Source: Tubulanus polymorphus (lineage: Eukaryota > Animalia > Nemertea). From it: a stretch of DNA of 64,000 nt. Made by a program: the position numbers and the translations under genes. The DNA lies in NCBI RefSeq assembly GCF_964204645.1, contig NC_134030.1, positions 8,413,122-8,477,121 of the forward strand, written 5' to 3'. Shown here one piece after another: positions 1-64,000 of the stretch (position 1 is the first letter of the stretch; each line of letters opens with the position of its first letter). A model generated the notes under the pieces. It saw only the letters and a program-made list of their open reading frames with translations. It did not search any database and was not told the DNA's origin.

Positions 1-621
1 AAATCCTGAAAACATTGTTACCTATCATCATTTCTATGGTGTACAGTATATCAGATCATGGAGGGTATATTGTTAGGTCTATACATGTAGTATAGTCTGA
101 TGATTTATAATTAACTCAACTCCAATGAAAACAATGATTCTGGACAGTGCAAACATAATGGCAATAGATCTGCACTGACAGGGTCCCAACGTATACTTGA
201 TTCCTAAACAAGAGCTTCTAAACAACAGAAAATGTTCTTAATGGTGCTTCAAACGCCTTTGATTAGAGCAAAATGTGTGAAACTCCTTAAATTTTGTGAA
301 ATAGGTCATTAGACATTATTGTAGACGTACGGTAATCGGTACAGCTGGGGCCAGGAATTATTTTAACCCGATTAGGTAACTAAATTAGAAAATGAGTTGA
401 GTGGTTGGGGTAAAAAGGATAAAGATTTGCTTACAGAACCAGCGAATTGCTCATTACCGAGATAAACACTGGGAGGAGTCTACTGTGATTGGGATATAAA
501 AAATAGAGAACATTTCCTTGAATAATGTTTGTGTTCAAATTGACTGTCATTTGCATCAGATGCTTATATTTAATTGTAATGAATTTGCTAAATGGTATAT
601 TTTTCAATATTTTTTTCATAG

Positions 622-2648
622 AATTTCTTCCCGAGCAATAAACAAACGATCGAACATTTTGAGAAACATTTCAAGGAGCATGACCTGGATGCCATCGTCG
701 AGATTCAGGTACACGTGGCTTGCATACACTTTGTTATTGATAACACGCGTGAGGAGATATTCAAAGGCTTATTTACCGGTTAACAATTCATATTTTTTCA
801 GCGTTCGTATGAGTTAAATGTGATGAAGAAAAAGCTCAAAGAACACGTTGAGGAAATGATCCACGATGAGGAACCAGTGAAAGAGGTTTGTTTATTGTCT
901 GTCTACCACCTATCCATCCTTGCATGTATGCTTTTACATATTTCTACACTGAAAGCGTCCTTCAATTCCAATCAGAATCAATGTCTCGATGTTTAGTATG
1001 CTTCCTCGTAGGGCCCATTACGAAGTTGCACTTGGGTTGATCAGATTTACGATGGCTTTTCAGTAGTCTGTTTATGGTCGTATAGATGGAGAGTACAAAA
1101 AGTCTCAGGAATTTCAGGATATTTTAATTTTTTTCATTGCAGATAATTGCTTTTGTCAAAGAACAAATGAAGAAAACTGCAAAACTGGTCGAACACGATT
1201 TAGTTGTTCAGGTTCGAACTTTTTTTTTGGTCACTTTATACTTTCATTAAATCCGCCTATTTTTCATTTCGCTGGCTTATTTACCTAATAATTAAAATAA
1301 TATACTGTATTTAGATGTGGAATTGTATTATGGAAGCTTGTGAGTGGAATAAGAAAGAAGAACTGGTCGCCGGACAAGCGTTGAAACATCTGAAAATCTA
1401 CGCTCCTTTGCTGGAAGCGTTGGCAAACACCGCTCGATCCGAGATGACTCTCATGTTGAAAATTCAGGAATTTTGCTACGAAAACATGAATTTTATGAAA
1501 GTTTTCCAGAAGATCATCATTCTTCTTTACAAAGGTAAATGGTTCCTTTCGATTAGTCGTCAAATGGAGCCTAGTGTACATGGGCGAAGTGACTGGAGAC
1601 CTGTCAGTCTCGTTGCAAGGCAGTTGAGAGGGCCTGGCTGGATACAATTAGTTGCTTGAATGTTTCGATGTGTACTAGTTTACTACTCGCTGGTTAGTGA
1701 CAATCTGTCTTCAGTTCCAGCCATTTGCCCGTGTTCTACTTTTGAGTAAACTGGTTGTTTTCAGTTCGGTGATATCTGCCATAATCAACAACAAAACATG
1801 GCACAGCTGACTAAAACAAAGCAATTTGACATGTGACTTTGGATACCCTCCAGAATATTTGCTACATAACGCATCCCGGTTGCTGTCGATGTGCGCATTG
1901 TGGAGCTAGAGATTGGCGTAAGCTACGCAGTTGCTAGTTTCTACTAGATTTTCAGTGTACGCACTGCTCACTAGCAACAGCATAGTTGATTATTGCAATG
2001 TAGGCTAGGCTTAGTACTAAGCATACTGAAATATCGTGAAATTTGCGTTTTCAACCACTCTTTTATGTTTTTCTCTACGTAGCGAGGGTTCTTAGTGAAG
2101 ATGCGATAATCAGGTGGTACAAGAACAGCAGTGAATCGCGTGGCGCATTCTCCTCGAAAGGACTAAGCGTCTTTCTGGACGATATGAAACAGTTCGTTCA
2201 CTGGTTGGAAAATGCAGAAGAAGGTTAGTATTATCAGTCACGAACGAATGAGGTAGCAGCAACGCTAGTGTGACTAGCGAAATTCCACCGCAATCCACCA
2301 GGTTTGCTAGTGTACGGTACGACATCAATGCTGAATATCTTCTCAAATTCAATTAAAATCTCACAATTTTAGAAATTCTATGCATGGCGTTCGAAAATTG
2401 GGCCACTTATATAAACTTTTAAGATTAATCAGATCTTCGTCAGTTGTTTGCCTTATTTTGGATTGGAATTCCGAAAACTGAGATCAAAGTTTAACGAAAA
2501 TGAACCAATTTTGATCGAGTTTATCTGATATCATATCTAAGTGGTGCCATCGGGAAAATCGGAGAATTTCTTTTTGATGAAATTTTTTGCTTCATTTTTT
2601 GCAGAATCTTCCGAAGAAGAAGATGAAGATGATGAAGAGGAAAAATAA
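622..2648 (+). CDS. BZW: Basic leucine zipper and W2 domain protein / eIF5-mimic protein (5MP, krasavietz-like), 3' part only; exons 622-708, 802-885, 1143-1211, 1315-1534, 2083-2223, 2605-2648
   Basis: In-frame AG/GT-bounded exons translate to [17 protein letters not shown]...[35 protein letters not shown]...[42 protein letters not shown]...[26 protein letters not shown]. These are the conserved BZW W2-domain motifs and acidic tail. The 5' exons lie upstream of the window. Confidence 0.95.
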
Positions 2649-4433
2649 TTGTACATATGTTCACTAGAGGGCAGCTCTGCATTGATGATGATGTTTTGTA
2701 GCTTTTTTTTATGCATATGCCGTGCCCGCTCGGAATACATGTGTAAATCATCTATTAGTGTATATATATCCAATATGATATGAATATTAAAAAACATAAG
2801 TATGAATGTGCAAACTACGGAGTGCCTATGCTGCCTATAATAACGGGGATATTTTTCTGTCATGTTAATCTATTATTCGCATTCGTTGTTTAGTTCGAGT
2901 GATCGGCTTTCATGAGAATAAGGTCTCATTCCCTATACCCTATATTGTCACCTATGTAAAACATTTCACCTTCAATGTACTTTGTACGTAAACGGAGCTG
3001 CCAACTACCTCCGGGGGGCGCGGACCCCGAACCGGGTATCTATCTTCAGGGAGGAAAACCGTAGAGATGGTCTCCCGATTATTGTCAAAAAACAATTTGG
3101 CGTTCCTGTGATAAGAGCAATAGCTGATTTCTCGTTCGCCTGTCGTGTAGTGTCCTGTCGATTGGTTGTTGACAGCTCTGATGTAGATATCATCAATGAG
3201 TGTGTTCTTAATGTCTAGTGTTGAATTAAATGAATTGGTTTTTTTTTTGAAAAGGAAATTAGTTCTCTACATAGGGAAGACTCGTACGCTATTTCACCAG
3301 CGTTCAATGCGACGAATTATTGACGCTGTATAGAAATGTACTACGTGTATATATATATATAATTATTGTGTGGGCAGTATAGACACAGACATTTGTATGT
3401 TTATATATAAATATATATATGGGCTTACAGGTAAAAAGAAAACAAGAAAACTACAGGCGGTATTTTGATAAATTAGTAAAATCGTCAGTATATTTGTATA
3501 ACCGTAGCCGCCACCGTCGTTCGTCTCGAGACCGTTCCACTCCGTACACTCACTAGAAAACAAAAGTCCGATACGATCATATAATATATACATGTATTTA
3601 TTTTTTATGTGCGTGTGTATGTTTGTATAGGTGTTATATGGATTTGATTATCGAACGAAAAAAGGTAGCTAGTTAAATGTGTGTCACAAGTAATACGAAC
3701 AAAAAGTTGTGTGACGATCTATATGAAAGGGGAAAAATCCAATACACACAGATAGCGGTTTGAATATCCGCGTCTGAGACTGGATCCGAAAAATCGAATG
3801 CGGCTGATAGATTCGTGTTATATTATTTAATTATTACTATTATTATCGGAAGATGGAATAATTTTCAGTGTAGATTTTTGGAGATGTGTTTTTGTAATGA
3901 TAAAGGAACGGACTGACACTCTGTACGGGGAAACGACGTGTTGCATACTAGCAGTGGTCGGTTAGATATTATACACAATATGTGCTGTGTTTATTTCGAC
4001 GGGAAGGCGTTGTTTTAAAAGAAGAAATTTTACGAGAACAATATATCGTATCTCGTTAGAAGGTTTTCACCACACCGCCTGCGCCTAATTATATCAGACA
4101 TTTTTTCATTCTCGTTCGCGGGGAATCGGACTACCAGCATCATGATTTAATCCCTGCTGGATGTAGATCGTGTGTGTTTCAGTATTTTTAGTATCGGTGT
4201 ACTGTGTAGTCGACGTGACAGATGATTCGGAAGATAGTTTTTAAAAACACGGTACTCGTTCGCTCTGTTGAAAATATTAAGATTTGTTTTTCGAACGGAA
4301 ATTTCCCGCTGTCTCAAGAAATGTTAACAAATTGTCAGAGCGTCGATTTTTAAAGTATATGTAACAACAATCGTGAACGTGAGAAACCTTCCTGAAATTT
4401 GGGAGTATATTGTATGAAAATGGATTCTCCTGT

Positions 4434-4439
4434 AATAAA
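4434..4439 (+). terminator. Candidate polyadenylation signal of BZW (about 1.8-kb 3'UTR)
   Basis: AATAAA followed by GT/T-rich sequence (ttatgtgttctttg), downstream of an AU/UG-rich UTR-like tract. Confidence 0.45.
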
Positions 4440-6614
4440 GATTGAAGTAACGTATTTATCTCGGAATTATGTGTTCTTTGAAGGTGTTGGTTTCAAGTCG
4501 CCTGAGGAGCCAGATTTTCGTCCGTTTTTGCGTTTTTTTACTCGTGGAGGCTTGACGTGTCGATGGTTTTTAGTGGTAAAAGTAAAACACTTAACATAAT
4601 GTTGGTGCAGAAAAAGTAGTGACAACAAATTTGATTAAGAGGATAAATTCATTAAACAAATCATTAAAGTGCCGAGATTCCCGCCACAGTAAGTAAAACT
4701 AGCGAGGTCAGATATTGACCGTCTAGTGCTGCTCCTATGTATAACGGTAGCGGGGGAAACGTGAACTAACATAATACTCGCTTGCCAAAGGCCATAGTGG
4801 ACAAACTATTTACCGATTTGCGGCCCTGAAACTACTCAACTGGCAATTTTTCTATAGAAAAAAAGGGTAAGCTTGTATCGGGATAATTCTGTTGGGTAGA
4901 GGGCGAAGGGTGTTGATATTCTACATAGATCTGAAATTAATCCTCGTAGAAATGGATCAGCGAACAAGGAAGTTTTATTTTTCACAAGTTTGACAAATCC
5001 TTTTACATCTTTGTAATAATGACGCCATGCACAAAAGCGCCAGGAATAAAATCACACGCGATGGGGCCAAGGGGCTGGTGGAAGCGAGTTCGGGAGGGAT
5101 ACAGGACCGGTGGCATGCGAGGATGACAAAAATCAGGAATTGACTAGAAAAAGAGAAAGTACAATCTATGCTATTTTCGAATTCAGTTAGTTGCATACAT
5201 AAATCAGGAATTGACAAGCACCCGAGAAAGAAAAACATCAAGAATTTACAAAGAGTGACAAGAAAAACTGTATGTTACTCAAAAATAAGAAGGTTTTACT
5301 AAATGTCGATTAAAAAAAAAGCAAAATGAAATGGAAGTCAATAATTGTAATCCTTAACTTCTACCCCTCGGCAGCCATCTTGATGTACTATGACGTCATG
5401 CGAAGTATACGCAAAATCCACATTAGTCCAGCCAACGAACATTTTGGTTCTCGGGCTTCCATGGGACCTTTATTTTCGTCCTGTCTGTCTGTGGGTGTAT
5501 CTGTCTTCCAGCTACTCAGCTTCGTTAATAGTGGGCCGACCTTGATGACATTTGGGTGCAATGTTAGTACACTCTAGTTTTGCAGTACAAAGAATGGGCC
5601 TAGTGCGCCAGCTGAAAACCAGGCACTAAAAACTCTGTTCTTCACCGATATGACCTTAAAGATGAGCCCATAACTGAGGAACGGGGTCGAAATTCTAACA
5701 TTTTTCTCGACAAAATTTAGCTATTAGCCCTTGGTACAACATATCCAAAATGCAATGGGAACTAACGTTTGGGAATTTCCGAGTTTGAGCCTTAACCCGA
5801 GAACCGTTGTCGCCTATTTCTAATGACAGCAATCTTTCGAAATGCCAGACGACTGCGATGTAAAGCTGGCATTCCTATCATTCATTTATTCATACACTTA
5901 TTGAAACAAAATAAATGATAAGAAGAATATTTTCCTACGATCATTATCTATTCATTCAATGATATATTATAAAGACAGATAGATGGTGACAGTAAAAAAG
6001 TGAAAACTACACGCTTTTGATACACGATTATAGACGAATTATTTTGACTCATTCGTCCCGTCGCGTTCACGTGAAATGTGTAAGCCTACGAAAACAAAAA
6101 TAAAAATCTAAACGCCACTGATAGAAAGTTCATTAATAACACCGTCTTCCTGGGGCATTGTGCCGAAGAAGCGAAAGTCAACGTAAAATATCTGAAGCAA
6201 TAATTCATAGCGCGACTCAAAAAACTCGAAACGTCACATTAATACAGATTGCCCGGGTTAATACGCTCGCGGAAACAAAACCGACGATTCTGATGGATGT
6301 ATTTTATTGTTGAAATTGTTCACTGAAATATCGCTATTTCAGTTGAATATGCCTTTTATAACTTGCCGACCGGTATTTTGACCAGTTTTTACTTCGAAGA
6401 CGCCTTTATCAGTTGCGCAGTGGAGTAATTTCAGAGGTTTGTAATCGACGAGTTTTGTAATTTCAGATATTTCCAAGATTAAAATATTCGAGACATTTGA
6501 AATACTAAATATTTGAAGTGTATATATTATCTTTTTCTCGAATCATAAAGGCATTTGCATTTGTGATTTGATTTACAGAATTGTGTAGAATAATTCTTAC
6601 GATGATAATTATCT

Positions 6615-6748
6615 ACAGGCCCGTGCCAAAGGTGGTTTGGGGGTAGCAAACGAACCTTCTAGAATTTTCAAAGTCCCCTTCAAAAAGTATAATGATCAGG
6701 TACTCAAGGTACTCACTTCTTTTAACAAAAATCTCGGCACGGGCCTGT
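6615..6748. mobile_element. Small MITE-like element with 13-bp terminal inverted repeats
   Basis: acaggcccgtgcc at the left end and ggcacgggcctgt at the right end; no coding capacity. Confidence 0.65.
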
Positions 6749-6822
6749 CAGAAACCTGGCTCAACGATCGTCTAGGTATACGACCGATCTCGATCAAAAC
6801 CGTTTATTTCTAGGAAGATAAG

Positions 6823-9800
6823 ATGAATCATTGCATTGTCGGGCTATTGGTATTGGGCGTGGTCGCGCGGTGTGCCGGCCAGTTTCCGCGTAGCGTTTAT
6901 CTGGACGTCGACGAGACGTTTAAACTAAGCTGGAGATACGACGTGGACGATCGTTCCATAACTTTTGAAATCGAAGCTAAAACTATCGGATGGGTGGGCC
7001 TTGGATTGTCTGCAGACGGGCGGATGAACAACAGTGACCTAGTTTTCGGCTGGAAAGACAAGAGAACCACATTTGTCAAGGTAATGTGAATTCGTAACGG
7101 CTTTGTATTTTCAACGACTGTCGCTCACTGCTTTTTCAGGGGAATTTGAACGATAATCTAAAATCAAGAATAATGAACATTTTTCCATAGATACTCTGAT
7201 TAGAACCTGTTTCATGCTAAAGCATCTATAAATGATAATTTTTTTCGAATCTCCGATACAAGGATGCTATTGGTACTGGCAACTTACAGTGGCAGTTAGA
7301 TACCGATCAGGATTGGAAGGTGAACAATTGGGTGGAGGAAAATGGCTATACGAGAGCAGAAATATACCGAAAACTGTGTACGGGCGACTACAAACAAGAC
7401 CGAGTAATAGATGTAAGATTTTTTATTTCACATAACGAACGATGAGTTTTTTAACCAACGGTGAAACATTACGTCTGCGTTGTGACGATATAGAGAATCA
7501 CACACTGATATAACGAGAAATGTTTAAAGTCCGAAAAGTTTCCTTAGAGCTAATAATTCGACGTTTCGACTATAACCTGATAGTCATCCTTTCATGACTA
7601 TCAGGTTATAGTCGAAACGTCGAATCAATAAATCATTAGCTTTAGAGAAACTTTTCGGACTTCATATTTCTCGTTATATCAGTGTGGGATTCCCTGAGTT
7701 TATCTAGTTTTTTTATACTGCATGTATCTTTTCCTCTGATATGAATCCTTGTATTTTCTTTTATCTATCTTCGATGTCTTATTTGCGATCATTCAAAAAA
7801 GATATTTACTTCCATATTCTACATACAAAGCGCCTGCCGCTTTTCTCGGCATTTTGTTTTATAAGGCTAAACAAAAATGATACCTTGATTCTCCTAATCG
7901 GCCGGGTCATTTTGTACAATGCAATAGAATCTGTTCATTACTATAGCTGCCGCATCTGTTATGGTAAGCTTGATCATGATTTAGAAACAAAATGATGTCC
8001 AGGGTAGATAAGAAGCCCGGCCGGGTCAATCTTTAAGCTCAGCAGAAAGGAGAAACAAGGTATCGATTTTTTAGCCTTGTAGTTGAAGACAAATGCATCT
8101 TTTACATGCGTTTTCTAGTTTGAAATAAAAAACACGTTTTAAACACTTTGCAATCTACAGAATTCGGCTACATACATGCTTTTCCTGCGCGGCAGAACTC
8201 CACCCGAAGACAATAATTTCGACAAGATCACCGGAGTCGTTTGGGGTTCGAGACTTATCTACTTACTTGATCCACCGACACCAGAATTCCATAACACACA
8301 AGCGAATCTAGCAACTGCAGATCTTCTCATTAAAGATGTAAATAGCTATCGAATCTGTCGAATTAATCTGAATCGAATTTAATTAAGAAAATTAATCTGA
8401 TATAGAATCGTGTATGCAGGGGCAGATATAGCGAAATTAGAAGGCCGGTTTTCGAAAGAAAATTTCTTGGATTAAGCAGCATTGTAATATATTAATTTAT
8501 ATTAATATACAATAGTCTGGCAGAAATTGGATTCTTTTCTTTCACTCGACAGGTTCAATACGAAGGTACTTCTTTAGTAGTGTGTCGACTTTATGGTTTA
8601 ACAGAATTTGCTAATATAGCATCCAAGCACCACATAATCAAGGTAAATAGGACAGCGTTAAATGTTCGGGGGTAATCGCATTATAAATGCGAAAAGGTTT
8701 GGTGGAATCCATATGCATTTGCAAGCTCTGCATGCGCGAAGCTTTTTGTGATAGGTTCGGAAGGTCACTAGTAGATTTTGAAAAATTAATTTAAAGCGTT
8801 GAGATGCATCTTACCGACTACTTTAAGTGAATATTTCAATAATGTAAATCATTCTTGAAACATTTTACAGCATAACCTTTGATTTTCTAATACACGTACA
8901 ACTATACATTCAATCACATGAAATCTATGTACTGCTACATGTATATTACAGTTTAGCTCCTGATTCAACTTGGTCCTTTAGTTATGAAACGTTTTCAGTT
9001 CTACATGGATTTTCGGCCTACTCATCCAACAGCTTGTACTTTAGTCTACGAAGACAGTCACATTTTGAGGAGGGTTTTAGAACTCTAAAAGAGTATGAAG
9101 CGTTTAGATGCATTTCCCGCGGGAAATATGAGAAATGTGAAAACCCGACGGAAATCAAGCGCTGGGAGCTGGACAATCGTCGATGAAAAATGAAGTCTAT
9201 TCATTTGATTAGTGGAATTCAGGATATTGCGGCAGGGGGAGGGGGTAGCTTAACGAATATCATCAATATCTTACGTGCGTCGGTCTTCCATCTTTATGTA
9301 GGTAAGGTGAAGTAAGACGCGTTGTATGGAAGAATTGCAAACTTGCCCTGCGTGCATGCAGAACAATAAAAATTACAACTTCAGAAATAACATTTGAATA
9401 TACTTTCAGACGGAAGCTATTTTCAATAGTTCAATACCAAAACGTATTTCGCTCTACCAGTGCTTCGGCATTCCCAGTAACAACAACGCCGTGCAAGGTG
9501 ATTGCAGCGACACTTTTATGTCAGTAGGAGGCACCGGAGAAACGACTACGCAAGTTCTTGCCGAATATCGCGAGAAGTACTGCACTGAGCTTATTGCTAC
9601 GTTCGGCGAAAATAGCGAGGTCAGTGGCGCTTTCCCTGAAATTGGGGACAGGGGTATTATCTCTATATGCAAAAACGAATGCCATATGATCTGAAAACAC
9701 ATGCAGTCCCCCTTAATCATCATCCATTTAAATGGACCAGCATTCATTCAAATGGATTTAGAGCACGATGGAATTATGTTTTTGAATTGACAATTTATGG

Positions 9801-11688
9801 AAATTAACTAGGGATTTACGTATGCTTATGTGAAAATAAATATTTAGGGCGATTTTTTATGCGTACGTACACTTAATCTCGTTTATCCTAGGCAATGGTT
9901 TTTCCGGATGCCGCCGGTATATCAATCGGGGCGGTCGGTGACGCTCAAAGTTTTCTCCTCGAATTGAACTACCCAAGGGGTGGACAGAAAGGTAATTCGC
10001 CTATACGAGTGAGAGATTTCATTATTTCGTGTTACTTGGTACACCGCGCGAATCTTATATTAACATTTAAAAATCAAACATTTAACTCAAGGTGGAACTG
10101 ATAATTCGGGTATCAGATTAACTTATACTTCGATGTTACGACCCCATGACGCAAGCATTCTACAAGTCGGCTCCACACCAACCAAAAACATGGTAATACC
10201 ACCGCTCTACTATAACGGCTTTTTCGTAGAAGGTCACTGCACGCAAGCATGTTTTAGTCAGGTAAAAAATCGTAAATGAGCAAATATCCCGGTTCTGGGA
10301 ACATTCAAAAACTTTTTTCTAAAATAATTTTGTTAGCATTAGGATCCTTCGAAAAGATTTCCTTCGAGAATTTAAACTTATCTATGATATTTGCATGAGG
10401 CATCAAATATGTTTCGAGTATCTAAGAGCGGTTTCTGCACTCTATATCGGTCCTATATATCTATCAAGGGATTTGCCGGTGTAAATTTCACTGGTGAACA
10501 GGAAGTGACGGTATTCGCCGCAAGTATTGCGACGCATCGAACGGCAATGACGACCCGACTGCGGCACGTGAGGGAGGACAGTATGGGCGTAGAAACTCTC
10601 GACAACGAACTACCATTCATCATCAACGATCAGAGATACAATTCTAGAATGCAAATATGGCATCCTCTGTTGAACGTCAAGCTGAAAACGGTAGAATCCT
10701 GAACTCAACGAATTTGAAAATAATTCTAAACCTTTTGTAAACGAAGTTTTTAGTATGTAAGGTTTTTTCAGAGTGACAAATTTATCGTAGAATGCAAATA
10801 CGCGCTGGACAATAAAGTGAAATTTGTAAGTAATTTCTGATATGTATTATCACGCAAAGATTTACCGTCATTCTAGATCAAATATATTGTCATATTTTAC
10901 CGATTTCAGGGTGGCTTACGCGGAGAGGACGAGATGTGTGTCGGAATGCTGGCCTACTATCCAAAAATTCTGCTGTCTCGTTGTATGACGGCCCCTGAAC
11001 GATCCGGCATCATTCGAATCAATTTGCCAAAGCCGACAAAGGACCAAGTGTACGTTGACGGTCACCAGCCTATCGTATTCCCACGTGACCTCGATGGATA
11101 GTAATCGTGTCTTATTCTTTCTTATCGTTTTCACCTGTAGATATAACGATGTTCAGTACTACTCAGCTCTGATGTACGGAGTAGATTGGAGGTATGTCGG
11201 GATCAGAAACAAGTTCCAGTTACTGACGCTCAGAAATGATGCAGTCGTAGTTTGCACCAATTCGAAAACAGGCCAGATCGTCGTAAGTCAAAACGACAAT
11301 TTTATTCTTACTTTCTATGACGATTAATTAACGTAGCAAAAGATGATCTATATGTAGAATGGAAAGCGTTACTTTGAATCCGATTTGCCAGAAACGGATC
11401 GTTATATCTAGATATTTGATTATCATTTTTCTTATATCAGTAGTTTCCATGAATCGATAACGATAGTTTTATTCCTTGCAGCTAAATCGCCTGGTGACTC
11501 AGTACCATCGTATTGATAAGATGTACAACGAAACAGATAAATACGTCTGCGTCCGACCAGAAGTGGTGACACCGCGCGTGGTCACGGTCTTAGTAACCGG
11601 GAAAAATCCTAGCGGATCTTCTGCTGTGAAATCCGTCCAGGGGCTCGTTATGTGTACACTTTTCTTGGCAATGCTTCAGTTATATTAA
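6823..11688 (+). CDS. DBH-like monooxygenase (MOXD1-like; DOMON + Cu type II monooxygenase N/C domains), about 639 aa, probably catalytically inactive; exons 6823-7080, 7263-7412, 8161-8337, 8553-8642, 9410-9619, 9892-9991, 10092-10261, 10469-10690, 10772-10825, 10910-11049, 11141-11282, 11482-11688
   Basis: Signal peptide; DOMON motifs (FKLSWRY, GWVGLGLSADGRMNNSDLVFGW, RKLCTGD); monooxygenase motifs (KHHII, FPDAAGISIG, DNSGIRLTYT..LRPHDA, IPP, GHCTQAC, IVECKY, GGLRGEDEMCV...YYPK). The C-terminal tail is hydrophobic and GPI-like. All 12 exons join in frame with GT-AG introns (1920 nt). Confidence 0.9.
7495..7692. repeat. About 200-bp palindromic (foldback) repeat in MOXD1-like intron 2, each arm carrying the 3' half of a hammerhead-type motif
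   Basis: Arms of about 95 bp are near-perfect reverse complements around the loop cctttc (7588-7593). One arm recurs at about 55511-55615. Confidence 0.85.
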
Positions 11689-11913
11689 TCATTTAATAAC
11701 ACGGAACTCCTTACTCTAATACATACGCACAGAAGAAATTTGTACAAACAAATATCACGGCTTCGCTATAAACAGGCTTGTGTCATAGATTCACTGAAAC
11801 AAAGATCTTTCTTACACCAACAGTACATAAGTGGTGGTACAATAACGTAGAACATGTGCACCTGTACTCGCAAATAATTCGTCCGTATTATAAAAGAAAT
11901 TCATAGTTTTTAC

Positions 11914-11919
11914 AATAAA
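11914..11919 (+). terminator. Candidate polyadenylation signal of the MOXD1-like gene
   Basis: AATAAA about 225 nt after the stop codon, followed by T-rich sequence. Confidence 0.5.
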
Positions 11920-13484
11920 AATAACATTTTATTCATGATCATAACTCATTGTTTTTATATTTATACAGAAAGTCAGTACCCAACCCCTCCAACGAGATTT
12001 AGGATATGTGAAATCAAGTTAGTTTAAAAAAGCTCAGCAATTGTCGGACAGAGGCTGGGTCTAGAGTCGGTTTTCTCATTAACACATTTTTTGAAACTGA
12101 AGTCCAGACACTGGAACTGTATAGCCAGTGCTCTATTATTCATTATTAATGCTAATTTACAAAAACAAATAAGCTATCACAGATTTTGCTTCTTGGAACT
12201 CGGTCAGAGCTATAGCATTATGACGGTATGCGATAATAATGGCACAAGGAAAAATATCAGAGGGGAAAATATAGCATGGATTTAAATGCCAGAAGGTAAT
12301 ATGCAGTGAATTTAGCTGATAGATACGTTTATCTTGAAATAGCTTCCATATATGTAATAATAGCACAAAAGGCTTTGCTTTGATGTAATTAATGATAGCA
12401 AGCTGTTGGTTTGTTTTTAATTTGATATTTTTCATAACGATAAAAAGAGAACTTTGATTTGATAATTTCAACGAAACTTATGATTCGATTAATTACAACG
12501 AAGAATCGTATCAAATTTTTTCACACGCTATTCATTTCATCGTAGATCGATATTTATATTATTTCAGACTATCTACTCTTTAACTGGAAGTGAGCGCAAT
12601 ATGAAGGCACCAGAAGGTCGTATTTTTCAATTATTTGGAACAAGAAGAAATGGAAGGGTGAAGGGAAACATATTTTACAATAGGCGTTTCAAAATGGAAG
12701 GGAACAGGAAAAGAATATAAATGAATTGTTTTTTATTTTTTGGATTATTTCTGCATAAAAGATAAAAAAGTTGAGTAGAAATTGTGATGAATTTGATTCA
12801 AACGATGGGAGAAATCGAAAAATTAACTTTTATGCAAATCACGAGATTGAAAATTAAGACGAACATTTTAAAAAAGTTGTAAAATCAAGACGGGTATATA
12901 ACAAAAAAAGATTTTTTGGTTGAAAAATTGTGATGAAAACACGGAGGACTATAACAATTTTTTTCTTATTTGATAAATTTTGCAGAATTCTGGGAGGCGG
13001 AAAAATGATAAACAATGACTGCGCATTCGCTATTTGATTTCTTTCAATCTAGATATATGTTATAAAAATTTTGAAATCTTATAGTGCGTCATCTGGTGTA
13101 GGTAAGAATATCATGTCCAACGTTTACAAACGCTCATGCTCGCCAATTCTCTGTACATTTCTTTCTGGCATTTTTACCTATCGTATATTTTTGCCTCAAG
13201 CATTTTTTACCTATGGAATCTTTAACTCTGGCATCATTACCTGCATTCGATTATCATAGTCGACAACCGCTTTCATAGCCAGGATTTCAACTCATTCCAC
13301 ATTAAGGAATCATATACAAATGCTGACTAATGAGAGGTTATAACACAAATACAGACTTGAATTGTACAAATATTTTCTGTTTTCGTTCTATAAAAGATTA
13401 TCGGTATGTTGGTTAACACATACGAATCACCCAGCGCCACGCGTTGGTCATCGTGATAAAACTTACCCTACGAACACTAATGTT

Positions 13485-13810
13485 AACTGGCATCCTCTCA
13501 CGGCAGGGATTCGAACCTGATAGTATCGCTACACTCAGCCACGGCATGAACCCTGCCACAGTAGACCAGGTGCGCATGTACATGTGCAACGTTACCGCAC
13601 CAAAACTTGCGGCACCAATCAGATTGCTCGCTGTATAATCGCTAAGATAAATTTCACGGAAGAACTATAATGGGCTAAAATAAAACGGGATATCTGATTG
13701 GCTGATAATGACATCATTTAAGCTGTGCGCACACGTGGTTGGGTTTCGTACCGTGGAATCTCGATGCCATGAGGTTCGAATGCCTGCAGGGGGAGGATGG
13801 TTGAAGTTTT
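13485..13810. repeat. Degenerate inverted pair of tRNA-derived (SINE-head-like) segments
   Basis: ggcagggattcgaacctg (13502-13519; B-box GGTTCGAATCC on the minus strand) faces gaggttcgaatgcctgc (13771-13787; plus strand). Flanks are weakly complementary (gcatcctc/gaggatg; ccaatcagat/atctgattgg). Confidence 0.45.
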
Positions 13811-14212
13811 CAGCCGGCTTTGAAAAAATCAGCGCCACATATTCATACTTATGTGGGCAGCATTATAACAGAGGTGATTTGTTCATCGAGTTCATCCTCT
13901 GGATATTTACATCTCAACCATCTTAGCATACTTCAGCATACAATCATTTCAGTATATAAACATATGCAAATGGAAATACTATTTTGGTCACCAACATGGC
14001 GTACAACAAGCTATTTTTCTTTTTTTGCTCTGCACCTCGGACATTGCAAACAGCGAACGAACATATAGCGGAGTTTTCGGTTTGAAAATTCGATGTGAAT
14101 CATATACACGGTTTCAATCACGAATCATTAAGGCACTGCGATATTATGGCGGATGATCAGAAGCACCTCGTTCGATTATTTCTATTTACGCAAAATCTTA
14201 GAAGAATCTAAG

Positions 14213-16657
14213 TCAGGGTAATAACACCCAACTGAGCAGTACAGATATAGTCACTGTCGACGTGAGCCATGCGGCGCTTATTTTTGGCGGTGACCCGTTA
14301 CAACTGTGCGAGCCGCACATACATAAATACCCGTTCCCCGATCGTTCTCGTCGGCATCCCTCGGACAACAGCAAATTCAGATTCAAATCGTTCGAACACG
14401 TCCGTTCTAAAATCAATCGACCTGGAAATAGTAAAAGGAAATGCTCCAATATCACGTGATCTGAACCGCTAGAAAAGTCATTTTTGGCTTGAAATAAACA
14501 TAGGTCTTGCAGGCTCTAGTTCTATCAACATGGAAAATACAAAAACGTGTATTTGGGAATACGTATATGGATATCAGCATTACTAACTGGAGCATTTTCG
14601 TCTGTTAACCATCACGAACGTTCAATATAGAAACGTTGTTACAACGACTGTAGATTTTATGTTCCTCTGAAGATGAGGTTTAGTTTTAACATTGAAACTG
14701 TTAGGAAATAAACTGTTCCTACAAATCTACTGTGGGTTTTTATTCGTCGCGTTGTTACAACGTTTCGACGCAGATGTTACGCGGTGTGGCATTCATAAAC
14801 CCAGATCTAAAGAAGTCTCACCACAAACGAGTAATTGTTTTTAGATCATGAACACGCAGCAGAATATAGAATGATAGATTTTTGAGGATAATATATGAAA
14901 CTGACTTTTACAAAAGCCAATTGTTTACTATTCATTATACCGCTTGAAAACATTCGACAGATGTTACAAGCCCTGTCATTGATCGCCAGACTATGATCTA
15001 CCGAAAATGGTGCATCAAATATAATTTTCATGCGCGTAGATCGAAACTTTAAGATAAATGCTACATTTTGTCCGTGCAACAGGGACTACATGGTCATTGT
15101 AGGCTTTTAATCGTATAATCTAAATCGATGTTCTAATTCTAGTTTCGACATTTAATCCCCGTAACTTATGTTGCTGAAAACAGCAAACGTGGATCAATCA
15201 GATGTTTTTTGCGACCTGGCAACATCAGGTTCACTAATAATTCTTATAGAGTGATCGGTGATGTGTCAAAACCTATAACAACACGTGCTTCATTATTTAT
15301 TTCGCTTGCACGGCTCAGACCGTGTGTAGAATTGCATGCATATATACATTTGCTATATTACTATCGGTCAGAATGGGACGAACTGCATCTGTTCCATTCG
15401 CTGGTCATATCAGAGAACGGCTTATGTTTAAACGCCTCCATAACGTAGTATACCCTCTTACCTCCCCGGTCTGTTTACAGTTTACAGACCAGTCGTACCA
15501 CTTTGCTCCGAGTTACAGAACCTTCTCTTAGAGATCATATCGTCCGAAGTCATTTAGTGGATGTACCTTTTAGGACACCCTGTGGAATCCCCTGCTTAAC
15601 CCTTCTGTGCTAATGACATAGAATCCTAGCTTTCAGAGGACAGTTTAAGACATTTCTGTGCACCTTTACTGCAGAGCGCTTTTGATGATAACAATTCTAC
15701 TTGATTCAAGGCCCCATTAAAATTCATGATCCTATACAATCTTGCCCTACCCACCTTCACGATAATGCGTCCATTTTACGCACACTCCGCCTCGACAAGT
15801 TTTAAGGAAGATCTCATCGCTGGTCGTAGAATTCTCAAACGACGAACACGTACTGTTTCCAGCTAATCCTTCACATTTAAAACAGTCTATATCCCCTGCG
15901 AAATAACAGTTGTTTTCATTTATTTGGTGAGGTCTGAACACCGATGCACATAATACGTTGAAAATTATTTCTTCATACCCTTCATAGAGTTGAAAGAAAT
16001 CTAATACGGCCTCACGGTGGAGGATGAATCCTCATGGAGGATCACCCGTTTGAACAAAGTGAGGTACTTCAATCTGGTTATTAGGGAATTTCTAAAACAA
16101 CCTTAAATTGCGCTTAGACAAAACAAAGGATTTGTGCAATCAATTCATTTTATCTTTATGTTCAGTTGTAAATCACTTTTGGTATGAATAACAAAATTGA
16201 TCACTTGATATGCAAATTGATTTTCAAAAGGTAGGTATCATTAGATATATTCGTTTTAGGTATTAGTATCAATATTCACTATATGAACTTATTTGATACA
16301 TGCAAGAACAAAGTTTAATCTTCTTTTTGGTTGGAATTGATATCATTTTGGTCAAATAAGCCCATGAATCTGGGCCTCGTATGCTTTTTGCGTATATGAT
16401 TGTAACAATTTGATATATAACTTACCTCCATATTCCTGTTGAAATGACCCGGAAGGCATCAACATGAAGACTGCAAATAAACCGAAAGATAAAATGAATA
16501 TGTTAGCTGGGTTGGCCACTTTAAGTTTGATACCATCGCAGCATTCGTTGACTTTACGTCGACGACTGGTTTCACGACGCGATCGGCGTCCCACTTCCTC
16601 GAGATACGCCAAGCGTCGAATGTCTCTGGTTGCCTGGTAGTCCTTAAGCGACACCAT
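14213..16657 (-). CDS. Ly6/uPAR three-finger (quiver/sleepless-like) GPI-anchored protein; exons 16657-16426, 15895-15755, 14421-14213
   Basis: Spliced product: hydrophobic signal (IFILSFGLFAVFMLM), then DIDCFKCEG...C...CRGGVCVKW...ERTCS...GCRRERSGNGYLCMCGSHSCN (10 Cys ending in C-x-C-x4-CN), then a GS omega-like site and hydrophobic tail. Intron phases 1/1 are consistent. Confidence 0.85.
14662..14707 (+). ncRNA. Minimal type I hammerhead ribozyme-like motif (degenerate stem II)
   Basis: Stem I ttcct/aggaa; core CTGAAGA(T); imperfect stem II gaggtt/aacatt; GAAA-ctg-T-T. The downstream tctactgtgggtttttatt is shared with the repeat at about 55.06-55.2 kb. Confidence 0.5.
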
Positions 16658-18428
16658 AACGTAACTAGATACGACTAATGCAAATAAACAATATTCAAAT
16701 CATCACATATACACTTTTTTATGTTTCTTCGATTACATCGCGCTGAACAATCACCGGCTGCACGCCTCATTTTTTTCTACGTCTTCGAGTGCACGAATGA
16801 TCGTCATATACTTCCAAAATGTAATACTGGAATATATAAGACTGGAGCGAAGTCTCTACGAACGTGTGTGCATTATTTATGGACCAGCTCGATGACCGCT
16901 ATCGTTGCTGGCATGCTTTGCGGATTACTCGAAAACGATACGTGATTTTATTCCGGGCGGTATTCCAGGTGGTGACATGCTAGTCTCGCCGATACTTGGC
17001 GGTGACCTGAGAGACTTTTTCGCAGACTGGTGGTGACCGAAGTTAGAAATCAATTTTATGTTGAATTTAAATGACACACCATCGGTTACGAAGCACATCT
17101 GTGCGAACGTGGTGCAAAACGTCGAGTCCCACAGGCACCAATGATATCGACGCAAACATTGATATAGTAAAAAGATCAGATATAGTATATCGCCACAGGT
17201 TTCTTCAACTTCCAATTCTAAGTCATGCATGGTTGTACGTATACATATGCATGCTCACGTAATTTAAAGGTCAGCAGTTTTGGGGAAGCTTGAACATCTA
17301 TTTTCTAGCAGAATACTTGTCTCCGACGGGTTCGAAAAGCGAACTTTTGGTAGAGCCAAGCAGAAGTTGAGAAACATCGCTGCAAAGGCGGATCGGGGAT
17401 GGTGCAAATAGAGGTAGTGCAAATAGATACCCGAAAAAATTTGATGACTTGCTGAAATATCAGCCTAAGAAAAGTAGATAATGCTTCCTTAATCCTTTAT
17501 CTCACGATAATTGAAATGATTGAAGATCTATTGCATATTGATTATTGTAGCAATATTTGTCTAGAAATTGGATGTTATTTGGATACTCAAATGTTTTTCA
17601 TTCCTATACATCAGGTGTATACAATTACTGGGCCAAAATGATCTAATATTCAAGAACCAGTAACACTTTTTTAGATGAAATGCTTCGTCGATCCAGTAGG
17701 ATTATACGTCTTTACAAGACAGTTAACAGAATTTCACAGATGACATAAATGCGTAAAACTCAAGGAGAGAATTTCAATTTCGCCAAAGGTAACGGAGGGA
17801 AACATTTCGACCTTGTCACATTCGAAAAGAATATGAAACTCATCTCCGACCCTCAATAAGTATATTTCATCTCATGTCGAGGAATACGAGAAAATCGTAA
17901 CTGACGGGCCGCCGGCATTTTCGAAGAACCAAGGCGAAATTTTGCCAACCTCGAGAAAAGCCTCAAACCCTTCGTTATAATCCCCAAAACAACATTCATC
18001 AAAATGGCTTTTTCAAACATTGAATAGTAGCGTCGATGATCATTTCAAAGGCTCACTTTGAAAGATTGACTAGGCGAAAAAACCACGAAATTTCACTTTC
18101 GTTCTATAGAGCGAGTGCATCGGCAATTCTTTTTAGCGTGTGTCAGCTGGTAGTATAAAAGCATCCTACTGATAGTGAGAATATATTTACATATAACAGC
18201 CATTTTCGCGCGCTCTGACGTGCTAGTTACAATATCGATACGTACATTCTGCATTGTAAAAACCTTCATAAGCACACTGATTATTCGAATTTTATTGAAA
18301 TTGAGACCTTTTTTTCTCGTTATCATCTAGACGTCCAGGGTCCACTTTCGTGACTATTGAGCTATAGAATATAATGGAATGTTTACTATAGTCAAGGATA
18401 AGAGTAGACATTGTAACTCTATAAGTTT

Positions 18429-18472
18429 GAAGATAAAATGATGCGTACTAAAGATAAAATGATGCGTACTAA
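18429..18472. repeat. Direct tandem duplication (aagataaaatgatgcgtacta x2)
   Basis: Seen directly. Confidence 0.8.
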
Positions 18473-20586
18473 AAAGCAATATTGAGGATAGGAAACTGCC
18501 ACTTGAAACGATTGGGCCGTGACCTATTATAGAACTGAAAGCTTTAACAGTTCTTTGTGGCTGACTTAATTACAATCAATAGAACTAAAAACACCGCAAA
18601 TGTCGCTATGAAATTAGTATATACACGAAATAATCTTTTATGATAGCCGTTTAGACCTTAACGAACGGACACAGAACAGTGTTGAAAATGTGCCTCGAAT
18701 ATATTGCATTTATATTACACAAGCAAGCATGAAGTTCATGTACAATAACAAGCACGTAGAATTGATCGTGGTTAATTATTTACTGGTTTTCAGGCGCTTG
18801 GCGATTTTTGAAAAATTGTGAAAATGGAGTCCCGTTAAAACCGAACGCACTTTAAACATACATTCCTTTTGAACAGTATTCCCTCCAAATCAACATTCTC
18901 AAGATATACATATAGATTTTATCTTAACTGGGATCAATTTTCTCGAAAGCCGCGATTGGTCTGTCCGCAGTACGCTTCGATGTGGGTCCAGCGCCTCACA
19001 AATTGCTTGTAAGTACAGCCCTCAAAGGCTTGCGCTGGATCTCTTAGTTATTCCAAATTATGAAAATGACCCTATTTTGTAATGAAGTTAAATGAAAAAT
19101 AAATCGTTATTAGTATATTGTTACACGGTTATTGTGTATTTGTAAAAATCCCAGATATTCCTGCTTGAAATATCATAAAATATTGAGGAATTATGAATAA
19201 ACATATAAACACATATACTGATACATGTCGTTATTGCGTTGGAATAGGGCCACATTGAAATACTGGCATGGTTTATATTCCCTCCAGATGGTGAAACGCA
19301 TTCATTATATACACCGTGATGTTCACTTTTGGTAACTGTATTTTACCGGGTCAATTAGATATATTTCGTGGTTTTATGTATCGAATCGTCTGAAAATTTG
19401 TTTTCGAATTTTCGATTTAAAAAATTATTTTTACTAATTGATAAACTGTTTCGTAGAGACGGATTCCCGGCTCGCTCTTTCGAACTTACCTACGAAAATT
19501 GCTGTGATGGAGCTGCTGATTGAAAACGAAGTCATACTATCGCTAGAAATTTCATCCTCGAATTCACCGATCAAGTCACTCGTTTAAATCCGCAACATTT
19601 CCCTATAAACGTGATAGGCTGGAGATGGAATGTCACGATGGCGGGTCACGAATCCACCCCGTATCTGCGACGTATCCCACGCGAAAGTGTGTCCGTTTCT
19701 AAATATTTTCCGCTATAGTAAATTTGAAATATTTATCCCAGCACTTCCGTACAAATTAAAAATTCATTCGTATACAATTTTCAGCACTTGCGGGATTATA
19801 TTCATTAGACAAGAGCGCGGGTAATAAGAATGCGTGGCGATTTTGTAAGGCGGAAATTTTCGGCCGCAATCCAAGTATGAAATCTCGGGCCATAGCGCTC
19901 CATTGTAGCTTTAAAGTACTGCGCCGTCGACGGGCGTTGAAGCACGACACATGTGTAAACCGAATTAGAAGTAATCCCAGAAATTTACACGCGGCGCATA
20001 TATGCTAATATTGTCGGACTTACCTAGATACGTGCTAATATCAAAATACGAATGATCACAAGTGATTTAACGCACATGATATGTTACTTTTCATGTTGTG
20101 TGTATGGCGATGCAGTTGCAATGAATTTTTGATATCGTCAAGTGGTATAGGAATGTTGCCCCTTTTTCACCAGTTATCATTTGAAATCGATTGCTGGAAC
20201 GTATATGTATATATGACTATATTCGAATTCTATCGAAAACCGATGTATTGCGCGTAAAAACTCGAACACTTTGACAACCATCCATCTGCAGCTGTCCCAA
20301 TGATATTGATGGAAATAAAAGTAAACACAATGGCGATTCTTACATGCGTATATGTTTTCGCCTGTACTATGATTTAGACCGCGGGGTAGATTCTTTATTC
20401 ACGGAAGCCACTGATGTCGAATAGAGAATATATAAGAATTGCTGATGAATTAAGTGTTCGAAGGAGAAGAGCTAAATAAAAAAGAAATCGTCTGTTGTGT
20501 TTTCGTAGGCTATTGGTAACAATATTTTTGTGATCATATGTGAAATTTTATTACGTACAATTGTAATCTTGACTGATTGAAATTCA

Positions 20587-20895
20587 TAATAAAGATTGTT
20601 TCCAGTTTCTAGGCGCAATTTTGTGGCGGTCCCTGGAGATCCCCATTATTGCGATAATTTGCGCTCATTTTTAAAACATATGTTTTGATTGAATATCATA
20701 AAGCTCTGCAGTCCCTTGCTTGATAAACTTAATTTATAAACCATTTTAAAGGAACTGAAATGCTGATATTTGATGATAGTAATATTATATTCAATCAAAA
20801 CTTATGTGTTAAAAATGAGCGCAAATTATCGCAATAATGGGGACCTTGGGGGATTGCCACAAAATGGCGCCTAGAAACTGGAAACTTCTTTATTA
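20587..20895. mobile_element. MITE / foldback element with terminal inverted repeats of about 110 bp
   Basis: gtttccagtttctaggcgc...ccccattattgcgataatttgcgctcatttttaa...gttttgattgaatat is mirrored by atattcaatcaaaac...ttaaaaatgagcgcaaattatcgcaataatgggg...gcgcctagaaactggaaac. Confidence 0.85.
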
Positions 20896-23179
20896 CGCCA
20901 AATAAAGAAATGAGAGAACGAAAAACAAATCAAGCGAAAACGCCTGAACACAGTTGATACTCATCTGCCATCTATGAAGAACCATGCACTGGTAATCGTC
21001 AAAAACTCATCTGAGCTATATCATGCGTATTGCTGTGAATATAAATATATTCATACCCAATGATGATGGACTGCCACAGAAACTACTTTGCATAAGAAAT
21101 GAATAAAAAAAACCCAGTTGTGAAGTGGCCATCATAAAAAACACATGAATATGTATCAGTTCTATTGGTCTTACGTAAAGGAGCGTGAGACAAGATTTTT
21201 ATTTCTCGTAAAATGTTTTCAGAATTAGCCAAAGCTGAGCTAATTTCTAAGTGGCACATCATGTTCATGGTGATTTTTTCGAGCAATAAACGAATACAGA
21301 CCCTCAGATCATGAAACTACGTTTAGTATACCTATTTGCTTTTATTGCTATACGTCTATATTCTGCGTAAGACGCTGATGGGTTTCTTTGATTTAAGGAG
21401 CAATTACAGATACAAAAACACAATTTCTATAACCCAATTTCTATAACCTCCTTTCACAATGAGACACGGATTATGAAGATTACATTATGCCATCTATACT
21501 TGTATTATCACCGACAATGAACACCGACGAACGCGGCACAATAGATTTAACTCGTTCTATTCGCATCACCAACGTTACTGATGAGGAGAGAAGAAACCAT
21601 CCGTACGACCCCTTCATACAATCGACGGATACGCGCGCTCCTAGATATGCGGATGCTGCGCTGTGATGGAATGTAACAGGTAAGACTTTGCATCAACTTG
21701 ATTTTCTCGATGAATTATTCATTAACAAGTTTAGTTTCCTCACGTTTATATATAATGTAGAGACAATATTTTAAGGTCTATTTCAATCATTTTCGTGAAT
21801 AGAATTATATATACGCATACGATGTTTTAAGGCATGGACGCAAGAGGTATGATATACCGTACGTGGGATATATTCAAAAAGGATACGCATTCACGGTTTC
21901 GGATAACGATTACGTTACGAAATAACTGTAAGCAGCTCTTAATTGCATAAAGCATCGGCTGACGCCGCGGCTGATAATCGGGCTTCCGCCCGAACGCTTT
22001 CGTCAGAACTCTGTTAATGTAGTCTTAATTTGAAACGATAATACGGACGCCAAGTCACCCATGATTGGTTCACTACCTTACAGCCATTTATATTACAAAT
22101 GTACATAATATGTATTCCGACCCGATGTATATTCCCATTAATTATTATTCCATTCCATAGCAGCTAGTGCTTAATAGCAAATGCTCAATCTTTCGATTGG
22201 GAACGTATTTCGATACATCTAATCAGGGGTTCATTGCTTAATTGATATCAGGGGAAACGGCTTTCATTCGGTCGTGGTAAGAACTGGAATATTCCGCGTG
22301 ATAAAAGGTCATTCATTGGCTATCTCTGTTCATGCTTCACCCTTCTCCCCTGGTCTCATCACGAATCATCGAGAATTATCAACCGATTGTAAACTATTCA
22401 ACGTTTTCTATTCGTATTTTCACGTTCTTTTTGCCAAGATGTTTTTCTTCTCTTGTTCTGTAATCTTTGCCAGTAACAAATCAGCACGCGCGTATATCGT
22501 CGAAAAACAGAAAGCCTGACTTCTTAGACCAAGTGCATGTGTGCGCGAATGATTCAATTCTCAGGGTCTATCGACATTTTCTGTGGAAACCTATTTCAGC
22601 CAAGTTGTAACCAATCGTCGCACTAATGGCTAGAATGGCTGGCGTTGTGGTCGTGGCCTCAAGCCGTACAATGCAGTCCAATTATATATATTCGCCTTGG
22701 GACGCTATGCCTCCATCTAGTACAAACAGGATCGTGTACAGAACGAATTAAAGGTTGTGGTAACATAATTCAAAAAAAGGTTTTAGTGTTTTGTCGATTG
22801 CAATTCCAGAAGAGACCCCAGGCACCACACTTCGTGGTATTGAGCGATGACAGGATTCGGAGTGGATAAAGCCTTGGTCCTTGTCTACCGAATAGCTTTT
22901 ACAATAGAAGCTCAAAGATTACGACCGTCTCGAATAACACGCTGAAGCACCGACATCGACTTTCTTCTTCCTAAAGAAATGGTATTGACAAAGCAACTCG
23001 TAAAAATAGTGAACTGTGAATTTTGGAACAAGCTGTTGACAACGCTGCAGGATGCGCTGCAACACATGTTCATGAGCAGGCCTGCGTTAAGATCTATCGT
23101 CTAGCAGAAAAGATTTATAACGTCACACTTGTGTTTTCATGAGTATATTTTTTGATAGGCGTTTGAATGTATCTAGATC

Positions 23180-23503
23180 ATAATCATCGCTTCGCATGCT
23201 CTTCCATGTCATTAACAAATTAATGAGAAGAGGAGATAAACATTCTCCCTGTCTTACTCCAGAAACCTTACCGAATTTAAAGTAAAGTACGCAATTGGTG
23301 AAATGAATATAATATGTGCTTCACTGTTTTATGCATTATTCCGAGTATAAGTCATTACTTATAAGTTGATTTATTAAAATAGACCCATCAACTAAATCGA
23401 AAGCCTTAGAAAAATCCCAGAAAGCAACATGTACTTCGTTACATCTGCTGATGAAATGATTTATTACTGCATTGAGAAAAAACCTTTGATCTATGGTGCT
23501 GTA
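23180..23503 (-). mobile_element. Decayed non-LTR retrotransposon (LINE) reverse-transcriptase fragment
   Basis: Minus-strand translation YSTIDQRFFLNAVINHF...VHVAFWDFSKAFDLVD and GVRQGECLSPLL, hallmark non-LTR RT motifs, interrupted by stops and deletions. Confidence 0.8.
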
Positions 23504-25189
23504 CGAGGGTCCACATAGCTACACGCTTAATGCTGATAGCTTAGGGTATATTAGTGACATTGACTAAAATCATCAGACTTTGCTTGTTGTATTAATTAAC
23601 TATGCCGCCGGTTCGCAAATTAACTTCCTTTTAACTGCTTAAATATATTGACATACCGCATAAGGATTCTCTCAGAGGGGAGCCTTGAGCATTGGATAAA
23701 GAGATTGGATATGTTGACCTTTGCTTCAGGGCCCAATCTACCCGTATGAAATCATCCGCGTATTGCCCAGTGGTAAGATTGCTTATGGATTAAGCACGGA
23801 GGGATCTTCTTCAATTAGATTAAAGGATCGTGATACCCTGACCATATATAGGGATTCATAAAATTCCTGTTTGTTAATCAAGGATTAATGGGTGAGTATA
23901 ATATGATTAACGGTCATGCTTCTTATTCTCATAATTCAGTTATTCATAGTCGTCCTTTGAATATTAATGCAAATCACCACTGGCTTCAAATTTAACCCAT
24001 TGAGACCAGACCGCTACTTGTGACCGAAAGTGACCGAAAATTATCAAACGATGCTTTAGACCTAATTGGCTTAGAAACCTTGGGTTTGTTTGAGGTTCAG
24101 ACATTTTCAATGAAACAAATTTCGATAATTGAGCGTAATATGTAATATAAAACATAAGTCTGTTATAGGAACGGCGCTATATTCACATTTTCGAAATGTA
24201 TTCTATCGTATTGAACAGATAATTCAGATATTCTAATTTACGCTTCAAACTATGCTTTCCAATCAGCAGGCCTACTCATTCGGTATACGGTTCCTGTAAT
24301 GCGATTATGCACATTGACGATGCAAAAATTTAAGAGTTCATCAAAAGCAAACCGAAATTATATAATTGTATAACTGTCCCCGACCTATCGTTCTCCTGAA
24401 TAAATGACGCTCAAAAGCTTTTCCGTACGAAAATCATTTCCAAAACCGCATATTCCAAAACGATTTCGTAAAATTATCTTAAGTCGTATCAACAATAACT
24501 ACCTGGATACATTACTATCAGTTTGACACCGAAACTTTTTTATCATTACATTTTTTTTGTGAATTGTTTAGGTATTTTGTTATTTGGGGCACGAAAGGGG
24601 AATATCGAATGCATTTACCAAAGGAGACAATGACATTTTCGTGAAATACGTGTACTACATTTTCAAAATTGCTATTTCGAATCGATGAGGATGACACCGA
24701 GGTGATCTATAAGTATATATACACTATCGTTCCCACAGAGCTGTCCTCTTCGTCGCTATGTCATTATCATCGCCGTGTGTTGCATAAGCCGTTGTCCAAA
24801 CACACATCGGTTTTACCTGATCACAAGTCAGGAATCCAATCAGTAAAATAACGGGAATCAATATCACTATGACAGACGATTGCTTGAGGTCCAGGATTAC
24901 TTATCATCCATCGGGTAATCAGACCCAATACGAAGTGGCCGCGCCCTTCTTATTTCAGAGCTGACGTTGATAAATCGAACTGCCATTCGACGTCGCGTCG
25001 TTGGCAGTTCTTCAATATTTATGCGCGACTATTCAAACTTGCGATGGTTTTGTTTTTATTATCGCACGACGCCTGGATGCTACCAGTAGAAAATGCCAAC
25101 AGGCGAAAGACGTTGGTTAACTGTTACGAAAAATGACATCCACTTTTGGGCCTTTATAGCCTCAACAATAGAGAACCGCAAAACCAGCT

Positions 25190-25345
25190 ATCCCAGCCGA
25201 AGGGGTGCGACGAGCACTCAGCCCTGCGTTGTCAAAATTAGTTCATTTTCTTCTCAAGAACTTTGATACTGAATTTTAAGGCTCCCAAATACATCACAGG
25301 ACCCACCAAATATACAATAAAATCATTTTTCTACTCAGATCTTGG
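25190..25345 (+). repeat. Dispersed repeat, second copy at about 62595-62780
   Basis: Shared gagcactc..tgtcaaaa(a)ttagttcat..gaactttga..acaggacc blocks. Confidence 0.6.
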
Positions 25346-28300
25346 TACAGGTTTCCTGAATAATTGATTTATTTAAGAAAAAGCCCATAGATTCAGTTCT
25401 AATTTGAATGTAAAAGAAATCGAACGCGGAAGACCGAGTTACCACTAGCGAACCTGGTGGATCCTTGCCTTTCAAACGTAGTATCCTTGATTGCCTTGAT
25501 CGTAGCTCCCCATTGGTACGTTGTATTTCGGGCCTTTAGATCGATTCGATTTACAATGCACGTATGAATTGTTATTATTTCTGTTTCATTTGCGATGCTT
25601 TTAACGTTTCTACTTATAATGGAAATTACCATATAAAAAGTATTAGTTATCTCGATGCGGAATTACTGTCGAGAATCAACATCGCGAGTCAACATCGGGG
25701 ATTGAGCGAGCATCGACCGAATTATGAACACGGTCGCGGGATACGTAAAACGAGTTTTTGAACCTAAAAAAACTACAAAAAAGAAACAGTTTCACTTTCA
25801 GGCAGCTGCTGATCTGCGCCTATATGTATTCGATATAAGACGATCAAAAATTCATAATCAAATTTCTGAAAAATCCCTGTTATACACACATTAAGATACA
25901 GTAAAAACGGAAACGTTTATCGCTGGAAATTATCGACGACACTACGTCGACTTTTACGTTCACGATCGGTAATTACGGCAACGTAGCGGAAGCATTTAAT
26001 CGAGGAGACGAACGTTAGATTTAATTAACGCTGCCAGCATTTTCGCTCTCATAATTCAAAACGAATAGCGCTCCCGATATAAACTAAAAGCTGGTTGATT
26101 AAAGTTACGAGCAGGATTCGTGGGAACTCCTAAAACTTCAGGACGCCGGCACAACCGTATATTGCAATAGCAGTCTTGTGAAAAGGCGATATAAAACGTC
26201 AACGCTACCGTAAAGTCGCGGTGAAAAACCGAAGCGATAGATTTTAACTGAAGCTGTTATTGCCATGGTTTTATTGTGTATTACACCACGAAATAGTAGT
26301 ATAGCTGTGTAAATGTTTTTACGCGCAATGAGATTTTTATCGTGAGCAATCGACAAGTTCGCGTCAGATAAAGACGAAATGATATTTAAAGGTCTGGCTC
26401 CGAGTCAAAGGTTTCCATACGACTGGACATCAGAAATTCATAAACAGAGCTGTCTGATCGTTCATTTTATATCGCATTTGAAGTTTTAGAAATAGGAACA
26501 GAATCCTGTTATCCAAGGGCTGGTTTTATAGGCTTGTATTAACTTAAAACCGGAGGTTACCTCGATATATTTTCTGTTACAGTAATACCAGTCTATAAAA
26601 CTGGCCCCAGGATAACTACCTCAACTAAAAATGTTTTTCTCTTCATTTACCCCGATGTCTTCAGCTTTTAATGCTGGTATATTTCAACTCCCAGAACCAT
26701 TCAAACCATTATCAAAATATCTCAAACTGCAGATCCGTTCGATGAATACCCGCGATGCGCGCGCGTATATACTTATCAATAAACTGTATTCAAACGATCA
26801 CAGCCGGGTATGAAACCTACCCCACAATCATCGTTTGATAATGTCAGAGCTTTTTAGATGCAGAGAAATCGTTCGTCGATTCAGACTAGATGAAATGATT
26901 TCTTGATAGTAAGTATAGCTGCCGTGACGTGCAGTCTGCAATTCATCAAAACGTCATTTACAGAATACGTTACAAAGCAATGCTCACAGGGTGGCTTACG
27001 GTAACGTATAAAGTAACGTAAGTTTTTTTAAACGTTTCTTTTGAGATACGCTGGTGCATTATAAGGTTACCGAATGCGCGGTAGGAATTAAAGACAGAAT
27101 ATTATACAGGGAACCGAAGAGATTATGAAACAACGGTTAAATTCATCGCGAATTGCTGACACTGGCGAAAGCAGACTAACAGGATACGGCAAATTATGAT
27201 ATTGGTTAATTGTACGTGGATTTCTTTGGTGGCCTCCCACATCAGATTACCAAGAACGTCATCGGTTTCTTTATATCGATATTCATCTCAAAAGTGGGCA
27301 TTAATTCATACATAATCAATGCTTGACACCGAACCGGTAGTAAATTTGGTCTCGGAACTACTGTTAATATACGTTTGTACTTAATCTATCAGCGTGTGTA
27401 ACATAAGTATTACGAGGATGTAAAATAACGCGAGTAAATACGCGGTCTACTATCGGCTAGTGTTTCATCTAACCGCAGTTGATTTTCGTTTATTTGCAAT
27501 TTGCCGAATCTTCCGCACAACGTTCCTTCGTTTATTTACTCAAATATAACGCGAAAATTTGACATATCGCTTGGCGGAATGAATACGCGCAGGTTACGTA
27601 TGTTACCAGTCGTATTATTTCCAATGAATTAGACGTTTAATTCCGCTAAAATGCGACGCGGTTTCTGTCCACGTGGCTGGGTAAATAGCGCTTGCGTTCT
27701 ATCGCGTTGGCTTCCACAACTCGAAACGTTAATCAATGGCGCGAAATTCGCAAATGAAGTTCGACAGCCTATAAAATCTAATTCACATTCACTAGACGTT
27801 CGTCGTTTTTGTTCGCTTCGTTAGTCTCTGAGTCCATCGATGGATGTCTCCGAATTTGATTTCAAAACCTACGAACCGCGCGATGATGCATACCGACTAG
27901 GCGCTATTTCGACGCGGCGAATCAGCTCTTTCGAATGGCCCGTCGCCTCAAATAACCGTTCTCGATAAATCCATTCGTCACTTCAGGGATAAAAATCGAT
28001 CGAAATATCCAATTTTTTAACTTTTCCAGCAAAATGAATGCGCGAAGCCTGCATCGGATATCGCGTTCAATACGTAGCGAGAATATTTGATAAAATGATT
28101 ACTGTTGACAGTAAATGAATTTTTGAAATTAGATTTAGGACGGAAATTTAACCATCGAACGCACTGATCCGATATTTTGGTCAATTTGATACAATATGCA
28201 CATTTCTGACCGATAATGGGATTCGATTCGAAGCGGAGATGCGTGAACACCATCAGAGGCATCGATAGATTATAATATGCGGATTGCGCGTTATGCAAAC

Positions 28301-29744
28301 GGAATTTCAAATAGGTGTGTTATGCATATATATGATGTTATGATGTTAAACCATAGTTTGTATAAACTCGATAAACCCCCGACGGGATTCTAGATAGAGT
28401 GAATGCCAAGCTGAGTCTTACTGCTTCGCGATCATGTAACAAACTGGCCGCGATGAAAAGAGAGGATTAAAGCGTGCGGCGGAGAAAGAAATATTCAATC
28501 ATATAGATAGACATATTGATATTTTGACGGAATATCAATTAACTGGGAGGTCGTCGTATACGGAATCTACGACACTGGTAGACAAAAATAAGGCGAATTA
28601 ACGATTTTTCGATTCGTTCAATGTCGATTTAATGCGCTCGTCTCGTGGATTTCGCAGTAGGGTACGCGGTTTGATAATGGGAACTATGTAAAGATGTCCT
28701 TGTTGGGCTTCAATGCGTCATCGCTATCAATCATGAAATTCTCTGTAGAGAATCCCCGTGTTCAATTCATTTCACATTCATTGTCTATTTCTATTGAAAA
28801 TCAATACGTGGACTTTATTTAGAAAGACAACAGCTGTACCAACCACGAATAAACTACAGCACAGGAAATAGCATTTTTTTCCAACGCTTCAATATTTGTA
28901 AAACTAAATGGAATGAAAACGAACTTCCACATCGTTTATGTATAGTCACCAAGTCGACGACTTTTCATCGAACTCTGATGTAAATTCTGATCTGGAATCA
29001 TAATCATTCGTAATATTATCAATAATATTGAAATATTGTAATATTATCACCATATAATCATCAATTCATAGTTAATGTGGATTCATCTGTAGAGTCTGCG
29101 CATTACTTCAACCTACGGCACTCGATTCATAATGTTAGTCACACTCAGCCGTGGAGAATAGATGATAAATTCAAAACCTTATTCAGTTCAAACAACCAAA
29201 AATTATGATAAATTCACTACCCAATATCTACAAAATTTAAAAGATTATAATCAATTTTTTTCGATCAAGAATTAAGATCACAATACACGACGTAAAATTC
29301 GATTTTCATCTTTTTAGATTTTGTTGATAGTGGGTTTTAAACTTATTACAATGTCTGGTTGATGAATTGAATTGTTCATTTCATCAACCCTTGATATCAC
29401 CCAGTGCTTCTTGGTCGGGGTGAACTTCTAGTAAATACGTATATCCATCGGTTATATATATATTACGTTCGTCAACGTTAATCAGTATCGACGTGACAAT
29501 GGCGAGTATTAGTTGTCTAGACCGTGTAAACGGGCACGATCAGTTCACAAATATCGGGTCTTCTCCCCGCCATCAACCGCCATGATATTGACGTTCGGCG
29601 ATCATTAGTAAATGGACGGTCATGTTCTACTACGCTGAAAGAGAGGTGATTAATCACGAAGAGCGAGAGCAAATATCTGTTTACACTCTTGCGCCAATTT
29701 TGTCGACTGTAAATGCAACGCATCTGCGCGCAGGATCTATATGG

Positions 29745-30142
29745 TACGCGAGCTACCGGTATATACGTATGTGATATTCAAATTACGTGTTAATATGTAA
29801 ACTTTATCTAAAAACCGAGTACCCATCAATACATAAATTCATCAATTTACTTTCAGTGAACTCGGATGATCTTTGTGATCTGCGTGCTGGCCACAAATGC
29901 ACACAGATCACACTACACTACCCATTCAACACCCGACTACCCACAGCTTTGATATAACCTTGTAGTAATCATTTGAATGATTACTCCAAGATATAACCAT
30001 CCCTCCCTGAATCTATATAGTACGCGAGTTTCCGGTATACACGTGATATTCAAATTACATGTGTTAATATGTAAACTTTATTTAAACCGAGTACGGTGCC
30101 CATCAATACATAAATTCATCAATTTACTTTCAGTGAACCCGG
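29745..30142. repeat. About 120-bp direct repeat (29745-29866 and 30021-30142)
   Basis: tacgcgag..ccggtata..gtgatattcaaattac..gtgttaatatgtaaacttta..ccgagtac..cccatcaatacataaattcatcaatttactttcagtgaac.cgg occurs twice. Confidence 0.85.
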
Positions 30143-32754
30143 GGAGCTATACAAGAAACGTGTTGCAACCGTTCTAACTAGAACATTTGCGCACCGGAAG
30201 TTGCTCCTCGATGGTCCATCGAATATTAGTAAAGTATTAGTACTAGAATAGAATTCAAATTATCATACGATATATGCAAATTATTCCGTAAACGCCATAT
30301 TAGTATAAGTGTTTAATTATCATTTCGTTATGTCATAAATGTCGCGTAAGACTTTGTATATTTATCTGCACAATCGGTTTCTTCACAGAGTAGTCACAGA
30401 GATACAGTGTTTTAAGAGATACAATCGCGTGATCAGCAAAATCTTACAGGGGCTAATATTGGGATAATAATGTCTTTCTCATTGCATAAAATGAACCGAC
30501 TAATATCTATTAAATTTAGTGACATCGAGTGCAATCAGTTTGTAATAGAAACGGATATCCGGTCTTCAAAAATAATCGTGGTTGTTTATTTTCCCATGTG
30601 GAGTAAATTGGTTCTCATAGGAATCGTCATATCTATATAATCAATAAGATTCTTTTCCCGATTGAGTCATTTGACAAGAAAATCAATATCTGTATGATCT
30701 TAGAAAATCACTGGAAATGAATTGATTTGTATGGTGGTTCATTCGGGCCACTGCAAAAACTTTCGCTGTGCAATTAACTATAACTGTAAATTTGCACCAA
30801 AATCTAATAGTTTTCAATTTTGGTATTTTAACGCCTTTATCAGCGTACCGAAAAACTTTTACGGCGGTCCGAATCAGCCGCCGTAGATTCGAGGTAAGGG
30901 GATAGATCGCGAGATTTTGGAAAAACTTGTCACGTCGTTTCACCTAAATGTCTGTGAGGGCTTTTTTCAGACTTAATGGATATCTCGGGAAAATCGAAGA
31001 CTTTGAAGTTTGTCATCAAAGTATATACTTCCCCACGATGAAATCTAAACGCCCACACGACACTGTAACTCGGGATTTCGTATTCTGTTTCCCAGACTCG
31101 CTATAACGACACCAGAGCTTGCGATAGTGTTTTAATCTGCAGTTCTGTCTTTCAGCTACAGCCGAAGCAAACGTCCCTCGACAGTAGCGGCACGTAATCT
31201 TAATAAGGATCTATGATGGTTTCATCGCTCGCAAACATCCCCTTCGGTAATCCGTATAACCCACGATTTGCCGAATTCTTCTATCGTGGGATAAACTTGC
31301 AATCGTCCAAATTGGTGACATGGTAATGCGCACATACATAACCAACGACCAGCGAATGTAATTCTCGTGCGCAATATTAGTAATAAAGAGAATTGATTGA
31401 ATTGCGCGCGAGTCATCTCGCCAGTTGATCGCGCGCGCATTCCTAAACATTAGCTGGTGTATTACGATAGATAGACCCAAAAGTCAATTTGTGTCTTCAG
31501 CAGTGGATCTAGCCGTGATCGATGTACATTTAGATTTGAGAGTGATGTTTGGTGTGTGTACGTGCGGCGGTGTAGGCTGTTTAACAAGACGATTTCAGAG
31601 ATTACGGTCACACGATATCAGTTTTTGAAATCAATTTTAAGACTCCGATTGGAACTTGAACCTGCCGCAACCACTTCTTTCCTGAGAGAAATGTCATCGC
31701 ATTGAAAGCAGCGCTGTAGCCGCGTGAACTTTGAAGGCCAGACGAGGACGACCTACGCGCAATGGAAAAAAATATGAATGTCGGCGCGGTGCATCAAGTA
31801 ACTTAAATGTCAACGCGGCAATAGACACCGGATATAACTTAGGAAGAAAGGATCGTTTGAAAATTCTATTCTTACTGGTTCGTTGTCGATGTACTTTCTT
31901 CTATAACTTAACGGTAAGTCGATTGAGTCACGTGTGAATTTGCGTCTCACGTCTGATTGGCTGGGCTCTAATTATCGTTGGGTCGAAATGGACATGCGCG
32001 CGCGGCGTATGAAAACATTTTATCAGTCGAGAATATTGTATTCATCACTCACTTCTATCTACCGGGTATTCCTCGGCAAACACGACGTAATTCACGCTTT
32101 TAGTGCAGTTGAATATAAAGAAAAAAAATCTGAAAGCGGACTGCCACTACAGCAGCGTTTCACATTGTAGAATAGAACTCTAATAGAAATCCGATAACTC
32201 ATAAGAGATGATCTCGACGATTGCACAGTTTATAGTTAAACGCGTTGGCGACGACGGCACTGTATATTACTGGAATTGTGATAGAGCATTCTAAGAATCG
32301 TTTGTCGGGACACGAGTTACAATAACTGCGATCGATTGGTTTATAATAATACAGTTATGGGCGAACATGCGTTCTATCTATAGTTGTTGTGATATATATG
32401 ATATATGTAACATCGTGTGGTTTAGATACTAAAATCTTGGATAGCACGTATCTCATGTATAACTAGCGACGTTTTGAATTACTTTCGAAATGATTCTCAT
32501 GATTAATTATTGCTGCATGCGCGAAGTGAACACGACGAAACCGATGTTCTACAATACAAGGCAACAGGCTATAATTGATACATTTCGCGGGTCTCCATCT
32601 CGATTGAATACTTTAATCAAAGAAACGATTATTGTTGAAATTGTGATGGATTCGGCAAATAAGGGTTCTTTACGGAAACCCGTCGGTGACATGCGTAGAT
32701 AGGTTTTTCATGACATTCATTTTCACGGTGACATACGAGATGATTTTTTCACTT

Positions 32755-32932
32755 TATGTCGATATTGGAGTTAATATGTCGTAATTCTAGTTATTATGTA
32801 AAAATTCGAGTTTTCATGTCAAAATTCGACATTTTAACTCGAATGTCGACATAACATCTTCAATCTTGACATATTAACTCGAATTTTGACGTAATAACTC
32901 GAATTTTCACATAATAACTCGAATTACGGCAT
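32755..32932. repeat. About 21-bp minisatellite (ataactcgaattttgacgta-like), with inverted copies on the left
   Basis: About 5 tandem units at 32830-32932, preceded by reverse-complement units (tatgtaaaaattcgagtt, tatgtcgatattggagtt). Confidence 0.7.
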
Positions 32933-33779
32933 AAAGAAAACAAATTATCTCTTATGTAAGCAATTAAATGTATAAATGTCGCGAAAAACCTATCTACGTA
33001 TGTCTTCAAGGGGCTCTGGTGCTATGAGCTGATTTCACTAGAATGCCAGTCGCGTGACGTTCATTCAGGAATTTTTTTCAAACTTTTGAATCCACCGCGC
33101 GGTAATGAAAGATTGAACCAGGCAAAGCTAGACACTTGGTCCTTCTACGTTGAAAAAACGGGGCAATATTCCGAACATTCGTGGGGCTATATATAAGCAA
33201 ATGGCTTTTCTATCGGTTGCAAATCATTCGCAATACATGTATATCTATATATCTGACAGCGGCAGGTACGAGGCGACTGCAATTTCCGTCAATCAGGACT
33301 CGTGTTCAGCCACCGAAGCTGAAGCTCACAAAGCCGCAATACAGACAACTCTGACGCTTCCGAAACGCTTCGACTGATTGAAAAATTCAACAGCAAAATT
33401 TTTTTAAAGATAGACTGGATTAAAAACATATCTCGTATATATTTCTAATTTTTCTATCTTTGTAGGGACGTCGGTGGTGTAAACGCCACAGGGTTACCAA
33501 CATTCTGCGGGTGGTATGAACAATTTTCCGAAAAAGACAAACGATCAATAATAAACGAGGATATGTTGTCGCCGTGTACAAAAGGAATAGCTGCTGTTCG
33601 CGACTTGTTAGCTAGAATAACGGCGGCTTTGAGTTTAGAAACGTAAATTATCTTTTCGAAGAAATGAGCTCGTTATGATAGGAATATTTCTCTAGTCGAT
33701 CAAAATATAGGAAAATATCAAGAGTGAATTAACGCAATAACGCTAAAAACACTATCTGTACTGATGATATTTGGTGAAC

Positions 33780-44664
<10,885 letters not shown>

Positions 44665-47600
44665 ACGGTCGGCGAATATTTTGACGGACTGGTTTCAAGA
44701 TAAAAGATTCTAATAACGAAGACGGGTTCAATCGATCAGATTTTGCAATCTTCGCCTACGGGTAACACGTGCATAATATAAAGTTTGGCAATAACTATGG
44801 CATTCTGTATTACGTTTTGTAATCCTTCATTTAAACGGTGTTCTTAGAAAGGCACAACAACATATCACGGAAATTCAACTGACATATTTAATCGACCTAT
44901 GAAGAAGAAAGTATTCGGATAGAACTACATATATACAATACGATAAATAGCAATTATTGGATCATCGTTTATAGTATCTTAAAGCTTATAGAGTCGTACC
45001 GCCGCGCGCTCGTGGATCCATAACACATGCCAATAAAATAGCGTACATAGTTTTTACTTCCACTCGAAGCTTCTTCGAACATATGTGCGATTTCCATGTT
45101 GAAAGAGATTTTTTTACGTCGAGGCTTTTTCAATACACCTCGAACACTTGCCGATGTCTTTCAAGATTCGAGTGGTTGTGAAGGGGAGCAGTGGTGCACA
45201 AAAAGATATTGGAAAGGATAACACACGTACGTATATACACGAACGATGAACATATCGAAACGTGAATATCAGTTTGTGATAAATTTGAATAATATTATTG
45301 ATGTATATTGCTTAGTATATGTGTATCAAGTGTTACTTTGTACGGATTCTCTATTGATTCATATCAACTTCCGCGGAGACGATATTATAAATACGAGCCG
45401 GAGTATAGAGATCTCTTACGTAAGAAATTCAATACTACGAAATAGCGTTTTTCTAACCGGGTCCCATCGACGATTTTTACACGGTTTAAAGAGACGCTTT
45501 ATTGGATTTCTGTATAGAGACACGACGAACGTGTCTCATCGTCTCATTCATCGCGGTAGAATTTACAGACCGTCCTCGAGTCAACTCGGGTTAAATTAGA
45601 AATACAGGGCTTGATGGGATTTCCGCAACGCAATTATTCAAGCCAATCATTCAAATAAGCAGGAAGACGCTGTCGGTATTCGCCCAGAAACTACGCGTAT
45701 TAAGGAGTTGCCACTGAAAGGAGGGTAATTAGATTTTTGTCCGTAAAACAGGAAACACACAGTTTACTAATTGTTTCATCTCGTTTTGGCACCGCAGAAA
45801 TCTAATTTGAATCGGGTATAAATCCTCACGAAATTGTTTGAGTTTTACAACATGAACCGTATGAAAAAGATTACGGTCCGGAGGGTGATTCTATAAGGGA
45901 TTTTAACTAACGAACTGTCGCAAGACCGAGCAGTCAGACAGCTTAGATCGGCCACGATTTGGTTCAATCATGGTCTGATACGTATATGGTATTTACATTC
46001 CGTCGTCACTGATTAGAATATTTACGTTTGGTTCGTCGTGGTGAGGTGGTGCACGCACGGTCGTTTCCGAATACAGTAGTCTTCGTTAAAAAGAAAATCA
46101 CCTTTTTACCGAGAGATCGCGTAGATACCACGTCATCTTTTACCATCGTACATTGATACATACAAAATATTGCAATGCAAATGTACGAAAAAGTATTATC
46201 ATATCGACGAAGATTACATGCAGATATACTAGTGTTTAAGTTAGAGACTGGTGGATGAATAAAGCTTTCCCTTAGCTGCTTTGTTGTTTATATCAAAAAT
46301 CACACAGTAGGTTCTTTTGCTCAACACACGACGACGTCACGAACATATTGTAGATTTTGTGTGACTATCGTGTGTACGATCTAAAACCAGATGTATCATA
46401 TTGTCTACCAGCAGTTAAAACATATCGAGGTGTACCAGTTGTAAATTACTGATGTCACGTAGATGTAGATGAAATTGAATCGGATGTAACATTTTTGCTA
46501 ATATGATTATGATAGACTTTTTTGTACATGTATGATATACGATTCTAGTTGCAAAATTGTACACTGTATATGTATATGAAAGATGAAGTAATGGTAATTA
46601 TATGTAACGAATAGTTGTTATTTCATTTTAATAGTTTACAAGTGATACTTCAATAAATGCATTTCTACGTATATTCGAGTCTTATTGGATCTGATCATTT
46701 TCTGTCGTGTCCTACAGTCGTCCGTATCCCAACCTTCAGAGTATCCGAATTTATGTTCTGCCGAAACATCTTCACCTTACGTTTATTGGATAGATCCTTT
46801 TTTATTTACCCCGTAGTAAACTAGACCAAATTTCTCTTAATGTCTATCTAAATGGAATAATTGCGGTGCATCTTTGTTTGCTGACTAAAATGTGTTGAAT
46901 GGTCGTCATACGTCAAAGATCTTTCAAAGTTGGCCTATTCATTGGGTGACTTGTATATAGTATTAAGCATAGGCTTGCCAAGAGGAGGGGTAGAGATTAG
47001 GGGTACAAACGCTCCTTTGTTTTTTTTAAACAGATTTTTAAGATTTTTAATACACAGATTACCTACTCTACTTCATACTCCGTGCACCAAGACTCTAGCC
47101 CCAGCATTTAGCTTCATTTTGCATTGAAAACGTACGTAAGGACAGAGTGCAGAAGAACCTTATGGAGATGGCCCTTTGAAAGAGAAGAGAAATTCGATCC
47201 CCTTGAAGATGCTAGGGATGTCGACGATAAGCTTATAGTTTTATGCAGAGTCTCGACCCCCAATGGCAATTCTGGCTACAGAAAAGACATTTTCAGAAAG
47301 GTTGTTGAACGAATTCATATATTAGGGGACTATGTATTTTTCTATGTGGTCCGAATCCGCCATAACGGTATCCCCCATAGAAACTAGAACCGGGGAAGTA
47401 GAAATTAAGACGTTTTTACAATTGAGTTTGTCAGGAATATTCCGTGCAGATGACATGTCGAGAATTTATTCCATACAACTTCAGTGACACGCAGGGAAAA
47501 TAAAACAAAAAGGTAGTTTTTGGTGGTAAGATATATTTATTTCACGAAGACGTACAATTAAACTGTGTCTGGATTGAAAACTTAATTCATTGTAAATAGC

Positions 47601-48210
47601 ATGACCGAACGTGAATTTGGTTTCATCATTGATATTTTTTGAACGTGTACCAGATATTGCCATTTCTAGCGTTACCAATCCTGAGTCCGAAATCGGAACT
47701 CAATAGAGTGAGGTTCTTTTTAAAAGATTAATACACAATAATCGAACGAAACTGAAGAAGATTTATGATAAATTACCTGCGGATGCCGAGTTTCAGAATA
47801 TCATAATACAACAAGTCATATTTATATAGATATCGTGCAGCTATGTACATTTTTCGTGTAACCGACGCCATATTGACTGTCGGTACAACGGGGGATTTAC
47901 ATGAGCCATGAGAGATCCCCCCCGAAATGACCATATTATCATATTTTCTAATTAATGACAAGTCTCCAACACTGATCGACAAATAAATCTGACCTCACGG
48001 CACGACATCTACGTATCTGACGTTATTGGTGAACAATAAAAGGAATCGTCTGTTATTTCTTAGAATTTTCATTTTCAAAACAATTTGAATGTTTTTCAGT
48101 AGTGGTACATTGCAGCCAGTTACATTTATGATCCTCGTGGATTTCGACCGAGATAATTTCCTAAGAGGAATGTATTGCGACAGGCGTTGCCGTTGTCGGG
48201 TATAGCGTAG

Positions 48211-49975
48211 TTATGGAACCGGTAAGCGTCTGTTTTGCGGATGGTTTTCGTCCACTTCGACGCTCTCAGTTCGTTTAGAAAAAACTAGTCGTCGAACAAA
48301 CTCGTCGGCATCGTATTTACGATCTACTCCGCGTTTTATGAACGTGATTTCGCACGCGCGCATGCAATCGTTGTGAGCGCTAATCGTCGTCTCTATTTGC
48401 GACTTCAGTGGCGCCAAATCCGGAAATACGGCCGACGCGTAAAGCAACACTTGCAAAAACTGATCGAATGTGTCTGAAATATGAACGGAAATAGAAGAAG
48501 TTTAAACGACTTATTTCATCGATGCCGTAAAAAGCAAATAAGCGAATTATACATAAAAGCTCGTGTAGTACTTCAGATTTAGTTTTTAAGAAACAAGATT
48601 TATCTATTCAGAAACTTTTCAAAAGACTTTGCAGCATAACCCCGGGTCCATGAGCTATTACATGGTTCTGTTTTTGTGCACTACGTCTGAGCTCGTGTAG
48701 TGCGTCAGATTTAGTTGAAAAAAACAAGATATATTTAGTAACTTTTCAAAAGACTTTGCAGCATAACGGGCCCATGAGAAATTATAGAGTTTTGTTTTTA
48801 TGCTCTACCTCTAATCTGTACCCCTCAATATTCCCCAAATCCCGTGGGAGGAAATATCAGGACACATCATTCCCCGGTCGATGTGCGAGGAGATATCAAG
48901 ACTTTCTTCTTCGTGATATATGATAAACATTTTGGGGATGGGACAATATTGTATAGTTTTTTTCGAGACAGATATTCACATACGCCAGTCGTCAGACAAG
49001 CGGCGAAGCCTACATTAGGATGTGTTAACATAAAGGCGTACATAAACATATGACGTTTTAAGATATTAAATATACTTCACGTTTAGTTGGTTCAACTGTG
49101 GAGAGCTGCGAGAAAAACCTCTCCGGTTCGACTCTTACAAAAAGCCGGTTTCAATTCACATTCGCCATATAATAAGGATGGACGAGATGAAAGGAATTTC
49201 TCTCAACGCATTTTATAGATTAATTTTGCAAAACCTTGAAAGGCATCGAATCATTCACGACATTGGTGATGAATAGGGTATTTTGTACTTAACGTATCAT
49301 GTTAGTAGGAAAGATCAAACTAGCCTACCGATAAGATTCGGTATATCTTCTAACAGCATGGCAAAAGGTTGTATTGTCATTCGGTCCTATTAGATTAGAC
49401 TACTCTCAACTCAATTATGATATGTTCTTATTCATCATTTCCAAAATAGCCAATCTGTACTTCTTCAATCATATCACCGTATCTGTACATATGAACATAC
49501 CATACTATGGTGGTTCATTCGGGCTACCGTGGACATTTTGCGGTATGCAAATGAGGCAAACGGAGTTTTGGCTTCTTGGTGCACACCAAAACAAACTACT
49601 TTTCAACCACGGTAAAATTATTTTTCTATTTGGTACGTTGGCGAAATAGGTGCTAAAGAACGTCGCCAAAACGAAAATGATATCCATTTCGGTGGGCCAG
49701 AATGGGATATTTGTGCATCGGCGTGGGCAGTAAAATGAAAATGACCACGCCAAAAATCTAATTTTTTTTTTGTGGTCAAAATTATGTAGACCAGAATCAG
49801 CTACCCTACCTGCTTGTATTTGGTTTTGATTTTGCCAGAAGTGTTTCAGTTCTCTGATGTCGTTAGTTTCGCATTGTTCGACGCAGACGGTCTCCGTGAA
49901 TGTGACTTTGACGCATAGCGTAATAACCGAAGCCAAAATGATAACAGGAAGTGAGCATCTTTCCCCGGAACTCAT
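48211..49975 (-). CDS. Secreted Cys-containing peptide precursor (neuropeptide/hormone- or toxin-like), 142 aa; exons 49975-49810 and 48473-48211
   Basis: Acceptor just before the ATG; signal peptide LPVIILASVITLCVKVTFT; phase-1 splice QA|DTFDQF joins both exons in frame; CVEQC...CMRAC; C-terminal KR, RK, RR, KR, RR sites. Confidence 0.75.
48558..48810. repeat. About 130-bp tandem duplication in the intron
   Basis: agctcgtgtagt..tcagatttagtt..aaacaagat..aacttttcaaaagactttgcagcataac..ccatgag occurs twice. Confidence 0.85.
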
Positions 49976-52379
49976 GCTAGAAAAAACGAACAAGAATGCA
50001 TTGTGATTATAGAACAAAAAATCTGTGCAATCTAAAATCTGTAATAGAAACTCAGACACTATAAACTACTTAACTTCATTCACACCGTGTTCGATAAAAA
50101 AACATGTATTATTATCAGATTATAATTTCAATATAACTCAGTTTGATATTTTATGATTGTGGTGAATACAATCTCGAGAAAAATAATAACAATATGTTTA
50201 TTTAATGGGGCCTCTGCATTTACGTACTGCTAGGTTCTCATCTGTAAACTTTTGGAAGCGATCGTAAAAATAAGGATTGAACGAGTGTCTGTGACTATTG
50301 GCAACCCCAGATGCCTCAACCAGATTCATTCACAGTAGCGAGAAACGACTGTTAAACACACGAATAGCTACACCATTTCGGATGGAGAAAAGCCCGATAT
50401 TTTACAGCTGTTTTCGTTGTCTCCCACTTTCTCCGCAATTGTATATTCGATGGGAATTACGGAGTTGCTATCGGCGTTCATTTACATCCCTGCTGTTGCA
50501 TTCGTTTTGCTCCATTCAAACATCTAACAATTTTTTTCAACGATAGTCGTGGTTAAGAGCTAAATCTAAAGCATTAGAATATAAATACAAACGGTGAAAA
50601 TAGAAAACAACAATTATTTAACAGAAATGGATTTATTTCATTTTGCAAAATGTTTAGAATCAAATACTCTTGGAAAGCCATTTCCATTTGGGCGCATCGA
50701 GCTCGAGCATTTTGTGCTAGGCCGCACATCTATCACAACGTTTCATCATATTGATCTGCCTAAGACTGTATCTATATTTCTTCTTGAACGAGCAATTCTA
50801 CGTATAAACATATGCATGCTATTAAGATACATAAAGCGGAGTATTTATGTATTTGTGATGCTATTTCTTCTTTCGTTCACATGCACACATCCATCATTTC
50901 TTGATTCGATGGTGATTTTTATACATACGTTTCATGTATTCTTATTTTCATGTAGATACTATTTTCCTAAGATCAACATGAAATACAGCATATTTAGAAA
51001 TAAGTAAAGACTAGAAGGGGCGAATATAGAAATCTGAGCAGATGTGGCCAAGCGCAGTGTTTACCCAGATATACTTTTCTATTTTTTAATGAAAAATGCA
51101 TTCATGATTTGTGCATTACCCACAGTATTTTCCGGCAGACGCCGAAACAGCAATCGATAAAGATTTGAATTGTGGTTAGTTTCATCATTGATATGATTGG
51201 TGTCACTATCAGAAAATTTTTAAACACGGAGCTGGTGAGAACCGCTAACCCCCCTCCCCCTGGATTTACCCCTGACTATATTAACAATAGTTCATAATAA
51301 AACTTTTAAGCGGAACGGAAGTAGATAAGAAATGTATATATGCCATCCGATCAGAAACAATTTCAAGAGTGAATTGCAAAACAGCATCGAATGCACAAAA
51401 CGTCAGATGTCAGTATGCGCCTTGCGAATACATTCTCTTATCTAACTATTTTCGAGCGGTTGGTGACGTTTGGAAAAAAGAAATGCCGCGTTGACGTTAT
51501 GTTTTATTCAACGTCACGTTTGGCATTTTTATAGTCGTGGAGCGGAAAGCTGTTCACGGAGTTTTGCAAGCAACTCCCACCTCCTTGGTTCGATCGAAGC
51601 GATCGGCTCATTTTGTTCTGTTAGTTTTTCGAAATCGTTTGTTAGTTTTAGTTTTTGTTCGTTAGTTCGTGTACGATGAGAATGTCAAGATTCATCGGGC
51701 AGCTGTGACGCCCTGACTACCGAATACGGCAGTTCGAGTCGATATAAAATTTTTAATAAGAGATTCTATTTACTCCCCGCAATCTGAAACATTATATTTC
51801 TATTCTGGCTGCTGTAAAACTATTCGCATTTCTGGGTTTACCAAAAATTCAACCAATATAATCAATGATTGTGTTAGTACCAAAGAACCAATCGCTACAA
51901 CCGACGCGAAACTTAACGATAAGAGTATTGTTGCGGTAAAAACGAACTAGCGGGCTCTATGTTGAATCAGAAGAGATAAGTTCTTAAACACCCACCCATT
52001 AACAGCAATATTCAGAGCTATCGTTCTTATTTTATAAGGTGGCGTAATAAAATTTGTCGAGCATCGCTCGACTCAATTCTAAAATCGCTCTCCTGAGCGT
52101 TATAGATTATTGATACGATGCAATGATAATTCTACCTGTCAGAAATGCTCAGCGTCGATCACGGTTCAAATCTATCATCTTCTTTTTTGTTCAAAGCTGC
52201 CGATTATGCAGAGCAACCCGTTAAATATGTTTGGAATCATAATTCAACTGCCACATACCTGTAGTATTTAATCCCCAATACCATCTTCCTTGAGTTATAT
52301 ATTTTGTTTTCGGTCAGGTAAAACTGATAGGTCCTCTTTGAAAGATGCCAGCGCCCGATGTGAGACCAATACGCGTTGG

Positions 52380-52633
52380 TGACATCACTTTTGCTAGCTA
52401 CGTCACGGTCATCAATGACCGTTTGGGTGCATGATCCGCTAGACAAAGTTTCGTTCCAACTCCGAACACCCTGACTGCTTTAATGACATCACCATAAATG
52501 AAATTTCAAATTCAATATTGCTATCAGCCGCGCGAATATAGCCCGGATCAAAGAGTCTCAACGCCTTTGTGAAATCTCAGCGCGCCCGGCAGACGGTTTC
52601 ATCGTGGGCGTTGATGACGTCACCGTGATGTCA
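52380..52633. promoter_or_regulatory. Second CRE-like cluster, upstream of the peptide-precursor coding exons
   Basis: TGACGTCA (52615), TGACATCA (52380, 52484), TGATGTCA (52626), TACGTCA (52399); minus-strand TATAAAA at about 51527-51533. Confidence 0.4.
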
Positions 52634-54238
52634 TCAAGATTTCGCATCGAAAAGCAGACGGCAATAAGGACCGAGGTCGTGACTCCCAACTACAAAATGA
52701 ATCCGGAATAGATTATTCGAATTTAATAACAACCCAGCATCAGTCACCGGGTTATGAAGCTATACGATGTAGGTCGGTATTGTCGGATCCCAATATGTTA
52801 AATTGCCATCTAAGAGAGCTTGGCCTTATTCATTTGCGCGTGGTTACGTTTGAAATGCAGCGCCCATTCAGCCCGCTAAACGAAGTTACTTTGCCCGGCG
52901 GCTGTATTGTATCATCACCGAGCGCGACGAGTTTTACTTGCTCCATGTCCGGTAGCTGGTTAGATATATGAATTCAATCGAAACGCCCGAGCCATCCAAA
53001 TAAAACACGATAGACATGCGTGAATTGGCTATCATCTAGTTCTCTATATGACACTGACCTTTGGTACCGAAAGTATTCAACTCGGAAAAATTAGGCTATC
53101 TTTACCTACTCATTGGCTTTCTATGCAGGAGTAGGTATGAGATTGTCTCCCGGCGATTTGGGTAATCTTTTAACACGGAGCGACGTAAACAAGTGCCGTC
53201 ACCCGAAATGAGTAGCAATCATTAAACTTCGTAGGTGACAGTTGAAAATATTGCCCTAAAGCCACGACGGGAAAAACACGACTACAGCGTTGTGTCGTCA
53301 ACATTTAGCTATTTATTTTTTCTGATCGCGAACATGAGATATGTTGATGCATAACGGCTGGCGACAACCGCGCAGAATATCAGTTCCGTTGGCGGTGTTA
53401 AGAGTTTATGATGACGAATACCGTCTACGACGCTGCCAAAAACCGACGATAAATACAACCGTATACTGAAAAACGCCTTATCTAACGTCATTTTACCGGT
53501 TGGTAATTTTTCTCCGCGAGAAAAAGAAGCGGAAACACGAAGTATGAATATTTTGCGTAACGACGGATGTTTCATGATTAATAACTAGAGCAAATTTCCT
53601 TTTTCAATACTAAAGATAGACTTTTACGTAAAAAAGACCCACTTTATCTGCCTTTATCATCATCGTCGTGAACCAAATTTTCCTCGATTAGGCCTATATG
53701 GAATCAAGATATTTTTTCCGACATTGAAATTTTCATGGTATTTTAATGATTTGATTAATGAATTTTCTTTTTACCGATCTTCATAATTTGGCGCAACGTT
53801 CTCGAACTTTTCTATCGAAAACAAGACATTTTCTACGCCGCACGATCAGTAAAATGTATCTATCAAAGGTAATTCAACGAATAATGAAAGAAATCCATCT
53901 ACGCCCATTCGCGGAATCGTTCAGACCAGATGGGGGGGGGGGGTTCTCGCGTAGAGGGCGGTGGCTTCGGAGAAAGGCGCGTGTATTCACATAAATTCAC
54001 ATCCAAACCATTCCAATACAAAAGCGATTAAGAAGATTTGCCAGGGATTTTTGGAAAATAAATATCATATTAATTACCCGCATCCCAGCAGGACTTATGC
54101 CAGTCGCATACCGCAGTCGAACAATTAATATCGCCGTTTCTCCTACCTGGCACAGTTTTCAGATGTATATTACTGATGTTGGAACTGAACCAGAGAGTGT
54201 GGTTGACGTCTATTCAACAGATCGCAGTGTTCAACTAT

Positions 54239-54606
54239 AGCCGCGATCACACGGAGGCGATTTGACCCGGGTCAAATTGGCACGAATTAGGGCTCGTGTC
54301 AAATTTAGCCCGTGCCAAATTAGAGAGTGCGTTCACACGCAAACCACTCACTCTATATGATACTAAACAATGCTAAAAAAAGCGAAGAGAGTCATTTCCG
54401 GAACCAGTGACAATCCAAACGCAATCATTTGTGCTAAAATTTGGCTTTGGTCTGGTCCGACGTTGTGCTAAAATTTGGCTTTGGTCTGGTCCGACGTTTT
54501 TGGTCGGGCCAAATTTGTGGCACGGGCCCATTTTGCACCCGTTCGAACAGTTAGTTGGTCCGGGCCAAATTTGGCACAGGCCAAAAACGCTCGTGTGATC
54601 GCGGTT
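54239..54606. mobile_element. PIF/Harbinger-like MITE with subterminal repeats
   Basis: TIR agccgcgatcacacg / cgtgtgatcgcggtt flanked by TA; subterminal ggcacg/ccaaattt repeats; internal 35-bp tandem duplication (54430-54498). Confidence 0.75.
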
Positions 54607-55055
54607 TATATCTTAGATTCGGAGTAGAAGAAAATTGTGTCATTTTTGCCTCCGTCGAACGCGGACAACTGCGCATAAAATGCTTCGATTAATCTATTAT
54701 TGGAATTTTATTGCAGCGCAGTTTTTGCATATAATGTACTGATTACTTGGGGAGGAATTTATCCCGGCTTTCAATATCTATGGCGCTAATGTATAAACGA
54801 ACTCACGCGTATAAGATTTGATTTGCCGGGGGAAGTGTCGCAAACCACGAGGACCGAACCTTTCCCCCAAATCATAATCCATTTAATCATATATGTAACC
54901 AGACGAGAAAGATTTATGATGACAAACAATATGAAAAAGGAGATATAAATCGAACTTAATATTCTGTATCCTTGATATTCTTGGTGTTGTTGGTTAGATT
55001 TCATATCAGGTTAAATCATCCACATCTATATCGAGATATACATAGAAATGATATA

Positions 55056-55204
55056 ACAAATAAAAAGCCACAGTAGATATGTAGAAAAGTTTATTAACTA
55101 ACACTTTCGGGGTTTCTCCTAAACATCAGAAACAACTAAAATGATACAATAATGAATTACAGTAATTCAAAAATTCTACGTATCTACTGTGGGTTTTTAT
55201 TTGT
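55056..55204. repeat. Inverted repeat (arms of about 31 bp) enclosing a decayed hammerhead-like motif on the minus strand
   Basis: acaaataaaaagccacagtagatatgtagaa / ttctacgtatctactgtgggtttttatttgt; minus strand reads ctgatg..gaaagtgttag; arm shared with 14725-14744. Confidence 0.6.
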
Positions 55205-55510
55205 TAACTCTGCACTGAGATAAATATCAGTTCACTATAGTCAGAAGTATACATTCATTTCCTAATATTCTAAACGTTTTTCTATTGTGAAAGAAATAAA
55301 TTTTTATCTTCAACGGTGAGTGGTTTAAAACGCATACGAGACGGGTAAGAATATTTCGGCTAACACGCAAACCTCCTACATCGATCACGGGGCCATTAGA
55401 CAATCACGTTACCTTTAAGACCATCGCAGATGTTAGATTTTTTCCAGTATTGTAAAAGACATATATACATTGGTGAAACACTATCAATGCCCGTGTCGTG
55501 AAGATGTCTA

Positions 55511-55625
55511 GAGAATCCCACACTAATATAAGACTAGACCGATGAAGTCCGAAAAGTTTCCTTAAAGCTAACAATTTATTGATTCGACGTTTCGACTATA
55601 ACCTGATCATCTTCATCTTCGGGAA
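55511..55625 (-). repeat. Single copy of the arm of the 7.5-kb palindrome
   Basis: gaagtccgaaaagtttcctta.agcta..attcgacgtttcgactataacctgat matches 7528-7581. Confidence 0.8.
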
Positions 55626-56299
55626 TGGTTTTAGAGTCATTAGAATATTCAACCGTCTTTTTTTTCAAATTTCGCATTAATTCTGATAAAACGAGATGTC
55701 TGACATAACGAAGCTATATTTTGAGGTCATCGTTCACTGCCTGAAGTCGGTTGACATTAGTCGTGTCCGTGGCCTGAAATCGAATTCAAATATATCTCAG
55801 TCACGACCCGTCGTCGGGGGCGATACGAATTGTTTTCGGCAGTATTTATTCATTATTAACGATGCTGTCCCCCAGACGTGGCAACGAGCGGCCTTTATCT
55901 GTTAACGAATAGTTGCGTTATGTGACATTTCGCGTCCAAACAACAAATTGAGAGATCAGCAGTTGACCACAACGTTTTCTCGCCAATAGCCGAGTGATTG
56001 ATGATATGTAATTCATTACCGAGACTTCTCGACGTGAAGACGTTTAAATGGTCACCGAACCGCTTTAAGACGGCGGTCGCGTCTCGGATGCACATATTAT
56101 TCGGTAACTTCATATTGGAGGACGTCGGTCACTTTCGAACGAGTTGACAAACAACGATTGCTGATTTTTCGCAAGCACGTTTGTGACCTTTATTTCGCGC
56201 TCACGTCTGCCAACAGCTACCGAGTATACATCACATTTCGCGGGGAGCGTTAGAATATGATTCATTCATAGAAATATGTATGAGCTGGTCTGCTTAAAT

Positions 56300-56660
56300 C
56301 GCAATTTTGACGTCGTAAAAACCGTAACAATAATGTCTCTATAAACATTTATGCTAATGCGTTCTGTAACAGTGGATGTTATCAATATTGGCGTTTCAAA
56401 ATGACATTTACAGTTGTGAAATCTGGCATTCATTTTGTAATTAGATATATTCTATAACTCTTAATTCATTTTTGATAAATTTTGAAGATAAATTTTTAGA
56501 GGATTGGCACCTTTTACGTTATCAATATATCGGGGCTAGACTGGTTGCAGGTCAATTCAATTCAATTCAATTATGGATGTATGCAAATTCAAAATGACTT
56601 TATCGATCTTTAATTCGTGTTTCAAATTTCTTTTATCAACTTTCAGTCGTTAGTTTCCTT
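56300..56660 (+). repeat. Dispersed repeat of about 420 bp, copy C (more diverged)
   Basis: See copy A. Confidence 0.7.
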
Positions 56661-59204
56661 GTCTTATACTACTAACAAAACAATTCATAATTGAAACGAG
56701 ACATCGCTAGTCATCGCCAACATTCATTTGCCATACATCGTACGGCGACGATGCGGCCGAAATCGGATCGGAAGCGTCATCGCAATCAGCAGAAAAGCAG
56801 TTCGGTGGTTCACGGTTCGGTAGACAATTGGTATTCAGGTTATGTCCGAAATTGAAATCGCTGAATTAATGAAGCGTCGATAACAGTTATTCAAAGTAAA
56901 TGCGCTATTTCTATATTGGGCCCGCATACGACTGGATGAACACGCGACAACTACGAGACCGGATTATGATAATAATGATAATAATATTAATCGTAATAAC
57001 GATCCCGTATTAATTAACGCTGTGTAGCATTCTTGATATTCAATATCGATGAGACGAAAATTAAGCCGTCGTCAACGCTTTTCGCTGATCTCCTTTGACT
57101 TATCGTTGAACTGATTCTACGGTCAAATATTCTCTTTCGATCAGACAATCAATTCATTGCATTTCGAATATATATAGTTCCAAATTATGTTTTTCGATGA
57201 AATTATACAAAATTCAGGAATGCCGTAACCTCTTGAAAATGACGTTTCGCTTCTAAATGCATTGTTACTCTAAATGCATTGTTACTCTAAAACTCTAATT
57301 GATTAAGAACAAAATGAAAAATTAATTTCATATTAAGATACATGATTTTGACAAACAATGAAACAATAAAATCGAAAGAAATAGATATAGAGAAAAGAAA
57401 TGTTTATTCTACATTCTAAATGGACTCAACAATGAAAAAAAGAACAGCAATGAAAAATCCTTCTTATATTATATATCATATTAGAAGTCTAAAAATCAAT
57501 TCATGATCTAAAATCTGAACTATTCAACTTACTTGTAGCAGAACGGTCCTCGGTTTTGGTATTAACAGCTGTTTCCTTTAGAAAGAGAAAGTTTGCGGTC
57601 GTTTCCTTGTGACTCTTTCTGTCATTGTCGTTAGACGCTAGTGACGCAGCGCAAAATGCATTTATAACAAAGCAATAATCCGAGAAGACAAATCAATTTG
57701 ACATGTTCAATTGATTATCTTCTATCAACGGCCAGGTCAGGTTTATCAAACGAAAAGTGAAAATGCAGCGGCGTGAAAAACTAATGAGTTTTGGTGACGT
57801 GTCGTGGAGATCGTCCGGATTTTTTAATCGACGGGGCGTCGACTGGTTCGGGAATGACGGAGTGGTGGCGTCCTACAGCGTCTTAGAGAGAGACAAGAAA
57901 AAACTGCAAGTTTCCGTCGGTTGTCGACGGACGGTATAGCTTCGCACTCAAACGCGGTGACGTTTCAACTCGTGTGCGCGCAGTGACAATTCCGATGCGT
58001 CATTATTAGTGCGAACTTCAAAGCAATACGGACGGCTAGCGATCCGAACACGATGCTATTTATGAATTCCGGGAATTCACTTTCAGAATCAAGGAACTTT
58101 CTATATGCGCGGCTATTGCGCTGACCACTGTAACGCTTTAAGGCGCAGACGGCTTGGTTCGGCGATAATATACGATTTACCTAGTTAAAAATAACTCTAG
58201 GGGGTATGGTTTGCCTGTAATTCGCTTCCTGGTATAAATTGACTCAAATACAACATTAATCAACAACGCAGTTTAAACTTAAATAGTTCCAGTAACTGTC
58301 TTACTAATAATGATAAATGTATTCAGAAAGACTTGGCAATATCCTTATCGATTATAAATGTTATTCAATCATTTAAAAAGAGCGGGAAAAAAGCGCTGCC
58401 GTTTTGGTCAAAGTGAGCATTCAGAAAATTCCCGTTAACATCCGTTCTCGACCTCATCTTATACTAGAGGGGCTGCTTCGAGCCATGTATAGAAGAAATC
58501 CCACATATTTTATTCAATAAAACCTAAAAAAATTGTTTCAATGAGCATTCAAACGAAAAGTAGTTTAAACGGACCAGTTCATGCGCAAGATTTAACGACT
58601 GGTTAGCCTCGTACGTGGAATTTCAGCAAGCCCAACGCTCAAGACGCTTAGGTTTAGGTTTAGCTTAATTTTGGGAATGCTCTTTCATGTTAGCTGCTAA
58701 TTGTCATGTCGAGGCAAGAGACGGCCGACTAATTTCGGCAATTCCCAAATCAATTGACGAGAGACAGCAATAAAGGTTTGATCCTGAAGTAGGCCTATAT
58801 ATAAAAGATAAATATCCCAAAAGCTTATCTTGTATGAACAGATACAAGACTGTATGATAAAGAATGTTTCAAAACTGCGAAAATTCTATTAAAGCTCAAT
58901 TTATCATTCATTAATCTATGTTTACTTAAGCAAGAATCTAGATATTTGACAGTAAAGTACAATTAAACAATTCATTATATTCATGAAATGATATTTTATA
59001 ACTTTGATATATTCAAGTAATAGTGTAATATTTCATTGTAGTTCGAATTGGATAAAACATTGTTCGTGGTATACCATTTCGAGCAAAACCGCTGGGTAAA
59101 TTCTGCCGAATATGTGTCACAGTAATTAAGTTAGCAAACGAAATAATGCATTGAATGTTCAGGATCACTTTTAAGATCGTATTTGTGGTCCTTGGGGACG
59201 AAGG

Positions 59205-62200
59205 TTATTGGTTTGACGTTGTGTCTTGAGATGAACTGTACGTAGCGCTGGATGATTCTTCCGGTAGACCGGCCAAACGGCGGTGGTACAAACGAAATAC
59301 TCGAGGTCTCAAAACAAAAAAGACGAAAATTAAGAATCCTTGGGAACCATTGAAAAATGTGTAGGCTATCTTTAGAACCGGGGTATTTCCGTAGCTAGCC
59401 AGAAAACCGAGATACCACGTTAATCCCATTATCAAAGATAACTTCATAATAATGACGTAGGAGCTGTTTGTTTTTTTCCGTTTCGATTTTAAAACTTTTG
59501 CCATCTTTTTAGCATCTCGTATTGCTCGCATTGTGAACCCGAAAAACAATAAATTAAAGACACAAATCACTGCGATGGGCAATAGAAAAGTATAGACGAG
59601 TTGGTCAGGGTTTGAGATCCAACACACTTGTTTGTCGGTGTATTTGAAGCCGGAGTTTTCTACCCAGAACGTTAGCGAGCCACATATAGCCAGTAAAACT
59701 GCCGGCAGTAGGTAAGCATAAGCGCAATAACGTCTGTAACAACGATACTTTTGGGACTCGTCTCTAATAGTCACGGGACCCCTGAAAGTTCTTAAGGTAT
59801 CGTAGCTGATGACGTTTGTCCAGAAGAACACGACGAGCCACAGATAATGCACGAACATGCCGACTATCGAACACAGCAGTGGACGAGAGAGTAACGATGG
59901 TTGGAAAATCACGGCGTTGAATAACAACATAACGATGAATAAAGAAGCACACATGTTCATCAATGTTTTACCGGGTATCGTACGCAGCGTTCTGAATAAT
60001 GAATAAGTAACAAGTACAACCGTTAAACCAAACAACGACAACGAGCAAGTGATTATAGTTAGTTTAGTCTCAATTTCCGTCGCAAGATCGTAGTTTTGTC
60101 GGTAGAACTCATCCATACAGACAACAACCGAATTACCACTGATCTGTATTTGATCTTCGTTCAGCTCGAGTTTCAAGCCTCCCAGTGTTTCGACTAGGAA
60201 AATACCATCTTTCGTTTCGTTCAAGTGTTCTCTGTTGTAAACCTGTCGCCGTCGGCAGACGTCTCTCTCACAAAGAGCAATATACTTTCTTGTCTGATTT
60301 TCATCCCGATAATTTCGATAAAAAATTCCCAGCTCACTTCTTACCGGTGTCCATTTCCTCAATGTCGAGTTATCACTCCCGAAGAGTGATATGTATTCTA
60401 CGCCATTTTGGACCGTCAGGTCAAACGCTTCGTCTCCGTATTCACGTAGATTCTTATCGTTGCAATTTTCCAAGTCACTTATTTTGAAATTTCTGATTCG
60501 AAATTCGTATTTTTCGATGGGCCAACAGAAAGTTATGTGTGATACCCCAACCCCGAGGCTGGTTAGAATATGATTACCGACATTCTCCAAACTTTCGTAC
60601 GTTACGGTATTCAAATCGGTAAATTCTACCGAATAGTAGAAACGATTGCTCCCGATTTCATTTGGCAATAAGCTTATCTTCCACGAAGTGTCCAACTTGA
60701 AACGTGCAATAACTTTCTCTATTACGTTGACAACAGACGTAGTTAATCGTTTAGTACATTTGTAAAGCACCTTCACATTTGCGAATAAAACTCTCGTTGC
60801 GTTGTATGGAAGAAATTCGGCGTGGAATTCGTCGGAATCGATGCATCTTTTTGAAATCGTGTTGTACAACGTGTTCTTAGCTTCGCAAGTTGGAATTGAC
60901 TGGAGCTTTCTCTTCGTTTTCGGATCAAGTAGATCTACCTCAGCGATGCCTGGTCTGGACAGATCAAATAGCACGGATAATCGTGGGTTTGAACCCATAT
61001 CGGTTACGCCATTTTGCGAGCTTTTATGGCACTGTACGTTGCTTGTATTGAAACCGTTGCACAATGCGCAATGTACATTGCGGAACACGCTGTCGGAATC
61101 GTTCACTTTAATTGGTTCGGTGTATTTATAACAAGGATGATCTTTACCGTGTACATGCGATGGACATCTCATTACTTGATCTGCGGTTCCTTTCGTAAAA
61201 CAGGGAGTTTCTGAATCGGTAAATATCAGTTTGAGTACGTGCTTCTTCAAACTCTGAAACACACTTCTCTGATCATCACTTATCCATTGTGAACGTTCAG
61301 ATGACGGCGGGTCAAACTCCAAGCCCACTTGCCGACTTTTACCATAATTGATATTCGAAAAATGGCAGCGAAGGCAATAGACGTTTCGGAAGAGAATGCC
61401 GCTGTATGAAATAGGGATAAAACTTAGTAAATCGGCCATCGTGGAATCATCGTGAATCGGCAGAGGATTTTCACACGCCTCAATCTCTTCGGCGCTGGTT
61501 TGCCGTGGACATTTCGCAACTGACCAGTAGTAATAAGTTTTATTTCTCCTGTAGAAGTATGGTACGCGGAAGAGTGTACACGAGGCGAATTGCGCGTAGT
61601 TTTGCGATACGGATATACTCATCGGCGTCGTGTAGGTTTGGGTTTTACATAACGCGTAGTAGTCCAAACAACATGTGCCCATCATCACGCACGATTCGTC
61701 ACAAGAACATACAGATGATCCACCTGCGCTTCCACAACGATCTTTACACGTCAACAAAAGACACGTTAGTGTAGCTGCAGTTAAATTGAACGACATTTCG
61801 TAACCTGAAAATTGTAAGCGAATTTACAAATTAGACGAGCGAATAAGCACACACGAAAACATACATTTCAAATGGAAACGTCTGTCGCATTCTATACGTA
61901 AAATGAGGAGATTAATTTCAGTTGACACTCGAGTAAAAGTTAGAAATAAGCAGCAACAAATCAAATTACAGAACGAAAAGGATAGTTTCGTGAGGATGAA
62001 GTTTGAATGTTTGTGGCAAGTATGCTGAATGAACATTTCGAACAAAAGAACGCGTTTGAAGTGTTTATCGATGACAATTCGTCCGAACGTCGAGTGAAAC
62101 ATTTTACAACATTCCATCGACGTAACAAAGGCGCGTAGAAAATGTATTTTGTCGTCGGGACTCTTGATGGGTACGGTACAAGTATTACCTGGTTCAGCGA

Positions 62201-62258
62201 TGACAACGGTTCGAACGCAAATAACAAAAACCAAAAAGATCAATATCACCGATTTCAT
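59205..62258 (-). CDS. Class B (secretin/adhesion/Methuselah-like) GPCR with N-terminal somatomedin-B domain, about 889 aa; exons 62258-62189 and 61804-59205
   Basis: Signal peptide MKSVILIFLVFVICVRTVVIAEP spliced in phase 1 to GYEMSF; SMB motif CKDRC...CSCDESC...GTCCLDY...C; two FRNVxCxxC repeats; 7TM with LRTIPGK, HYLWLVVFFW, CWIS, LIMGLTW, NGSQGFLIFVFF. Confidence 0.92.
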
Positions 62259-63091
62259 TTCTGTGCAGGCTTTCAATGGAAATCTAGATGTCAGTACATG
62301 TACAGTTGAATATTTCTTGATTCTAAACTGAAAGGACTTTACTCCGATTGGTTGTTACTTAATTACCTCATGAACGTTGATATCAAACGAAATTGCTATT
62401 AATGTTTATGTAACAAAAGAAGATTGTCCACTTCAATGTTAAACCGAGCGTGGGTTGTAGCGTGGGAAAAATTCTTCGTAAAGATCAGATCGATTAGTCA
62501 GCAATATGTATATGAATCAATTTTTGATATAGGCCCAATGGATTCGCCAATGCGCCCACTCACTTTGCCGCACGTGAAGCGCATTAAAATCACCCTCCCC
62601 ATCAGATGGCGTGATGAGCACTCGGTCTGACGATGTCAAAAATTAGTTCATCTTTAATGAACTTTGAACTAAATGTTCACCCATACATTGCCACGATACA
62701 TACAGGACCAACATACACGTCAGGACCAACTAAATATATAATGTAAATATACATATCAAATTCATTATGATACTTGATACTCAAGTAGGTATTGTAGGTA
62801 TTACCTCAAGTAGGTAAGTATATATACTGGAATAATTTGTTGTTCACGCTCATGGCCCCGGCAACGCTGCTAGTACGAAGCATATGAATTATATAACCAT
62901 TGTTCCGTGGATGGATCAGTACTCGTACAGTAATAATAATAAGTCGAGGCTAATTCCTACGACGTGTTGGCTATGATCGTCGTGTCATCGTATTTATTGT
63001 TAGGATTCCAATGTGGACGAAGAAGCTAATGAAGGTAAACGAATTTGTTAGAAAATTTCCATAACGGGTAGTCACAGTTAAAGAGAATAGA

Positions 63092-64000
63092 ATGAATTTA
63101 ATGTTAATTCAGCTTTCAATCCGCCGCGTATGGTTCACGATACTGGTTGCCGTTGGTTTTCTTACCGTATATACAATAACGCTGGACTGGCGTTGGGGTA
63201 GTCCGGCAGAATTCGCCGCGATAAAGAAGGAACCCGACGACTGGGCGGTGATTGGAGCGTGGCCATCGAATATCACTACGACAGACAATCGCCTCGTACC
63301 GGCGGCCTATGGAGACACTGCTGCCGGCGTTATCGAAGAGAACGGTATGCTACTCGGCTGTAGCCCAAAAATACCGAAGATCATTCATCAAACATGGAAA
63401 ACGAAAGAGGTTCCGGTTCGCTTTAGCAGGTAAGATACTAATATGTTGTAACGTTAGTTGTCGAATAAACACTATAATCCGTGTATACTGTAGATGATGG
63501 TGGTGGTGGTGTCATTCCACCTGATGATGGTTGTTAGTCAACAGCCGAAACGTTGTGGTTCCCTAATGATAAATTTGATCGTATAATTTTAAATTCGAAG
63601 TGTGGGATTTCTTCATTTATGTTGTAACGTTTTCGTTTGTTCTACCATTAACCATCTCGATTCATGTAAATCAAACAGTTATACACTTTTCATATGTCGT
63701 GCGATATACAAATTGAGCGCATTGTAACTGGTTAAATACAATGAATGGTAGGTTAGTCAGGAAATATCAGTGCTTCTTGTAATAAACAAAGCGCTTGGAA
63801 CCCTGGACGAAGAGAAATATTCGTCAACCTATCGGACGTTTCTTTTTGCCGGTCGTTTCTTGTAGATATCGGTGACTGGATGACTTGCCTGGGTCTGGTT
63901 CGGTTTTTTATATCAAATTCAATTTTTGTTATTTCAGCTGTATAGAAAGCTGGTTAAAGCTGCACCCGGATTGGGAATACTGGTTTTGGACGGATGAACT
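63092..64000 (+). CDS. Glycosyltransferase family 32 (OCH1/SUR1-like), 5' part; exons 63092-63429 and 63938->64000
   Basis: Type II TM anchor, then IPKIIHQTWKT..VP, spliced in phase 2 to SCIESWLKLHPDWEYWFWTDE, the classic GT32 N-terminal signature. Truncated by the window end. Confidence 0.88.
63517..63558 (+). ncRNA. Minimal type I hammerhead ribozyme motif (Penelope-type) in GT32 intron 1
   Basis: Stem I ccac/gtgg; intact core CTGATGA plus an inserted T; stem II ggttgtt/aacagcc with loop agtc; GAAA; palindromic ACGT stem III; U16.1-U17. Confidence 0.7.

Follow-up and report, generated by a model that had tools for sequence, protein, structure and literature searches.

The genome of the nemertean Tubulanus polymorphus carries, within a 64,000-nucleotide stretch analysed here as a whole (the window), an open 12-exon gene of the DBH and MOXD kind in which four of the six copper ligands have been replaced. 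We consider it probable that this single-copy, copper-site-less paralogue is intact and has been selected for a non-catalytic role in the secretory pathway. A signal peptide would direct the protein into that pathway; behind it would follow a DOMON domain, a monooxygenase fold of two lobes, the C-terminal domain and a tail resembling a GPI signal. Its electron-transfer copper site (CuH) is wholly lost, with the HH pair turned into KR and the third histidine into N, and its oxygen-activating site (CuM) is reduced to one histidine and the methionine. Tethered to the membrane, the protein could then serve as a module for binding or partnering, by way of its well-conserved DOMON domain and the fold that it has retained. 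It is quite possible, although we would hesitate to assert it, that no pseudoenzyme of the DBH/PHM family has been described before this one, which selection would have kept either for binding at the membrane to which it is tethered or for regulating, as a partner, the worm's many active MOXD-like enzymes.

We know of no substrate for the orphan enzymes MOXD1 and MOXD2, and of no function assigned to the DOMON domain of DBH. A member that lacks the copper site, with a DOMON domain conserved like those of active paralogues, would suggest a function of the family that is independent of catalysis and would offer a handle for studying it. It would also be a further case of enzyme families yielding dead paralogues. 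The weight of the finding is modest for now, as it concerns one gene in one species, known from genomic sequence alone.

Gene structure and family membership

The gene occupies positions 6823-11688 of the window on the + strand, which correspond to C6 8,419,944-8,424,809, and splicing of its exons gives a coding sequence of 1902 nt and a protein of 633 aa. There are no internal stops and all 11 introns are bounded by canonical GT..AG, so that the initial annotation, which had joined twelve exons without a stop, was right on this point. In the protein, a signal peptide precedes a DOMON domain; the Cu2-monooxygenase core that follows is divergent, and the chain ends in a short hydrophobic tail. 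Exon 1 (6823..7080) provides the start codon, the signal-peptide-like N-terminus (aa 1-20, 6823-6882) and the first half of the DOMON domain; the second half lies in exon 2 (7263..7412) and the end, together with a linker, in exon 3 (8161..8337). The CuH domain starts in exon 4 (8553..8642), whose last residues, KHHIIK, align with the family motif K.H.IK, and its ligand positions fall in exons 5 (9410..9619) and 6 (9892..9991). Exon 7 (10092..10261) opens the CuM domain with conservation equal to that of the paralogues and is followed by exon 8 (10469..10690), which holds the HxH position and an 8-aa insertion, by exon 9 (10772..10825) of 18 aa, and by exon 10 (10910..11047) with the EMC motif. 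The C-terminal domain is placed by alignment in exon 11 (11157..11282) and continues in exon 12 (11482..11688), which runs to the stop codon.

Pfam and library searches were run exon by exon, and the spliced protein was joined only for local alignment, tree building and hydrophobicity analysis. The DOMON family (PF03351) matches exon 1 with an E-value of 4.9e-14 and 53 bits (cut-off 32.7), and exon 2 with 2.3e-5, the latter spanning family HMM positions 101-149. Against the family HMM, exon 1 scores 81.5 bits (paralogues 66-98) and exon 7 scores 55.7 bits (paralogues 47-67). The Cu2_monoox_C family (PF03712) is matched by exon 10 at 24.1 bits, above its cut-off of 23, and weakly by exons 7 and 8 in the correct order. 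For Cu2_monooxygen (PF01082), exon 6 is the sole exon-wise match (positions 98-124, E 0.052, 14 bits, cut-off 30), and exon 5 alone matches nothing in the Pfam, PDB or family-HMM scans, its PDB search giving chance matches only. Homology to Cu2_monooxygen is instead argued from the full-length alignment, the cysteine pattern and the common exon boundaries. Three cysteines of exon 5 are matched to family cysteines by MAFFT, in an exon that has an insertion of about 14 aa and no histidine. Judged by these alignments, the gene is an intact MOXD/DBH-like gene and an evolutionary member of the copper type II ascorbate-dependent monooxygenases.

It could be argued that the true transcript uses other, ligand-bearing exons, or that the locus is in fact two genes, as the model is purely computational and the exon 10 donor (GTGTAC) is weak, with an alternative 6 nt downstream. 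We regard such an error as very improbable. A family-HMM search of all open frames, introns included, on both strands of window positions 6001-12500 recovers the modelled exons only and finds no second exon with an HH, H or HxH ligand position. Moreover, each of the 12 exons can be matched to one in the paralogues, in identical order, and the exon boundaries coincide in family-HMM coordinates. We take the gene to be real, single-copy and made of 12 exons in T. polymorphus. In a second sample, parts of most of its exons are covered by contigs that show no differences there, in agreement with the sequence itself being real. The same sample has one intronic A>G at 8439, too little polymorphism for any test.

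Loss of the copper ligands

The copper ligands of DBH are H262, H263 and H333 at CuH, and H412, H414 and M487 at CuM (PMC4846438). In the corresponding columns of human DBH, the window protein has K, R, N, A, H and M. The HH pair in exon 5 is replaced by AAA (K, 9440-9442) and CGT (R, 9443-9445), the third CuH motif in exon 6 has changed from HYDNP to NYPRG with AAC (N) at 9967-9969, and the HxH of exon 8 reads A-T-H, with GCG (A) at 10529-10531 and the retained CAT (H) at 10535-10537. The methionine codon, ATG, is retained in the EMC motif at 10934-10936. Hence no histidine is left of the three at CuH, and two of the three ligands remain at CuM. The columns were placed by two alignments that agree, one made by MAFFT with 11 full-length relatives and the other anchored on the HMM, and were tied to human numbering by aligning a paralogue from the same genome to 4ZEL, and exon 10 to 4ZEL directly. 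The initial annotation had read the same four losses at the same positions and had proposed an alignment with DBH and MOXD relatives as a check; codons and alignments alike put these residues in the ligand columns. The window protein belongs to the fold family of DBH/TBH (4ZEL), with which it also has the cysteine pattern and the EMC methionine motif in common, and differs from them in four of the six residues that DBH needs.

The histidine of the 'YHG.NRG' motif after the DOMON domain, noted earlier as apparently absent, is indeed missing, with ITGVVWG in its place; the DBH/TBH-type paralogue (L025) also lacks it, and we take it not to be among the known copper ligands. No second ligand-bearing exon occurs in the region searched, and replacement ligands in the predicted protein are excluded on sequence grounds only.

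Turnover by PHM and DBH requires both coppers. Given this established requirement of the family and the loss of four ligands, three at CuH and one at CuM, the predicted protein is almost certainly unable to hydroxylate substrates. An improbable alternative is that enzymatic activity or copper binding has survived, with one copper bound by the CuM histidine (10535) and methionine (10934), and possibly by further residues, for altered chemistry or copper handling; the retention of these two ligands and the conservation of exon 7, which matches that of active paralogues, would fit such a role. However, exons 5 and 6, which build CuH, contain no histidine at all, both HYDNP and the YDFN motif near CuM have been remodelled, and all six ligands are present in every active family member examined. 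The protein is therefore a probable pseudoenzyme; it is most likely non-enzymatic and would be tethered to a membrane.

Degenerate CuH sites in otherwise intact family members are found elsewhere. The HH pair is missing from DBH-like proteins of the crinoid Anneissia japonica (XP_033098160.1), with 'YT', and of the slime mould Physarum polycephalum (P0100), with 'SN'; unlike the window protein, both retain the third CuH histidine and the entire CuM site. Since the lineages are unrelated, the losses are independent, which hints that the family sheds its CuH site repeatedly. A literature search brought up no description of a ligand-less DBH-like protein.

Origin within a family expansion

Sixteen further DBH-like genes were reconstructed from the T. 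polymorphus genome, and all have H,H,H,H,H,M wherever the columns are covered. The DBH/TBH-type gene of this genome appears to be the separate locus L025 (C7, 4.47 Mb). There is no ligand-less sister gene. In a tree built under LG+G4 after removal of the ligand columns, the window gene falls inside the expansion of its own genome with support of 100/100, as would be expected if a DNA duplication among the worm's own MOXD/DBH-like copper monooxygenases gave rise to it. Its end branch measures 1.81, against about 0.72-0.8 for sisters off the same node, and because of this long branch its exact position within the clade is uncertain. Over its full length, the window protein is no more than about 25-33% identical to any relative.

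Evidence for selection after the loss

If the gene had decayed neutrally ever since losing its ligands, its frame would hardly be expected to have survived. Relative to CAY, at least seven of the 12 bases in the four lost ligand codons have changed, and in neutral simulations frame and splice sites stayed intact in 0.05% of runs at 0.05 changes/site and in none at 0.1. The frame would thus have been preserved long past the loss of the copper site. Family columns are retained at 79% in the near-invariant class and at 57%, 38% and 15% in the classes of descending conservation, compared with two of the six ligands (Fisher p 0.033). The identity ratio varies among exons, from 0.97 in exon 7 (the highest) to 0.39 in exon 5, the HH exon and the most diverged. 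The retention of the frame, the splice sites, most cysteines and the majority of the near-invariant residues of the fold argues for selection for a non-catalytic role, and long-term upkeep of the frame after ligand loss is supported indirectly by these comparisons. The structural cysteines, earlier described as kept, are retained for the most part, but not all of them are. Protein distances to the paralogues exceed 2 changes/site, at which synonymous sites are saturated and dN/dS uninformative.

The chief competing explanation is a dead or dying gene, that is, an unexpressed duplicate silenced recently (for instance by promoter loss), in which a stop or frameshift is yet to come. Several observations are in line with it. 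No RNA run containing the gene was found among the sequencing runs searched; one possible T. polymorphus RNA run had none of its words, and three runs were DNA-like, with unspliced contigs that are hence silent on expression. The protein is missing from a library of 1.84 billion representatives and from a word search, both of which do have a RefSeq paralogue encoded in this assembly, and the gene may be unannotated. These protein-library and word searches found no orthologue either. Word searches with exons 5 and 1, in which only fragment-sized proteins could match, gave nothing, and a query alignment that combined a mite homologue with exon references matched nothing beyond relatives of the mite protein and was uninformative, because MAFFT had scattered the exon fragments. 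The branch, about 2.4 times as long as those of the sisters, points the same way.

Nevertheless, we consider a dead gene unlikely. Had neutrality lasted beyond about 0.02-0.05 changes/site, the frame or a splice site would almost surely have been broken, and the changes in the ligand codons alone imply that the frame long outlasted the loss of the ligands. The conservation gradient and the uneven divergence of the exons are also unlike uniform decay, which leaves only a very recent silencing. The earlier proposal of a maintained non-catalytic protein therefore stands as far as the intact frame, the conservation pattern and the simulation carry it, whereas the searches for a transcript and an orthologue added nothing to it.

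Parallels and the membrane tail

A copper-protein fold that outlives its ligands has precedents, as arthropod hexamerins and pseudo-hemocyanins have lost histidine ligands and retained the fold for a role that is neither catalytic nor oxygen-binding. They resemble the maintained, copper-site-less protein proposed here in this respect, but belong to the type-3 copper proteins, with another fold and family, and both expression and function have been documented for them. Closer in build are MOXD1 and MOXD2, with an ER signal peptide, DOMON, Cu2_monooxygen and Cu2_monoox_C domains, a C-terminal hydrophobic signal (GPI in MOXD2) and a multi-exon gene, and the nearest named relatives of the window protein bear MOXD names. 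The difference lies in the ligands, of which the MOXD proteins and the 16 paralogues have six and the window protein two. MOXD2 combines a signal peptide and a GPI signal in a gene of 13 coding exons (PMC4125168).

Only two hydrophobic stretches occur in the window protein, at aa 1-20 and aa 616-633. The first agrees with the signal peptide proposed in the initial annotation, and the second bears out its GPI-like tail as a pattern: a small-residue patch (SGSS), a spacer of 6-7 aa and a hydrophobic end of 14-15 aa, all encoded in exon 12, with GLVMCTLFLAMLQLY as the end when it is taken as 15 aa. From the resemblance of this pattern to the MOXD2 signal, we infer a putative GPI anchor. Farther downstream, an AATAAA lies 226 nt past the stop codon.

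Gene structure and family assignment

The DBH/MOXD-like gene at window positions 6823-11688 of the forward strand is assembled from 12 exons, and all 11 of its introns are bounded by canonical GT..AG dinucleotides (frame translation and exon assembly over window 6500-12000). The spliced sequence of 1902 nt opens at the first ATG downstream of an in-frame stop and comprises 633 codons and a stop codon with no internal stops, which bears out the earlier claim of intact splicing. An AATAAA lies 226 nt 3' of the stop codon, and the protein carries four N-glycosylation sequons. Its only hydrophobic stretches are at aa 1-20 and aa 616-633, and at the C-terminus SGSS is followed by a short spacer and 14-15 hydrophobic residues to the end, a pattern typical of GPI signals and known from the layout of MOXD2 (PMC4125168). 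The signal-peptide and GPI-like ends of the initial annotation stand as hydrophobic termini with a GPI-type pattern at the C-terminus, the anchor itself being a resemblance at the level of sequence.

In a Pfam scan run on single exons, DOMON was matched by exon 1 (6823-7080) at 53 bits and by exon 2 (7263-7412), and Cu2_monooxygen gave a weak match in exon 6 (9892-9991; profile positions 98-124). Cu2_monoox_C was matched by exon 10 (10910-11047) at 24.1 bits, above the 23-bit cut-off, and weakly by exons 7 (10092-10261) and 8 (10469-10690). Exon 5 (9410-9619) taken alone had no match in Pfam or PDB, and exon 10 aligns with 4ZEL, the human DBH structure, at its EEMC motif. Phmmer, queried with exon 1, yielded full-length relatives from mite, oyster, crab, tunicate and crinoid, among others. 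Of the full-length relatives in the representative library, P0009 (XP_074645948.1, 'DBH-like monooxygenase protein 1 homolog [Tubulanus polymorphus]') ranks first, and it is 96-100% identical to tandem copies on contig C3 of the same genome.

Loss of copper ligands

The copper ligands of DBH are H262, H263 and H333 at the CuH site and H412, H414 and M487 at the CuM site (PMC4846438), and an alignment of P0009 with 4ZEL, together with this published list, links them to the family columns. In a MAFFT alignment of the model with 11 relatives, IPKRISLYQC falls on VHHxxxxxC, LELNYPRG on ETHYDNP, SIATHR on LHxHL and DEMC on EEMC; the same ligand columns come out of a family HMM of nine relatives that was applied to all open frames of the paralogue loci and the window. 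At CuH, the HH pair is replaced by K (AAA, 9440-9442) and R (CGT, 9443-9445), and the third column holds N (AAC, 9967-9969). At CuM, the first HxH position is A (GCG, 10529-10531), and the second His (CAT, 10535-10537) and the Met (ATG, 10934-10936) are kept, all on the forward strand. The six ligand columns of the model are therefore K R N A H M, with CuH wholly and CuM one third lost; the loss of four of six ligands proposed in the initial annotation is confirmed by MAFFT, the HMM and DBH numbering, and its coordinates (K,R 9440-9445, N 9967, A 10529, H 10535, M 10934) are exact. Exons 5 and 6 contain no histidine, and no alternative ligand-bearing exon was found in the introns of the gene. 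That the protein, with the His and Met of CuM in place, has a residual copper function is improbable.

A survey of 18 catalytic cores from sampled relatives shows the HH pair missing, with the remaining four ligands in place, in two further cases, namely the DBH-like proteins of the crinoid Anneissia japonica (P0013, XP_033098160.1), with YT, and of the slime mould Physarum polycephalum (P0100), with SN. Each marks a separate, partial loss of this site. In literature searches, no account of a DBH-like protein lacking its ligands was found.

Paralogues in the same genome

Genome-wide Pfam searches of the 268-Mb assembly (G000) of this palaeonemertean ribbon worm, in which the window occupies C6:8413122-8477121, revealed about 18 family loci, from which 16 genes were rebuilt exon by exon; all 16 carry H H H H H M at every covered ligand column and have exon boundaries in common with the window gene. 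The window gene itself is too diverged and was missed by these searches, and no close copies of its exons 5 and 8 were found elsewhere in the genome. Tandem arrays of four (L028-L031, G000:C3:23.388-23.430 Mb), three (L032-L034, C4:1.010-1.027 Mb) and two (L040-L041, C1:1.407-1.416 Mb) MOXD-like genes, intact and with six copper ligands, constitute a large lineage expansion of this orphan enzyme family. A further locus, L025 (G000:C7:4466000-4475000; C7 4.47 Mb), bears the DBH/TBH-type motifs VHHMEVFHC, SQLHTHTTG and DEMCVN and is the likely true tyramine/dopamine beta-hydroxylase of the worm.

In a tree computed with the ligand columns left out, the window gene is nested in the worm's own expansion with support of 100/100. 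Its end branch measures 1.81 changes per column as against about 0.72-0.8 in sisters from the same node, an acceleration of about 2.4-fold, and because of this long branch its exact place within the clade is unsure.

Maintenance or decay

The searches yielded no orthologue, so maintenance was judged by three indirect tests, namely exon divergence, the conservation gradient and a neutral simulation. Identity of the model to the paralogues, divided by identity among the paralogues, reaches 0.97 in exon 7 and 0.79 in exon 10, and falls to about 0.62 in the DOMON exons and 0.39 in exon 5. Family-HMM scores of 81.5 bits (exon 1) and 55.7 bits (exon 7) lie inside the paralogue range. Such uneven divergence would not be expected from uniform decay. 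The model keeps 79% (38/48) of non-ligand columns conserved at 95% or more, 57% of those at 75-95%, 38% at 50-75% and 15% below 50%, as against 2/6 copper ligand columns (Fisher p 0.033 versus the top class). As for the structural cysteines, said earlier to be retained, 8/10 of the conserved ones are kept in the HMM alignment. The remaining two look like an alignment shift rather than a loss: for one, a model Cys falls in the family column under MAFFT, and for the other, a model Cys is found two residues upstream.

In the simulation, which conservatively allowed substitutions only over the coding sequence and 22 splice dinucleotides, 6.7% of runs were still intact at 0.02 changes per site, 0.05% at 0.05 and none at 0.1. 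Compared with a histidine codon, the four codons that lost their ligand show changes at no fewer than 7 of their 12 bases. Given this quick breakage of the frame, the ligands went long before a neutral phase, if there was one, and selection preserved the frame after their loss.

Very recent silencing of the gene, which we regard as unlikely beside these tests, has to be weighed with the expression and annotation data. Three sequencing runs are DNA-like, and one possible RNA run of the species contains none of the gene; contigs for the gene cross its introns and contain no spliced joint. Its protein was not found in the 1.84-billion-representative library or by word searches, although P0009, which belongs to the same RefSeq annotation, is present there; hence the gene may be unannotated as coding, which is a caution and not proof. 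The most likely reading, held with moderate confidence, is that the gene is maintained and encodes a MOXD-like, secretory-pathway protein without catalytic activity.

Other features of the window

Intron 2 of the gene contains a nested palindromic, MITE-like element (7492-7695) with arms of 30-44 nt that are 80-95% complementary, and a very high-copy repeat (7788-8155) with a summed word depth of about 23,000 versus about 40 in the flanks (source run). Elsewhere, a 452-aa open frame on the forward strand (41255-42613) encodes several immunoglobulin-type domains (V-set, Ig_3, ig). On the reverse strand, the product of a single 863-aa open frame (59205-61796) is a secretin/adhesion-type 7TM receptor (7tm_2, E 1.4e-24) that carries a somatomedin-B domain at its N-terminus.
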